This document shows, in pieces, positions 1 through 60,781 of a stretch of 60,781 bases of DNA. The translations under genes and the position numbers were made by a program. Position 1 is the first letter of the stretch, and every line of letters starts with the position of its first letter. Below the pieces are notes generated by a model. The model saw nothing but the letters and a program-made list of their open reading frames with translations. It searched no databases and was not told the DNA's origin. Origin of the DNA: Clostridia bacterium (GTDB lineage: Bacteria; Bacillota; Clostridia; Monoglobales; Monoglobaceae); the NCBI GenBank assembly GCA_045586445.1, contig JAZNAJ010000214.1, positions 1-60,781 on the forward strand, given 5' to 3'.

Positions 1-912
1 CGCTTGGCCCTCCGACTTCTTTGCAAGAACCTCCTCTGCTTCTTTTTTGGCATCGGCTTTCTTTTCTTCAATAATATTGCCCTGGTCGTCTTCTTCGAAC
101 TTAACCAAAATGTGGGTAACCGTAACCTTGTCGTCCCCTGCACTCTTCTTTATTTGCTCGGTAATATACGAATCCGGATTTTCGCTTATATCCTGATATA
201 TTTTGCTCAGGTGTGTATTCACTTTTTGCATTTCGTACAGAGTTTCTTCATTGGCATATCCGTTTCTTTTGAGAACCTCGTCAAACTGGTCACCATACTG
301 TGCTTTTTGCTGGGCAACTGTTGCGCGAATTTGCTTTTCTTCATCTTCGGTAACGACAATTCCCCGTTTCTCGCCTTCGCCTATAAGAGCATAAATGGGT
401 GCCACCATATCAAGAGCCATGCCCTTTGAGAGTTCTTTGTAAGAAAGCCCTGTCGTCAGGTCAACCTCTTCCCAGTCAAAGTTGTCAAGATTGCTTATCA
501 TACCACTTTGCATAAATGAATAAACGCAATTAAGCCCTGCTGAATTTGTGGCAAAACTAAAAACATTCTCACTTATGGGAGTTCCGTTAACCACTGCAAC
601 GGCGTTCTTATTTTTGCCGGAAATACTGTCGAAAAGCCCTGCAATCGGATTTTGGTATTTGATATTGTCAGTCTTTATGCTTGACAACATACCCGAATTC
701 TCACTTGTTTCTGCTCCCATATAACCGCCCACAATTGTATTGCTGCCGACGCCTTCGGTATAACAAACCATAATTGCGACAAGTATTACAATTACAGCAG
801 CAATTGCACCCGCAATCAGTCCTTTTTTTCTTTTGTTCTTTCTAAGTATTTCACGAGCCTCAAACTCTGCTATTTGCGAGCTATCATTTTGTACTATATT
901 TTTGTTTTCCAT
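1..912 (-). CDS. PrsA/SurA-like peptidyl-prolyl isomerase, first 304 codons (3' end runs off the window)
   Basis: Absent from the ORF track because no stop is reached. Reverse-strand ATG at 912-910 (MENKNIVQND...) stays open in frame to base 1. It has a basic stretch plus a hydrophobic anchor (GLIAGAIAAVIVILVAIMV). The final residues VTVTHILVKF...KKEAEEVL resemble the start of a parvulin domain. It lies downstream of mfd, as in many Firmicutes. Confidence 0.6.
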   Translation of the reverse strand, partial: MENKNIVQNDSSQIAEFEAREILRKNKRKKGLIAGAIAAVIVILVAIMVCYTEGVGSNTIVGGYMGAETSENSGMLSSIKTDNIKYQNPIAGLFDSISGKNKNAVAVVNGTPISENVFSFATNSAGLNCVYSFMQSGMISNLDNFDWEEVDLTTGLSYKELSKGMALDMVAPIYALIGEGEKRGIVVTEDEEKQIRATVAQQKAQYGDQFDEVLKRNGYANEETLYEMQKVNTHLSKIYQDISENPDSYITEQIKKSAGDDKVTVTHILVKFEEDDQGNIIEEKKADAKKEAEEVLAKKSEGQA

Positions 913-975
913 AGTTATTCCTCATTTCTATTTTATCTTAAGGCATTACACCTATGATAAATTATACAACATCTC

Positions 976-3900
976 TTAAATTTTTTCAATAAATTCTTTT
1001 ATAATATTCAGGTAGTCTGCCGCTGAATTATTTTTTGGAATTTTGTATATAATTTTAGGCTTTTTACCATTTTTAAGGTCAACTCTGCGGTTCATAAAGT
1101 CTTCGCTGACCACCAGACCTGACAAATCAGGTGCGTCATCCGGAGAAAACATAAGAGTAAGCGTCATTTTGTCGCCCTTGACCTCGGTGAACTTCTTTGA
1201 TGCGGCAATCTTGCGGATATGAGAAAGTTCCATCAGATTATTAACCGAATCCGGCACCTCTCCGTATCGGTCCAAAAGCTCATCATAGGTATCCCTTAAA
1301 TCCTCTGCGCTTTCAATTGATGCAATCCGTTTGTATGCGCTTATCCTTTGAGCGTGTGATGATATATATTTTTCAGGGATATATGCACTCACGGGCAAAT
1401 CAATGGTTGCATCGATTTCCTCCGCAGCAGGTATCCCACGCAGCTTTCCTACGGTTTCGGCAAGAAGTCTGCAATACATTTCGTAGCCGACACTCTCCAT
1501 GTGTCCACTTTGTTGCGGGCCTATGACATTCCCCGTTCCACGGATTTCCAGGTCCCTCATGGCAATTTTAAATCCCGAACCGAACTCCGTAAATTCGCGT
1601 ATAGCACGAAGTCTTTTTTGGGCGTCTTCGTTCAGCACTTTATCCCGCCTGTATGTCAGATATGCGTAAGCAAGCCTGTTTGAACGCCCGACCCTGCCCC
1701 TGAGCTGATAAAGCTGAGCAAGACCAAGCTTGTCAGAGTCCTCAATAATAATTGTATTTACATTGGGTATATCAAGACCGGTTTCTATAATAGTTGTGCA
1801 AACCAACACATCAACATCGCCATCGGACATATCCATCATAATATTTTCAAGCTCGCGCTCTGACATTTTGCCGTGTGCGGTTGCAATCCTTGCTTCGGGC
1901 ACCAGTTTTTGGATATTCAGTGCTGTTTTTTCGATTCCCTGAACCCGGTTGTGAAGATAGTATACCTGACCACCCCGCTCCAGTTCCTTGGTGATGGCCT
2001 CGCGGATAATATCTTCGTCATATTCCATCACATAGGTCGCCACGGGAAATCTGTCGCCCGGTGGCTCGGCAATTACACTCATATCACGGATACCTGTCAT
2101 AGACATATGAAGCGTGCGCGGAATGGGCGTTGCCGAAAGTGTAAGTACATCAATTTCTTTTTTGATTTCCTTAATTCTTTCCTTGTGTGCCACTCCGAAG
2201 CGTTGTTCCTCGTCTATAATCAAAAGTCCCAATTTTTTAAATTCAACCGTCTTTTGCAAAATCTTGTGTGTACCTATAACTATATCACATTCACCGTTTT
2301 TCAACTGCTTTACAATATTTTTTTGCTGCGTAGGTGTAGAAAACCTTGAAAGGCAAGCAATATTCACAGGATAATCCTTCATCCTTTGTTTGAAATTATT
2401 GTAGTGCTGATTGGCAAGGATTGTGGTGGGAACAAGATACGCCACCTGATATCCGTCCATAACCGCCTTGAATGCCGCACGCATAGCCACCTCGGTCTTG
2501 CCATATCCAACATCACCGCAAAGAAGTCGTTCCATCGGGTGTGGTTTTTCCATATCTGCCTTCACTTCGCTTATACATCTTAGCTGGTCATCCGTTTCAT
2601 CATAGGGGAACGCCGCTTCAAAATCCCGTTGCCATTCACTGTCCGCTGAGAAGGATATCCCCCTGATAGATTCTCTTTGAGCATACAGTTCCACCAGTTC
2701 TTTTGCCATATCGGCACAGGATTCCCTGACTTTTTGTTTTGCCTTGTTCCAGTCCTGCCCGCCAAGGTTGTTGAGCTTGACTTTGGCACCATCGTTTGAT
2801 GTATGCTTGTATATAAGATTTAACTGGTCAGCAGGCACATACAAAAAGTCCCCACCCTTATATACCAGCTTAAGGTAATCCCTCTGTGCGCCCTCTACCG
2901 TGAGCCTTTGTATGCCAACATACTGTCCCACGCCATGGTTTTGGTGCACCACAAAATCACCCACAGACAAATCTGTGAAGTTGTCAATCTTGTTCTTTTT
3001 GTCAACTTTAAATCGTCTTCGTTTTTTTCTTTCCCCACCAAATATTTCTTTGTCGCTGATAACAACTGTACGGGCAAGCGGATATTCAAAGCCCCTGCCA
3101 AGACCACCTTTTATCACCAATACAGAGCCTTCAGCGGGAAGCTCGTCAAATTTTTCAGCAACTGTACACAAAAAACCCTCGTCCTCAAGCTGCAAAGCCA
3201 GGTTTTGTGTTCTGTGAGTTGAGCCGGCAAGGATGATTATACGATACTTGTTTTTTTGATAAAACTTCAGGGCATCATAGAAAAACTCCATCTTGCCGCC
3301 ATAATTGTTAAGACTTTTTGCCGTCAGATTAACAAGCTTTTTGGGCTTTAGTTCCCCGTTTATGTGGGAAAGGGGACACAAATTCACCGCACCCATTGTA
3401 CTTATCGTTTTTGCCGCATCGGAAAATTCAAGAGAAAACTGTGGCTTTCCGCCTGAGATTATACCTCTTTCCAACAAATCCTTAAATGCCACTTTTCTTT
3501 GCTCGGTTTCGCTTTTTACACTCTCATATATTCTTGACGGGTCATCAACAAAAGCAATATAATCTTCGCCAAGGTAATCAAGTATGGTATAAATCTTATC
3601 CCGATAAATTTCAGGAATATATTTATCTCTTGACGGAAATACAATTCTTTGCTCAAATCTTTCAATATCCTTTTTAAGGATTTCTATACATTTTTGTCTG
3701 CCTGCACTGCCATCGTTTTTGCCCTCTGCAGTTTTGAGCCGCTTTTTAAGAGCTTTCAAAACTTCGTCAATAGTTTCATCATCACAAATGATTTCGTCTG
3801 CAGGGGTAATTCGTGCCGTCCATGCCTCATCCGTGTCAGCCACGGTTCTTTGGGTTTCGGGATAGAACCGTCTTATTGAATCTATCTCGGTATCAAAAAA

Positions 3901-4491
3901 CTCCACGCGAAATGGCAACTCGCTCCAAAACGGAAAGAAATCAAAAATTCCGCCACGGATACTGAACTGACCCTGCCCCTCAACCATATCCTCGCGGTGG
4001 TATCCAAATTCCACCATCAAACGGCTCAATTCTTCAAGTTCAAACTGGTCGCCCACCTCTAAAGTCAATGCCTTGTCCTTATAAACCGAACTTGGAACGG
4101 TAGCACTGATCATTGCTGAAACAGTTGTTACAATCCCATATTCACCGGGGTTTGTAACAAGCCTGTCAAGAACCTCGAGCCTTTTTTTCTTTATATCCGT
4201 TGCTGTCGCCTCGATATCATAAAAAAGCAGGTCGCGATTTGGAAAAAGCAAAATCTTACCTTCGAAAAAGTAGTTCAGGTCATCATAGATTTCCCGCGCC
4301 TGAGCCTCGGTTGATGTGATAAAAATCGGGCACTTGCCTCGTTTTTTGCATACAGAAAACGCAAGGTGTGTCCTGACTGAATCCGACACACCCATAACAC
4401 TTACAGGGGACTCTCCTTTAAGGATGCCTCCTGTTATCTCTTCAAATTCTGCAAGATTGTTACAAATCTTCAAAAAACCGTTCATTTGCAA
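976..4491 (-). CDS. mfd: transcription-repair coupling factor Mfd
   Basis: 1171 aa. CarD/RNAP-interaction motif FVVHQNHGVGQY, helicase Walker A GDVGYGKTEVA, DEEQRFG box, QLRGRVGRS motif VI and a C-terminal TRCF domain. TAA stop. Confidence 0.95.
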   Translation of the reverse strand: MQMNGFLKICNNLAEFEEITGGILKGESPVSVMGVSDSVRTHLAFSVCKKRGKCPIFITSTEAQAREIYDDLNYFFEGKILLFPNRDLLFYDIEATATDIKKKRLEVLDRLVTNPGEYGIVTTVSAMISATVPSSVYKDKALTLEVGDQFELEELSRLMVEFGYHREDMVEGQGQFSIRGGIFDFFPFWSELPFRVEFFDTEIDSIRRFYPETQRTVADTDEAWTARITPADEIICDDETIDEVLKALKKRLKTAEGKNDGSAGRQKCIEILKKDIERFEQRIVFPSRDKYIPEIYRDKIYTILDYLGEDYIAFVDDPSRIYESVKSETEQRKVAFKDLLERGIISGGKPQFSLEFSDAAKTISTMGAVNLCPLSHINGELKPKKLVNLTAKSLNNYGGKMEFFYDALKFYQKNKYRIIILAGSTHRTQNLALQLEDEGFLCTVAEKFDELPAEGSVLVIKGGLGRGFEYPLARTVVISDKEIFGGERKKRRRFKVDKKNKIDNFTDLSVGDFVVHQNHGVGQYVGIQRLTVEGAQRDYLKLVYKGGDFLYVPADQLNLIYKHTSNDGAKVKLNNLGGQDWNKAKQKVRESCADMAKELVELYAQRESIRGISFSADSEWQRDFEAAFPYDETDDQLRCISEVKADMEKPHPMERLLCGDVGYGKTEVAMRAAFKAVMDGYQVAYLVPTTILANQHYNNFKQRMKDYPVNIACLSRFSTPTQQKNIVKQLKNGECDIVIGTHKILQKTVEFKKLGLLIIDEEQRFGVAHKERIKEIKKEIDVLTLSATPIPRTLHMSMTGIRDMSVIAEPPGDRFPVATYVMEYDEDIIREAITKELERGGQVYYLHNRVQGIEKTALNIQKLVPEARIATAHGKMSERELENIMMDMSDGDVDVLVCTTIIETGLDIPNVNTIIIEDSDKLGLAQLYQLRGRVGRSNRLAYAYLTYRRDKVLNEDAQKRLRAIREFTEFGSGFKIAMRDLEIRGTGNVIGPQQSGHMESVGYEMYCRLLAETVGKLRGIPAAEEIDATIDLPVSAYIPEKYISSHAQRISAYKRIASIESAEDLRDTYDELLDRYGEVPDSVNNLMELSHIRKIAASKKFTEVKGDKMTLTLMFSPDDAPDLSGLVVSEDFMNRRVDLKNGKKPKIIYKIPKNNSAADYLNIIKEFIEKI

Positions 4492-4509
4492 GACCTTTCT
4501 GTGAAAAAT

Positions 4510-5070
4510 CTAATTAAACACCGACATCGCCTTTTGTACACCGTTTTTTATAATTTCGCCCACGGCATCTGCCGCCTTTATTGCTGTTGGAATAAGCGTT
4601 TCCACCTCGGTTTTGGTAAATTTGCCAAGCACATAATCCCCCAGGTCATAGTCGGGGTTTTCGGGACTTCCCACGCCTATTTTTATTCTTGGAAATTCAT
4701 CAGTGGCAAGCTGGTATATTATGCTTTTCATTCCGTTGTGCCCGCCTGCACTGCCCTTCGGGCGGATACGCATCTTGCCCACCGGCAACGAAACATCGTC
4801 ATATATTATTATTATTTGCGAATTGTCAACCTTATACCATTGTTTGAAATCTCTTACGGATTCTCCGCTTAAATTCATAAATGTCTGTGGCTTTATCAAG
4901 ACCACCTTTTCGCCCTCAATGGTACCCTCGCCATAGAGCGCATTGAATTTTGCTTTCTTGATTTCAATTTTGTACTTTGCCGCAACCGCATCAATGGCTT
5001 CAAAACCCATATTGTGTCTTGTCCCCACATACTTTCGTCCCGGGTTGCCAAGCCCTGCAATTATATACAT
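4510..5070 (-). CDS. pth: peptidyl-tRNA hydrolase
   Basis: MYIIAGLGNPGRKYVGTRHNMGF... is a typical Pth N-terminus. The start is moved to the ATG at 5070, preceded by GGAGAA. The longer track ORF (to 5238) would overlap potD. Confidence 0.9.
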   Translation of the reverse strand: MYIIAGLGNPGRKYVGTRHNMGFEAIDAVAAKYKIEIKKAKFNALYGEGTIEGEKVVLIKPQTFMNLSGESVRDFKQWYKVDNSQIIIIYDDVSLPVGKMRIRPKGSAGGHNGMKSIIYQLATDEFPRIKIGVGSPENPDYDLGDYVLGKFTKTEVETLIPTAIKAADAVGEIIKNGVQKAMSVFN

Positions 5071-5092
5071 ATTACATTCTCCGTTATTTAAA

Positions 5093-6133
5093 TTACTGCG
5101 ACTTAACCTTTGTCCAAAGCTCTGCACAGTACTTTTTAGTTTCTGCATCCTGATATCTGAAAAACTCGTCTTTTTTGCCGTTTTGTCTTGGAATATATGC
5201 TGAGTTTTCGGCATAGGTTGTGGTTTTGAGTTCCTCAAATACCGATTTTACAGGCGAAGTATATCCTACCATCTCGGAATTACGCAAAGCGTTTTCGGGA
5301 TTTATCATAAAGTCAATAAACTTGTGAGCCAAATCTGCATTTTGCGAATCCTTCATAATAACCATACCGTCAATCCACACATTTGTTCCCATATCAGGTT
5401 CCAAAAAGCTGAGGTTCTGGTTCTCGGACATAATGTATGCTGCATCACCTGAATATACAATTGCCATGGACTTATTGCCGGAAATCATACTATCAATAAC
5501 CTCGTCGCCTACATACACAGGATTCATTATTTCATTCTGCTCGACCAACCAATTGTATGCCTCGTCAAGCTGAGCCTTGTCATCAGTATTAAGTGAATAG
5601 CCAAGTGCCTTGAGTGCAATCATAAAGGAGTCGCGCTCTGAATCATACATATAGATATCCCCGGCATACTTGGGGTTGCGAAGCACTTCCCAGCCTGCTG
5701 CAAGGTCTTCCTCGCTGACCTTTGTATGGTCGTATAATATCCCCACCGAGCCCCAGAAGTAAGGCACCGAATGCTTATTCTCCTCGTCAAAGGGTTGCGA
5801 AAGCAATGTTTCAATAATCGCATCATAATTACTTAGCTTGCTTTTGTCAATTTCCTGCAGAAAGCCTTCCTTGGTAAGTCTTTCAATCATATAATCAGAG
5901 GGTACTATAATGTCATATTTTTCACCGCTCATAACCTTGGTATACATTGATTCATTTGAGTCAAAGGTTTCATAAACAACCTTGCACGCATATTCGTTTT
6001 CAAAATCCGAAATAAGTGCCGTATCAATATATTCACCTGCATTATATACTTTGAGTACGGTTTTTGCCTCACCGCATCCAAAAAGCATAAGTGCTGCCGC
6101 CACACATATTAAAACGCTGAATACTTTTTTCAT
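5093..6133 (-). CDS. potD: spermidine/putrescine ABC transporter substrate-binding lipoprotein
   Basis: 346 aa with signal peptide and lipobox (LMLFGCGE). PotD-like fold signature. Last gene of the potABCD order. Confidence 0.85.
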   Translation of the reverse strand: MKKVFSVLICVAAALMLFGCGEAKTVLKVYNAGEYIDTALISDFENEYACKVVYETFDSNESMYTKVMSGEKYDIIVPSDYMIERLTKEGFLQEIDKSKLSNYDAIIETLLSQPFDEENKHSVPYFWGSVGILYDHTKVSEEDLAAGWEVLRNPKYAGDIYMYDSERDSFMIALKALGYSLNTDDKAQLDEAYNWLVEQNEIMNPVYVGDEVIDSMISGNKSMAIVYSGDAAYIMSENQNLSFLEPDMGTNVWIDGMVIMKDSQNADLAHKFIDFMINPENALRNSEMVGYTSPVKSVFEELKTTTYAENSAYIPRQNGKKDEFFRYQDAETKKYCAELWTKVKSQ

Positions 6134-6921
6134 TTTGATAAAACCCTCTTTCTTTTGAATTTTGGTATAACATTCACCACAATTACTGCTACGAATATAA
6201 CCGATATAACTATGGTTGACAATGCGTTTATTGTGGGATTTGTCCTTTTTGTCATATTGTAAACAATCATTGAGATATTCATAACACCATTGCCGCTTAC
6301 GAAGTATGATATTACAAAGTCATCAAATGACATTGTAAATGCCAGAAGCATCCCCGCCGTAATCCCCGGCTTTATCATGGGAACAATTACCTTTATAAGC
6401 GCCTGCCACGGTGTTGCACCCAGGTCCATTGCCGCATTGGCGATATTCACATCAAGGCTGCGTACTTTGGGGTAAACACTTGTGATTACATACGGAGTAC
6501 AAAAGGAAATATGTGCAAGCAGCATGGTCAAATAACCTTTTTCAATCCTCATTGCCGAAAAAAGCAGCATCAACCCGATTGCCGTAACAATTTCGGGGTT
6601 CATAATGGGAATATTGTTTATATTTGTAACCCATTCCTTAAGGATTTTGCGGCTTTTTGACAAACCTATTGCAGTAATGGTACCCAGTACTGTCGAAATT
6701 GCGGTTGCAATCATCGCCACACTAACCGAAACCCATACCGCCGACATTATCTCGGAGTTGTTTATCAGTTGGGTGTACCATCTGAAAGAAAAACCCGTAA
6801 ACTTGGTCAATGATTTTGACGAGTTAAAGGAAAATATCATTGTAACAAAAATTGGAGTATAGAAAAACGCAAAACACAAAAGAACATATAGTCCCTTTGA
6901 AAGTTTAGCCAGTCTCTTCAT
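6130..6921 (-). CDS. potC: spermidine/putrescine ABC transporter permease
   Basis: 263 aa polytopic membrane protein, BPD-type permease. Overlaps the potD start by 4 nt. Confidence 0.85.
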   Translation of the reverse strand: MKRLAKLSKGLYVLLCFAFFYTPIFVTMIFSFNSSKSLTKFTGFSFRWYTQLINNSEIMSAVWVSVSVAMIATAISTVLGTITAIGLSKSRKILKEWVTNINNIPIMNPEIVTAIGLMLLFSAMRIEKGYLTMLLAHISFCTPYVITSVYPKVRSLDVNIANAAMDLGATPWQALIKVIVPMIKPGITAGMLLAFTMSFDDFVISYFVSGNGVMNISMIVYNMTKRTNPTINALSTIVISVIFVAVIVVNVIPKFKRKRVLSK

Positions 6922-6948
6922 TTGTCAATCCCTCCTCAAATTGTTGTG

Positions 6949-7767
6949 TTAGTTTTCACCTGTATCAATCTTCTTCATCCACTTTATAGCAAGCAGTATT
7001 ATTGCCGCAAGAACTATAGAAATTGCACTACCGAAGTTCCAATCGCCTACCGAAACAAACTGATTTTCAATCAGGTTGCCCATCAGAACATACTGCCCAC
7101 CGCCCAACAGTTTTGGGATAACGAAGGTGGATATGGACAATAAAAATACCATGATTACACCATTTAATACACCAGGCACAGATAACTTGAATACAACCCT
7201 GAAAAATGTTTGAATCGGGTTTGCACCCAAGTCATAAGCTGCCTCCACATAAGATTTATCCATTTTGCTGAGTGAGGTATGTATTGGGATTATCATAAAC
7301 GGCAAAAAGTCGCAAATTTGTCCTACCATAACGGCAAAATCGGTATACATCATCTTAAGCGGAGCAATCCCCAGCTTTGCAAAAAACGCATTAAGAAGTC
7401 CGTTGTCAGATAGTATGCTTATCCAGGCATAGGTGCGAAGCAGCATATTTATCCACATAGGCACCGTAACCAAAAGTATCAACACGCCTTGCGTACTTTC
7501 CTTAAACTGAGCAATTATATAAGCCAACGCATAACCAAGCACCAGGCATATTACAACTGTAACAATACCCAGCTTGATGGATTTTGCAAATACACTCAAA
7601 TAAACGGGCTCAGTAAATCTTTTAAAGTTTTGCAGGGTGAACTGTATGTTCACCAGCGAGTTGCCACTGTTTGTAACAGCATATAAAAGCATCATAAAAA
7701 GCGGAATTACTATCATGATTGCAGACCATACAATATATGGTCTGACCAGGTTTTTAAAATATCTCAC
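6949..7767 (-). CDS. potB: spermidine/putrescine ABC transporter permease
   Basis: 272 aa polytopic permease lying between potA and potC. Confidence 0.85.
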   Translation of the reverse strand: MRYFKNLVRPYIVWSAIMIVIPLFMMLLYAVTNSGNSLVNIQFTLQNFKRFTEPVYLSVFAKSIKLGIVTVVICLVLGYALAYIIAQFKESTQGVLILLVTVPMWINMLLRTYAWISILSDNGLLNAFFAKLGIAPLKMMYTDFAVMVGQICDFLPFMIIPIHTSLSKMDKSYVEAAYDLGANPIQTFFRVVFKLSVPGVLNGVIMVFLLSISTFVIPKLLGGGQYVLMGNLIENQFVSVGDWNFGSAISIVLAAIILLAIKWMKKIDTGEN

Positions 7768-7800
7768 TATACCGCTCCTTTCTGCAGTTTCTTGTCAAAA

Positions 7801-8850
7801 TTAAACCATCTTCCACATTACATGGATATCCTCAGGACCAAATATAAGGCCTACCTCCAGACCCACATCAAAGTAGTCGGTTGTATGTATCATATAACTT
7901 CTGATCTCCGTCCTGACCATAATCTCATAATGTACGCCCTTGAACACAACGCTTTCAACTGTGCCGACAATCTTTGCGTTTTCGGGCTTCACAATATCAA
8001 TATCCTCAGGGCGAAGTACAACTTCAACGCCCTCGTTCTCTTTAAAGCCCTTGTCAACACATTCAAATTCAAAGCCATCAAATTCAACAAGGCAATCACG
8101 AAGCATAACCCCTTCGATTATATTGGATTCACCAATAAAGCTTGCAACAAAGCGATTTTCGGGCTCGTTATACACATCTGTCGGAGTGCCGATTTGCTGG
8201 ATGTAGCCGTCGTTCATAACAACCACCGTATCCGACATAGAAAGAGCTTCCTCCTGGTCGTGAGTTACATAAATAAAAGTAATTCCAACCTCTTTTTGAA
8301 TTTTTTTAAGTTCTGTCTGCATTTCCTTGCGGAGCTTTGCATCAAGTGCGCCCAACGGCTCGTCCAGAAGAAGGACCTTAGGCTCGTTTATAAGAGCACG
8401 AGCAATGGCAACACGCTGTTGCTGACCGCCCGAAAGGGACAAAACATCTCTCTTTTCAAAACCGCTGAGCCCAACAAGCTCTAACATTTTTTTAACCTTT
8501 TGAGCAACCACCGTCTTCTCGGTCTTTTTTATGTTAAGACCAAATGCAATATTTTCTGCCACATTAAGATGCGGGAAAAGTGCATACTTCTGAAAAACCG
8601 TATTGACCTCGCGCTTGTATGGCGGAAGGGTTGAAATCTCGATTCCGTCGAACAAAATCTCGCCCGTATCAGGCTCGTCAAAGCCGGCAATAATACGGAG
8701 TGTAGTGGTCTTTCCACAACCCGATGGGCCAAGGAGTGTCAAAAACTCATTTTCGTAAATTTTAAGGTTAATACCCTTTAAAACCTGCTGGTCATCAAAG
8801 GTCTTTGTCATATTTTTAAGTTCTATAATAGTATTCATAAGTTTCTCCAA
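7801..8850 (-). CDS. potA: spermidine/putrescine ABC transporter ATPase
   Basis: Walker [13 protein letters not shown] signature LSGGQQQR, Walker B LLLDEP and a C-terminal TOBE-like domain. Confidence 0.9.
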
Positions 8851-8888
8851 TCCCTTCCATCTTAAAAGATTGCAAAATACACAAGTGT

Positions 8889-8917
8889 ATTATACATAAT
8901 ATTCGCTATTTAATCAA
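8889..8917 (-). promoter_or_regulatory. candidate sigma-A promoter of potABCD
   Basis: Reverse strand reads TTGATT-17 nt-TATAAT about 40 nt upstream of the potA start. Confidence 0.45.
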
Positions 8918-9034
8918 GTATTTTTGCAAAATTAGCCCATAAAACTTCTATCAGTGGCGGGATTTTCAGCACAGTTCCCCACGCCGCACATTAAAAATAT
9001 ACAATGTGCGACAAAACATTTGCGTTTAAAACAC

Positions 9035-9063
9035 TTGACCGCAGACAAAAAATATTGTATTAT
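9035..9063 (+). promoter_or_regulatory. candidate sigma-A promoter of asp23-yloV-recG
   Basis: TTGACC (9035-9040), 17-nt spacer, TATTAT (9058-9063). Confidence 0.45.
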
Positions 9064-9132
9064 ATAGTATGTGGTAAACTATACTAATAATGGAAAGACC
9101 TAATTTAATATAACTCAACGGGAGGAAAAACC

Positions 9133-9489
9133 ATGAGTGCAGAAATCAAAAATGAACGAGGCGTTATCAGCATATCAAATACCGTGATTGCAAATCTTGC
9201 CGGATACACCGCGACCCAATGCTACGGTGTTGTGGGTATGTGCTCAAAAACCGGTAAAGACGGTATTGCAAGCCTGTTAAAAAAGGAAAATATGGACAAG
9301 GGCATAAAGGTAAAAACCGATAACGGCATTATCGAAATCGCCCTTTATATTGTTGTTGAATATGGCCTTAATATTGAAACAATTGGCGAGACAATCCGCA
9401 GCAGCGTTAAATACAATGTAGAAAAAATTACAGGCATGGAAGTTGCAAGCGTGCGCGTCAATGTTGAAAGCATTCGTGTAGAGCATTAA
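9133..9489 (+). CDS. Asp23/Gls24 family alkaline-shock protein (YloU-like)
   Basis: 118 aa. ISNTVIANLAGYTATQCYGVVGM is typical Asp23. GGGAGG RBS. Conserved pairing with the DAK2 protein. Confidence 0.85.
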   Translation: MSAEIKNERGVISISNTVIANLAGYTATQCYGVVGMCSKTGKDGIASLLKKENMDKGIKVKTDNGIIEIALYIVVEYGLNIETIGETIRSSVKYNVEKITGMEVASVRVNVESIRVEH

Positions 9490-9516
9490 TCTTTTTTCTG
9501 AATGGAGATTCGCAGA

Positions 9517-11148
9517 ATGAATAACATAGATAATTTAGTGCTGCAATTGATGATTAAATCTGCTGCGGCTAATCTTAAGAACAACCGCAAAGCGGTTGAC
9601 GATTTGAATGTATTCCCCGTTCCTGATGGTGATACGGGGACAAATATGAGTCTTACTTTCAGCGGTGCGACAGATATGGTTTTTCAAGATGAATATACCC
9701 ATGCAGGCAAGTTGCTTTCTGCTCTCGCCTCTGCTTCACTCCGCAACGCAAGGGGTAACTCGGGTGTTATCCTGTCGCAGATTATAAGAGGCTTCTCAAA
9801 AGCCCTTGAGGGCAAAGAACAACTTTCTGTTATGGATATCAAAGATGGTTTTGTTTCTGCCAAGGCGACTGCTTATCGTGCGGTTATGAAACCTACCGAG
9901 GGTACTATACTGACAGTAATCCGCGAAATGTCTGAGTTTGCAACCGAAAACTGCGACAATTATGAAAACTGCATGGAATTTTTATCAGCAATAGTGGATT
10001 CAGGAAACAAAAGCCTTGAAAATACCCCCAATCTTTTGCCGGCTCTTAAAAAAGCTGGCGTTGTGGATGCCGGTGGCAAAGGGCTTATGCTTTTGGTCGA
10101 GGGGGCTTGCCACGCACTTAAAACAGGCGAGGCTATCGCTCCGGTTGACAAGACCTCTACTGTTTCTGCAGTCAAGCTTAACTCCGGCGATGCTGATATA
10201 AAGTTCCTCTACTGCACGGAATTTATTATAAACAAGAAGGAAAATCGCAATATTTCACAGTTCCGCACCGCGATTTCAGACAAAGGTGATTGTATGCTGG
10301 TAATTGACGATGACGAAATCGTGAAGGTTCACATTCACACCAATCATCCCGGCTTTGTTCTTGAGCAAGCCGTTAAACTGGGCGAGCTTACCAACCTTAA
10401 AATTGACAACATGAAGTATCAGCATAACGAAAGAACAGATGAAGCACCTTCTGTTGATGAAGATTCTGCCCAAAACTCTGTTGCCCCAACAAAGAAATAC
10501 GGTTTTGCGGTTGTTTCTGCAGGGGAAGGCTTGTCAGAGGTTTTCCGTTCCCTTGGTGCTGATGAAATTATCGAGGGCGGACAAACTATGAACCCAAGCA
10601 CACAGGATTTGCTCTCCGCTGTTGAAAAAATACCTGCAGAAATTGTGTATATTCTGCCTAACAACAAAAATATAATCCTCGCTGCCGACCAGGTTGATGC
10701 ACTTACCGAAAAAACCGTTTTGGTGGTACCCACAGTGAATATCCCCGAGGGGATTTCGGCAATGACCGCTTTTGACGAAGGTCAAAGCGAGGACGCAAAC
10801 CTTGAAGCAATGAAAGAGTTTGCTTCGTATGTAAAATGCGGACAGGTAACCTTTGCCGCTCGTGATACCAATCTTGACGGTATGGAAATCAAAATGGGCG
10901 ATTGCCTTGCTGTGTTTGGCAAAGAAATTTCGGCAGTTACTGCAACCCCTGAAGAATCCGTCCTTGCCCTTTGCGAAAAAATGGTGGATGATGAATCCGG
11001 TGTAATTACGCTTTATTATGGCGAAGATATCCCCGAAGAAACTGCAAACGGGCTTGGGGAAAAACTTGAAGGGAAGTACCCTGACCTTGATGTATCTGTT
11101 GTTTGCGGCAGCCAGCCGGTTTACTTTTACATCATTTCTGTTGAATAA
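9517..11148 (+). CDS. DAK2 domain fusion protein (YloV-like)
   Basis: N-terminal motif LNVFPVPDGDTGTNM and a C-terminal DegV-like half. The start is placed at the second ATG (9517), which has a GGAG 8 nt upstream; the track ORF starts at 9502. Confidence 0.85.
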   Translation: MNNIDNLVLQLMIKSAAANLKNNRKAVDDLNVFPVPDGDTGTNMSLTFSGATDMVFQDEYTHAGKLLSALASASLRNARGNSGVILSQIIRGFSKALEGKEQLSVMDIKDGFVSAKATAYRAVMKPTEGTILTVIREMSEFATENCDNYENCMEFLSAIVDSGNKSLENTPNLLPALKKAGVVDAGGKGLMLLVEGACHALKTGEAIAPVDKTSTVSAVKLNSGDADIKFLYCTEFIINKKENRNISQFRTAISDKGDCMLVIDDDEIVKVHIHTNHPGFVLEQAVKLGELTNLKIDNMKYQHNERTDEAPSVDEDSAQNSVAPTKKYGFAVVSAGEGLSEVFRSLGADEIIEGGQTMNPSTQDLLSAVEKIPAEIVYILPNNKNIILAADQVDALTEKTVLVVPTVNIPEGISAMTAFDEGQSEDANLEAMKEFASYVKCGQVTFAARDTNLDGMEIKMGDCLAVFGKEISAVTATPEESVLALCEKMVDDESGVITLYYGEDIPEETANGLGEKLEGKYPDLDVSVVCGSQPVYFYIISVE

Positions 11149-11260
11149 TTAATTTATTAAAATACATTTGGGTTGTAACGATGTGTCGCACCCTGTAGCC
11201 TGAGAGAAGTAGTCCGAAACCCGATTGCTTCATTCAGGCTAAATTTAAATGGTGGTTTTT

Positions 11261-13312
11261 ATGAAACTCAAGGACAGTATCCAATATGTTAAAGGAATAG
11301 GTGAGGCAAGAGCCAAACTTTTTGCAAAGCTTGGTATTTTTTGTGTTGAAGACCTTCTTCTTCATCTGCCACGCAGTCTTGAAGACCGCAGTCAAGTGAA
11401 AACCATTGCCGACCTTATGGACGGTGAAACCGTTTGTGTTAAAGCCGCACTTGCGTCAGGGGTAAAGACCTATCGTGCCAGAAATCGTGTTACTGTTACT
11501 CAGGCTACCGTAAGCGATGGCGCCAATTTGATGAAAGTTACCTGGTTTAATTCGCCGTATATTGCAAACACACTTAAAACAGGCGGTGAATTTACCTTCT
11601 TTGGCAAAGCAATTTATCGCGGGCAATATTTTGAAATGATAAACCCTGTAACTGAAAGTGAATTTGGCAACAAAAAAACAGGGAAAATTCTCCCCATCTA
11701 TCCTGCAACCCAAGGGCTGGGGCAAACCAATATTCGCGGTGCTGTTGAAACTGTTCTTGCTGCTCTTGACGAGATGCCTGCCGATATTCTTCCTGCAAGC
11801 ACTGTTCAAGAAAACAATCTTATCCCGTTTTTTTCCGCACTCAAATCATTGCACGCCCCTGCCTCCTCTGCTGAATTTGAAGAGGGGCGCAAGCGCCTTG
11901 CTTTTGAAGAATTGCTGATTCTTCAGCTGGGAATCCTTTCCATAGGTAAAGAGAGACGCAACTACACAGCAACGCCTATACATAATGTCAAGTGCATAGC
12001 TGATTTTGCTAAGGACTTGCCCTTTTCTCTTACAAACGCTCAAAAACGGGTTATCAATGAAATTGCAGCCGACCTTACTAAAACAACGCCTATGAACAGG
12101 CTTGTTCAAGGGGATGTTGGTTCAGGAAAGACCATCGTTGCCGCAGCGGCAATGTATGCCGCTGTAAAATCAGGCTACCAGTCCTTGATGATGGCACCAA
12201 CCGAAATTCTTGCTATGCAGCATTACAAGAATTTAAAAAAGCTTTTTGAACCACTTGGCTACGAAACCGTACTATTAAGCGGTGGAATGACGGCAGCAAA
12301 TCGCCGCGAAGCGCTTTCCAAAATAAAATCAGGCGAGGCATCAATAATAGTCGGAACACACGCGCTTATCTCTGCCGGTGTTGAATATAAAAATCCCGCC
12401 TTGGTTATAACCGATGAGCAACACCGATTTGGTGTTAAGCAACGGACCTTACTTACCGAAAAAGGGTTTGGAGCACATACACTGGTTATGACTGCCACCC
12501 CCATTCCCCGAACACTTTCACTTATTCTTTATGGAGACCTTGATGTGTCGGTAATTGATGAGCTGCCTCCAGGTAGAAAGCCCATCGAAACCTATGGTAT
12601 GAATGAAAAATCAAGGAAAAAAGCCTTTGATTTTATTGCAAAAAACATTGACGAGGGAAGGCAAGCCTATATAATATGCCCACTCATTGAGGAGTCCGAG
12701 GCACTTGTCGCCAAGTCCGCAGTTGAGTATGCAGATAAACTCAAAACTTCCGTATTCAGCAAATACTCGGTAGAAGTTCTGCACGGAAGAATAAAGCCAA
12801 CCGAACGAAATGAAATTATGAAAAGGTTTGCCGATGGCGAGATTGATATTCTGGTGTCAACCACCGTTGTTGAGGTCGGTGTTGATGTGCCAAATGCAAC
12901 TGTTATGCTGATTGAAAATGCAGAAAGATTTGGGCTTTCGCAGCTGCACCAATTAAGGGGAAGAATTGGCAGAGGGCAGCACGATTCATATTGCCTTATG
13001 TTTTCAGACGGAGGCAAAATCGCTGAAGAACGCATAAAAATTATGTGCGAAACCAATGATGGTTTTAAAATTTCTGAAAAAGACCTGGAACTTCGTGGGC
13101 CTGGCGAGTTTTTTGGTATTCGCCAACATGGGTTGCCGGAATTAAAGGTTGCCAATTTGGCAACAGATATGCTTATGCTTTCACAGGCGAAAAAAGCTGC
13201 CGAAAAAATCCTTTCACTGGACCCCGAACTTAAAAATCCCGAAAATCAACCCTTAAAAGAAAAAATCCATTCACGCTTTTTGGAAGTGAGCGAAAACGGA
13301 ATACTTAATTAA
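11261..13312 (+). CDS. recG: ATP-dependent DNA helicase RecG
   Basis: Wedge domain, Walker A GDVGSGKT, DEQHRFG and QLRGRIGRG. MKLKDSIQYVKGIGEARAKLF is a typical RecG start; the track ORF begins at 11249. Confidence 0.92.
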   Translation: MKLKDSIQYVKGIGEARAKLFAKLGIFCVEDLLLHLPRSLEDRSQVKTIADLMDGETVCVKAALASGVKTYRARNRVTVTQATVSDGANLMKVTWFNSPYIANTLKTGGEFTFFGKAIYRGQYFEMINPVTESEFGNKKTGKILPIYPATQGLGQTNIRGAVETVLAALDEMPADILPASTVQENNLIPFFSALKSLHAPASSAEFEEGRKRLAFEELLILQLGILSIGKERRNYTATPIHNVKCIADFAKDLPFSLTNAQKRVINEIAADLTKTTPMNRLVQGDVGSGKTIVAAAAMYAAVKSGYQSLMMAPTEILAMQHYKNLKKLFEPLGYETVLLSGGMTAANRREALSKIKSGEASIIVGTHALISAGVEYKNPALVITDEQHRFGVKQRTLLTEKGFGAHTLVMTATPIPRTLSLILYGDLDVSVIDELPPGRKPIETYGMNEKSRKKAFDFIAKNIDEGRQAYIICPLIEESEALVAKSAVEYADKLKTSVFSKYSVEVLHGRIKPTERNEIMKRFADGEIDILVSTTVVEVGVDVPNATVMLIENAERFGLSQLHQLRGRIGRGQHDSYCLMFSDGGKIAEERIKIMCETNDGFKISEKDLELRGPGEFFGIRQHGLPELKVANLATDMLMLSQAKKAAEKILSLDPELKNPENQPLKEKIHSRFLEVSENGILN

Positions 13313-13376
13313 AATTTATAAAGCCTCTGATTCGGCAGAAAGTAAGCTGCTGCATCAAGCTGTTGAAATAGTTTAA

Positions 13377-13664
13377 GGCGGATTGAATGCCATAATCGAG
13401 GATTGTGTTGCCAAGCTGATGGACAGACAAGCCTACGCAGGCAGCGTTGCCACCTTTGACAGGCTGGTTCGCACCTGTCTGACAGCAGGTATACCCTTTG
13501 TGGATGTTATAAAAATGGCAACTTAAGTGCCGGCAAGAATTGTCGGTTGTGATGACCACAAGGGTAAAATCTCGGTTGGAATAGATGCAGATATCGTTAT
13601 TTTTGACAAAAATATAAGTATGAAAAATGTATTCATCAAGGGCTTTGATGTGCTTGGAAAATAA
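13377..13664 (+). pseudogene. relic of the C-terminal ~95 codons of a NagA-type amidohydrolase, with an in-frame TAA
   Basis: The frame reads ...AGSVATFDRLVRTCLTAGIPFVDVIKMAT*VPARIVGCDDHKGKISVGIDADIVIFDKNISMKNVFIKGFDVLGK*. It matches the NagA C-terminal pattern (MA..NPA..G...KG.I..G.DAD.V.FD). There is an internal stop at 13524-13526, no N-terminal catalytic part and no start codon. Confidence 0.6.
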
Positions 13665-13694
13665 TTTTTGTAAACCTGTTATATTAAGTGAAAT

Positions 13695-13734
13695 AAAAAC
13701 TCCGCCAACCCCCTTTGGGGTTGACGGAGTTTTT
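13695..13734 (+). terminator. rho-independent terminator
   Basis: Stem ctccgccaacccc / ggggttgacggag (1 mismatch), 4-nt loop, followed by TTTTT. Confidence 0.7.
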
Positions 13735-13746
13735 GTTATATCCAAT

Positions 13747-13787
13747 AAATCAAAGAGGTGCGAAAATCCATCGCACCTCTTTGATTT
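13747..13787 (-). terminator. rho-independent terminator downstream of rbr
   Basis: Perfect 17-bp stem aaatcaaagaggtgcga / tcgcacctctttgattt, flanked by A/T runs. Confidence 0.75.
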
Positions 13788-13811
13788 ATTGTTAAAATAC
13801 TTGTTTTGAGC

Positions 13812-14354
13812 TTATTTAAAGTAGCGGTTGAGAAGTCCCTCGAATGCCTTGCCGTGCCGAGCTTCGTCGCGTTCCATTTCGTGCACGGTATCATGGATTG
13901 CATCAAGGTTTGCAGCCTTTGCTCTTTTTGCCAGGTCAAACTTGCCTGCTGTTGCACCATTTTCTGCATCAACTCTCATTTCAAGGTTCTTCTTTGTTGA
14001 GTCTGTTACAACTTCACCAAGAAGTTCTGCAAACTTTGCAGCATGCTCGGCTTCTTCGTAGGCTGCTTTTTCCCAATAAAGACCTATTTCGGGATAACCC
14101 TCACGGTGAGCAACTCTTGCCATTGCAAGATACATACCAACCTCGCAACACTCGCCCTCGAAGTTTGCTCTGAGATCCATAATGATATCCTCGCTAACGC
14201 CCTTTGCTACGCCAACAACATGTTCTGCCGCCCAGCTTCTTTCGCCTGACTGTTCTGCAAACTTTTCAGCAGGAACGCCACACTGTGGGCATTTTTCGGG
14301 TGCTGAATCTCCCTCGTGAACATAACCGCATACTGAACATACAAATTTTTTCAT
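13812..14354 (-). CDS. rbr: reverse rubrerythrin (N-terminal rubredoxin-like domain, C-terminal di-iron ferritin-like domain)
   Basis: N-terminal CSVCGY...CPQCG motif, then a four-helix region with paired E..H motifs ([10 protein letters not shown]..., [16 protein letters not shown]). The domain order is reversed relative to classical rubrerythrin. Confidence 0.88.
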
Positions 14355-14365
14355 AATTTTTCCCC

Positions 14366-14755
14366 CTAAATTTTGTTTTTACATTTTGCGCATTTTCCAA
14401 AAAATATGGTTGAATGCTTATAGATTTCGCCATTAAATAGCTTTGCTGCCCATAAGTTCAGCTCGTTGAGAGGTTCTGCTTCGATATCATCAATGGCACC
14501 GCAATCGGTACACATAACATGATAATGAGGAGAAGAGTTGCCATCAAAATGTTCTGTACCCGTACCGAGCCCCAGCTTGACTATCATATGTTCATCGGAC
14601 AGCTTTGCAAGATTTCGATAAACCGTGCCAAGGCTTATATTTGGAATTTGCTTTCGCACTTCTTCATAAACCCAGTCCGCAGTAGGGTGAACTTTTGTAT
14701 TTTGAAGCACCCCAAGAATAGCCTCTCTTTGTTTGCTTCTTTTTGATGTGTTCAT
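14366..14755 (-). CDS. Fur-family transcriptional regulator, probably PerR-like
   Basis: 129 aa with a winged helix ([10 protein letters not shown]) and two CxxC pairs (CTDCG, CAKCK). It sits directly upstream of rubrerythrin. Confidence 0.85.
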
Positions 14756-14806
14756 AACAAAACCTCATTAATTTATTTGCCTTGTGGCTTGATTATAATA
14801 TAATAA

Positions 14807-14821
14807 TGATAATCATTACTA
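14807..14821. promoter_or_regulatory. candidate Fur/PerR-type operator
   Basis: TGATAATCATTACTA versus the Fur box TGATAATNATTATCA. It lies in the very AT-rich region upstream of the Fur-family gene. Confidence 0.4.
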
Positions 14822-14948
14822 TTATTATATCAGGAATTTTATATTTGTCAATAGTTTTTATAAATTTTTTCAAAAAATTTAAATGTTGCAAAGGTGCTTA
14901 TAAGGCAGCCCCGCAACATTTAAAAAGCACAATATTTTTGATGTATTT

Positions 14949-15734
14949 TTACATAAATCCAATCAGGCTTAGTGCCATAACCGCCATTCCCGTAACCAGA
15001 CCATAAACCGCCAGATGCGTATTGTTGTCTGCCTGTGCCGCGGGCAAAAGCTCATCTACCGAGATAAAGACCATTACCCCTGCAACCACCGCAAAAACAA
15101 CCGCAGTCAGCTCATCGCTGATAAAGGGCATAAGCAATAAATAGCCTATAATTGCACCGATTGGTTCTGCCATACCTGATGCAAATGAATACCAGAAGCC
15201 TTTGGCTTTGCTTCCTGTTGCATAATAAACAGGATCCGCCACCGCAATTCTCTCGGGTATGTTGTGTATTGCTATTGCCACCACTATAGGGATTGCCATA
15301 ACAGGGGATTGAAGCGCCGAAACAAATGTTGCCATCCCCTCGGGGAAGTTGTGAACGCCAAGTGCCAGTGCTGTTACCAATCCTGTACGCATAAGCCTGT
15401 TGTTTTTTATGGTTTTGCTTTCGTTTTGCGGAAGTGTGGGTTCGGGGATTAACCTGTCAATCATCGCCGCAAGAAGTATTCCCCCAAAAAATCCTATAAC
15501 CGCATACGAGGTGCCCAGCTTGCCGCCAAAGGCTGCCCCCAAACTGTTCACCGCCTTTGCCATCAGTTCCATAAACGACACATAAAGCATCACGCCTGCA
15601 GATACGCCTAGCGTAAATGCCAAAAACTTTTTGTTTGTCTTTTTAGAAAAAAACGCAATAACACCACCTACACTTGTGGATAAACCGGCAAGTGCAGTCA
15701 GCATTATTGCGATAAATACATTATTCATCCTCAA
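14949..15734 (-). CDS. zupT: ZIP family metal (zinc) transporter, ZupT-like
   Basis: 261 aa, 8 predicted TM segments, HNFPEG and HNIPE motifs. Confidence 0.85.
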   Translation of the reverse strand: MRMNNVFIAIMLTALAGLSTSVGGVIAFFSKKTNKKFLAFTLGVSAGVMLYVSFMELMAKAVNSLGAAFGGKLGTSYAVIGFFGGILLAAMIDRLIPEPTLPQNESKTIKNNRLMRTGLVTALALGVHNFPEGMATFVSALQSPVMAIPIVVAIAIHNIPERIAVADPVYYATGSKAKGFWYSFASGMAEPIGAIIGYLLLMPFISDELTAVVFAVVAGVMVFISVDELLPAAQADNNTHLAVYGLVTGMAVMALSLIGFM

Positions 15735-15811
15735 CCAACCTTTCTGTATAAATATGCTATTAACATAATATACACCAGATTGGAATTGGTGTCATTGAGA
15801 GTTTTGGTCAA

Positions 15812-16612
15812 TTAATCAATACAACCATCCAAAATTCTTATAATTTTTCTGGGACATTTTTCGGCACACACTCCGCAGCCCACACACTTTGAATAGTCTA
15901 TAACAGCACAGTTGTCCACAACAGATATTGCCTGTGCCTCACAATTTTTTGCACAAATTCCGCAGCCTATGCAACCAACAGTGCAAGCAAAGCGGGTATC
16001 CTTGCCCTTGTCCTTTGATGAGCAAGCCACCACATCCTTTGCCGAATAGGGAATCCTTTTGATTATCTGTCTGGGACATTCTGCCATACAAGCACCACAA
16101 TTTGTACATTTTTCGCGGTCTACCACTGCTACTCCCTTTTGAATTGATAATGCACCAAACTTACATTTTGCAACACAAGAGCCAAAGCCAAGGCAACCAA
16201 AGGAGCATTCCTTCATTCCTCCGCCAAGACGGTTTGCTACATGACAATCTATGCTCTCATTGTTTTCAAACCTGTTCTTTGCAGCCTCGCTTGAGCCAGA
16301 ACACATTACAAAAGCGGTCATCTTTTCTGTTTTTTGTGCCTTTACGCCCATAATATCGGCAATTTTGCCTGCTGCAGTATCGCCGCCCACAGGGCAACAA
16401 TTAACCGGTGCTTCGCCTTTGACAATTGCTTCTGCCGCAGCAGCGCAGCCTGCAAAGCCACAACCACCGCAATTTGCACCCGGCAAACATTCCTCAACCA
16501 GAGGAATTCTTTCGTCTTTTTCAACTGCAAATATTTTAGCCGCAACAGCAAGCAAGGCACCAAAAATAAGTCCCATACCGCCGATTGCCAAAATCGGTAA
16601 TAAAATTTCCAC
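15812..16612 (-). CDS. rnfB: Rnf electron transport complex subunit B
   Basis: N-terminal membrane anchor and several CxxCxxCxxxC(P) ferredoxin motifs. Last gene of the rnf cluster. Confidence 0.9.
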   Translation of the reverse strand: MEILLPILAIGGMGLIFGALLAVAAKIFAVEKDERIPLVEECLPGANCGGCGFAGCAAAAEAIVKGEAPVNCCPVGGDTAAGKIADIMGVKAQKTEKMTAFVMCSGSSEAAKNRFENNESIDCHVANRLGGGMKECSFGCLGFGSCVAKCKFGALSIQKGVAVVDREKCTNCGACMAECPRQIIKRIPYSAKDVVACSSKDKGKDTRFACTVGCIGCGICAKNCEAQAISVVDNCAVIDYSKCVGCGVCAEKCPRKIIRILDGCID

Positions 16613-16624
16613 TGTAATTCCTCC

Positions 16625-17215
16625 TTAAAAGCTAAGTCCTGAAAAGCCCATAAATGCAATAGATAAAAGCCCTGCCGTAATCAAAGTTATTGGCATACCC
16701 TTAAGAAATCCGGGGATATCCGCGTTTTCAAGGCGTTCTCTTACTCCGGCAAAAAGTACAATTGCAAGAGTAAACCCAAGCCCCGCTGTGGCGCCATAAA
16801 CCACCGACTTGATAAAGCTGAACTGTGCGCCACCGAACTTGGTTATGTTTTGAATTGCCACGCCAAGCACCGCGCAGTTGGTTGTAATGAGCGGAAGATA
16901 AATTCCAAGGGAATTATAAAGTGCGGGAACCGATTTTTGCAAAAACATCTCAACAAACTGAACCAACACCGCTATAACCAAAATAAAGGCAATGGTTTGC
17001 AAATATTCAATATTGAACAAAATCAAAAGCTGCTGCACCGCCCAGGTGATTGCTGACGCACACGCCATAACAAAAACCACCGCAAGTCCCATGCCAACCG
17101 CAGTTTCTACCTTTTTGGAAACGCCAAGGAACGGGCAGATGCCAAGAAACTGTACCAAAACAAAGTTCTGTATAAAAATTGCACCGATACTGATAATAAG
17201 TAAATCTTTAATCAA
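16625..17215 (-). CDS. rnfA: Rnf complex subunit A
   Basis: 196 aa polytopic protein, RnfA/NqrE-like. Confidence 0.9.
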
Positions 17216-17816
17216 CTTTGTCTGCCCCCTTCCCCCGTTTTGATGAGATAATGTTTATTACCATAACTATAAGGCCCAAAGTTATAAAAGCTCCGGGTGG
17301 CAAAATCATAATTGTCATGGGGCTGAAGCTCTTGCCAAAGAGAGATATTCCAAAGAATGTGCCTGCACCCACAATTTCTCTGACCGAGCCGATTATTGTA
17401 AGAGCGGCGGTAAAACCAATGCCCATACCAAACCCGTCAACCGCTGATTTGAGGGGGCTGTTTTTTGAAGCAAATGCCTCTGCTCTGCCCAAAATTATAC
17501 AGTTTACAACTATCAATGGAATATAGATACCAAGGGACTGGGAAACCGACTGGGCGTATGCCTTGAGTATCATCTCGATAACAGTAACAAAGCTTGCAAT
17601 CACAACCACATACGCTGCAATTCTTACTTTGTCGGGAATAAAATTGCGAAGCAGCGATATGAATATGTTAGAAAAAACCAACACTACCATAGTGGAAAGT
17701 CCCATTCCCACCGCATTAAAAGCGCTTGTTGTAACCGCCAAGGTCGGACACATACCCAAGAACAAAACAAATGTGGGGTTTTCCTTGATAATACCATTCA
17801 GAAATGTTTTATTCAT
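17208..17816 (-). CDS. rnfE: Rnf complex subunit E
   Basis: 202 aa polytopic protein, RnfE/NqrD-like. Overlaps rnfA by 8 nt. Confidence 0.9.
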
Positions 17817-18475
17817 TATTTTGCCACCCCGCCTTCTGATATCTGTTCCTTTGTTTCCTTCTTGATTTTTTCCAATTTTTTAGCCGTTTCTTCTGTAATA
17901 GTACTATTGTTTTTCACCTTGGCGGTTTCAAGGGCTGCGTTCACGCAATTTGTAACCGCTTTTGAGGTGATGGTAGCACTTGCAATCGCCGATATTTCGT
18001 CGCTTCGGGCATCACCTTTTACAACACTTAGTTCTTTGTTTGCACCAATAAACTGGTCAATGAACTGAGGTTTTGAGGCGTTTGCACCAAGACCTGCCGT
18101 TTCGGCTGCTTCCATAATTTTAACTCTTGTAACCTTCATATCCTTGTCTATGCCAACCATGGTCCTGATATCACCGCCATAACCCTCGTGAGAGGTTACT
18201 GTTACAACATAGCCGCAAACTTTTCCGCCTTCTTTGTCAAAGCCTGCACTTACCTTATTGATTGTAACACCTAAACGGTCAATGGTTGGGATTTCTCCCG
18301 TAACAAAGGTTTTTGCATCCGGCAAAACCTCTTGTTGAAGGCTGATCTCAAGCGCTTCATTGTTTTTTGCAATTATAGGGGTGGTAATCTTGTTTACCGC
18401 TGCAAGACAAAGTGCCGCTGCCGCAGTAATTATAAAAAGCTTTAAAGATACCGAAAGTACTTCTTTATTAAGCAT
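17816..18475 (-). CDS. rnfG: Rnf complex subunit G (FMN-binding)
   Basis: Single N-terminal TM segment plus an FMN-binding domain (SGATITS-like SATITSKAV). The start is moved to the ATG at 18475 (MLNKEVL...), which overlaps the rnfD stop. Confidence 0.88.
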   Translation of the reverse strand: MLNKEVLSVSLKLFIITAAAALCLAAVNKITTPIIAKNNEALEISLQQEVLPDAKTFVTGEIPTIDRLGVTINKVSAGFDKEGGKVCGYVVTVTSHEGYGGDIRTMVGIDKDMKVTRVKIMEAAETAGLGANASKPQFIDQFIGANKELSVVKGDARSDEISAIASATITSKAVTNCVNAALETAKVKNNSTITEETAKKLEKIKKETKEQISEGGVAK

Positions 18476-19472
18476 CTGCACCTGCCCCCTTTTTTGTTCT
18501 TGATGCACCAAAACGCCTGGGTGCTGTGTATTTGTTAATCAGTGGGGTTGCAACATTCATAATCAAAATGGAATATGATACTCCTTCAGGATATCCGCCC
18601 CAATGCCTGATGATTGAGGTAAGCAGGCCACAGCCTATACCAAATACAATCTGGCCTTTTGGGGTGTATGGTGTTGTAACATAATCGGTTGCCATAAAAA
18701 ATGCGCCCAGCACAAGTCCACCCGAAAGCAGGTGGTAAAGTGTATCACCCGTGAACATTCCATCTTTTCCCCCAAACACAAATGTAAAGACTGCTACCGT
18801 CAAAAGATAGCTTGCGGGAATTTTTAAATCAATCACTCGTCTTGCCAAAAGGTAAATCGCACCGATAAGCAGTGCCAGGGTGGAAACTTCGCCTATGCAA
18901 CCACCAATATTTCCAAAAAACATATCCATATATCCGGGGAGCTCGCCGCCATTTTTTATAAGGGCAAGGGGCGTCGCCGAAGAAACAGCGTCCACGGAGC
19001 CTAAAGCCGCGGTGTTGCTAAACGGAGCTACCCAGGTTGTCATAGGTTGAGCCCACGATGTAAGCAAAAATGCCCGCGCTGCGAGAGCGGGATTCATAAA
19101 GTTGTGTCCGATGCCTCCAAAAAACTGTTTTACAACAACTATTGCAAAAAGAGCCCCGATAATGGTCATCCAAAACGGCATTGTAACCGGCAGATTAAGT
19201 GCAAGCAAAAGTCCCGTTACCACTGCACTGAAATCGCCTATGGTTGACGGTTTTTTTAATATGCGGCACCAAAGCCATTCAAATAATACACAAGCCGCAA
19301 CCGAAACCGCTGACAGAATTGCCGCACGATAACCAAAAATCATCACACCTGCGATAAGCGTTGGTATAAGTGCGATAATCACATCCAGCATTATCCCTGT
19401 TGTCTGGGTGCCCTGCCTGATATGAGGGGACTCGGTAACAACAAGTTTTTCTTTCAAATTCTCAAATGCCAT
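18468..19472 (-). CDS. rnfD: Rnf complex subunit D
   Basis: Polytopic RnfD/NqrB-like protein with MAFENLKEKLVVTESPHIR start. The ATG at 19472 overlaps the rnfC stop (TAATG). Confidence 0.9.
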   Translation of the reverse strand: MAFENLKEKLVVTESPHIRQGTQTTGIMLDVIIALIPTLIAGVMIFGYRAAILSAVSVAACVLFEWLWCRILKKPSTIGDFSAVVTGLLLALNLPVTMPFWMTIIGALFAIVVVKQFFGGIGHNFMNPALAARAFLLTSWAQPMTTWVAPFSNTAALGSVDAVSSATPLALIKNGGELPGYMDMFFGNIGGCIGEVSTLALLIGAIYLLARRVIDLKIPASYLLTVAVFTFVFGGKDGMFTGDTLYHLLSGGLVLGAFFMATDYVTTPYTPKGQIVFGIGCGLLTSIIRHWGGYPEGVSYSILIMNVATPLINKYTAPRRFGASRTKKGAGADA

Positions 19473-20836
19473 TATTTTTTCGCCTCCCTGAGTTTCATCT
19501 TGCCTGTGCGTATATACTGCAATGGGTTTTGTTCTGCCGGACAAACATATGAGCATGAGCCACACTGGATACAATCCATAATTCCCAACTTGTCAAGTTT
19601 TTCTGTGTCATTCATCACAACCGCTTCCTTTATTGCGTTGGGAAGAAGATTCATCGGGCAACCCGATACACACTTGCCACAGCTCAGACAATTTTGGGTA
19701 GCTCTGTCAGGAACCATATCTTCGCTGAAAGCGAGCATTCCTGATGAGCCTTTGATAACAGGAACATCAAGGCTACTCATTGCCGCACCCATCATAGGTC
19801 CGCCCATAATCAGTTTTGAAGTCGGCTTTTTAAAACCGCCACATACCTTTGCAATGTATTCAAAACTTGTACCTATTGGAACTCTGAGGTTTTGCGGTTC
19901 AGCTATTCCGTCTCCGCTGATGGTAAGAATTCGTTTAGTCAGCGGCAAGCCACCGAGCACCGCTCTGGCAATAGCCGCACAGGAGTCAATGTTGTTTACC
20001 ACCGCTCCCACATCCATAGGCAGCTTGCCTGACGGCACACTTCTGCCCGTAACTGCTTTGATAAGATGTTTTTCTGAGCCTTGCGGATACTTGGTTTTGA
20101 CCTCAACCACCTTAATTTCCACATCTTTTTCAAGGGCTGCCCTCTGTTTCATAACTTTGATTGCATCGGGTTTGTTTGTTTCGATAGCTATGTAACCCGT
20201 CTTAAGTCCAAACACCTTCATAGTCAGCTTAAGTCCGTTTATTATATCATCGGGAGTTTCAATCATAGCACGATGGTCAGATGTGAGGTATGGCTCGCAC
20301 TCGGCACCGTTGATAATAACATAATCTATCTTTTTGTCCGCAGGCGGGCTGAGTTTTACATGTGTTGGAAACGCCGCTCCGCCCATACCAACAATACCCG
20401 CTTCGCGGATACTTTCGATTATTTCTTTTGGGGAAACATTGTCCATAGAATACTTTTTCATATCCCGGCACAATTCGTCAAGTCCATCGTTTTCGACAAC
20501 AATTGACAAAACTTTTGTACCAAGGGGATGAAGCCTTGGCTCGATAGCACTTACCGTACCGGAAACTGAGGAATGAATGTTTGCCGACACAAATCCCTGT
20601 GCTTCGGCAATTTTTTGTCCTGCCAGAACTCTGTCGCCCACTTCAACACAGGGAACAGCCGGAGCTCCTATATGCTGTTGAAGGGGAAAAACCAATGTTT
20701 CGGGAGCCGAAATGTCAATTATCGCTTTTTTTTCTGTACTGCCTTTCATACATTTGGGATGTATACCGCCACTGAAGGTAAAAACCTCCTGCTTGCCTAC
20801 TGCCCTCCTGAGCCAATTAAGGTCTAATTTGTTCAT
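19472..20836 (-). CDS. rnfC: Rnf complex subunit C
   Basis: 454 aa with an NADH/FMN-binding fold and two 4Fe-4S motifs (CLSCGKCVSGCP, CIQCGSCSYVCP). Confidence 0.92.
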   Translation of the reverse strand: MNKLDLNWLRRAVGKQEVFTFSGGIHPKCMKGSTEKKAIIDISAPETLVFPLQQHIGAPAVPCVEVGDRVLAGQKIAEAQGFVSANIHSSVSGTVSAIEPRLHPLGTKVLSIVVENDGLDELCRDMKKYSMDNVSPKEIIESIREAGIVGMGGAAFPTHVKLSPPADKKIDYVIINGAECEPYLTSDHRAMIETPDDIINGLKLTMKVFGLKTGYIAIETNKPDAIKVMKQRAALEKDVEIKVVEVKTKYPQGSEKHLIKAVTGRSVPSGKLPMDVGAVVNNIDSCAAIARAVLGGLPLTKRILTISGDGIAEPQNLRVPIGTSFEYIAKVCGGFKKPTSKLIMGGPMMGAAMSSLDVPVIKGSSGMLAFSEDMVPDRATQNCLSCGKCVSGCPMNLLPNAIKEAVVMNDTEKLDKLGIMDCIQCGSCSYVCPAEQNPLQYIRTGKMKLREAKK

Positions 20837-20850
20837 TTTATGTCACCGCC

Positions 20851-21819
20851 TTATTTATTCCTTTTTTTCAGAACTTCCCTCAAATCCTTGCCAACCGTCT
20901 GCATCAGCTGATAATCCCCCACAAACCTTGAGGTTATACGCTGACTGTATTGGTTTGAAAGCTCCTCAAATCCAAGATTAGAGGATATAACCGTGCTTTT
21001 ACCCGATATTATTCTTGAGTTTATTATATCAAAAAGCGCTGCTGATGTAAACTGTGTAGTAAACTCAGTGCCAAGGTCATCGATAATCAAAAGGTCTACA
21101 TCATATATGTATTTTACAAGTTCCTGATTATCCTCATCGCCCTTGGAGAACTTTGCGCCTTCATAGATTTCAAACAATTTAAATGCCGTCTGGTAATAAA
21201 CAGTCTTGCCGCGTTCCAATGCCCGATTGCCGATGCAGCTTGTTATATAGGTCTTGCCTGTACCTGCATTGCCCATTATAAGAAAATTATCGTGGGTCTG
21301 GTCAAAGGTTTCGGCAAAACTAAGTGCTCTTTCGCACAGCTTTTGCATAACCTTCAAAGTTGTAGCCGTATTCTCGCCCTGATTTGAAAACAGTGAAAAA
21401 TCAAATTGTTCAAAGGTCTGTCCTCGCATATGCTCGGTCAGGTTGGAGTTCTCGCCAATATGCTTTACAATCAGGTTTTTAAGACAAGAACATCTTAGTC
21501 CCTCAACAAAACCTGTATCCCGACAGATCTTGCAGGTGTATATATCATCAAGATAGTCCTCACTGAACCCGTTCTTCTTCAATAAATCAGCCTTCGCCTG
21601 TTGCAGACCTTGTATTGCCTTTTTTATATCTTCAAAGTCCTCGCCGCGATTCAAAACACAACCAAGAAGTCGTGTACCCTGTTTCATCAAGTTTGATTCT
21701 ATATCCACTATCTCGGGAGCTTTTATTTGCACCTCGCTATGACGGATATCCTGTTTTTCCTTGTTCTTTTGCCGAATTTTTTCAAGTTCCTTGTTCGCAA
21801 GGATGTGTGCTGACTCCAT
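20851..21819 (-). CDS. DnaI/DnaC-like helicase loader ATPase
   Basis: Walker A GNAGTGKTY, Walker B LLIIDDLG and an N-terminal Cys cluster CKICRDTGF..CSC. Confidence 0.8.
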   Translation of the reverse strand: MESAHILANKELEKIRQKNKEKQDIRHSEVQIKAPEIVDIESNLMKQGTRLLGCVLNRGEDFEDIKKAIQGLQQAKADLLKKNGFSEDYLDDIYTCKICRDTGFVEGLRCSCLKNLIVKHIGENSNLTEHMRGQTFEQFDFSLFSNQGENTATTLKVMQKLCERALSFAETFDQTHDNFLIMGNAGTGKTYITSCIGNRALERGKTVYYQTAFKLFEIYEGAKFSKGDEDNQELVKYIYDVDLLIIDDLGTEFTTQFTSAALFDIINSRIISGKSTVISSNLGFEELSNQYSQRITSRFVGDYQLMQTVGKDLREVLKKRNK

Positions 21820-21836
21820 ATTTTCACCAAGCCTTT

Positions 21837-22838
21837 CTACTCTGCCAGCATATCATTCAGGATTTGCTCGGCAAAGTTTGAATAATCGGGTTTGTTTGTG
21901 TCTGTATAATTGTTGAGCTTGCCCTTCTTTGCATTTGTTTTTACCTTGACAGGCGCCGACTTCAGCTTAAACAATTCTTCTTTTTCTCGAACTTCGTCCA
22001 CGGTTTTTAATCCATCCTCGGCCCAACTCATAAGTATTTTATTCATATATGCCCAACTGAGCTTGCCTGTTGCCGCTGCCGTGCGGTCATACGCCTCTTC
22101 CACCAGCTCGACAGGAATGTTTTTTTCATAAGTCCACAGATTTATATATTTCTTCTCTGTCTGACTGAGTGCTCTGTCATATATACCCAAAACTCCTCTG
22201 ATTTTACCCTCGTTGGAGAGCTTTAACTCAATTTCTTTTATATATTCCTCGGCACTTTCGTATGTATTGATACCTTTGTCTGTCCAGTCAATGGCGACGG
22301 TTTCCAGATACCGTTTGCCTGTTTTTCCCACGCTTGCGGCATATCTGAGAAGCATTATAACCACCTCGACGGGAAGTCCAAGCCAATCCACAAAGGAATA
22401 AAGCAGTTCATAATCTGACGGGCTGAGGATTTTTTCCAAAATCCGTTCTGCCTCGCGGAACATATAATCAACTTCTTTGTTGACCGCAGCTACCGCATCT
22501 ATCTCTGCCGCCTCATAGGAAGGTCTTGCCCGCAAGCCGGCTTTTGAATCTTTCGTTGCGGCTTTCTCGTTTGATTTTTTTGATATCTGTCCTGCCCCCT
22601 CAAAGGTATAACCCCTGCCCTTTTTACAAACAACCTCTGCCGTAATCCAGAAGTCCAAGGCATTCTCCACCATATCTTTGTCTTTGTCCATCTTCTTGGC
22701 GATTTCGGAGATAGTCAGGGTTTTTTGGTCTTTCTCCCAAATATATAACATATATAGGTAGATTTGCAAATATTCGGCTTTTGCAAATCTGCCCCATTTT
22801 TCCATAAATTCAAATTCAATTTCAAACTTGTTTTGCAT
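21837..22838 (-). CDS. DnaD-domain replication initiation protein (DnaB/DnaD-like)
   Basis: 333 aa with DnaD/DnaB_2-type repeat regions (YLETVAIDWTDKGI, YMNKILMSWAEDGLKTV). Paired with the loader ATPase. Confidence 0.75.
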   Translation of the reverse strand: MQNKFEIEFEFMEKWGRFAKAEYLQIYLYMLYIWEKDQKTLTISEIAKKMDKDKDMVENALDFWITAEVVCKKGRGYTFEGAGQISKKSNEKAATKDSKAGLRARPSYEAAEIDAVAAVNKEVDYMFREAERILEKILSPSDYELLYSFVDWLGLPVEVVIMLLRYAASVGKTGKRYLETVAIDWTDKGINTYESAEEYIKEIELKLSNEGKIRGVLGIYDRALSQTEKKYINLWTYEKNIPVELVEEAYDRTAAATGKLSWAYMNKILMSWAEDGLKTVDEVREKEELFKLKSAPVKVKTNAKKGKLNNYTDTNKPDYSNFAEQILNDMLAE

Positions 22839-22901
22839 TTCTTTTTCCCTAGTTTCTGGTATATTTCCCCCGTTGGGTTAATGTTTGATGGTTATGTTGG
22901 T

Positions 22902-22958
22902 GAGCGCCGCGTACTCAGGTGTACGCAAGCGAGGATAAGCGGGCGAGACGGGGTGCTT
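22902..22958. repeat. GC-rich 57-bp direct repeat, copy 1
   Basis: gagcgccgcgtactcaggtgtacgcaagcgaggataagcgggcgagacggggtgctt. Identical to copy 2 except one C/T difference (22949 vs 23068). Confidence 0.9.
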
Positions 22959-22980
22959 CCTCCCACCGCCTTTCTCATTT

Positions 22981-23090
22981 AAGTAGGTGGCAAAAAGCGT
23001 CCTTAGCTTGCTTGTTTGACGAGCGCCGCGTACTCAGGTGTACGCAAGCGAGGATAAGCGGGCGAGATGGGGTGCTTTTTGCCCCTACTT
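22981..23090. repeat. 17/18-bp inverted repeat arms enclosing repeat copy 2
   Basis: aagtaggtggcaaaaagc (22981-22998) is the reverse complement of gctttttgcccctactt (23074-23090) apart from one bulged T. The right arm covers the last codon and TAG stop of mnmE. Confidence 0.8.
23021..23077. repeat. GC-rich 57-bp direct repeat, copy 2
   Basis: Same 57-mer 119 bp downstream of copy 1. It ends 8 nt from the mnmE stop codon. Confidence 0.9.
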
Positions 23091-24479
23091 ACCCACACAG
23101 AAGTTTGCAAATACCTTCTCTATTATCTCATCCTGAACTGTTTCACCCGTTACTTCGCCGAGGGCGGAGATTAGGTCTTCGAGGTCGACATAGAGCATAT
23201 CGGTCGGGACTTTTGCTTTTATGCCTGATTTCATATTTTGTGCAACCTGGTAGGCTTTGATGAGGGCATCTTTTTGCCTGGTGTTGGAGATGAACACATC
23301 ATCCTTGTTGATTCCCCCCGCCATAAATTTATCACAAATTTTATCTTCAAGAATGTTTATTCCTATGTTTTCGCCCGTATGCGGGGTTGCTGTCAGCACA
23401 ATATCTGCCTCGCTTATCCCCAGTTTTTTTGCATAAGGGGTCTTTTCGCATTCTGCATTCTTGTCCGTCTTATTTAATATAACTATTACGGTTTTATCTT
23501 TTGTATACTCAAAAATTTTCAAATCCTCATCGGATATTTCTTGTGAGGCATCCAGAACAAACAGACAAAGCTGTGCCTCGCTGATATTTTCTTTTGCCTT
23601 TTCAATTCCTATTTTTTCCACAGAATTTTCACTTTCTCTTATTCCTGCGGTGTCGATTAACCTGAGGGCAATGCCCTTGATTGTAACATATTCTTCAATG
23701 GTATCACGCGTTGTTCCTGGAATGTCGGTAACAATCGCCCGTTCACTGCGGCTGAGTGCATTAAGAAGCGACGACTTGCCCACATTGGGCCTGCCTGCAA
23801 TAACAGTTTGTATGCCATCACGCATAATCTTGCCTTTTTTGAATCCCTGCAGCATAACTTCTATCTCGGCTGAAATTTTGTCGATTTTGGAAATCAGTTC
23901 GTCATCTGACATTTCATCTATCTCATCGGGATAATCAGCTATGGCTGACAGGTTTGCCGCAAACTCAACCGCCTGGTTGCGGATTTCGTTTACCTTTTGC
24001 GACAGTTTTCCCGACAGGGTTTTAACCGCATTGTCGTGACCAAGCTCAGAATTGGAATGGATAAGGTCAATGGTCGCCTCGGCTTTTAAAAGGTCTGTTT
24101 TGCCGTTTACGAATGCTCTGCGGGTAAATTCCCCTGCCTCGGCTTGCCTTACGCCACATTTAAATATTTCCTCCATGACAGCTTCTGCCACCAGATATCC
24201 ACCATGACAGTTGATTTCTGCAACGGTTTCACCGGTATAGGAATGCGGGGCACGCATAACAGCAACCAAAGCCTCGTCGATAAGGCTTCCGTCAGACGCT
24301 CTTTTTATGTCCGACAAAACTAATTTGTGGCTCTCTATGCCAGATATAGTCCTCCCATTCTTTGGAAAGACTATACTTTTTATACATTCTTCGGTATTCT
24401 CTCCGCTTATTCTGATTATGGCAATTCCGCCCACCCCTATAGGGGTAGCAATGGCGGCTATTGTGTCAAACTCTTTCAT
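23085..24479 (-). CDS. mnmE: tRNA modification GTPase MnmE (TrmE)
   Basis: G1 motif GRPNVGKSSLLN, G3 motif DTAGIR and the invariant C-terminal CVGK. Confidence 0.95.
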   Translation of the reverse strand: MKEFDTIAAIATPIGVGGIAIIRISGENTEECIKSIVFPKNGRTISGIESHKLVLSDIKRASDGSLIDEALVAVMRAPHSYTGETVAEINCHGGYLVAEAVMEEIFKCGVRQAEAGEFTRRAFVNGKTDLLKAEATIDLIHSNSELGHDNAVKTLSGKLSQKVNEIRNQAVEFAANLSAIADYPDEIDEMSDDELISKIDKISAEIEVMLQGFKKGKIMRDGIQTVIAGRPNVGKSSLLNALSRSERAIVTDIPGTTRDTIEEYVTIKGIALRLIDTAGIRESENSVEKIGIEKAKENISEAQLCLFVLDASQEISDEDLKIFEYTKDKTVIVILNKTDKNAECEKTPYAKKLGISEADIVLTATPHTGENIGINILEDKICDKFMAGGINKDDVFISNTRQKDALIKAYQVAQNMKSGIKAKVPTDMLYVDLEDLISALGEVTGETVQDEIIEKVFANFCVGK

Positions 24480-24490
24480 TTGCCGAATAC

Positions 24491-25822
24491 TCAGCCTTTC
24501 TTGATATTTGAAATGATTTCCTTAACCGCGCTTTCAAGCTCGTTGTCGGTCTGTATGTCAGCACTTATCTTTTTTACATTATGAAGAGCTGTTGTGTGGT
24601 CGCGTCCACCAAACATCTCACCGATTTTGGGGAATGACGGGTCGTCAAGCAATTCGCGACATATGTACATGCCAACCTGTCTTGGCAACGCCACATCCTT
24701 GGAACGCTTTTTGGAAACAAGGGAACCCTTTGACAACCGGTAGTATTTTTCAACTTCATCGATAATCAGCTTTGCCGTAATCGCACGCGTTGGCTGCGCC
24801 GCAAGAATATCCCGAAGTGCTGCGGTTGCAAGTTCCATAGAGATTTCGTTGGTGCGCTTTATTCCCGCATAAACCAAAATCCTTTTAACCGCACCTTCAA
24901 GGTCACGGACATTGGACTTAACACTGTCAGCAATAAATTCAACAATTTCCTCGTCAACGGTAAGGTATTCACCCTGTATTTTGTTTTTGAGGATTGCCAT
25001 TCTGGTTTCGTAATCGGGTGGCTGAACATCAGCAAGTAAGCCGCTGTTGAACCTTGTCTTCAAACGGTCTTCCAGTTGAGGAATTTCGGACGGGAGCCGG
25101 TCGCAGGTCAGAACTATCTGCTTGTCCTTTTCAAAAAGGGCATTGAATGTGTGAAAAAACTCCTCCTGTGCAAGTTCTTTATTGGCAAAAAACTGTACAT
25201 CATCAATCAACAGAAGGTCTACCTTCCTATATTTATTACGAAACGCCTGGTTGGTTTTTTCGCGAATGGCTGTTACCAGCTCGTATGTAAACTTTTCGCT
25301 TGTGGTATAAAGCACCTTCTTTTTGGGGTAGTTCTCGCGGTAATAGTTGCCGATTGCCTGCATAAGATGAGTTTTGCCAAGACCACTTCCCCCATACAAA
25401 AAGAGGGGGTTGTAGGTTTTTGCAGGGCGTTCTGCAACAGCAAGAGCTGCAACATACGCCAAATTGTTGTTGTTGCCCACAACAAATGACGAGAAAGTGT
25501 ACTTGGAGTTGAGCGTGTTTTCAACCGTAATCGGGTCGATTATTTCGGTCGAATCCTCGTCATCAACAATAACCTCTATATCGAACTTGCGTGAAGCACC
25601 CGCCTCGACACAACTTTCGATAAGAGAGAAATATTTTGTCATTATCATATTTTTATTAACAGAAAAAGGTACTTTCAGAGTTATTTTGTCTTCATCAATG
25701 CCCTCGGGGCTGATTGGTTTTATCCAAGAATCATAAGAAACCGCCGATATTTCTTTTGCCAGTTCCTCTGACACCTTTTTCCAAATTCGCTTTAATTCTT
25801 CCAACCTTAAAGCTCCTTTCAA
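24491..25822 (-). CDS. dnaA: chromosomal replication initiator DnaA
   Basis: Walker A GGSGLGKTHL, Walker B LLIDDVQF and a C-terminal DNA-binding helix (DHTTALHNVKKI). TGA stop. The longest ORF starts with TTG at 25822. A TTG at 25804, preceded by AAAGGAG at 8 nt, is the more likely start. Confidence 0.93.
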   Translation of the reverse strand: MKGALRLEELKRIWKKVSEELAKEISAVSYDSWIKPISPEGIDEDKITLKVPFSVNKNMIMTKYFSLIESCVEAGASRKFDIEVIVDDEDSTEIIDPITVENTLNSKYTFSSFVVGNNNNLAYVAALAVAERPAKTYNPLFLYGGSGLGKTHLMQAIGNYYRENYPKKKVLYTTSEKFTYELVTAIREKTNQAFRNKYRKVDLLLIDDVQFFANKELAQEEFFHTFNALFEKDKQIVLTCDRLPSEIPQLEDRLKTRFNSGLLADVQPPDYETRMAILKNKIQGEYLTVDEEIVEFIADSVKSNVRDLEGAVKRILVYAGIKRTNEISMELATAALRDILAAQPTRAITAKLIIDEVEKYYRLSKGSLVSKKRSKDVALPRQVGMYICRELLDDPSFPKIGEMFGGRDHTTALHNVKKISADIQTDNELESAVKEIISNIKKG

Positions 25823-26030
25823 ATTAGTACTGCTTGAAAAAAATCAATATATAATATATAATAACAGACTTTTTTTCTTTTTTCAACAATAAAAACGCCC
25901 AAAAACTCTGCTGAAATTTTTCCAAAACGCTTTAAAACACAAAATATTGTCTTTTTGTATGTTTGCTATTACAACATATTCTGTTTTTTTGTCTGAAAAA
26001 ATTTTTAAAAATTTTTAACCGTATAAAGTA

Positions 26031-26059
26031 TTGACAATATTGGTTTATTGTGTTAAAAT
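26031..26059 (+). promoter_or_regulatory. candidate strong sigma-A promoter of rpmH
   Basis: TTGACA (26031-26036), 17-nt spacer, TAAAAT (26054-26059), with an upstream TG (extended -10). Confidence 0.55.
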
Positions 26060-26139
26060 AGGTAATGCTGTTTTGAAAAATTAGTATTAAATTTAAATAT
26101 TTATACCTTTAGATTAATTTGGGTTTGGAGGGGATTTTA

Positions 26140-26274
26140 ATGCTTTGAAGATTTCAGCCTAAGAAAAGACATAGAGCCAAAGAGCACGGCTTTAGAAAAA
26201 GAATGTCAACAAGAAACGGTCGTAAGGTATTAGCCAGAAGAAGACTTAAAGGCAGAAAGAAATTGTCAGCCTAA
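26140..26274 (+). CDS. rpmH: ribosomal protein L34, interrupted by an in-frame TGA at codon 3
   Basis: GGAGGGG RBS, then ATG CTT TGA AGA TTT CAG CCT... This reads [43 protein letters not shown]. It is colinear with the L34 consensus MKRTFQP...GRKxLSA. Confidence 0.8.
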
Positions 26275-26296
26275 AGACGCCTTTGTGCGTCTTTTT
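26274..26296 (+). terminator. hairpin plus T-run after rpmH
   Basis: aagacgc-ctttgt-gcgtctt followed by TTT. May be a partial terminator ahead of rnpA. Confidence 0.5.
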
Positions 26297-26385
26297 GACT
26301 ATTCGGGCAAATTTTTTAACGGTGTCTGGAGGATATTTGCTTTATCAATTCACACATTATTACTTTTGATAAAGGGGTTGTAAAT

Positions 26386-26739
26386 ATGCAAAAATCTCAA
26401 CGCAAAGCGGCAACGCTTACGCTGAACTCACAGTTCAGAAGACTTTACAAATCCGAAATATCCTGTGCACGCCCCACCCTTGTTCTTTATGCAAAGCAAA
26501 ACGATGTCGGGTTTAACCGCATTGGCATAACCGTCAGCAAAAAGATTGGCAAGGCTCATATTCGCAATCGTGCAAAACGCAGGTTGCGTGAGGTTTTTCG
26601 ACTCTTTGCGCCACGCCTTGCAAACAGTTTTGATTTTGTTATTGTTTCAAGAGGGCGTACGCCCGCAGCACCTTTTGAAAGTCTTTTGCAAGACTTTGAA
26701 TTTGCCGCAAAAAATTTGAAGGTGCTTAAAGATGAATAG
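26386..26739 (+). CDS. rnpA: RNase P protein component
   Basis: 117 aa basic protein with the RNR-like motif ([18 protein letters not shown]), in the conserved position after rpmH. Confidence 0.9.
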
Positions 26740-26950
26740 TCTTATTTCAAAAATTCTTATTGGTCTTGTAAACATTTATCGCAGATTTATATCGCCGCTC
26801 ACTCCACCAAGTTGCAGGTTTTATCCCACTTGTTCAAAGTATGCGATTCTTGCCATAAAAAAATACGGGCCATTCAAAGGTACACTTAAGGCATTATGGC
26901 GGATTATCCGTTGCAATCCCTTTTCAAAGGGCGGCGTGGATTTTCCGTAA
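26732..26950 (+). CDS. yidD: membrane protein insertion efficiency factor YidD
   Basis: 72 aa. [23 protein letters not shown] is the YidD signature. Confidence 0.9.
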
Positions 26951-26998
26951 TTTGTATTTTTGTACCAAATTACTATAAGATAACTGGAGGATATTATC

Positions 26999-28048
26999 GT
27001 GACTTATATTATGATTGCCCTTGGTTGGATTTTGGACCTGTTTTACAGAATTATCGGCAACTATGGATTTGCGATTATATTATTTACCGTATTTATCAAG
27101 CTGTGCCTATTTCCGCTTGATATAAAACAAAAAAAGTCAATGGCAAAAACGCAGAAAATTCAGCCGCTTTTGATGGAAGTCCAGAAAAAGTATGCCAACG
27201 ACAAAGAAAAACAAAGTCAGGAAACAATGAAGCTTTATCAAAAGTACGGCATCAATCCAATGAGCGGTTGTTTGCCGATGCTTATTCAGCTTCCTATTAT
27301 ATTTGCCCTTTATTGGGTGGTAAGAAAGCCGATTGCCTATATGATGGGCGTTAACGCATCCGAAATCTGGCGTATTGCCGAAGCTTTTAACGCATGGGCA
27401 GCAGCCAATGGCGATGCTCTGCCTGAGGCACTTAAAGGGATTATCCCCGTTACCTATCAAAAGGGTATGGGCAACGCAAATACCTTTGGCAACTATGAAA
27501 TCCAGATTGCACAGCTTCTTTTCAAACATCCCGAAATTTTGCAGCACTCTGCAATTTCAAGTTGGGATGAGGTTTTGAAGCCAATCAATTTCTCTTTCTT
27601 TGGGATGGACCTTTCTGCCGTGCCTGATATGAAAGCATTTTTTGGTATGTTTATCGGCAGATTCTCGGCCATAACCACAGAGGTTGCATCACTTTGGCTG
27701 ATTCCTTTGTTTGCAGGGATTAGTTCTTTGGTGTCAAGCAAGATTGCGGCACCTGCCCAAAAAAAGGATAAAAAGGCTATCCTCTCGGAAGAAGAGAAGG
27801 CATTGGAAAAGTCCTCGGCTACAAACGACACTATGAAATCCATGACAACCATTATGCCTATTTTCTCGGCTTGGTTTGCGTTTACCCTGCCCGCAGCTGT
27901 AGGTCTTTATTGGATAATAAGCAATATTATACAGATACTTCAGCACAAATTTGTTACAAAGTATTTTTCCGACGGAATAAGTCAGGAGGATATAGAAGGA
28001 GAGATTGAAAATGTTAAAAGTAGAAAAAACCGCAAAAAGCGTAAATGA
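26999..28048 (+). CDS. yidC: YidC/SpoIIIJ membrane protein insertase
   Basis: GTG start 7 nt after GGAGGA. YidC core (KMQ.LQP motif as KTQKIQPLLMEVQKKY; GCLPMLIQLPI). Lys/Arg-rich C-tail. TGA stop. Confidence 0.9.
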   Translation: MTYIMIALGWILDLFYRIIGNYGFAIILFTVFIKLCLFPLDIKQKKSMAKTQKIQPLLMEVQKKYANDKEKQSQETMKLYQKYGINPMSGCLPMLIQLPIIFALYWVVRKPIAYMMGVNASEIWRIAEAFNAWAAANGDALPEALKGIIPVTYQKGMGNANTFGNYEIQIAQLLFKHPEILQHSAISSWDEVLKPINFSFFGMDLSAVPDMKAFFGMFIGRFSAITTEVASLWLIPLFAGISSLVSSKIAAPAQKKDKKAILSEEEKALEKSSATNDTMKSMTTIMPIFSAWFAFTLPAAVGLYWIISNIIQILQHKFVTKYFSDGISQEDIEGEIENVKSRKNRKKRK

Positions 28049-28778
28049 AGCCGTTGAGCTTGCTGCCGCTGAACTTGGTGTTTCGGCAGACCAGGTTTCT
28101 TATAAGGTTACACGCGAAATAGGCAAGGGACTTATGAAGTTTTTGGTAGGTTCAGAGGTTGACATTGTTGCCTGGAAAACTGCCGATGAGAAGTCCGAAC
28201 AAAAGCCTGTTGCAAAAAAGACAGTTAAAGATCCTAAGGAATCAAAACCGGCTAAAGATGCCGCAGCCGTAAAACCGGCAAAGCCTGAGGTTGACGACAC
28301 TTTTGTAATTCCCAAGTCAGCAGTTGACGATGCAAAGTTCTTTGTTTCTGAAATTTTGTCTAAAATCGGTCTTACCTTTGACCTTCACATCAAGCTTGAC
28401 AAGAATGTTATCAATATCGACATTTCAGGCGAAAAGATGGGCCTTTTGATAGGTAAACGCGGCGACACAATCGATGCTGTGCAGATGCTTACCGTACTTT
28501 ATGTAAACAGAAACAAGAATATGCCTTATGTAAAGGTAAACCTTGACACCGAGAATTATCGCAGCAAGAGAGAAGCAACTTTGGTAAGACTTGCTCACGG
28601 TCTTGAAAGAAGCGTACTCAAGGACAAGAAGTCTGTAACACTTGAGCCAATGACCGCTAACGAAAGAAGAATTATACATTCAGCACTCCAGAATAATCCA
28701 AAAATCAAGACATTCAGCATAGGTGAAGAGCCTAACCGCAGAATGGTTGTTTCTTACAATAACCCCGAAGAAAACTAA
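28011..28778 (+). CDS. jag: Jag/KhpB RNA-binding protein (Jag_N, KH, R3H domains)
   Basis: MLKVEKTAKSVNEAVELAAAELGV N-terminus and C-terminal R3H (LEPMTANERRIIHSAL). The start lies inside the yidC tail. Confidence 0.88.
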   Translation: MLKVEKTAKSVNEAVELAAAELGVSADQVSYKVTREIGKGLMKFLVGSEVDIVAWKTADEKSEQKPVAKKTVKDPKESKPAKDAAAVKPAKPEVDDTFVIPKSAVDDAKFFVSEILSKIGLTFDLHIKLDKNVINIDISGEKMGLLIGKRGDTIDAVQMLTVLYVNRNKNMPYVKVNLDTENYRSKREATLVRLAHGLERSVLKDKKSVTLEPMTANERRIIHSALQNNPKIKTFSIGEEPNRRMVVSYNNPEEN

Positions 28779-28794
28779 TATTTTTATCAACTTT

Positions 28795-28836
28795 AGCCAC
28801 GGATGGACTATGGTCTGTCTGTGGCTATATCATTTT
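28795..28836 (+). terminator. imperfect long hairpin plus T-rich tail after jag
   Basis: agccacggatggac-tatg-gtctgtctgtggct followed by atatcatttt. Confidence 0.5.
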
Positions 28837-28880
28837 AACAGTTTTTCAGCAGTTTTGAAGTTAATATTTGTTGCATATTT

Positions 28881-28898
28881 TTTGAATATTTATGCAAA
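28881..28898. promoter_or_regulatory. ARG box 1 (ArgR operator)
   Basis: TTTGAATATTTATGCAAA matches 17 of 18 positions of TNTGAATWWWWATTCANW. It lies just upstream of the -35. Confidence 0.6.
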
Positions 28899-28903
28899 AA
28901 CTA

Positions 28904-28932
28904 TTGACTTTTTTGCATAAATATAGTTTAAT
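28904..28932 (+). promoter_or_regulatory. candidate arg operon promoter
   Basis: TTGACT (28904-28909), 17-nt spacer, TTTAAT (28927-28932). Confidence 0.45.
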
Positions 28933-28943
28933 ATTAAGTATAT

Positions 28944-28961
28944 TTTGAATATTTATACACG
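28944..28961. promoter_or_regulatory. ARG box 2 (ArgR operator)
   Basis: TTTGAATATTTATACACG, a near-repeat of box 1, lies downstream of the -10. Confidence 0.55.
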
Positions 28962-29007
28962 CAATTTGTAAAAACTGTAACTATATTTAAACAAAAGGAG
29001 CTTTGCT

Positions 29008-29946
29008 ATGGCTAAAACAAAAGTATTCATTGACGGAAGTGTGGGGACAACAGGTCTTAGAATACACGAAAGACTTTCTTCACGCACCGATATCCAACTT
29101 ATATCAATTGATGAAACCAAACGCAAGGAGCTTTCTTTCAGAAAGGAAGCCATTGAAAGTGCAGATGTAGCTTTTTTGTGTTTGCCTGACGCAGCTGCCA
29201 TTGAAATTGTTGAGGCTTTGGGTAGTTCTCCCGTTAAAATTCTTGACACCTCTACCGCGCACAGAACTAATCCCGATTGGGCATACGGGTTTGCCGAGCT
29301 GGGCAACGAATTTTACCAAAAAATTCTTTCTTCAAATCGCATCGCCGTTCCCGGATGTCATGCCAGCGGTTTTTGTTCTATAGTAAAGCCTTTGGTTGAA
29401 TATGGAATTATTGGTGCAGACTATCCCATCGTATGCACTTCTGTTACAGGATATTCAGGTGGTGGAAAAAAAATGATTGCCGAATATGAAGCCACGGACA
29501 GAGCAAGCGAATTTTCAAGCCCCCGTCAGTATGGGCTTACCCAAAAGCACAAGCATCTGCCTGAAATGAAAGCCATCTGCGGGCTTGACTTTGAGCCGTG
29601 CTTTTCACCTATTGTTGCAGACTTTTACAGCGGAATGACTGTTTCGGTACCCCTTAACGCCCGACTTCTTAAAAAGAAGGTGTCTGCAAAGGATATTCAC
29701 GAGATTTTTTCACAACACTACCAAGGCAAAAAATTGATTTCTGTCAATCCCTTCGGCTTTGAAGGGTTGCTTGCCGCAAACAGTCTTTCAGGCAAGGACA
29801 GTATGGAAATTACGGTTACGGGCAATGATGAGCGAATCCTTATCGCCTCCTCCTTTGACAACTTGGGCAAGGGCGCATCAGGTGCCGCAATACAATGCTT
29901 TAATTTGATTACCGGTGCAGATGAAACTGCAGGTTTGACAATCTAA
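29008..29946 (+). CDS. argC: N-acetyl-gamma-glutamyl-phosphate reductase
   Basis: 312 aa with NAD-binding N-terminus GSVGTTG and active-site PGCHASG. Confidence 0.92.
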   Translation: MAKTKVFIDGSVGTTGLRIHERLSSRTDIQLISIDETKRKELSFRKEAIESADVAFLCLPDAAAIEIVEALGSSPVKILDTSTAHRTNPDWAYGFAELGNEFYQKILSSNRIAVPGCHASGFCSIVKPLVEYGIIGADYPIVCTSVTGYSGGGKKMIAEYEATDRASEFSSPRQYGLTQKHKHLPEMKAICGLDFEPCFSPIVADFYSGMTVSVPLNARLLKKKVSAKDIHEIFSQHYQGKKLISVNPFGFEGLLAANSLSGKDSMEITVTGNDERILIASSFDNLGKGASGAAIQCFNLITGADETAGLTI

Positions 29947-29970
29947 TTACTTGAAAGGAACTTAACAAAA

Positions 29971-31185
29971 ATGGAGCAGATACAAGGCGGCGTTTGTGCC
30001 GCAAAAGGTTTTAAAGCAGCAGGTGTTCACGCAGGAATCCGCAAAAACAAAAGCAAAAAGGACTTTGCCCTTATTGTCAGCGAAACCCGCGCAGCAGCTG
30101 CAAGTACATATACACAGAACTTAGTCAAAGGTGCACCTATCTATGTTACAAAGGCAAATCTTGCCGACGGATATGCTTCCGCAATCATCTGTAACAGTGG
30201 TAACGCAAACACTTGCAACGCCAACGGTATTGAAATTGCCAATGGTATGTGTGAACTGGTTGAAAAGCATACCCAGATTTCAAAAAATGATGTTGTGGTT
30301 GCATCAACAGGGGTTATCGGTCAGCCCCTTGACCTTACACCAATGGAGAACGCTATGGGCGAGCTGGTTGCAGCACTCAATACAAATGGCAGTGATGATG
30401 CCGCAACTGCAATAATGACCACCGACCTAAAGAAAAAAGAAATTGCGTTTTCCTTTGAGCTTGGTGGCAAAACCTGTCATATAGGCGGTATCGCAAAGGG
30501 TTCCGGGATGATTCATCCCAATATGGCAACCATGCTTGTTTTTGTGACAACAGATGTTGCAATCACGCCTGAGCTTTTGCAAAAAGCACTTTCGGCAGAT
30601 ATTCAGGATTCATTCAATATGATTTCAGTAGACGGTGATACCTCAACCAACGATATGGTTTCGGTTCTTGCTAATGGTATGGCAGGCAATAGCATAATCA
30701 CTCAGGAAGACACCGATTATGCCAAGTTCTGCACGGCACTTTCGGCAGTTACTACTTATCTTTGCCGTCAGATTGCCAAAGATGGCGAGGGTGCCAGCAA
30801 GCTTTTGGAAAGCCATGTTCACGGAGCGAAGGACACAATTAATGCAAAGCTTATTGCCAAGAGCGTGGTATGTTCATCGCTGTTTAAAGCGGCAATGTTC
30901 GGTTCAGACGCCAACTGGGGCAGAATCCTTTGTGCCATAGGCTACAGCGGTGCGGATTGTGATGTTACAAAGGTTGGTGTTACCCTTTCTTCAACCGCAG
31001 GGGATATTCTGGTTTGTCAAAACGGCAGCGGTGTCGACTTTGACGAAGAAAAAGCCAAAACAATTCTCACCGAAGACGAAATAATTATTGATATTTCGTT
31101 GGGCGACGGCGACGGCAAAGCAACCGCCTGGGGCTGCGACCTGACCTATGATTATGTAAAAATCAACGGCGATTACAGAACTTGA
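29971..31185 (+). CDS. argJ: bifunctional ornithine acetyltransferase / N-acetylglutamate synthase
   Basis: 404 aa with self-cleavage site PNMATMLVF and the typical C-terminal YVKINGDYRT. Confidence 0.92.
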   Translation: MEQIQGGVCAAKGFKAAGVHAGIRKNKSKKDFALIVSETRAAAASTYTQNLVKGAPIYVTKANLADGYASAIICNSGNANTCNANGIEIANGMCELVEKHTQISKNDVVVASTGVIGQPLDLTPMENAMGELVAALNTNGSDDAATAIMTTDLKKKEIAFSFELGGKTCHIGGIAKGSGMIHPNMATMLVFVTTDVAITPELLQKALSADIQDSFNMISVDGDTSTNDMVSVLANGMAGNSIITQEDTDYAKFCTALSAVTTYLCRQIAKDGEGASKLLESHVHGAKDTINAKLIAKSVVCSSLFKAAMFGSDANWGRILCAIGYSGADCDVTKVGVTLSSTAGDILVCQNGSGVDFDEEKAKTILTEDEIIIDISLGDGDGKATAWGCDLTYDYVKINGDYRT

Positions 31186-31213
31186 TTTATCTATAGTAAA
31201 AGGAGAAAACAAA

Positions 31214-32077
31214 ATGGAAAATAATATAAATGTTCCAATCTCAACCCGTGCCGAAATCCTTATTGAGGCACTTCCCTACATTCAGGAATACTACAATAAG
31301 ATTGTTGTAATCAAATATGGTGGCAACGCAATGCTGAACGACGAACTTAAGCAAGCTGTTATGGGGGATATCCTCCTGCTGTCACTTATTGGCATTAAGG
31401 TTGTTCTGGTACACGGCGGCGGTCCTGAAATTTCGGATATGCTTGGCAAGGTGGGGGCAAAAACCGAGTTTATTGACGGACTGAGAGTTACCGACAAGGA
31501 ATCTGTCGACATTGTGCAGATGGTTTTGGCAGGGAAGATAAACAAAAACCTTGTAAATCTCATCCATACTATGGGCGGCAAGGCTATGGGCCTTTGTGGT
31601 ATTGACGGACATATGATTGAGTCGGTACAGCTTGATGATATTCACGGATTTGTGGGAGATATAACCGATATCAATCCCCAGCCGATTCTTGACATTCTTG
31701 ATAAGGGGTATATACCTGTTATCGCCACTGTTGGTTGCGATAATAACGGAAATGTTTACAACATTAATGCTGATACGGCGGCTGCTAAGATTGCGGGTGT
31801 TCTCAAAGCAGAAAGTCTTATTTCAATGACCGACATACGCGGGCTTCTGCGCGATACAAGTGATGAGTCATCACTTATCCCGGTTGTTAAGGCAAGCGAG
31901 GTGCCTGAGTTGGTTGCAGAAGGCATCATTTCCGGTGGAATGATTCCCAAAATTGATTGTTGTATTGAATCAATCCGTCAGGGTGTAAGCAAAGTATTCA
32001 TCCTTGACGGCAGAGTTCCCCACGCAATTCTGATTGAAATTCTTACCAATGAAGGTATAGGAACAATGGTGGTTTAA
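31214..32077 (+). CDS. argB: acetylglutamate kinase
   Basis: IKYGGNAM and VHGGGP motifs. Confidence 0.92.
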   Translation: MENNINVPISTRAEILIEALPYIQEYYNKIVVIKYGGNAMLNDELKQAVMGDILLLSLIGIKVVLVHGGGPEISDMLGKVGAKTEFIDGLRVTDKESVDIVQMVLAGKINKNLVNLIHTMGGKAMGLCGIDGHMIESVQLDDIHGFVGDITDINPQPILDILDKGYIPVIATVGCDNNGNVYNINADTAAAKIAGVLKAESLISMTDIRGLLRDTSDESSLIPVVKASEVPELVAEGIISGGMIPKIDCCIESIRQGVSKVFILDGRVPHAILIEILTNEGIGTMVV

Positions 32078-32097
32078 CCATCAGAAAGGTTTTTGAT

Positions 32098-32565
32098 ATG
32101 CAAGAAAAAACTTCAAAGAAACAAAGACTTGGTGCAATTGTCGAGATTATATCAAAGCACGCTGTCGAAACCCAGGGGCAGCTTACAAGCTATCTTATTG
32201 CAAAAGGCTATGATGTAACCCAGGCAACTGTTTCCAGGGATATAAAAGAACTCAGACTTATCAAAATTGCCGACAAGGGTGATAAATACAGGTATGCCCT
32301 GCCCGGCAAGGAGTCTAACGCTGATATTCAGCTCAGATATACCGCTGTGCTTACACATGCGGTTATAACCATTCAATGTGCCCAGAATCTGGTGGTGGTC
32401 AAGACCATTCCCGGCTCGGCTCAGGGTTGTGCAATGGCAATCGAAACATTGAACTTTGACAATATTGTTGGAGTTATTGCAGGCGACGACACACTTTTTG
32501 TTGCTATGAACAGTGAAAGGGATGCCAAGGTTTTTTCCGAAGAGCTTATGGCGGTTGTAAACTAA
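32098..32565 (+). CDS. argR: arginine repressor
   Basis: 155 aa with winged helix (TQATVSRDIKEL) and C-terminal hexamerisation/arginine site (GVIAGDDTLFV). Confidence 0.9.
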   Translation: MQEKTSKKQRLGAIVEIISKHAVETQGQLTSYLIAKGYDVTQATVSRDIKELRLIKIADKGDKYRYALPGKESNADIQLRYTAVLTHAVITIQCAQNLVVVKTIPGSAQGCAMAIETLNFDNIVGVIAGDDTLFVAMNSERDAKVFSEELMAVVN

Positions 32566-32608
32566 ATTAATATTTGCGCTTACTCAGGGCGACAGAATGG
32601 AGATTATT

Positions 32609-33769
32609 ATGAGTATTAAAGATAAGGATAAAAAATATATAATGGGCACCTACGGACGCCTTGACCTGGAAATTGACCATGGTACAGGTGCTACCCTTTT
32701 TGACACAGCCGGCAAGGAATATATCGATTTTGGCAGTGGTATTGCCGTAAACACCTTTGGGGCATCAGACAGTATATGGCTTGACAGTGTATATGAGCAA
32801 ATGAAAAAAATTCAGCACACCTCTAATTACTACTACACCAAGCCATGCAGCGACTTGGCTGAGATTTTGTGCAAACGGACAAATATGAGCAAGGTGTTCT
32901 TCTCCAACTCAGGGGCAGAGGCAAACGAATGTGCAATCAAAGCCGCAAGAAAGTACGGAACTGATAAAGACCCTGAAAAGAATATTATTATCACCCTTAA
33001 AAACAGTTTTCACGGTAGAACGGTAACAACACTTTCTGCGACCGGTCAGGATACATTCCACAAGCACTTCACGCCATTCACCCAAGGCTTTTGCTATGTT
33101 GATGCCAATGATGTTGAGGCACTTCGCAGCGCTATGAATGACAAGGTTTGCGGAATTATGCTTGAAATTGTCCAGGGCGAGGGTGGTGTTTTGCCTATGA
33201 CGGAAGAATTTGTTCAGGCAGCCAAAACCCTTGCAGAGGAATTTGATGCGCTTCTTATAATAGACGAAGTGCAAACCGGCAATGGCAGAACGGGTAAACT
33301 TTTTGCCCATCAGCATTTTGGAATATCCCCAGATATTTTTACCACTGCAAAGGGTCTGGCAGGGGGGCTGCCAATTGGTGCAACCGTATTTTGCGAAAGG
33401 TTGAGCGAGATTTTGCCCGCAGGCAGTCATGGTTCTACCTTTGGCGGGAATCCTGTCGCTTGTGCCGGCGCTATAAGTATACTAAATCGGATTGACGAAG
33501 ATATGCTTGCCGAGGTTACAAGGAAGTCAGAAAAAATTGTTTCTTCTTTGAAAAGTCTTGACGGTGTTGAAGAGGTTTCGGGTATGGGGCTTATGCTTGG
33601 CATAAAGACCGAAAAACCTGCAAAGAATATACTTCAGTACTGTCAGGATAATGGGCTTCTTGTTCTCACAGCAAAGGACAAGGTGCGACTTCTTCCGCCG
33701 CTGAACATTACCGACGAGGAACTTGACAAGGGAATAAGCATCTTGAAGGATGCTATCAAAAACGCATAG
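32609..33769 (+). CDS. argD: acetylornithine aminotransferase
   Basis: Class III aminotransferase: SGAEANE, DEVQTG and the PLP-lysine context TTAKGLAGG. The start is at the ATG 6 nt after GGAG; the track ORF starts at 32597. Confidence 0.9.
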   Translation: MSIKDKDKKYIMGTYGRLDLEIDHGTGATLFDTAGKEYIDFGSGIAVNTFGASDSIWLDSVYEQMKKIQHTSNYYYTKPCSDLAEILCKRTNMSKVFFSNSGAEANECAIKAARKYGTDKDPEKNIIITLKNSFHGRTVTTLSATGQDTFHKHFTPFTQGFCYVDANDVEALRSAMNDKVCGIMLEIVQGEGGVLPMTEEFVQAAKTLAEEFDALLIIDEVQTGNGRTGKLFAHQHFGISPDIFTTAKGLAGGLPIGATVFCERLSEILPAGSHGSTFGGNPVACAGAISILNRIDEDMLAEVTRKSEKIVSSLKSLDGVEEVSGMGLMLGIKTEKPAKNILQYCQDNGLLVLTAKDKVRLLPPLNITDEELDKGISILKDAIKNA

Positions 33770-33801
33770 ATAATTTAATTTTACATACTGAGGTGAAAAA
33801 A

Positions 33802-34707
33802 ATGAAACATTTACTAAAACTTTCAGATTTGACAACAGAAGAGATAACCAATCTTTTGGATATGGCAGACCAACTTAAGTACGAAAAGAAAAACGGCATT
33901 CCTCACAAGCACCTTGAGGGCAAGTCTTTGGGTATGATTTTTGAAAAATCATCCACGAGAACTCGTGTGTCCTTTGAAGTGGGTATGTACGAGCTTGGCG
34001 GAAACGCGTTGTTCTTAAGCTCCAATGACCTGCAGATAGGCAGGGGCGAGCCGGTTGAGGATACCGCAAGGGTTTTGTCCAGATTTTTAGACGGAATTAT
34101 GATAAGAACTTTTGCTCAGCAAGAGGTTGAAGACTTGGCAAAATATGGCTCGATTCCCATTATAAACGGGCTTACCGACTACTGTCATCCTTGCCAGGTG
34201 CTTGCAGATTTAATGACAATCCGCGAACATAAGGGAACACTGAAAAATCTGAAGATGTGTTTTGTAGGTGATGGCAATAATATGGCCAACTCCTTGATGG
34301 TTGGTTGTATCAAGGTGGGAATTGAATTTGCAATTGCTTGTCCAAAGGGCTACGAGCCTGACAGCGACCTTATGAAGTGGGCACAGGAGAATGGTAAGTT
34401 TACTTGTACCGACTCTCTTGAGATTGCCGCCAAGGATGCAGATGTTTTGGTTACAGATGTATGGGCATCAATGGGACAAGAGGGCGAGGCCAATGAACGC
34501 AAAAAGATTTTTGCAAACTATCAGATAAATTCACAGCTTATGAGTGTTGCAAAGCCTGACGCAATGGTACTTCATTGCTTGCCCGCACATCGTGGCGAGG
34601 AAATTACCGCAGATGTTTTGGAGGCACACGCTAACGAAATTTTTGACGAGGCTGAAAACAGACTCCACGCACAAAAAGCAGTTCTTGTTGCATTGATGAA
34701 GGATTAG
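33802..34707 (+). CDS. argF: ornithine carbamoyltransferase
   Basis: STRTR carbamoyl-phosphate motif and HCLPAHRGEE motif. The ATG at 33802 follows GAGGTG; the track ORF has a GTG at 33793. Confidence 0.92.
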   Translation: MKHLLKLSDLTTEEITNLLDMADQLKYEKKNGIPHKHLEGKSLGMIFEKSSTRTRVSFEVGMYELGGNALFLSSNDLQIGRGEPVEDTARVLSRFLDGIMIRTFAQQEVEDLAKYGSIPIINGLTDYCHPCQVLADLMTIREHKGTLKNLKMCFVGDGNNMANSLMVGCIKVGIEFAIACPKGYEPDSDLMKWAQENGKFTCTDSLEIAAKDADVLVTDVWASMGQEGEANERKKIFANYQINSQLMSVAKPDAMVLHCLPAHRGEEITADVLEAHANEIFDEAENRLHAQKAVLVALMKD

Positions 34708-34743
34708 TCTTATATACCATTTACACGGGAGGCGAATTTGTTT

Positions 34744-35499
34744 ATGGAAATCGTTTTTCTTACCGCGCTGGGTGTTGGCGGTGCTACATTGATTGGCTCG
34801 ATTATAGGTTTTCTGCTTGGCGGAATTTCTCACAAATTCACCGATATAATATTGTCATTTGCAGCAGGGGTTATGCTTGCGGCTGCAGTTTTGGGGCTTA
34901 TTATTCCCGCTGTGGAATATGGTGGCGACCTTGGCTTGGTAAATGCAGTTGTTGGGATTTTTGCCGGGGCAATTTGTCTGAACCTTATCGACAGACTTGT
35001 TCCACATCTTCACAAACTGGCAGGAACAGATGCCGAGAATCATAAATCCAACGCCAATATAAACAAGGTTTTGTTGTTTGTATTTGCCATTGCAATACAC
35101 AACTTCCCTGAAGGGATTGCTGCCGGAGTTGGTTTTGGTTCGGGGAATATCGGTGAAGCTATGGTTATCGCAGGCGGAATTGCCTTGCAGAATATACCCG
35201 AAGGCATTGTTATCATAGGGCCTATGCTTGCCGCAGGGGTAAGTCCGGCCAAGACCTTTGTTTGTGCCCTTGTTACAGGACTTGTCGAGGTCGCAGGCAC
35301 TTTGCTTGGGTATTTTGCAATTCAGGTGTCTACTGCTATTTTGCCATTTGCTCTTGCCTTTGCCGGTGGAACGATGCTTTATATCATAAGTGATGAGATG
35401 ATTCCCGAAACACATTCTCACGGCTCGCAAAGAGGTGCCACTTATGCACTTTTGGCAGGCTTTTGTGTTATGCTTGTGTCGGATGTGTTGTTGGGGTAA
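34744..35499 (+). CDS. ZIP family metal transporter (second copy)
   Basis: About 250 aa polytopic protein with HNFPEGIA and QNIPEG motifs. It starts 30-37 nt after argF with no intervening terminator. The alternative TTG start is at 34738. Confidence 0.85.
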   Translation: MEIVFLTALGVGGATLIGSIIGFLLGGISHKFTDIILSFAAGVMLAAAVLGLIIPAVEYGGDLGLVNAVVGIFAGAICLNLIDRLVPHLHKLAGTDAENHKSNANINKVLLFVFAIAIHNFPEGIAAGVGFGSGNIGEAMVIAGGIALQNIPEGIVIIGPMLAAGVSPAKTFVCALVTGLVEVAGTLLGYFAIQVSTAILPFALAFAGGTMLYIISDEMIPETHSHGSQRGATYALLAGFCVMLVSDVLLG

Positions 35500-35530
35500 A
35501 TACAAATAAATTTTATTCTATAAAATAACA

Positions 35531-35577
35531 AGAGGTGTTGTTTGAAAATGAAATTAGTTTTCAAACAACACCTTTTT
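35531..35577. terminator. bidirectional rho-independent terminator
   Basis: 16-bp stem aggtgttgtttgaaaa / ttttcaaacaacacct, followed by TTTTT. It lies between the convergent ZIP and trxB genes. Confidence 0.8.
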
Positions 35578-35582
35578 GCTTA

Positions 35583-36497
35583 TTATAAAATTTGTTCTTT
35601 CCCTATATATTCCACCGCAGCAAGGGCTGCAACACTTCCGTCGCCAACAGCTGTGGTAAGTTGTCTGACCGATTTTTCACGACAATCGCCCGCAACAAAA
35701 ATCCCCTTGGCGCTTGTTATGCAGTTCTCTCCCGCCATTATATATCCACCATTTGTCAATGTTATAAGGTCTTTAAAGTTTTCATTCTGGGGAATTTGTC
35801 CAACCGCAACAAATGCTCCGCTTACTTCAATATGTTTTCTTTCTCCGGTTCTAACCGAAACCAAATCAAGTCCGCTAAGTCGGTCTTCACCACAAAATCG
35901 TTCTACTGTTGTGCTGAGCAAATACTCTATATTGGAGTGTTTTTTAAGCCTTTTTACCAGACTTTCCTCTGCCCTGAACTCGTCCCGACGGTGTATAAGG
36001 TACACCTTTTCGCATATTTCGGCAAGGTGCGCAGCATCCTGGAGTGCTGTATTCCCTCCACCTATGACCGCTACAATCTTTTTGCGATAGAAATTGCCAT
36101 CACATACCGCACAAAACGACACACCTCTGCCTACCAGCTTTGATTCGCCTTCGGCACCGAGAAGCCTGTTTTTTACACCGGTTGCCAAAATCACAGCTTT
36201 TGCCTTGTGTTTACCGCTTTGGGTTGTAACAATTTTGATATCATCTCCACTTATCTTGACAACATCCTCATATAATATCTCGCCACCCAATGCTTTTACC
36301 TGAGCAGAAAGTGTTTCTACAAAGTCAAAACCGCTCATTTGTGCTATCCCCGGAAAGTTCTCTACTCTGTGCGACAATGCGATTTGCCCGCCCAGACCAG
36401 TCTTCTCTAAAAGCAATACCGATTTTTCGGCGCGGAGTCCATAAAGTGCCGCCGTCAGTCCCGCAGGACCGCCACCAACAATAATTATATCATACAT
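35583..36497 (-). CDS. trxB: thioredoxin-disulfide reductase
   Basis: MYDIIIVGGGPAG FAD motif, redox-active CAVC and a second GGGNTA dinucleotide motif. The start is moved to the ATG at 36497, after GGGAGAAG. Confidence 0.92.
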   Translation of the reverse strand: MYDIIIVGGGPAGLTAALYGLRAEKSVLLLEKTGLGGQIALSHRVENFPGIAQMSGFDFVETLSAQVKALGGEILYEDVVKISGDDIKIVTTQSGKHKAKAVILATGVKNRLLGAEGESKLVGRGVSFCAVCDGNFYRKKIVAVIGGGNTALQDAAHLAEICEKVYLIHRRDEFRAEESLVKRLKKHSNIEYLLSTTVERFCGEDRLSGLDLVSVRTGERKHIEVSGAFVAVGQIPQNENFKDLITLTNGGYIMAGENCITSAKGIFVAGDCREKSVRQLTTAVGDGSVAALAAVEYIGKEQIL

Positions 36498-36551
36498 ATT
36501 TTTATCTTCTCCCTTAATTGTATTCACTTTTAGTATGCCCAATTGTTTAGC

Positions 36552-36580
36552 AAAAAACGGTCACCAAAAGGTGACCGTTT
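36552..36580 (-). terminator. rho-independent terminator after rplL
   Basis: Reverse strand reads aaacggtcacc-tttt-ggtgaccgttt followed by TTTTTT. Confidence 0.75.
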
Positions 36581-36601
36581 AATGTACTTGTTAATTCTGA
36601 A

Positions 36602-36973
36602 CTACTTAAGTTCAACAGTTGCGCCAACTTCTTCAAGCTGTGCCTTGAACTTCTCAGCATCTTCCTTAGAAACAGCTTCCTTAAGGGTTGTAGGAGCGCC
36701 ATCAACAGCAGCCTTTGCTTCAGCAAGGCCAAGACCTGTGATTTCGCGAACTGCCTTGATAACCTTAATCTTTTCTGCACCTGCTGATGCGAGAACTACA
36801 TCAAATTCTGACTTCTCTGCACCTGCAGCAGCGCCTTCAGCACCAGCAGCAGCAACCATAACGGGAGCAGCAGCGCTAACGCCAAATTCTTCCTCGAGAG
36901 CCTTTACAAGGTCATTTACTTCAACAAGTGTAAGTGCTTTAATTTCTTCAATCATTTTTGCTATATCAGCCAT
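36602..36973 (-). CDS. rplL: ribosomal protein L7/L12
   Basis: [32 protein letters not shown]... The start is at the ATG after GGAGGA. Confidence 0.95.
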
Positions 36974-37041
36974 TTTTTTATCCTCCATAATAAATTATAT
37001 TTTGGGAATTAAACCTCCCAAGTTTACTATTACTAAAGTTA

Positions 37042-37545
37042 TTACTCTGCTGCTTCGTCTTTCTTTGCGATAGCATCCAAAGTTCTGACAAGGTTTCCGA
37101 TAGGAGCCTGTAAGCTTCCGAGCATCTTTGCAATGAGTGTCTCCTTGCTGGGGATGCTTGCGTAAACCTTAACCTCGTTAACATCAATAACTTTTCCGTC
37201 AACGAAACCGGCTTTGATTTCAAGTTGTTCGTTTGTCTTTGCAAACTCAACCAAAACTTTTGCCGGAGCAACCACATCATTTGCGCTTGTTGCAAGGGCG
37301 GTAGGTCCATGAAGAATGGGGTCAAGACCCTCCAGACCAACCTCATTTGCAGCAAAGCGTGTGAGTGTATTTTTAACTATTGTGTATTCAACACCGGCTT
37401 CTCTGAGTTTTGCACGAAGCTCGGTATCCTGAGCAACTGTAAGACCACGGTAGTCAGCGATAACACCGGCCTGAGCATTTTTGAGGCGCTCGGTAAGTTC
37501 TGCAACTATAGCCTTTTTGTTCTCTAAAACTTTTGCACTTGGCAC
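37042..37545 (-). CDS. rplJ: ribosomal protein L10
   Basis: 167 aa with a GTG start preceded by AAGGAGGAAA. Confidence 0.93.
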   Translation of the reverse strand: MPSAKVLENKKAIVAELTERLKNAQAGVIADYRGLTVAQDTELRAKLREAGVEYTIVKNTLTRFAANEVGLEGLDPILHGPTALATSANDVVAPAKVLVEFAKTNEQLEIKAGFVDGKVIDVNEVKVYASIPSKETLIAKMLGSLQAPIGNLVRTLDAIAKKDEAAE

Positions 37546-37800
37546 AACTGTTTCCTCCTTTCAAAATTAACTGCCTATACAATCAATCATTCTAAGATGA
37601 TATTGTACTTCATACAAATGAATAACCCTCGCAAAGCGCAGCGAGGGTTATAAACATAAACAACAAACCAAAATTTGTAATTTTTGTAATATCCTCGGCA
37701 GGAATTATGGCAACTGCCACCTGCTGTCTGCGGAAATTATTCAATTAACTATATCAGTATAACACACAAGTTGAAATTTGTCAATAACAAATTTCAAATT
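37546..37800 (-). promoter_or_regulatory. rplJ (L10) leader region
   Basis: 255-nt untranslated spacer between rplA and rplJ, containing several stable hairpins. This is the position of the L10(L12)4 autoregulatory leader in Firmicutes. Confidence 0.4.
37622..37651 (-). terminator. candidate attenuator hairpin within the rplJ leader
   Basis: 11-bp stem ataaccctcgc / gcgagggttat, followed on the reverse strand by a U-containing tract (tcatttgt). Confidence 0.35.
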
Positions 37801-38496
37801 TTATGCGTCAATCTTTACAGCATTGATTTTGATGCCGGGGCCCATTGTTGATGCAACTGTAACTGACTTAAGGTACTGGCCCTTTGCAGCTGCAGGCTTT
37901 GCTTTAATAATTGCACCCATAAGAGCATTAAAGTTTTCAACAAGTTTGTCTTTGCCGAAAGAAGCCTTGCCAAGGGGGCAGTGAATGATATTTGTCTTGT
38001 CAAGTCTGTACTCAATCTTACCTGACTTAATCTCAGCGATTGCACGAGCAACATCAGGAGTAACAGTACCAGCCTTGGGGCTTGGCAAAAGGCCCTTAGG
38101 ACCAAGTGTTTTACCAATTCTACCTACAACACCCATCATGTCGGGGGTTGCAACAACAACATCAAAGTCAAACCAGTTCTCTGACTGAATCTTTTGTACC
38201 AAGTCCTCAGCACCAACGAAGTCAGCGCCTGCTGCCTTAGCTTCTTCAGCCTTGCCCTCACGAGCAAAAACAAGAACCTTTGTTTCTTTACCTGTACCAT
38301 TGGGGAGAACTACCGCACCTCTAACCTGCTGGTCAGCGTGTCTTGAGTCAACGCCCAATCTAACATGAATCTCAACAGTTTCGTCAAACTTAGCCTTAGC
38401 GGTCTGGCAAACAAGGTCCAAAGCCTCGGCAGCATCATAGAGCTTGCTCTTTTCAATAAGCTTAACGCTGTCTTGATATTTCTTACCTTTCTTCAT
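37801..38496 (-). CDS. rplA: ribosomal protein L1
   Basis: 231 aa, [21 protein letters not shown]... Confidence 0.95.
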
Positions 38497-38582
38497 TATT
38501 ACATTTCCTCCTATCGTGGTTCTGCAGAATGTATAAATTTTACATTCCTCCCACTTTTTTCAATTGAAGCGTTTTCAGAAGA

Positions 38583-39008
38583 TTATTCTTCCACGGTAAC
38601 GCCCATAGACCTTGCTGTTCCGGCAACCATTGACATAGCCGCCTCAATTGAAGCTGCGTTAAGGTCAGGCATTTTCTGTTCTGCAATAGCCTTGAGGTCA
38701 GCCTTTGAAAGCTGAGCAACCTTGGTCTTGTTGGGAACACCCGAACCGCTTTGAATCTTACAAGCCTTCTTGATAAGAACTGCTGCCGGCGGAGTCTTGG
38801 TGATGAATGAGAATGACCTATCCTGGTAAACAGTAATAACAACCGGAATAACAAGACCGCTATCCTTTGCTGTTTTTTCGTTGAACTGCTTACAGAAGTC
38901 CATAATGTTTACACCGTGCTGACCGAGAGCCGGACCTACAGGGGGAGCAGGAGTAGCTTTGCCTGCCTCAATCTGTAATTTGATGTAACCTGTAATTTTT
39001 TGCGCCAT
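38583..39008 (-). CDS. rplK: ribosomal protein L11
   Basis: 141 aa, [35 protein letters not shown]. Confidence 0.95.
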
Positions 39009-39150
39009 TTTAATGACACCTCCCTTTCACAATCGTGGTAATATCGGGAAACGGATTCGTATTTTCCGCCCCTCCCACCTACCCAAAGAAAGCCTTTGGA
39101 TATATAAATACGGCATAAGCCGTGTGGGTAACATAATAAAATAAATAATT

Positions 39151-39672
39151 TTAGCTTAATGCTTCAACCTGATTGAACTCAAGCTCAACATCGGTATCTC
39201 TGCCAAACATGGAAATCTTTGCTTTTATCTTTTGCTTATCCATAACAATCGCATCGATAACGCCAACAAAGCCTTCAAGCGGACCATATTTAACACGAAT
39301 ATTATCGCCAACATCAAAGCCCACAGTAACAGTCTTCTTCTCAAGACCAATAGCTGCGATTTCCTCCTCGGTGAGGGGAACAGGCTTGGAGCCGGGGCCT
39401 ACAAAGCCGGTAACACCACGGCAGTTGCGAACAACATACCAGCTTTCGTCGGTCATAATCATTTTGATAATTACATAACCGGGAAAAACTTTGCGCATAA
39501 CCGTCTTCTTTTTGTCGTCTTTAATCTCGACAACTTCTTCCATGGGAACGCTGATTTCCTGTATTACGTCCTGCATATTGCGATTTTCAATGGTTTTTTC
39601 AATATCGGCTTTTACCTTATTTTCATAGCCTGAGTAGGTGTGAGCAACATACCATTTTGCGTCTTTTGACAT
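39151..39672 (-). CDS. nusG: transcription termination/antitermination factor NusG
   Basis: NGN domain (WYVAHTYSGYENKV) and KOW motif. Confidence 0.93.
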   Translation of the reverse strand: MSKDAKWYVAHTYSGYENKVKADIEKTIENRNMQDVIQEISVPMEEVVEIKDDKKKTVMRKVFPGYVIIKMIMTDESWYVVRNCRGVTGFVGPGSKPVPLTEEEIAAIGLEKKTVTVGFDVGDNIRVKYGPLEGFVGVIDAIVMDKQKIKAKISMFGRDTDVELEFNQVEALS

Positions 39673-39701
39673 AAATAACGGGACTAACCCTTCCCTCCTA
39701 C

Positions 39702-39896
39702 TTATCTGTTGATGAGCAGTGCAATACCGCCACTAAACAGCCAGTCCAATATCCATATAACTGCACCGACAATCAAAACGAAAACAATAACAATAAATGT
39801 GTTCTGGCGAACCTTTGCAAATGAAGGCCATACAACTCTTTTAAGTTCTGCCTTCATATCCACAAACCAGTTCTTTATCTTTGAGAACATGTTCAT
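39702..39896 (-). CDS. secE: preprotein translocase subunit SecE
   Basis: 64 aa with a single TM segment and the ELKRVVWPS motif. Confidence 0.9.
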   Translation of the reverse strand: MNMFSKIKNWFVDMKAELKRVVWPSFAKVRQNTFIVIVFVLIVGAVIWILDWLFSGGIALLINR

Positions 39897-39923
39897 TTTA
39901 AACTACCTCTTTACTTTCAAAAA

Positions 39924-40073
39924 TTATTTCGTTTCTTTGTGAAGTGTGTGTTTTTTGCAGAATCTGCAGTACTTGTTCATCTCAAGTCTGTCAGGACTGT
40001 TCTTTTTGTTTTTCATTGTGTCGTAATTTCTCTGCTTGCATTCTGTGCATGCCAAAGTGATTTTAACTCTCAT
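39924..40073 (-). CDS. rpmG: ribosomal protein L33
   Basis: [49 protein letters not shown]. The track ORF (to 40169) is an upstream extension. Confidence 0.92.
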
Positions 40074-40314
40074 TTCTTTCACCCTTTCGTATTGTATATC
40101 CGCAGGCAAAACCCCGGGAAATTTGTTGCAAATTAATGTAATCATCTGCTTGTGTTTTACCCAACACAAATAAAGCCTCTTTTCAGAGGTACAAATATGT
40201 TATCACATTTTTTTCGGCTTGTCAATCTTTTTTTTAAATTTTTTATCATATCTGCCTTTTTCTACAATATATTATATATCACAGCATCTTATTTTTGAAA
40301 AAGGAGTTCATTCA

Positions 40315-41325
40315 ATGAAGCGGAGCATCAGTACTGCCCTTGTATATATAGGATTGGTAATCGGTGCGGGGTTTGCCTCCGGCAGGGAGATATTTCAGTA
40401 CTTCAACATCCCGACCAAAACCGATTTAACAGGGATTGTCATCGCCACCCTTGGCTTTGCAGGGCTTGCGTATATCACGATGGCTTTGGCAAAAACCCAC
40501 TCCGCCCAAAGTTTTGACCAATACATTGAAAAAATCTCGCCCTTATGTTCGGTGCCCATAAAGATTTTTATGGCACTGTTTATGTTCTGCGGATATTTTG
40601 TAATGCTTGCAGCAAGCGGCGCGTTGTTTGAAAACACCTTTGGCTGCAGTATTGGAATCGGGATTTCGCTTCTCTCCCTCATCTGCTTTGTCGTCTTTAT
40701 TTTTGACCTGTCGGGGATTGTGGTAATAAACTCTGCTTTGGTACCCTTAATGATTGTTGGTATGACATTTCTTTGCATTGCCTCTGCCATTTGTGGCGTC
40801 CCTGCATTTTTGGCTTTTGATGAGATAAAAAATAATTTTCTGGTATCAGCCTTATGTTATGTAAGCTACAACACCATAACCTCAGGCGCAGTTCTTGTCC
40901 CCCTTGCCCATAACCTGACCAAAAAGAACCTTCTGCAGGCCTCTGTTATAAGCGGATTTGTTTTGGGGACACTGATACTTTTGGTGTGGGCGGTCCTTAA
41001 TATACATTTTGATTTTGTATATTCTGCAGAAATGCCGCTTTTAAATCTGGCGGCATTTTACGGAGAGTTTTACAAGGTTCTTTATTCAATTATTCTTTTT
41101 ATGGCCCTTTGCACCACCGCAATATCTCACGGGTTCGGTTTGCTTTCCAAATTTAAATTTAAAAACAGGACCGACCGCATTATTGTTTCGGCACTTATGT
41201 GCCTTTTGGCTATGCCTTTTGCCAAATTTGGCTTTTCTGCTTTGATTTCAAAGCTTTATTTTGTGTTTGGTATTCTTGGGCTTTTGTGGACTGTGCTTGT
41301 CATAAATAAATTTCTCAAAAGTTAG
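40315..41325 (+). CDS. YkvI-family membrane protein (putative transporter)
   Basis: Polytopic protein with N-terminus MKRSISTALVYIGLVIGAGFASGREIFQYF, typical of the YkvI family. The ATG follows AAGGAG. Confidence 0.7.
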   Translation: MKRSISTALVYIGLVIGAGFASGREIFQYFNIPTKTDLTGIVIATLGFAGLAYITMALAKTHSAQSFDQYIEKISPLCSVPIKIFMALFMFCGYFVMLAASGALFENTFGCSIGIGISLLSLICFVVFIFDLSGIVVINSALVPLMIVGMTFLCIASAICGVPAFLAFDEIKNNFLVSALCYVSYNTITSGAVLVPLAHNLTKKNLLQASVISGFVLGTLILLVWAVLNIHFDFVYSAEMPLLNLAAFYGEFYKVLYSIILFMALCTTAISHGFGLLSKFKFKNRTDRIIVSALMCLLAMPFAKFGFSALISKLYFVFGILGLLWTVLVINKFLKS

Positions 41326-42164
41326 TCCTTTTTGCCTATAACAACTCTTTCTATGCCGCTGAGGTCATTTATAATCTGTATTTCACTGTATCCGTTTTCT
41401 GTCATCAGGGTTTTCACTGCATCAGCTTGTCCCATCCCCACTTCAAAGGCAAGGAGTCCGTTCTTTTTAAGCGGTGCATTTCGGGTTATGATCCGGTAAA
41501 AATCAAGACCGTCTTCGCCGCCATCAAGGGCTGTTCGCGGTTCAAAGTCCCTGACCTTTTTGTCCAGAGTCAGCACCTCTTTACCGGGAATATACGGTGG
41601 GTTGGATACAATCACATCAGCATCTTCAAATGTTTTGGGGAAACCTTTTTTTATATCTGCCCACACAAACTCCACCCGATTTGATACCCCGCATCTTTTT
41701 GCATTGCGCTTTGCGGTGCCTATGGCAGTTTTGGAAATATCAACAGAAATCACTTGGGAATCGGGCAGGATACGCGCAAGACTGATTGCAATGCAACCGC
41801 TGCCGCTGCCGACTTCAGCAATTTTAACCGAGGTGTCGGCACTGCAGCGCTTTGCCACTTCCTCGACCAAAACCTCTGTATCACTTCTTGGAATTAAAGT
41901 CGCCGGATTCACCTCAAACATAAGCGACATAAACTCGCATTCCCCTACTATATATTGAACCGGCTCGCCCAATTCAAGGCGGTTTATTTTTTGTTCAAAT
42001 TCTTGCAGATGCTTGGCATCCACCGTTTTATCACCCAGAATCAGGTCGTTTTTGTCAAAGCCAAAGCTTTGCAAAATACAATCAACATCAGCCAGGGGAC
42101 TGTCATTCCCAATTAGAGCTAATCTTTGTGCGGTACTTCGTCTGAGTTCCTTCAGTCTTACCAT
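41322..42164 (-). CDS. prmC: release-factor glutamine N5-methyltransferase
   Basis: SAM motif EVGSGSGCI and catalytic NPPY. Confidence 0.9.
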   Translation of the reverse strand: MVRLKELRRSTAQRLALIGNDSPLADVDCILQSFGFDKNDLILGDKTVDAKHLQEFEQKINRLELGEPVQYIVGECEFMSLMFEVNPATLIPRSDTEVLVEEVAKRCSADTSVKIAEVGSGSGCIAISLARILPDSQVISVDISKTAIGTAKRNAKRCGVSNRVEFVWADIKKGFPKTFEDADVIVSNPPYIPGKEVLTLDKKVRDFEPRTALDGGEDGLDFYRIITRNAPLKKNGLLAFEVGMGQADAVKTLMTENGYSEIQIINDLSGIERVVIGKKD

Positions 42165-43117
42165 TTGTCTTCTTCCTTATTTTCCGGGATTACCGCCTTA
42201 ATCGAGGCAATTGCAACCTCAATCTGGCTGTCATCAGGCTCGTTGGTGGTTATATATTGCAACCATTTGCCCGGAGCACTGAGTGCTGCTGTAAAGGTAT
42301 TATCATGGCGACCTGCGAATTTTATTACTTCGTATGAAATCCCCGCAACAACCGGCAAAAGCAAAAGTCTTAGTCCCAGCCTTATCAAAGGGTTGTTCCA
42401 GGAAATAAACGAAAATACAATTACACTTATAACCATAACAATAAGCAAAAAGCTGGTTCCGCATCTTGGGTGAAGTCTTGATTGTTCTCTTACATTTTCA
42501 ATTGTGAGTTCAAGGCCTTTTTCGTAGCAATGAATGGTTTTGTGTTCCGCCCCGTGGTACATAAACACCCGCTTGATGTCCTGCATTTGTGCCACCAGCA
42601 AAAGGTAAGCAAGGAAGATACATATTCTTACAACACCTTCTGCAAGAGTTAGAATAATGTGGTTGTCTACCATGTTTTTCAAAAAGCCCACAATTACAGT
42701 TGGCAAGATGATGAACAAGCCAACGCTCATCAGCAAAGAAAGACACACCGAAAAGTAAATTACCGCATTGAGTGCCTTTTCAGAGCCTAACTTTTCTTCC
42801 AGCCACTTTTCAAACTTGCCTTGTTCCTGTTTTGGGCTTTCGCCGTCTTCCAAGTCAAAGAATGATGCTGAGTACATAAGGGCTTTAACCCCCAATATCA
42901 TCGAATCAAAGAAGTTGATGCAGCCACGAATGATTGGCAATTTGAGAATTTTGTTCTTGCGAACTTTGCCGCAAAGCTTTTCGTCAATCGTTATCTCGCC
43001 ATCGGGTTTTCTGACTGCTGTTGCAATCTTGTTCGGGCCTTTCATCATTACACCCTCAATCACAGCCTGTCCGCCGATTGAGGTCTTATGTATATTACAG
43101 CTTTTATTTTCACTCAT
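42158..43117 (-). CDS. DUF1385 (YqhQ-like) membrane protein
   Basis: IGGQAVIEGVMMKG N-terminal motif and GAEHK / HPRCGTSF motifs. Conserved partner of prmC in Firmicutes. Confidence 0.8.
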   Translation of the reverse strand: MSENKSCNIHKTSIGGQAVIEGVMMKGPNKIATAVRKPDGEITIDEKLCGKVRKNKILKLPIIRGCINFFDSMILGVKALMYSASFFDLEDGESPKQEQGKFEKWLEEKLGSEKALNAVIYFSVCLSLLMSVGLFIILPTVIVGFLKNMVDNHIILTLAEGVVRICIFLAYLLLVAQMQDIKRVFMYHGAEHKTIHCYEKGLELTIENVREQSRLHPRCGTSFLLIVMVISVIVFSFISWNNPLIRLGLRLLLLPVVAGISYEVIKFAGRHDNTFTAALSAPGKWLQYITTNEPDDSQIEVAIASIKAVIPENKEEDKW

Positions 43118-43210
43118 AATCTTTACCAAGCCTTTCTTTTTACTTCTTGTATTATACCACATTTTTTATCATTGTACAATATAAAAATTACAAAGAATGG
43201 CTGGATGCCA

Positions 43211-43248
43211 AAAAATAAAAGGGAACGGTATCACATATCGTTCCCTTT
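43211..43248 (-). terminator. rho-independent terminator after gpr
   Basis: Reverse strand reads aaagggaacg-loop-cgttcccttt followed by TATTTTTT. Confidence 0.7.
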
Positions 43249-43299
43249 GTAAAAATGTAACGGAAATTTCTTCGGGGAGTCTTAAAAACAAACGAGCCC

Positions 43300-44283
43300 T
43301 TACTTATATCTGTTTATGTCCTCCAGCGTTATCCCCTCGTGAAGTGCAATGTTGATGCCATTTGCAACAATGTCTGAAATTTTTTCTACCGCAACATCAA
43401 TTTCCTTTGGAGTAACCACGAAGTCGGTGCAATCGGGTTTTAATACCTCTTTTATGATTGAATATTTATCCTCTTCTTCTATGACTTCAAGCATTTTGTA
43501 AAGCGGAACATTTTCTTTGGCGTTTGCTTTGAGGTTTGCAATTATACGGTCTATTGTATCCCCCGCAATGGTCGCTGCATCCACAACAGTCGGTACTCCT
43601 ATGGCAATCACGGGGACTCCCAGATGTTCCTTGTCTATTGCCATTCTGCGGTTGCCTATCCCCGCTCCGGGAACAATCCCTGTGTCGGTCAATTGAATAG
43701 TGTTATTCACCCGTTCCATTCGTCTTGAACAAAGCGCGTCTACCGCTATAATCAAGCCGGGCCTTATCTTGTCGCATATACCCTTTACTATCTCGCCTGT
43801 TTCGATGCCCGTATTCCCCAAAACGCCCGGAGCAACAGCGCACACGCGCCTTAGTCTTTGGTCGATTTCTTCAGGCATATATTCAATCAAATGTCTTGTA
43901 GCAACCACCGAATCTATGGTCTGTGGGCCAAGGGCATCTGCGGTAATGCTGCGGTTTCCCAACCCAAGAACGAGGATGGTGCTGTCTTTTGGTTCGCCGA
44001 CAAGTTTTGAAAGCTCCTTGGCACATATCCGGCACGCTTCTTCATAGGCAGTTTGCTCGTACTCAATTGTTTTGGGAATTTCCACCGTGATATAGTTTCC
44101 ACAGGCTTTGCCGAGTGTTGCCGCACCCTTTTCGTTTACCACCTTTACTCTTGTTATCTTTATCCCTTGTTCTGCGATCTCTTCTTCCGCCTCGACCCCT
44201 TCTGCCTCGGTTGCAATCTGAGAGTTTTCAAAATAAAGTTCCCTTAATTCCAAGGCAAGGTCCGTCCTTGCGTTAAACGACAT
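43300..44283 (-). CDS. gpr: GPR germination protease (spore endopeptidase)
   Basis: MSFNARTDLALELRE... N-terminus and overall GPR/HybD-like layout. The ATG at 44283 follows GGGGGAAAGGG. Confidence 0.85.
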   Translation of the reverse strand: MSFNARTDLALELRELYFENSQIATEAEGVEAEEEIAEQGIKITRVKVVNEKGAATLGKACGNYITVEIPKTIEYEQTAYEEACRICAKELSKLVGEPKDSTILVLGLGNRSITADALGPQTIDSVVATRHLIEYMPEEIDQRLRRVCAVAPGVLGNTGIETGEIVKGICDKIRPGLIIAVDALCSRRMERVNNTIQLTDTGIVPGAGIGNRRMAIDKEHLGVPVIAIGVPTVVDAATIAGDTIDRIIANLKANAKENVPLYKMLEVIEEEDKYSIIKEVLKPDCTDFVVTPKEIDVAVEKISDIVANGINIALHEGITLEDINRYK

Positions 44284-44399
44284 ATTCTGACCCTTTCCCC
44301 CGGGCGTTTTGCCCAAGCATTTATTGTAGGTTCGGCTTGACACCAAAATCACTTTGTGTTAAAATACACTTATATATATCTATATGAAAGAATTGCTTT

Positions 44400-44798
44400 T
44401 TAGCTTGTGTAGTCTTCCATAAAACTTGTAAGCGCCGAAGCGTTTTTCAGCTTTACTCCCGGCGTCAACAGTTTAATATCATTATCGGTAAGATTGGCTT
44501 TGTATATTTGCTTATTATATAAAAATTCCTCGTTGCCATCTACAGAAGCATAGACGCTCAGGTTTTCCCCTTCAAGTTTCACCATATAATAATCAAATTC
44601 CGGATTTGGCGATTTGGTTGGAATTGGGGATTCTGCCGCTACATCCATAGTATCAGCCGTCAGCACCGAGTCTTCCGTAACAACGCTGTTTTTTTCTATT
44701 ATGCGGCGAGTAATCAAATATGCCGCGCTTGCAACGCCAAATGCCAACGCAGCCGTTATGACGAATACCAGAATAAATTTGATTGTTGATTTTAACAT
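44400..44798 (-). CDS. small membrane-anchored hypothetical protein (C-terminal part loosely BofC-like)
   Basis: The ATG at 44798 follows AAGGAGG. It has an N-terminal TM segment (FILVFVITAALAFGVASAAYLI). The C-terminal pattern YYMVKLEGENLSVY...LTDNDIKLLTPGVKL...FMEDYTS only loosely resembles BofC. Confidence 0.55.
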   Translation of the reverse strand: MLKSTIKFILVFVITAALAFGVASAAYLITRRIIEKNSVVTEDSVLTADTMDVAAESPIPTKSPNPEFDYYMVKLEGENLSVYASVDGNEEFLYNKQIYKANLTDNDIKLLTPGVKLKNASALTSFMEDYTS

Positions 44799-45003
44799 AA
44801 ACAACCTCCTTTTACCAATAATATTATTCTGCTGCATACCGCCCTGTGTTATGTGGTATGCTGAAAATTGGGCTGTTTCCATTTTCAACTTTAATTATTA
44901 CCCTAAACTTGAAATATATACCATTTCAGCACAAACACTTTTGAATATTATATTTACCAGACCATAAACCTTTGAAAATACAAAGAGAATCGGAGGGATA
45001 CTC

Positions 45004-47211
45004 TTGAAAAAAAGTCCTTACACAAAAATATTTACAAAAGTTTTCCTTTTTACCCTTATGGTAGGGCTTGGCCTTTTGTTTGTCATCACGGTTTGCTCGT
45101 TCTTTGGGCTTTTCGGTTCAGCTGACGACCTGGATATTGAGGCCCTGACTCTGGACAGCTCGTCCCTTGTGTGCTATATAGACAAAGACGGTAATGAACA
45201 GACCTATACAACCCTATCCTCGGAGCAGAACAGAATCTGGGTAGATTTCGAGGAAATCCCTCAGGATATGAAGGATGCCATTGTCGCCATAGAAGACGAG
45301 CGGTTTTACTCGCACAAGGGCTTTGATATACGCCGTACCACGAAAGCTTTCTTTGTCTTTTTGAAGAATAAATTAACAGGTCAGCCGACCTCCTTTGGCG
45401 GCAGTACCATAACCCAGCAGTTGGTTAAGAATATTACCAACCGCAGAGAGCGAACCGCTGCACGAAAGTTCCGCGAAATCTCGACTGCAATCAGTCTGGA
45501 ACGAAAAATCGAGAAAGACGAAATCCTTGAGCTTTATCTGAACTCCATATACCTGTCACAAGGTTGTAGCGGTGTTCAGGCTGCCTCACATAAATTCTTT
45601 GGGAAGCCGGTTTCGGCACTTAACCTTGCCGAGTGTGCGTCCATTGCGGGGATTACTCAATACCCATCACTTTATGACCCTTTGGTAAACCCCGAAAACA
45701 ACAAGGAAAAACAAGAGCTTGTCCTTGGTAAAATGTTAGAACTTGGCTCTATTTCGCAAGAAGAACACGACGAGGCGGTGGCATTTGAGCTTAAATTTAC
45801 CGAATATGACCCTGAAGAAATGTCTACAGGTGTAATAAATTCTTACTTTACCGACCATCTTATAAATACAGTGGTTGCCGACCTTGTTGAAAAGGGCTAT
45901 TCCAAAACCCTGGCAAACAAAATGATATATTCGGGCGGTCTTCGTATAATCTGCACTGTTGACCCAAGCGTTCAGGCAGCGGCTGAAGAAGTTTTTGAAG
46001 ATGCCAACAACTTCCCCAATGCTACCGGCAGCAACCCTGCACAGGCTTCAATCGCCATTATGGACCCCTACACAGGCGAAATAAAAGGATTGGTTGGCGG
46101 TGTCGGCAAAAAGTCAGGCAATCTTGTCCTTAACCGTGCTACACAAACCCTGCGTCAGCCCGGGTCTACCATAAAGCCTATCGGCGTTTATGCCCCTGCC
46201 TTTGAAAAAGGAATTATAAACCCTGCCGATATTTATCAGGACAAGGCTATCTCCTATGGGGAGTGGACTCCGCGAAATTATGACCACAAATACAATGGAA
46301 ATGTTTCTGTAAGAACTGCGTTAAGACGCTCGCTGAACACAATTCCCGTGCAAATACTTAACGAAATGGGTGCTGATTATTCCTATGATTTTCTTACAAG
46401 GAAACTTGGTATATCCTCTCTTGTAAAGCACGAAGCCAATTCTGACGGCAAGGTCTTCTCAGATATCGGACTTTCGCAGTTGGCATTGGGCGGTCTTACC
46501 CATGGCGTTTCGGTTTTGGAGCTTACCGCAGCCTACGCACCTTTTATAAACAGAGGTATATACAACGAACCTTATTGTTACACCGCGGTTTATGATGCTC
46601 AGGGCAATGAGATTTTAACCGCAGAATCCAAGCCGGTTCTTGCTATGAGCGAGCAGACTGCCTATGTAACCTCAATGCTGCTTAAGGAAGTTGTAACCAG
46701 CGGAACAGGTGGCGGTGCCCAGCTTGCATCCGGAATGTTTACTGCAGGCAAAACAGGTACAACCTCAGACAACAACGACCGTTTGTTCGTTGGATACACC
46801 CCGCATTATGTGGCATCTGTTTGGTATGGATATGACCAACCCCAAAGCATTTCAGCTGCCGGAAATCCTTGTATCCCCGTGTGGAAATCGGTTATGACCA
46901 AAATCAACGCCGATAAGGAAAGGATTTCGCCAAAAGCACCTATAGGTGTCAAGTCGGTTTCGTACTGCACTCTCACGGGGCTTTTGCCCGGCGAGAATTG
47001 TGGCGAGGAGGTTTCGTCCTGTTGGTTTAATGCCAATAATGTCCCCACAGAAACTTGCAAGGACAGGCATTTAACCGAAGAGGAGCTGGAGGCCGAGAAG
47101 AATGCCGAAGAAAACAAGCCTGAAGAAATAGTGGTTCCGGGTGATGATATCCCTACAGAAGACACCCCTGCTGAACCAACACCTTCTGAAGAAGTCGCTC
47201 CTGCAGCGTAA
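45004..47211 (+). CDS. class A penicillin-binding protein (PBP1A family)
   Basis: TTG start after GGAGGG. GT51 motif EDERFYSHKGFD. Transpeptidase motifs STIKP, SLN and KTGTT. Pro/Glu-rich C-tail. Confidence 0.9.
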   Translation: MKKSPYTKIFTKVFLFTLMVGLGLLFVITVCSFFGLFGSADDLDIEALTLDSSSLVCYIDKDGNEQTYTTLSSEQNRIWVDFEEIPQDMKDAIVAIEDERFYSHKGFDIRRTTKAFFVFLKNKLTGQPTSFGGSTITQQLVKNITNRRERTAARKFREISTAISLERKIEKDEILELYLNSIYLSQGCSGVQAASHKFFGKPVSALNLAECASIAGITQYPSLYDPLVNPENNKEKQELVLGKMLELGSISQEEHDEAVAFELKFTEYDPEEMSTGVINSYFTDHLINTVVADLVEKGYSKTLANKMIYSGGLRIICTVDPSVQAAAEEVFEDANNFPNATGSNPAQASIAIMDPYTGEIKGLVGGVGKKSGNLVLNRATQTLRQPGSTIKPIGVYAPAFEKGIINPADIYQDKAISYGEWTPRNYDHKYNGNVSVRTALRRSLNTIPVQILNEMGADYSYDFLTRKLGISSLVKHEANSDGKVFSDIGLSQLALGGLTHGVSVLELTAAYAPFINRGIYNEPYCYTAVYDAQGNEILTAESKPVLAMSEQTAYVTSMLLKEVVTSGTGGGAQLASGMFTAGKTGTTSDNNDRLFVGYTPHYVASVWYGYDQPQSISAAGNPCIPVWKSVMTKINADKERISPKAPIGVKSVSYCTLTGLLPGENCGEEVSSCWFNANNVPTETCKDRHLTEEELEAEKNAEENKPEEIVVPGDDIPTEDTPAEPTPSEEVAPAA

Positions 47212-47227
47212 ATTTAATTTAAATACC

Positions 47228-47262
47228 AAGGGCGTAAAATGAAACTTTTACGCCCTTATTTT
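47228..47262 (+). terminator. rho-independent terminator
   Basis: aagggcgtaaaa-tgaaac-ttttacgccctt followed by ATTTT. Confidence 0.75.
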
Positions 47263-47281
47263 AAAGAAACGGAGAAATGAT

Positions 47282-48037
47282 ATGAAGTTTGTATCCTGGA
47301 ATGTAAACGGACTGAGAGCCTGTCTTGAAAAAGGCTTTTTGGATATATTTAAAGAGTTTGACGCAGATATTTTTGCTTTGCAGGAAACCAAAATGCATCC
47401 CTCTCAGGCAGAGGTTGTAACAGACGGCTACTTTCAATATTGGAACAGTGCCGAAAAAAAAGGTTACTCGGGAACAGCCATATTTTCAAAAACAGAACCC
47501 ATCTCGGTTTCGTATGGCATTGGCATCCCCGAACACGATAGGGAGGGAAGGGTTATAACCCTTGAATTTGATAAGTTCTTCTTTGTAACTTGCTATACAC
47601 CAAACTCGCAGAACGAGCTTGCCCGTTTATCATATCGTATGGAGTGGGAGGATTGCTTTCTTGACTATCTGAAAGCCCTTGATTCAAAAAAGCCTGTTGT
47701 TCTGTGTGGCGACCTTAATGTGGCACATAAGGAAATCGACCTTAAAAATCCTAAAACAAACCGCCGAAATGCCGGCTTTACCGATGAAGAACGCGAAAAA
47801 ATGTCCGCTCTTTTAAATTCAGGCTTTTGCGATAGCTTTCGCCTGCTGTATCCTGACCGCACCGATATTTACTCCTGGTGGAGTTACAGATTCCACGCCC
47901 GCGAAAAGAACGCAGGTTGGCGTATAGATTACTTTATTACCTCAGACAAACTCCGCGGACAAATAACCTCTGCCGATATTCACACTACGGTTTATGGTTC
48001 TGACCATTGTCCCGTTTCGGTTGAGATTGATTTTTAA
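47282..48037 (+). CDS. xth: exodeoxyribonuclease III
   Basis: [18 protein letters not shown] and the C-terminal SDHCPV motif. Confidence 0.92.
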
Positions 48038-48174
48038 AGTTGTTACACCCTTAAAATGTGTCGATATGTTTTTTCATTTCGGCACATTTTTTATTGATTT
48101 TTTTAAAATTCTTTCGCAAAATCCCTCAAAACCGGACAAGTTTTGTCATTATTCAAAATTTTTTCATTTTGCTA

Positions 48175-48203
48175 TTGACAGATGGAATTTTTCACTATAT
48201 AAT
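48175..48203 (+). promoter_or_regulatory. consensus sigma-A promoter of nrdDG
   Basis: TTGACA (48175-48180), 17-nt spacer, TATAAT (48198-48203). Confidence 0.65.
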
Positions 48204-48207
48204 GGTT
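48192..48207. promoter_or_regulatory. candidate NrdR box 1 (weaker)
   Basis: tcactatataatggtt overlaps the -10. About 12 of 16 positions match acaCwAtATaTwgtgt. Confidence 0.4.
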
Positions 48208-48223
48208 ATATAACTTCGTTAAA

Positions 48224-48239
48224 ACACAAGATATTGTGT
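48224..48239. promoter_or_regulatory. candidate NrdR box 2
   Basis: acacaagatattgtgt is a near-perfect palindrome matching the NrdR box. Its centre is 32 bp from box 1. Confidence 0.6.
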
Positions 48240-48270
48240 TTTGCAAATCGAACGAAAGAGAGGGAAAACT

Positions 48271-50445
48271 ATGAAAATCATCAAAAGAAATGGTGCTGAA
48301 GAGAATTTCAACGAAGATAAAATACTGATAGCTATAACAAAAGCAAACGAATCCGTTCCCGAGGCTGACCGTATGACAGATTTACAAGTCAAACGCATCA
48401 CCGAGTCGGTTGTTATTGCCTGCGAGGCTTTGGGCAGAGCACCCTCTGTCGAGGAAATCCAGGACCTTGTGGAAAAGAAGATTATGGCACATGGTGCTTT
48501 TGAAGTTGCAAAAAGCTATATTACATATCGTTATGTTCGTTCATTGGCGCGTAAGAGTAACACAACAGATAATAAGATTCTCTCCCTTATTGAATGCTGC
48601 AACGAAGAAGCAAAGCAAGAAAACGCCAACAAAAACCCTGTTGTTAACTCCACACAGCGTGATTATATGGCGGGCGAGGTTTCAAAGGATATTACAAACC
48701 GTATCCTTTTGCCCAAGGATATTGTTGATGCTCACAACGAAGGCATTATCCATTTCCACGATTCTGACTATTTTGCTCAGCATATGCACAACTGCGACCT
48801 TGTAAATCTTGAAGATATGCTCCAAAATGGCACGGTTATTACCGGAACGCTTATCGAAAGGCCTCACAGCTTTTCCATTGCCTGCAACATTGCTACACAG
48901 ATTATTGCGCAGGTTGCATCAAACCAATATGGCGGTCAATCCATATCACTTACCCATCTTGCACCATTTGTGCAGGTATCCCGTGAGAAGTTCCGCAATG
49001 CAGTACGGGAAGAAATGAAATCACTTGGCGTAACAATTACTGACGAACAGGTAAACGAATTGGCAGAGCAGCGCGTTCGCGACGAAATCCGAAAGGGTGT
49101 TCAAACCATCCAATATCAGGTGGTTACACTGCTTACAACCAATGGTCAGGCGCCATTTATTACAGTATTTATGTATCTTGGCGAAGCCAAAGACCCACAG
49201 ACCAAGCACGACCTTGCTATGATTATCGAGGAAGTTTTGCGTCAAAGATATCAGGGTGTTAAAAACGAAAAGGGCGTCTGGGTTACACCTGCATTCCCCA
49301 AACTTATCTATGTTCTTGAAGAAGATAATATTCATGAGGATTCAAAGTATTGGTATCTTACCGAGCTTGCGGCTAAATGTACCGCAAAGAGAATGGTTCC
49401 TGATTATATTTCAGAAAAGAAGATGCTTGAACTCAAGATAGACAAAAACGGAAACGGCAATTGCTATACCTGTATGGGTTGCAGAAGTTTTCTCACCACA
49501 TATATCGATGAAAACGGCAATCCCAAATACTACGGCAGATTTAATCAAGGTGTTGTTACCATTAACCTGGTGGATGTTGCCTTGTCATCAGGCGGCGACA
49601 AAGAAAAGTTCTGGAAGATTTTTGACGAAAGACTTGAGCTTTGCCACAGAGCCCTTATGTGCCGTCATGAAAGATTGAAGGGCACACTCTCTGACGCTGC
49701 CCCCATTCTTTGGCAATATGGTGCGCTTGCACGCCTTAAAAAGGGCGAGCCAATCGACAAGCTGCTTTTTGGCGGATACTCCACCATTTCACTTGGCTAT
49801 GCAGGACTTTATGAATGTGTTAAGTATATGACCGGCAAGAGCCATACCGACCCGGATGCTACACCCTTTGCACTTGATGTTATGGAAAAAATGAATGATT
49901 CCTGTCGCAAGTGGAAGGCAGAACATAATATTGATTTCAGTCTTTATGGCACTCCTCTTGAATCGACCACCTACAAATTTGCAAAATGCTTGCAAAAGAG
50001 ATTTGGTATTGTTAAAGGGGTTACTGACAAGGGCTACATTACCAACAGCTATCATGTTCATGTTACAGAAGAAATTGATGCCTTTGAAAAGCTCAGATTC
50101 GAAGCACAATTCCAGCATCTTTCACCCGGTGGTGCTATCAGCTATGTGGAAGTTCCCAATATGCAGGATAATATCCCTGCGGTTTTAGAGCTTATGAAAT
50201 TCATCTATGACAACATCATCTATGCAGAACTTAACACCAAATCCGACTACTGTCAGGTCTGCGGATTTGATGGTGAAATCAGTGTTATTGATGAAGACGG
50301 AAAGCTGATGTGGGAATGCCCGAATTGTGGCAACCGCGACCAGGACAAAATGAATGTTGCTCGCCGTACCTGTGGTTACATCGGTACTCAGTACTGGAAT
50401 CAAGGCAGAACTCAAGAAATAAAGGAAAGGGTGCTACATTTATAA
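48271..50445 (+). CDS. nrdD: anaerobic ribonucleoside-triphosphate reductase
   Basis: N-terminal ATP-cone (MKIIKRNGAEENF), C-terminal Zn ribbon (CQVCG...CPNCG) and glycyl radical motif RRTCGYIG. Confidence 0.93.
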   Translation: MKIIKRNGAEENFNEDKILIAITKANESVPEADRMTDLQVKRITESVVIACEALGRAPSVEEIQDLVEKKIMAHGAFEVAKSYITYRYVRSLARKSNTTDNKILSLIECCNEEAKQENANKNPVVNSTQRDYMAGEVSKDITNRILLPKDIVDAHNEGIIHFHDSDYFAQHMHNCDLVNLEDMLQNGTVITGTLIERPHSFSIACNIATQIIAQVASNQYGGQSISLTHLAPFVQVSREKFRNAVREEMKSLGVTITDEQVNELAEQRVRDEIRKGVQTIQYQVVTLLTTNGQAPFITVFMYLGEAKDPQTKHDLAMIIEEVLRQRYQGVKNEKGVWVTPAFPKLIYVLEEDNIHEDSKYWYLTELAAKCTAKRMVPDYISEKKMLELKIDKNGNGNCYTCMGCRSFLTTYIDENGNPKYYGRFNQGVVTINLVDVALSSGGDKEKFWKIFDERLELCHRALMCRHERLKGTLSDAAPILWQYGALARLKKGEPIDKLLFGGYSTISLGYAGLYECVKYMTGKSHTDPDATPFALDVMEKMNDSCRKWKAEHNIDFSLYGTPLESTTYKFAKCLQKRFGIVKGVTDKGYITNSYHVHVTEEIDAFEKLRFEAQFQHLSPGGAISYVEVPNMQDNIPAVLELMKFIYDNIIYAELNTKSDYCQVCGFDGEISVIDEDGKLMWECPNCGNRDQDKMNVARRTCGYIGTQYWNQGRTQEIKERVLHL

Positions 50446-50446
50446 A

Positions 50447-50968
50447 ATGTATTACGGAGAGATAAAAAACTGTGATATTGCCAATGGCGAAGGGGTGCGA
50501 GTCACCCTCTTCGTTTCAGGGTGCACAAATCGATGTGAGGGTTGTTTTCAACCTCAGACCTGGGATTTTTGCTATGGTAAACCCTTTACGAAAGAGGTTG
50601 AAGACAAAATAATCAAAATGCTTGAGCCAAGCTATATACACGGTCTTACCATCCTTGGCGGTGAGCCCTTTGAACCGGAAAATCAGCGTGCGCTGTTGCC
50701 TTTTGTAAAAAGGGTTAAACAAGCCTACCCTGACAAAAATATCTGGATGTTTTCCGGATTCACCATCGAGCAGCTTTGGGAACAATCTCCGCATCCGCGT
50801 TGCGAAGTAACCGACGAGCTTTTGAGTTTTGCAGATGTTTTGGTTGATGGCAAATTTGTGCTTGCCAAAAAGAATATCCGACTTAAATTCCGAGGCTCTG
50901 AAAATCAACGAATTTTGAATATGCCCTTAACACTAAAGACTAAATCCCCGGTCTTGTGGGGCGAATAG
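50447..50968 (+). CDS. nrdG: anaerobic ribonucleotide reductase activating protein
   Basis: Radical SAM motif CTNRCEGC. 173 aa, starting 2 nt after nrdD. Confidence 0.9.
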   Translation: MYYGEIKNCDIANGEGVRVTLFVSGCTNRCEGCFQPQTWDFCYGKPFTKEVEDKIIKMLEPSYIHGLTILGGEPFEPENQRALLPFVKRVKQAYPDKNIWMFSGFTIEQLWEQSPHPRCEVTDELLSFADVLVDGKFVLAKKNIRLKFRGSENQRILNMPLTLKTKSPVLWGE

Positions 50969-50974
50969 AATAGA

Positions 50975-51020
50975 AAGGCGCTGTTTAAAAACAAATCTGT
51001 TTTTAAACAGCGCCTTCTTT
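50975..51020. terminator. bidirectional rho-independent terminator
   Basis: 19-bp stem aaggcgctgtttaaaaaca / tgtttttaaacagcgcctt followed by a T-run. It lies between the convergent nrdG and peptidase genes. Confidence 0.8.
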
Positions 51021-51040
51021 TTATATTGCAGCAAACTATT

Positions 51041-52003
51041 TTAGCCAACAGTCATTGCCCCCAAAAGAATGGGCAATGTTTCGTAATAAATTTTCTCAAG
51101 GTCGCTCATAGGCAGCGGGTTTTGTCCACTGCCCACCTCCACCGTGAATCCCGGCTTGTTGAATTTGTCCACAAACCAATCCTTGTACCCACCATAAGAC
51201 GCAATCCCCTCGGTGTTATCCAGCTGATATGGTGAAATTTTTGTAAATGCCCTTGCTATTCTTTCTGAATTATGAGGCTCTTTCCCCAAGAAGCCATGAT
51301 AAATCACCTTGCCCTGACTGTGAAAGGCTATGACCAGTGAAAACTGTTCTTTTCGGGTAAATTCTGCTAAGGCACGGCTTTCCGGCTCGGATTCAGGGGC
51401 GGTCCCTGAAAATCTTGTCGGGCCCGGCATATATATCCCATACTCGGTTTCCATCGCCTTGGACTTTTGCCAAAGCGCATCGTAATTGTGGTTTAGGTCA
51501 ACCCCGTTGGCGTTTGCCTGCCATTTGCCAAAATCATCCGAACCATTCATCCGAAGCAATCTCTGCCGCACCCCAACCGCCAAGCGGTTTGAAAGTCCCG
51601 TTGTGGCAAGCTGTACTCCATCAGGATTAAGCATTGGCACAATATAAAGCGAAGTCCTTTTGCTGAGAGCGCCTACATTAAACCCTCGCAGTGCTTTGGC
51701 TCCTCTTTGTGAGTTGAGATAGTCCCTCACAAAATTCATCAGCATTGCAGAAGTTATTGACTCCATTGCGTGATGTGTTCCGTTGTATGAAATTTTGTTT
51801 TCACCACTGCCCAATCTTATATAGTAAAGGTTTTTGCCCCAGACCGACTTTCCTATACTTCCAATCTCCACATCGGGGAACTCCTCTTTTAATGTCTTTA
51901 TATCAGCCTCAAGTCTTTCGTATGTATATGGTGGTATAAACCCTTTGCTCACAATCCTTCGCCTCACCTTTCCTGCTCGCGTGCCATTAAAACACTCTTT
52001 CAA
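51041..52003 (-). CDS. M14 family metallocarboxypeptidase (gamma-D-glutamyl-meso-diaminopimelate peptidase-like)
   Basis: Zn-binding context YNGTHHAMESIT and further M14 blocks (NPDG, HSQG). The longest ORF starts with TTG. A GTG near 51952, behind AGGTGAGG, may be the real start. Confidence 0.75.
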   Translation of the reverse strand: MKECFNGTRAGKVRRRIVSKGFIPPYTYERLEADIKTLKEEFPDVEIGSIGKSVWGKNLYYIRLGSGENKISYNGTHHAMESITSAMLMNFVRDYLNSQRGAKALRGFNVGALSKRTSLYIVPMLNPDGVQLATTGLSNRLAVGVRQRLLRMNGSDDFGKWQANANGVDLNHNYDALWQKSKAMETEYGIYMPGPTRFSGTAPESEPESRALAEFTRKEQFSLVIAFHSQGKVIYHGFLGKEPHNSERIARAFTKISPYQLDNTEGIASYGGYKDWFVDKFNKPGFTVEVGSGQNPLPMSDLEKIYYETLPILLGAMTVG

Positions 52004-52138
52004 TTTTATATATTAATATGAAACTAAAAAGCAAAGTATGTGTCATATTGACCTTGATTTTTTGCAGATATGGAGTTATAATGTTTAAAGAGCTGTTGCT
52101 CTGTTTAAAACAAATAATTACACCAAGGAGGAGTTAAA

Positions 52139-52516
52139 ATGTTTGGAATTGAACACATCGGAATTTTTTCAAAGGACTCGGAGGCTCTTAAAAATTGGTA
52201 TGCTGACCTGTTTGGCTGGACACAGGTTTATGCTAATGAGGAAAAAAAGACATATTTTTTAAAAGCTGATGATGGAATGATGATAGAGTTTTGCAAATCG
52301 GGCGAAGATGGTGGTGTGCTTGGCGACAAGGTTACCGGCATAAGACACATCGCAATTTCTGTTGACGATTTTGACGCTGCTGTGGCAAAGGTAACTGCAG
52401 CAGGGGTAGAGATTGTTACCGAGCCTGCACTTTCAGCAAGCGGTGTTGGAACAATGTTCTTCAGAGACCCTGACGGAAATGTTCTTCACCTTATCTACAG
52501 AACAAACAAACTTTAA
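52139..52516 (+). CDS. VOC/glyoxalase family protein
   Basis: 125 aa with a paired beta-alpha-beta-beta-beta module (IEHIGIFSKD..., IRHIAISVDD..., FFRDPDGNVLHL). Confidence 0.75.
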   Translation: MFGIEHIGIFSKDSEALKNWYADLFGWTQVYANEEKKTYFLKADDGMMIEFCKSGEDGGVLGDKVTGIRHIAISVDDFDAAVAKVTAAGVEIVTEPALSASGVGTMFFRDPDGNVLHLIYRTNKL

Positions 52517-52536
52517 TCCCGAAAGAGGCTTAAACT

Positions 52537-53379
52537 ATGCGTGAAATTAATGTATCTGAAATAACCGACCTTGTTGCGGATATGTGCGTCAAATCCAATT
52601 GTCTTTTGAACGAGGATATCGAAAACGCCATTGCCAAGGGGCTTGAAACCGAAACCAATTCGTTGGCGGCGGATGTTTTGGGTGATATTTTGAAAAATGC
52701 GGATATTGCCCGCCGGGATATGGTTCCCATTTGTCAGGATACAGGTATGGCTGTATTCTTTGTTAAGCTGGGGCAGGATGTCCATCTTGTTGGCGGCGGG
52801 CTTTGTGATGCTGTCAACGAGGGGGTGCGGCGGGGATATCGCGACGGATACCTTCGCAAGTCGGTTGTCGCTGACCCGTTGCGGCGAAAAAATACAGGCG
52901 ATAATACTCCCGCAATTATACATACCGAAATCGTCGATGGCGAAACCATCGAAATCACCATCGCTCCCAAGGGATTTGGCAGCGAGAATATGAGTGGTGT
53001 GAAAATGCTTAAGCCTTCGGATGGTGTTGACGGGGTTGTGGATTTTGTTGTAGATACTGTTAAGAAAGCTTCGGGTAACCCCTGCCCTCCAATCGTTGTC
53101 GGCGTTGGGATAGGCGGGACTATGGAAAAGGCTGCTATTCTTTCAAAGCAGGCACTTTTGCGGGATGTCCATATAAGTAACCCTGATGAATACTATGCTC
53201 AGCTTGAAGAAACTCTTTTGGAAAAAATCAATCAGTTGGGGGTTGGGCCTCAAGGATACGGTGGCAAAACCACCGCCCTTGGCGTAAACATCGAAACCTT
53301 CCCCACCCACATCGCCGGGCTTCCCGTGGCTGTGAATATCAGTTGTCATGTAACGCGTCATATGACAAAGGTTATTTAA
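52537..53379 (+). CDS. Fe-S hydro-lyase (class I fumarate hydratase / L-tartrate dehydratase) alpha subunit
   Basis: 280 aa with PICQDTGMAVFFVKLGQDV and Cys ligands. No beta subunit follows. Confidence 0.85.
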   Translation: MREINVSEITDLVADMCVKSNCLLNEDIENAIAKGLETETNSLAADVLGDILKNADIARRDMVPICQDTGMAVFFVKLGQDVHLVGGGLCDAVNEGVRRGYRDGYLRKSVVADPLRRKNTGDNTPAIIHTEIVDGETIEITIAPKGFGSENMSGVKMLKPSDGVDGVVDFVVDTVKKASGNPCPPIVVGVGIGGTMEKAAILSKQALLRDVHISNPDEYYAQLEETLLEKINQLGVGPQGYGGKTTALGVNIETFPTHIAGLPVAVNISCHVTRHMTKVI

Positions 53380-53416
53380 TGGTTTTAAAATGTTCCTACT
53401 TTTTTGAAAAAAATAC

Positions 53417-53445
53417 TTGCAATAATTGTTTATCTATGCTATAAT
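53417..53445 (+). promoter_or_regulatory. candidate promoter of tRNA-Leu
   Basis: TTGCAA (53417-53422), 17-nt spacer, TATAAT (53440-53445). Confidence 0.55.
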
Positions 53446-53463
53446 TGTATGCGTTGAACAAAT

Positions 53464-53550
53464 GCCGGTGTGGTGGAATTGGCAGACGCGCTGGACTCAA
53501 AATCCTGTGGTAGTGATACCGTATCGGTTCGACCCCGATCACCGGCACCA
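53464..53550 (+). tRNA. tRNA-Leu (anticodon CAA), type II with long variable arm, encoded CCA
   Basis: Acceptor gccggtg/caccggc, anticodon loop ctCAAaa, variable stem ggta-gtga-tacc, T-arm atcgg-ttcgacc-ccgat and 3' ACCA. Confidence 0.9.
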
Positions 53551-53589
53551 AGTCAGAACAAACTTTGTTTGTTCTGACTTTTTCTTTTT
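53551..53589 (+). terminator. rho-independent terminator after tRNA-Leu
   Basis: agtcagaacaaac-ttt-gtttgttctgact followed by TTTTTCTTTTT. Confidence 0.8.
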
Positions 53590-53751
53590 GAAAAAATCAG
53601 CGCGCACTCCGCTGTTCCTCCTTTTTCCGCAAAATCAAGATTTTGCGGAAACCCTGCTGACCAACTTGGTCAGTTTTTATTCAGTTAGTTGACTTTTAAC
53701 TGTGTGTATGGTAAATTAATAAAAAAAATGCTTAATTTTTGGGGGGTCATT

Positions 53752-55308
53752 ATGTTGTATAATATCAAGGATTATGGGGCTGTTGGCAATGGTGATGTTT
53801 TGGAAACATCTGCCATACAGGCTGCTGTTGATGAATGTACAAAAAATGGTGGGGGTACGGTTTTGGTGCCTTCCGGAAATTATAAAATTGGCAAAATTAT
53901 ACTTAAAGATAATGTTACATTAGAAGTGAGTGCCGGAGCGAGATTGTTTGCTTCTCCAAACCGCGAAGACTACAAAGATACCCCGGGATTTTCGGGTTCG
54001 TTATATAATCAGGGTTATGACCTGAACGAAGGTACAAGAATAAGAAACGACTTGGAGGATATCCGCAAATTCAGAGTTGCGATGATTTATGCCTGCGAAG
54101 CAAAAAATATTGCCGTTACAGGCAGAGGTATAATAGATGGCCAGCATGAAAATTTCTTGATTTCAGATAACAACGCACATCATGCGGGGAAACGCTGGCA
54201 TAATGTTTCGTACAATGATGGTATCAGATGGTCCACTCGGTCAGAAAAGTTTAAATTCAGACACTTTCCTGTATTTTTTGAAGCATGCACGGATGTGGTT
54301 TTGGATGGAATTAAACTTATAAATTCTCCCGCTTATACTGTTCAAATGAGAAGTTGCGAACAGGTTCGGATAACGAATATTGTAATACGAAACTATGTGG
54401 GTGCTGAAAATTCAGATGGAATGCATTTCTCGTCTTGTACCGATGTCAGAATTTCGAATTGTGATTTTCAGTGTGGAGATGATACTATAGCAATAGATTC
54501 CAATGATATGAAACCCTCTGCGAGATTCCTTATCGAAAATTGTATTTTATTTAGCAGATTTAACTGTTTCAGAATTTTTACAAATTTAGCAGATTCTCCT
54601 GTAAAAAGGAAACTGGTTAAAGGTGGCAAAGTTAGTGACATTGTTATAAATAACATTGTTGTCAAGAATGCTTCGTCACTTATATATATAAATACCGATG
54701 ACGGCGAGATTGAAAGAGTTACTCTTACAAATGCTTCAGGAGTTATCGAAAGACTTGGAACAACTTTTCTTATCACTTCACACTCTGCAAAGGTAAACCA
54801 AGTTACTTTCGCAAATTGGAATTTCAAAAGCCGTGGTGTAGGCTATATATACAGCAATGATCCTAAAAGCATAAAAAATGTTAAATTGGATAATATTGAC
54901 ATCGAAGTTTGTCCTTCAACACAAGCTTTTGGAAATGGCTTACATATGCCTTGCTCTGACTCAGGCCAACCAAACTATCCATTATCTCACTTTGTACCAT
55001 ACTTTCTGCAAATAGTAGAAGCAGAGAATATAAGTATAAGCGATTTTTCTGTTCGTTGGGGCGAAGCAGATATTGATGATATATATGAATTAAGAGAGCC
55101 TCATCCTATGTTTGATTTTTGGAAATTATCTCCAACCAATGTAGAAAAGCATTGGCCGGCAGTAAAAATTGAAAATTCCAAGAATATAAGCTGTGATAAG
55201 GTTTCTTTAGAGCCCTTTGGAGACGACAAGGCGATTGAATTAATTGATGTAGCGGATTTTCATATTGTAAACTCAAATATAAAAGATGCCGAAATAAATA
55301 GGGCTTAA
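53752..55308 (+). CDS. GH28-like / pectin-lyase-fold right-handed beta-helix protein, no signal peptide
   Basis: N-terminus MLYNIKDYGAVGNGDVLETSAIQAAVDEC...GGGTVLVPSGNY (Pectate_lyase_3-type). Motifs NSDG and GDDTIAI correspond to GH28 NTD and GDD. The GHG and RIK blocks are not recognisable. The ATG follows GGGGGG. Confidence 0.7.
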   Translation: MLYNIKDYGAVGNGDVLETSAIQAAVDECTKNGGGTVLVPSGNYKIGKIILKDNVTLEVSAGARLFASPNREDYKDTPGFSGSLYNQGYDLNEGTRIRNDLEDIRKFRVAMIYACEAKNIAVTGRGIIDGQHENFLISDNNAHHAGKRWHNVSYNDGIRWSTRSEKFKFRHFPVFFEACTDVVLDGIKLINSPAYTVQMRSCEQVRITNIVIRNYVGAENSDGMHFSSCTDVRISNCDFQCGDDTIAIDSNDMKPSARFLIENCILFSRFNCFRIFTNLADSPVKRKLVKGGKVSDIVINNIVVKNASSLIYINTDDGEIERVTLTNASGVIERLGTTFLITSHSAKVNQVTFANWNFKSRGVGYIYSNDPKSIKNVKLDNIDIEVCPSTQAFGNGLHMPCSDSGQPNYPLSHFVPYFLQIVEAENISISDFSVRWGEADIDDIYELREPHPMFDFWKLSPTNVEKHWPAVKIENSKNISCDKVSLEPFGDDKAIELIDVADFHIVNSNIKDAEINRA

Positions 55309-55544
55309 AACTTTTTGTGCAAAAAATTAAACGCCTTTTTATTGTTTGCCAAGAATATTAAGGGAATTTATCCTTTTTTAGAATACTCTGCAAATAGCCG
55401 ACATTCACCATATAATAGATATATGCTAATAGTATAATAAATAAAATAAGTTCAGAATTTTTAAAATAAATTACAATCATGACATAAATGGAATTGTTTT
55501 TTAAAAAAAAATAGTGTATGCTTTAGGTAAAGAGGGTGAGGCCA

Positions 55545-58151
55545 ATGTATGAAATACTTAGATATGTAGACGAAAACATAAAGGAAAAGATTTCTTTGGA
55601 AGAATTGGCAAATAATTTTGGATATTCACAGTGGCATTTAAGTAAAAAATTTAAACAAACTACAGGTTATTCGTATACAGAGTATGTGAATAACCGCAGG
55701 ATGGGAATGGCCGTATTGGACATATTAAATGGCGAAAAAGTAACTGAAGTTGCTTTGAAGTATGGCTATGATACAACCAGTGGGTTTAACAAGGCATTTA
55801 TGACAAGGTTTGGGTGTAGTCCTAAAATGATGAAGAAGGAAACTATAAAATCTTATATTGAATATCAAGAAAGGCGTGATACTATGTATAAAATAACGGA
55901 TAGGGTAGAGTTTTTAAGAAATGAGGCAGTCAATGTAAAGACTATGTCTGAAAAAGTTAAGCATATTTGGCAATTCCTTTTTAGATTGGGTGAGCTTTCG
56001 TGCAGCGACAATGACTCAAATATGATTATAACTGCTAAGTCGCTTTGCAATGTAATAAAAAATTCACCTGGCATAATTTTGGATAATGAGCTGATTGTTG
56101 GATACAACTTTGGCGACAATGGCCATAACGAAAAATTCGATATCAATGATAACGAAAAAACTCGTAAAAATTTGATGCAATGCGGATTTACAAAGGAACA
56201 AATAGATTTTTACTTTGCGAATGAAAATGTGTCAAAATATAAAATGATGCCATACAAAGAAGAATACACCCCACAAGAAAGTCAGTTGCACCAAGAACGA
56301 GCTGCAATGGGCAGATGTATGGCAAACAACCACACAGTCATAGGCTATGAAGAAGTGCTAAAGCACGGCTTTGAAGGACTTTTGGAGCGAGTGGAAGCCT
56401 TTGAGAAGATAAATGGCGAATCAGATTTGTATACTTCATTAAAAATGATTTGTAATGAAGCTGTAAAGTTTGGTGATAAGTATAGCGAGGAGGCTTTAAA
56501 GCAGGCTGAAACAGCCAGCAAAGAACGAGCTGCTGAGCTTAAAGAAATCGCAAAGGTGTGTCAAAATGTACCTCGAAAACCCGCTGCTAGTTTCAGGGAG
56601 GCTATCCAAAGTCTTTGGTTTGCACACATTTTAAACACTTGGGAAGACCGCATAAACGCAAATTCTTTGGGAAGATTGGACCAAATACTGTATCCGTATT
56701 ACAAAAATGATATAGAAAATGGGGTAATATCAAAAGATGAGGCTTTTGAACTTGTTTGCTGTCTTTGGATAAAGTTATATCGCGATTATGATGTTCAGCA
56801 AAGTTGTGTTGGCGGAAGTGATGCAGACGGCAATGAAGTGGTAAATGACTTATCATATATGATGCTGGACGCAACAGAAAAACTGGATTTTATAAGATGT
56901 TTGTCTGTTAGATTTTCCAGAAATACCGATAAAAAGTTTTTAAAACGCGCGCTCGAAGTTGTTGGGCATGTTCAAAAGGGTATACCATTTTTCTTCAATG
57001 ATGATGTAATGATTCCCGCATTGGAATATGGTAATATTGCCCACGAAGATGCTGTTGGTTATAGCCAAATCGGGTGTGTTGAAACTGTAATCCCGGGAAA
57101 GTCAAATCCGCATGCGGTTACAGGGGAAACAAATTTATTAAAGGCTCTAGAATACACCCTCAACGAAGGCAAGAGTATGGTAAATGAAGGCTTTACTCCC
57201 GGTATTAATACAGGTGCTGTAAAGGATTTTGATACTTACGAAAAGTTATATTCTGCGATTAAAAAGAATATATATCATATTCTTGATGTGTGTTGCAGAA
57301 AAGTTATGATTGCAACAGATGCTCATGTTGTCAACGCTCCAAAACCATACAAATCTCTTCTTACAGAAGGTTGTGTTGAAAGCAATCGCGATTTCAATGC
57401 TTATGGGGCAAAATATGATTATTACCAGATAATGCTTGGCGGAGTTCCAAATCTTGCGGATTCGTTGGAAGTAATACGAAAGTTTGTATATGAAGACAGA
57501 AAGTATACCCTGGAGGAAGTTGTTTACCAAATGCAAAATGATTTCCCTGACGAACAGATTCGGTTGGAATTCCTTAACAGGGCAGCAAAGTTTGGCAATG
57601 ATATTGATTCAGTGGATTTTATTGCACGGGATATCATTGATTATTCATGTAGCGTACTAACGGAATTAAGTGATAAATATGACCTTTTATTCCACGCACA
57701 ACCATTTACCTATTTGTGGATGGTTGACGACGGAAAGGTGATGGCTGCAACACCTGATGGAAGACACAAAGGCGAGATAATAGCTTATAGTGTTTCGCCA
57801 ATGCAGGGAAGGGATTTCAATGGGCTTACTGCACTGTTTAACTCTCTTGCAAAACTGCCTACCAAAAAAACCCCGGGAACAACTTCTGCAATTGTCGAGG
57901 TTGACCCTGCAGCATATTCAGATAGAAATATAGATTCTCTTGTTGATATTCTTTTGACAGCCGGCGAAAAAGGGCTTTCAAATGTCCAGTTTAATACTGT
58001 AGACAAAGAAACATTGATGGAAGCACAAAAGCACCCGGAGAACTATAATAATCTGGCAGTGCGTGTATCGGGATTTAGTCAGAAGTTTAACTTGCTTGAT
58101 AAAGATTTGCAAGACCATATTATAGGAAGGACAAAACACAAATGTCTTTAA
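55545..58151 (+). CDS. fusion protein: N-terminal AraC/MarA-type double-HTH DNA-binding domain plus a full-length glycyl radical enzyme (PFL2/dehydratase-type)
   Basis: Single uninterrupted ORF; the track ORF starts at a GTG at 55536, and the ATG at 55545 is better spaced from GAGGG. HTH motifs: ISLEELANNFGYSQWHLSKKFKQ and VTEVALKYGYDTTSGFNKAFMTRFGCSP. The GRE part begins at M117 (55884, ITDRVEFLRNE...LDNELIVG). Thiyl loop is IGCVET (Cys codon 57075-57077). Glycyl radical motif is RVSGFS (Gly codon 58071-58073). Confidence 0.85.
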   Translation: MYEILRYVDENIKEKISLEELANNFGYSQWHLSKKFKQTTGYSYTEYVNNRRMGMAVLDILNGEKVTEVALKYGYDTTSGFNKAFMTRFGCSPKMMKKETIKSYIEYQERRDTMYKITDRVEFLRNEAVNVKTMSEKVKHIWQFLFRLGELSCSDNDSNMIITAKSLCNVIKNSPGIILDNELIVGYNFGDNGHNEKFDINDNEKTRKNLMQCGFTKEQIDFYFANENVSKYKMMPYKEEYTPQESQLHQERAAMGRCMANNHTVIGYEEVLKHGFEGLLERVEAFEKINGESDLYTSLKMICNEAVKFGDKYSEEALKQAETASKERAAELKEIAKVCQNVPRKPAASFREAIQSLWFAHILNTWEDRINANSLGRLDQILYPYYKNDIENGVISKDEAFELVCCLWIKLYRDYDVQQSCVGGSDADGNEVVNDLSYMMLDATEKLDFIRCLSVRFSRNTDKKFLKRALEVVGHVQKGIPFFFNDDVMIPALEYGNIAHEDAVGYSQIGCVETVIPGKSNPHAVTGETNLLKALEYTLNEGKSMVNEGFTPGINTGAVKDFDTYEKLYSAIKKNIYHILDVCCRKVMIATDAHVVNAPKPYKSLLTEGCVESNRDFNAYGAKYDYYQIMLGGVPNLADSLEVIRKFVYEDRKYTLEEVVYQMQNDFPDEQIRLEFLNRAAKFGNDIDSVDFIARDIIDYSCSVLTELSDKYDLLFHAQPFTYLWMVDDGKVMAATPDGRHKGEIIAYSVSPMQGRDFNGLTALFNSLAKLPTKKTPGTTSAIVEVDPAAYSDRNIDSLVDILLTAGEKGLSNVQFNTVDKETLMEAQKHPENYNNLAVRVSGFSQKFNLLDKDLQDHIIGRTKHKCL

Positions 58152-59059
58152 GTGCAGATATTTTCAACATTGAGAGAGCATCCTTAAACGACGGTCCTGG
58201 TATCAGGACTGTCGTTTATGTGAAGGGTTGTTCGCTCTCGTGTGTATGGTGTCACAATCCGGAAGGAATAAAGTTTGAAAACGAAATTGCATATTACAGC
58301 AATCGCTGTGTTTTGTGCGGAAGTTGTCAAAGAGTGTGCCCGCAAGGTTGTTATGAGGTAATGGATGACAAATTGAAAATCAATTATGATTCTTGCATAA
58401 AATGCCACAAATGCACAGAAAATTGTTTGACCAATGCGTTGAAGTTGTGTGCAAAAAGTATGACATCGGATGAGGTGCTTCTGGAAATTTTAAAGGATAA
58501 GGAATATTTCGACAAATCCGGCGGTGGAGTAACCTTTTCGGGCGGAGAGTGTCTTTTGAATACAGATTTTATGTGTGATATACTGAAGAAATGTAAAGAA
58601 AAAGGCATCAAAACACTTGTGGAAAGTGCATTCTATGTACCTTGGAAGAATATCGAAAGTGTAGCTTCCTTTGTTGATATGTTTTATGTGGATATCAAAC
58701 ATATGAATTCAAAAAAGCATAAAGAGTACACCGGTAAAGGAAATGAGCTTATATTGGATAACATTGCCAAGCTTGTTGAAATATGTAACCGTGTTATGAT
58801 ACGAATACCTTTAATACCGGGTGTTAATGATGATAAAGAAAATTTGATTGCCACATACGACTTTGTAAGCAAATTGGGCATTAAAAATATAATGCTTCTA
58901 AGATATAATTCCCTGGGGGAAAGCAAATATACGGCACTTAACAAAAAGTTCTTTGTCCCTAAAGGCTCTGAGCAAACCGAGAATAGTATGAAAAAATTAT
59001 GTTTTGACTTGAATGCTCAAATACATAACCCTGAATTCTTTATAACTGAATATCTATAA
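58142..59059 (+). CDS. glycyl radical enzyme activating protein (radical SAM)
   Basis: CSLSCVWCHNPE (CX3CX2C), plus a ferredoxin-like insert with CVLCGSCQRVCP and CIKCHKCTENC. The ATG overlaps the last codons of the GRE. Confidence 0.9.
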   Translation: MSLSADIFNIERASLNDGPGIRTVVYVKGCSLSCVWCHNPEGIKFENEIAYYSNRCVLCGSCQRVCPQGCYEVMDDKLKINYDSCIKCHKCTENCLTNALKLCAKSMTSDEVLLEILKDKEYFDKSGGGVTFSGGECLLNTDFMCDILKKCKEKGIKTLVESAFYVPWKNIESVASFVDMFYVDIKHMNSKKHKEYTGKGNELILDNIAKLVEICNRVMIRIPLIPGVNDDKENLIATYDFVSKLGIKNIMLLRYNSLGESKYTALNKKFFVPKGSEQTENSMKKLCFDLNAQIHNPEFFITEYL

Positions 59060-59124
59060 TGCTAATAGCCTTTATACTGTGTTGTATTTAAGGATATAAG
59101 CAGGCAGAAAGAAAACAACATATC

Positions 59125-59154
59125 AAAAAACCTACTCTTTTGAGTAGGTTTTTT
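59125..59154. terminator. bidirectional rho-independent terminator
   Basis: aaaaaacctactc-tttt-gagtaggtttttt. It serves the activase (+) and tRNA-Gly (-). Confidence 0.8.
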
Positions 59155-59179
59155 GATTACAACATAGTTTGCTGCAGTA

Positions 59180-59253
59180 TGGAGCAGGCAACGAGAGTCG
59201 AACTCGCAACGGCGGCTTGGGAAGCCGTAGTTTTACCGCTAAACTATGCCTGC
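59180..59253 (-). tRNA. tRNA-Gly (anticodon CCC), encoded CCA
   Basis: Reverse complement is gcaggca-ta-gttt-agcggta-aaac-t-acggc-ttCCCaa-gccgc-cgtt-gcgag-ttcgact-ctcgt-tgcctgc-t-cca. The cloverleaf is good apart from one A-C pair at 27-43. U73 is typical of tRNA-Gly. Confidence 0.85.
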
Positions 59254-59360
59254 GGCTATTAAATTTACCATATAAAAATACCACAAAAACGGTGATTTGT
59301 CAATGATTTTTCCTTAATTTGGGAGTGTAACAACAAGTTGCTACACTCCGCTCTTTTTTG

Positions 59361-60446
59361 CTAATCGTTCCAAATTCGTATCTTGCCCGCTTTTTGAAGT
59401 CCAACCAAAATATTGGTTATTACAGGAAGAACTATCATTCCGCCAAAACCCATAAATCTGTAGCCAAGATATATGGCAAGCAATGTAACCAAGGGGTTAA
59501 GCCCCAACTGGTCGCCAACAATCTTGGGTTCGGTGAAGTTGCGTACCACCAGAACAATCACATAAAGTAGAATAAGTCCAAGTGCAACAAAATAGTTCTG
59601 TGTGAACACTGCGACTATCGCCCAGGGAATCAAAATGCCGCCGGTACCGACTATCGGAAGTATATCGGCAATGGCAATAAGTGCTGCAATGCCAATCGCA
59701 TTCTCGATTCCAAGAATTGAAAGGCCGATACTTAACTCGGTAAATGTTATTATCCAGATTATGAGGTATGCTCTCAGATATCCAAGCACTGTGCGACCAA
59801 TGTGTTTTTTTGCATCACTGAAAAATTCTCTTGTTTTGGGCGAAAGTTGTCTTTTTAAAAAGTCTATTATATTGCTGTAGTCCATACTGATAAATACCGA
59901 CGCCAGTATGGTAAAGGCAAATGATATGAAATAAAACGGTATCCGCGTTGTAACCCCTGCAATCCCCGATACTGCAGACGAAGAAATCTGAAGAATGTAA
60001 TTTCTGACCTCGTCAAATGCGTTTTCTGTCATAGAATAGATTTGTTCAAGGGTTTGTGGTGAGATTTGGTTGGAAAGGTCCTTGACCATGTCCGCAACCT
60101 TGTAAACATACGGCAGAATCTGGGTGTCATAGTACTGTGGAAGATTTAAAAATAAATCCTTGATTGAAGCAAAGATTTTTGAGCCGACAATCCAAATAAC
60201 AAAGACTATCGCCACATACTCAAGCACCAAAACAATAACCCCTGCGAGTTTGCGATTCATTTTTGTTATTTTGCATAAGCCTGCAACTGCAGGTCTTGCA
60301 GAAAAGGCTATAACAAAACCTATCAAAAACGGCATTATCCATCGCATTGCATAGCGTATGCACAAGAAAGCTATTACAGCAATCAAGGCAAAATATGCAG
60401 TATTTATGATAAATTCTCTGCGCTTTTCTACCTTCTCGGTTTGCAT
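59361..60446 (-). CDS. AI-2E family transporter (YtvI-like sporulation integral membrane protein)
   Basis: 361 aa with about 8 TM segments and PerM/AI-2E family layout (GIAALIAIADILPIVGTGGILIPW). Confidence 0.75.
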   Translation of the reverse strand: MQTEKVEKRREFIINTAYFALIAVIAFLCIRYAMRWIMPFLIGFVIAFSARPAVAGLCKITKMNRKLAGVIVLVLEYVAIVFVIWIVGSKIFASIKDLFLNLPQYYDTQILPYVYKVADMVKDLSNQISPQTLEQIYSMTENAFDEVRNYILQISSSAVSGIAGVTTRIPFYFISFAFTILASVFISMDYSNIIDFLKRQLSPKTREFFSDAKKHIGRTVLGYLRAYLIIWIITFTELSIGLSILGIENAIGIAALIAIADILPIVGTGGILIPWAIVAVFTQNYFVALGLILLYVIVLVVRNFTEPKIVGDQLGLNPLVTLLAIYLGYRFMGFGGMIVLPVITNILVGLQKAGKIRIWND

Positions 60447-60655
60447 ATTATCACTCTTTCGTAAATAAATTTGTTAAGAAATTTTTATCTTTGCTTAATG
60501 ACATTATATACCACCGCTGCCGCAAAGTCAACAAAAAGGCACATTTAACTGAATAATTTATGGTGCGAAGGGACCAGTTTGCCACAGGGCAAACATATGG
60601 GTCGAAAAAACCAACATTGTTTTAAGGAAAAGTGAATAGTGAAGAGGTAATAAGT

Positions 60656-60693
60656 AAAAATCGACATCATTCTTGCGAATAATGTCGATTTTT
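60656..60693. terminator. hairpin with flanking A- and T-runs (bidirectional terminator-like), owner gene unknown
   Basis: aaaaatcgacatcatt-cttgcg-aataatgtcgattttt (one mismatch). No convincing ORF lies on either side inside the window. Confidence 0.45.
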
Positions 60694-60781
60694 GGGAAAG
60701 CAGAACCATAATGATATTTTGTTTTATATATAAATTAAAATATCATTTAAACACTTGAGAATATTTCTTTCTTAAAATATT

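Follow-up and report, generated by a model that had tools for sequence, protein, structure and literature searches.

Can a glycyl radical enzyme (GRE) also act as the regulator of its own gene? This question is raised by one locus in a stretch of DNA of 60,781 nucleotides, which was analysed as a whole and is called the window below. An uninterrupted open reading frame (55536/55545-58151; all genes, domains, codons and promoter elements described here are on the forward strand unless stated otherwise) encodes, in this order, a MarA/Rob-type domain with two helix-turn-helix (HTH) motifs (residues 1-100), then a helical linker and, last, an entire GRE of the PFL2 type. The family alignment places the start codon at ATG 55545 (MYEILRY...), just 3' of the Shine-Dalgarno (SD) sequence GAGGGTGAGG, and the protein counted from this codon has 868 aa. 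A preliminary description of the locus had proposed that the HTH comes first without any sensor domain and is followed by a complete GRE with its own activase. Pfam, the family alignment and the orthologues indicate that this architecture is real and conserved, and the positions it gave for the Cys511 and Gly843 codons, the boundary Met and the ATG of the activase were all correct. Pfam recognised both parts of the fusion protein: HTH_18 at residues 21-97 (E 1e-18), HTH_AraC at residues 9-49, PFL-like at residues 160-716 (E 3e-124) and Gly_radical at residues 749-849 (E 3e-24). The boundary Met at 55884 is residue 114 when counted from ATG 55545 and residue 117 when counted from GTG 55536. In the AF2 model of the fusion protein (pLDDT 83, pTM 0.79), a long helix is predicted for residues 93-113, and the linker (residues 101-113; 55845-55883) is its C-terminal portion. 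The same model predicts that this helix runs on continuously into residues 119-131. Upstream of the gene, the region 55309-55544 is AT-rich (about 31-32% GC) and contains no ORF of at least 50 aa, as previously described, and no Rfam match was found there.

The most trivial answer would be that a missing stop codon or a frameshift, produced by sequencing or assembly, artificially joins two genes. We give this a negligible probability: the same in-frame junction recurs in no fewer than 120 independent clusters and in some 58 genomes obtained by different studies and assemblers, which rules out an artefact, and not a single indel was found at the junction across 27 aligned family members. The fusion is in fact widespread. 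The architecture is common to at least 120 protein clusters; all 119 of the other top clusters carry HTH_18, PFL-like and Gly_radical (55-68% identity, 100% coverage, 848-892 aa), and about 58 of 80 GTDB species-representative loci are fused, all of them gut Clostridia MAGs. Our literature search brought up no description of a GRE that carries a DNA-binding domain, in line with the earlier remark that no characterised example was known to its author. The HTH-GRE fusion is a conserved family for which we found no published description.

The DNA-binding part (55545-55844) was delimited with Pfam, an alignment to the MarA family and the AF2 model. Residues 2-100 span the whole DNA-binding domain of MarA, RamA, Rob and SoxS (MarA residues 14-110; E 1e-12 to 1e-16), and both Pfam models are well satisfied (HTH_18, 67.9 bits for a cut-off of 33.6; HTH_AraC, 49 bits for a cut-off of 26.6). 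Seven helices are predicted with a pLDDT of 83-91. Pairs of family members are on average 56% identical over the HTH and 59% over the enzyme. These comparisons indicate that the HTH part constitutes a complete, bipartite domain of the AraC type that evolves under purifying selection. The label Rob-like, used in the preliminary description, is apt at the level of architecture, since an N-terminal MarA-type domain precedes a C-terminal effector domain in both proteins. In contrast, the C-terminal domain of Rob is a GyrI-like ligand-binding domain of ~170 aa with no enzyme, whereas that of HTH-GRE is a dimeric radical enzyme of 752 aa accompanied by an activase. The NCBIfam scores for Rob, MarA, SoxS and RamA are far below their cut-offs (57.8 bits versus 380 for RobA_TF). 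Because its C-terminal domain is a GRE and its RobA_TF score is under the cut-off, the sequence places the fusion protein outside the Rob family despite its Rob-like architecture.

The enzyme part (55884-58151) was assigned to the PFL2 eliminating type based on Pfam, NCBIfam, alignment to glycerol dehydratase (GDH, 1r8w) and Foldseek. It aligns over its full length to 1r8w (E 1e-92), and the ten-stranded barrel fold of GREs was recovered from the AF2 model with a Foldseek probability of 1.00 and TM scores of 0.67-0.75 to 1r8w, 5i2g, 6vxc and 5fau. The thiyl loop IGCVET, with Cys511 (57075-57077) and Glu513 (57081-57083), is aligned with IGCVEP of GDH. His263 (56331-56333; NHTVIGY) is aligned with His164 of GDH (GHVSVDY), which we take to be the general acid of diol and hydroxyproline dehydratases, and Gly843 (58071-58073) lies in the radical motif RVSGFSQKF. 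None of the 27 aligned family members deviates at any of these four positions, which answers the earlier concern that Gly or Cys might be replaced in homologues. The fold, the RVxG motif, the GCVE loop, the His164 equivalent and the adjacent activase with ferredoxin domains are all shared with the glycerol, 1,2-propanediol and hydroxyproline (HypD) dehydratases and with the choline lyase CutC. By sequence, the GRE part lacks none of the catalytic hallmarks that define a GRE of the eliminating or dehydratase type, and its substrate is probably a hydroxylated small molecule that undergoes 1,2-elimination. However, identity to these known enzymes is only ~26%, and the substrate-contacting Ser282 and Asp447 of GDH correspond to Ala372 and Val525. 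Every NCBIfam equivalog cut-off was missed (HypD, 363 bits versus 1100; CutC, 338 versus 1050), as was that of the subfamily model TIGR01774 (410 versus 678), and we therefore regard the GRE as a divergent subfamily without an assignable substrate.

The activase gene (58142-59059) encodes a GRE-activating radical SAM enzyme (TIGR02494, 326 bits for a cut-off of 174) with the motif CSLSCVWC and two Fer4 motifs, and Pfam detects both Radical_SAM and Fer4. Its ATG at 58142 overlaps the GRE stop by 10 nt, and the activase is thus co-transcribed and translationally coupled. An activase is the direct neighbour of the GRE in 58 of the 80 dereplicated loci, and the -9 overlap is usually the same. Since the activase is the only conserved neighbour of the GRE, the two genes appear to form a self-contained cassette. 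A terminator scan identified a 16-bp hairpin flanked by T-runs (59122-59157), which is the probable end of the operon. This hairpin is located between the activase and convergent genes for a tRNA-Gly (59180-59253, reverse strand) and a membrane protein.

An intact active site and a DNA-binding domain within one chain are the mark of trigger enzymes, and both are present here as they are in PutA, BirA and NadR. To our knowledge, no GRE is counted among the trigger enzymes; the solved GDH, propanediol dehydratase, HypD and CutC have no DNA-binding domain, unlike HTH-GRE. The likeness to PutA and other trigger enzymes extends to an operator, here a predicted one, in the promoter from which the protein's operon is transcribed, but PutA combines a ribbon-helix-helix domain with a flavoenzyme and switches by FAD reduction and membrane binding. 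Ada/AdaA likewise joins an AraC-family HTH covalently to methyl-acceptor or repair domains that resemble enzymes, and their chemical state could control transcription. In contrast to HTH-GRE, Ada is a stoichiometric suicide methyl acceptor with an internal HTH, and the rest of the protein is unrelated to GREs.

What would the HTH bind? The fusion gene's own promoter carries a conserved bipartite motif, CGCAA-N4-GGAGTAG, a predicted operator that overlaps the -35 position in 47 of 52 fused loci. Across the family, this motif lies 41-67 nt 5' of the start codon and at a fixed distance of 16-17 nt from a near-consensus -10 element. Its half-sites are spaced by ~9-10 bp, which fits recognition by an AraC-type domain with two HTH motifs. 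A position weight matrix (PWM) was built from 45 non-identical family sites. The 24-mer 55479-55502 is the second-best match in the entire window on both strands and sits at the family-typical offset, 44 nt 5' of the start codon. With 13.6 bits relative to a family minimum of 15.7, it is the weakest operator of the family: its core GACATAAATGGAATTG (55481-55496) is a degenerate copy in which a T replaces the almost invariant A of CAA. The operator is also present in the closest relative, L086. We predict that 55481-55496 is the binding site of the fused HTH domain. Such a target, a single asymmetric bipartite site of ~18 bp overlapping the -35, resembles class II marbox promoters, but its sequence is not that of the marbox. 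The best PWM match of the window (13.9 bits, at 29962) overlaps the start codon of argJ and was taken as a chance match. The region 53590-53751, which had been proposed as a target of the HTH, contains no operator match that reaches 8 bits.

The operator was found to follow the HTH. An operator match is absent in 11 of 14 HTH-less orthologues. Partial Mantel tests, which are liberal for phylogenetically related sequences, related operator distance to HTH distance given the GRE (r = 0.27, p = 0.0005) and not to GRE distance given the HTH (r = -0.003). Judging from these sequence comparisons, the operator co-occurs and co-varies with the HTH, and its divergence tracks the HTH rather than the GRE. 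The conservation of this operator at the gene's own promoter, together with its co-occurrence and co-variation with the HTH, therefore backs a role of the protein as a transcription factor.

The promoter bears on the direction of this control. The predicted sigma-A promoter (55494-55522) has a geometry common to 50 family loci. Its weak -35 hexamer (TTGTTT, 55494-55499) overlaps the operator at the latter's 3' end, and a spacer of 17 nt separates it from TATGCT (55517-55522), the -10 hexamer. The mean number of consensus matches across the 50 loci is 5.4/6 for the -10 and 3.2/6 for the -35, with three matches or fewer for the -35 in 33 loci. A TGn extension was found in 64% of family promoters, and promoter strength did not differ between fused and HTH-less loci (p = 0.94). 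It is possible to read these data as negative autoregulation like that of PutA, with HTH-GRE as a repressor that occludes the -35 of its own promoter. Repression would be relieved by substrate turnover or by titration into heterodimers with a short isoform; in the simplest version, it would only provide dosage homeostasis for a costly, oxygen-labile enzyme. The overlap of the operator with the -35 position fits this reading, a protein bound there could repress as readily as activate, and a near-consensus -10 with a TGn extension implies that the promoter may fire without an activator. PutA, an enzyme with an N-terminal DNA-binding domain that represses its own operon, would be the precedent. 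However, MarA, SoxS, Rob and RamA, the nearest relatives of the HTH domain, activate transcription from the same -35-overlapping position, and a -35 as weak as the one seen here is typical of activator-dependent promoters. We consider repression rather unlikely.

The gene appears to contain a second translation start. An internal SD sequence (AGAAAGG, 55868-55874) lies within the linker, 5' of the boundary ATG 55884. The energy of the predicted duplex with the anti-SD is -10.5 kcal/mol at this ATG; the family means are -11.0 kcal/mol at the boundary ATG versus -2.0 at other in-frame ATGs, close to the values of true N-terminal starts (-11.5) and of the starts of HTH-less GREs (-10.5). Of 56 genes, 51 carry the SD core ahead of the boundary ATG, compared with 29 of 977 in-frame ATGs elsewhere, and AGR triplets make up 88% of the Arg codons in the linker versus 34% in the rest of the gene. 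These biases indicate that the internal ribosome-binding site is under nucleotide-level selection. The boundary Met is invariant in the family, and HTH-less orthologues start there. We looked for an internal promoter in the fusion gene and found none. ATG 55884 is probably a second start that yields an HTH-free enzyme of 752 aa; given a ribosome-binding site of full strength, the gene probably also makes free GRE. Alternatively, the internal SD could have been kept as a relic or could make ribosomes pause during translation. In-frame internal starts with their own SD are also those of CheA-L/CheA-S, ClpB95/ClpB80 and IF2 alpha/beta. The predicted case differs from these in that the dropped domain is DNA-binding, so that one product would combine regulator and enzyme and the other would be the enzyme alone.

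Some members of the family have dispensed with the HTH. About 20 orthologues (50-61% identity) begin at the boundary Met without any AraC-type gene within 8 kb, and they are scattered through the tree. At two loci, L078 and L082, clean HTH deletions have left a degenerate operator, the -10 hexamer and a remnant of the linker. This pattern indicates that the HTH was lost repeatedly. Because close orthologues lack the HTH and it was lost several times, it is best seen as an accessory to a working enzyme rather than an obligatory part of it. Repeated loss, the full-strength internal start and disrupted fusion ORFs at three loci (L035, L062 and L069) are all compatible with a decoupled fusion, in which the loss of a stop codon joined a marA-like gene to a GRE gene and only the short isoform matters as an enzyme. 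The long form would then be a MarA-type regulator with a passive tail of 85 kDa, or its HTH would be in the course of being lost. This scenario is very improbable in our view. The fused state has been kept across lineages down to ~55% identity with a linker free of indels, the HTH is conserved like the enzyme, and in no member has a stop codon reappeared between two intact halves, which together argue for selection on the covalent link.

Overall, we favour with moderate confidence, on sequence grounds, an autoregulated two-gene cassette of GRE and activase in which the enzyme carries its own Rob-like N-terminal regulator. The full-length protein of 868 aa would bind the operator, with one HTH per site as in MarA and Rob, and would thereby control transcription of its own gene and of the activase gene. 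Internal initiation at ATG 55884 would supply the bulk catalytic GRE of 752 aa, and GRE dimers would then combine long with short chains. A Rob-like mode would be the most likely, with the body of the GRE as the ligand-sensing domain: occupancy by substrate would free or re-orient the HTH, which would then activate the weak -35 promoter from a class-II-like position. If true, such self-induction would make an orphan cassette inducible wherever it landed in the genome. More tentatively, and we regard this as possible but doubtful, substrate occupancy, radical state or O2 damage of the GRE barrel may gate transcription of the enzyme and its activase through the rigid linker helix, while the ratio of isoforms, set by two competing starts, would tune how many dimers bear a DNA-binding head. 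HTH-GRE would then be a trigger enzyme of a new chemical class, with a coupling of the kind already put forward in the preliminary description. If true, this would be the first transcription factor with a radical enzyme as its sensor. A narrower version, in which the glycyl radical or its cleavage by O2, and not the presence of substrate, gates DNA binding, seems improbable. A helix predicted to be continuous does connect the HTH with the Gly843 domain within one polypeptide, and feedback on activation capacity would be sensible with the activase in the same operon; however, the HTH and the radical domain lie at opposite ends of the chain, no sequence feature specifically indicates such gating, and HTH-less orthologues do without the HTH. 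We know of no precedent for a GRE that gates DNA binding by its radical or oxygen state. Finally, additional copies of the operator were found only 5' of adjacent lipoprotein/SBP-like genes, at the loci L042 and L049.

The uninterrupted reading frame described for this region (55536/55545 to 58151) was present, and comparison with 26 relatives placed the start of the 868-aa protein (HTH-GRE) at the ATG at 55545 (MYEILRYV...); GAGGGTGAGG lies ahead of this ATG, and its duplex with the anti-SD has an energy of -11.2 kcal/mol. Pfam profiles recognized both halves of the protein: the DNA-binding HTH part (HTH_18, residues 21-97; HTH_AraC, residues 9-49) and the glycyl radical enzyme (GRE) part (PFL-like, residues 160-716, E = 3e-124; Gly_radical, residues 749-849). 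In alignments, residues 2-100 span the DNA-binding domains of MarA (residues 14-110), RamA, Rob and SoxS from end to end, and residues 118-865 align to the full length of the B12-independent glycerol dehydratase 1r8w (E = 1e-92). The positions assigned in the preliminary description to the codons of Cys511 (57075) and Gly843 (58071), to the methionine at the HTH/GRE junction (the boundary Met, 55884) and to the activase ATG (58142) were all correct. The radical SAM activase that it had recognized (58142-59059) scored 326 bits against TIGR02494 (cut-off 174) and presents the CX3CX2C motif and two ferredoxin-like motifs. The upstream region had been described as free of ORFs, and we indeed found no ORF of at least 50 aa in the 236-nt leader; a search of this leader against Rfam returned no riboswitch or other RNA element at E <= 0.1.

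Among 5.8 billion proteins searched we found, together with the window protein, at least 119 further clusters of 848-892 aa with 55-68% identity and 97-100% coverage. HTH_18, PFL-like and Gly_radical were found in every one of the clusters listed (at least 120), and the names that the sources give, where there are any, are automatic only ('helix-turn-helix domain-containing protein' or 'pyruvate formate lyase family protein'). In a 27-member alignment the junction contains no indel, and there is no variation at Gly843, Cys511, Glu513, His263, the boundary Met or the HTH signature residues (G26 Y27 S28, G74 Y75 and G80 F81 N82 K83). Roughly 20 representatives of a library clustered at 50% identity matched over both the HTH and the N-terminus of the GRE. 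Our locus survey used one genome per GTDB species and yielded 80 loci, all from MAGs and nearly all from gut or digester Clostridia (e.g., Oscillospiraceae, Christensenellales, Congzhengia, Ructibacterium and Faecousia). The fusion was found in ~58 of them, three of which (L035, L062 and L069) are apparently disrupted: their HTH and GRE parts are out of frame with each other or have a stop codon between them, which may reflect pseudogenes or errors in the assembly of the MAGs. An assembly artefact as the source of the fusion was ruled out by the conservation of the junction in at least 120 clusters and ~58 genomes. The fusion architecture is confirmed and widespread in gut Clostridia. The interpretation first proposed for the window protein is supported in part, namely for the architecture and the role as a transcription factor; a coupling of enzyme state to transcription would be a further, hypothetical step.

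In ~20 of the 80 loci, the orthologous GRE (50-61% identity) begins at the boundary Met and lacks the HTH. We considered whether the two parts are separate genes in these homologues and rejected this, as no AraC-type coding sequence was found in the flanks of the HTH-less orthologues (within 8 kb), which indicates that the HTH is absent there rather than encoded apart. In a neighbor-joining tree built without bootstrap from the GRE parts, the HTH-less genes are dispersed among fused clades and some form a basal group. Several HTH-less loci retain remnants: linker sequence in L061, L068 and L082, a partial HTH in L066, and matches to the operator motif of the fused genes (CGCAA-N4-GGAGTAG) in L078 (9.9 bits) and L082 (16.4 bits). 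Together with the tree, these remnants suggest that the fusion is old and that the HTH was subsequently lost repeatedly. In L078 (~7980-8150) and L082 (~770-850), a degenerate operator, a TATAAT -10 and an ERR(D/R) linker remnant are found, the latter directly before the GRE start. Judging from their sequences, both are apparently clean in-frame deletions of the HTH-coding segment. The existence of HTH-less orthologues indicates that the enzyme works without the HTH, which is then an accessory regulatory module. The two halves are similarly conserved (mean pairwise identity of 56% for the HTH and 59% for the enzyme), and no member was seen to have regained a stop codon between intact halves. 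That the fusion is functionally decoupled is very improbable, given how long the covalent link has been maintained.

Just two conserved blocks are common to the upstream regions of the fused genes: a -10 hexamer and the operator motif. The -10 hexamer is near consensus (mean of 5.4/6 matches), with a TGn extension in 64% of the loci. In 47 of 52 fused loci, the operator motif, a-CGCAA-N4-GGAGTAG-aaat, is located 41-67 nt ahead of the start codon. It ends 16-17 nt upstream of the -10, such that its 3' end takes the position of the -35 hexamer, which is weak (mean of 3.2/6 matches). The half-sites are ~9-10 bp apart. In MarA and Rob, the two recognition helices of the bipartite AraC-type domain enter successive major grooves, and this spacing is what such a domain would need. 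In the window, the predicted operator (55479-55502, core GACATAAATGGAATTG at 55481-55496) lies at the exact family offset, 44 nt from the ATG, followed by the -10 TATGCT (55517-55522). It scores 13.6 bits against a matrix built from 45 non-identical family sites and is the second-best match among ~121,000 positions; the only better one (29962, 13.9 bits) falls on the argJ start codon and was taken as a chance match. The operator is also present in L086, the closest relative among the matches listed. The region before the GH28-like gene had been put forward as a candidate target, but no operator match of at least 8 bits was found there.

The operator match is absent from 11 of 14 HTH-less orthologues. 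Operator divergence tracks HTH divergence when GRE divergence is controlled (partial r = 0.27, permutation p = 0.0005, in a test that is liberal for related sequences), whereas it does not track GRE divergence when HTH divergence is controlled (r = -0.003). The operator is thus linked to the HTH by co-occurrence and co-divergence, and it is the predicted target of the DNA-binding half. The first recognition helix of the window protein (within 55545-55650) presents a Gln where the family has Lys (GYSQWHL vs. GYSKWHF), and the window operator has a T at the third base of CAA, which is 97% conserved elsewhere; this single case may represent a compensatory pair. Beyond self-promoters, strong sites in the 1.1 Mb of loci were found only before the lipoprotein genes of L042 (6447-7998, 30.0 bits) and L049 (1439-3210, 18.7 bits), which are located directly 5' of the fusion and encode proteins of 492-565 aa. 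No credible Pfam family was found for either; the L049 protein is a distant AlgQ-like (AlgQ-type family-1) solute-binding protein, and both may serve uptake under shared regulation with the cassette. To map the regulon, we also scanned metagenome contigs for CRCAATTTTGGAGTWGAWWT; the 40 matches are about what we estimate for chance, only two of them lie upstream of a fusion gene, and the scan was thus of no use for this purpose.

These results lead us to lean, with modest confidence, toward a model in which an orphan cassette of GRE and activase carries its regulator on the enzyme itself. The long isoform would bind the operator over the -35 and control the transcription of the GRE and activase genes. 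A Rob-like, ligand-dependent activation is favored, because the proteins most closely related to the domain activate from this position and because the -35 is weak. The strong extended -10 would instead suit a PutA-like repression, which we consider rather unlikely; promoter quality decides neither way between activator and repressor. It is improbable that DNA binding senses the radical or oxygen state of the enzyme, a proposal for which we found no specific support. The HTH-GRE would resemble PutA, BirA and Ada in being an enzyme-transcription factor fusion (a trigger enzyme), and a radical enzyme would join this short list. Its layout is that of Rob, but with a GRE as the effector domain. 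The novelty lies in this effector, since both enzyme-transcription factor fusions and the Rob-type layout are already known; full-text searches of the literature and a recent review yielded no account of a GRE that bears a DNA-binding domain.

The fused genes also present the signals of a second translation start at the junction. The peptide before the boundary Met is YYERR[K/R], encoded as GAAAGGAG, and an SD core is found 4-18 nt ahead of the boundary ATG in 51 of 56 non-identical fused genes, compared to 29 of 977 other in-frame ATGs. Over the six codons before the boundary ATG, Arg is encoded by AGA/AGG in 88% of cases (AGG in 46%), as opposed to 34% (AGG in 12%) in the rest of the same genes. 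This reflects selection on the nucleotides over and above the encoded peptide. Mean anti-SD energies are -11.0 kcal/mol at the boundary ATG (96% at -8 or below; -10.5 in the window), -11.5 at the N-terminal starts, -10.5 at the starts of HTH-less orthologues and -2.0 at other in-frame ATGs. The internal start codon is ATG without exception, whereas our own assignment gives 18 of 52 genes GTG or TTG as the N-terminal start codon. An internal promoter for the short isoform was not supported, as candidates were found in 2 of 55 loci against a background of 7% and none is conserved. We infer that one mRNA yields both the 868-aa HTH-GRE and a 752-aa GRE, and the short isoform would constitute most of the catalytic protein. 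GREs of the dehydratase/lyase clade are dimers; with two predicted products, heterodimers of long and short isoforms bearing a single DNA-binding head are therefore likely, and these would suit the single asymmetric operator.

Few enzyme families of gut anaerobes are as abundant, or as poorly understood, as the GREs; to our knowledge, most of their subfamilies lack a known substrate. The HTH-GRE family offers several direct experimental handles. A DNA-binding domain on the enzyme together with a recognizable operator constitutes a built-in reporter and, if DNA binding is ligand-responsive, the promoter-operator pair could be used to screen for the substrate. The predicted dual-start design, which would produce a regulator-enzyme and a plain enzyme out of one ORF, is directly testable, and the loci from which the HTH was repeatedly and cleanly lost can serve as natural controls. 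The cassette would also be a natural case of a portable metabolic unit that brings its own regulation.

The AF2 model (pLDDT 83, pTM 0.79) is about equally similar to glycerol dehydratase, propanediol dehydratase, CutC and HypD (TM-scores of 0.67-0.75, ~26% identity). The protein falls below the TIGR01774 cut-off and far under all equivalog cut-offs of NCBIfam, which suggests that this GRE is a separate subfamily. Relative to glycerol dehydratase, the alignment pairs His164 with His263 and Glu435 with Glu513, but Ser282 is replaced by Ala372 and Asp447 by Val525. This pattern presumably fits a 1,2-eliminating GRE (dehydratase or lyase) that acts on something other than glycerol. When 773 flanking ORFs were clustered all against all, no neighbor besides the activase proved to be conserved, and a Pfam census of 133 immediate neighbors likewise found the activase alone to be conserved (AraC regulators, 10/133). 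Deriving the substrate from the gene neighborhood was set aside, as pectin- or rhamnose-related genes occur in just a handful of loci. Genes encoding GH28-like proteins, rhamnosidases, RpiB and xylose-isomerase-like TIM barrels recur in a few loci, a weak lead that hints at plant-glycan-derived compounds. GH28-like genes flank the cassette not only in the window but also in L018, L024, L055, L056 and L076. The GH28-like protein of the window (53689-55308, + strand, directly upstream of the fusion) has a GH28 or pectate-lyase fold, and its best NCBIfam matches, rhamnogalacturonidase and polygalacturonase, are both well under the cut-offs.

Some loci depart from the usual arrangement. In L086 (68% identity to the window protein), no activase lies downstream; the gene that follows the fusion codes for a protein of 623 aa without a Pfam match, and after it come genes for surface proteins that contain SLH and CBM. 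In L001 (5931-9747), a MAG of Congzhengia sp., another GRE, shorter at 705 aa and likewise paired with an activase of its own, lies immediately upstream of the fusion cassette, accompanied by a divergent classical AraC regulator (275 aa, C-terminal HTH). This locus offers a natural side-by-side comparison of a separate and a fused regulator, and L015 possesses a similar second GRE/activase pair.

In the window, the GH28-like gene, the HTH-GRE and the activase are flanked by two tRNAs, tRNA-Leu(CAA) (53464-53550, + strand) and tRNA-Gly(CCC) (59180-59253, - strand). The GC content of this segment (53464-59253) is ~31-40%, compared to 42-46% in the DNA to its left. The segment may have been acquired horizontally; the differing genomic surroundings of the cassette in other loci would be consistent with this. 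Upstream of it, a class I fumarate hydratase alpha subunit (52537-53379, + strand; Pfam Fumerase only) is followed by the tRNA-Leu and not by a beta-subunit gene. Further to the left, judging from the translations, lies a putative arginine biosynthesis cluster that reads argC-argJ-argB and is followed by an ArgR-like gene (29008-32565, + strand).
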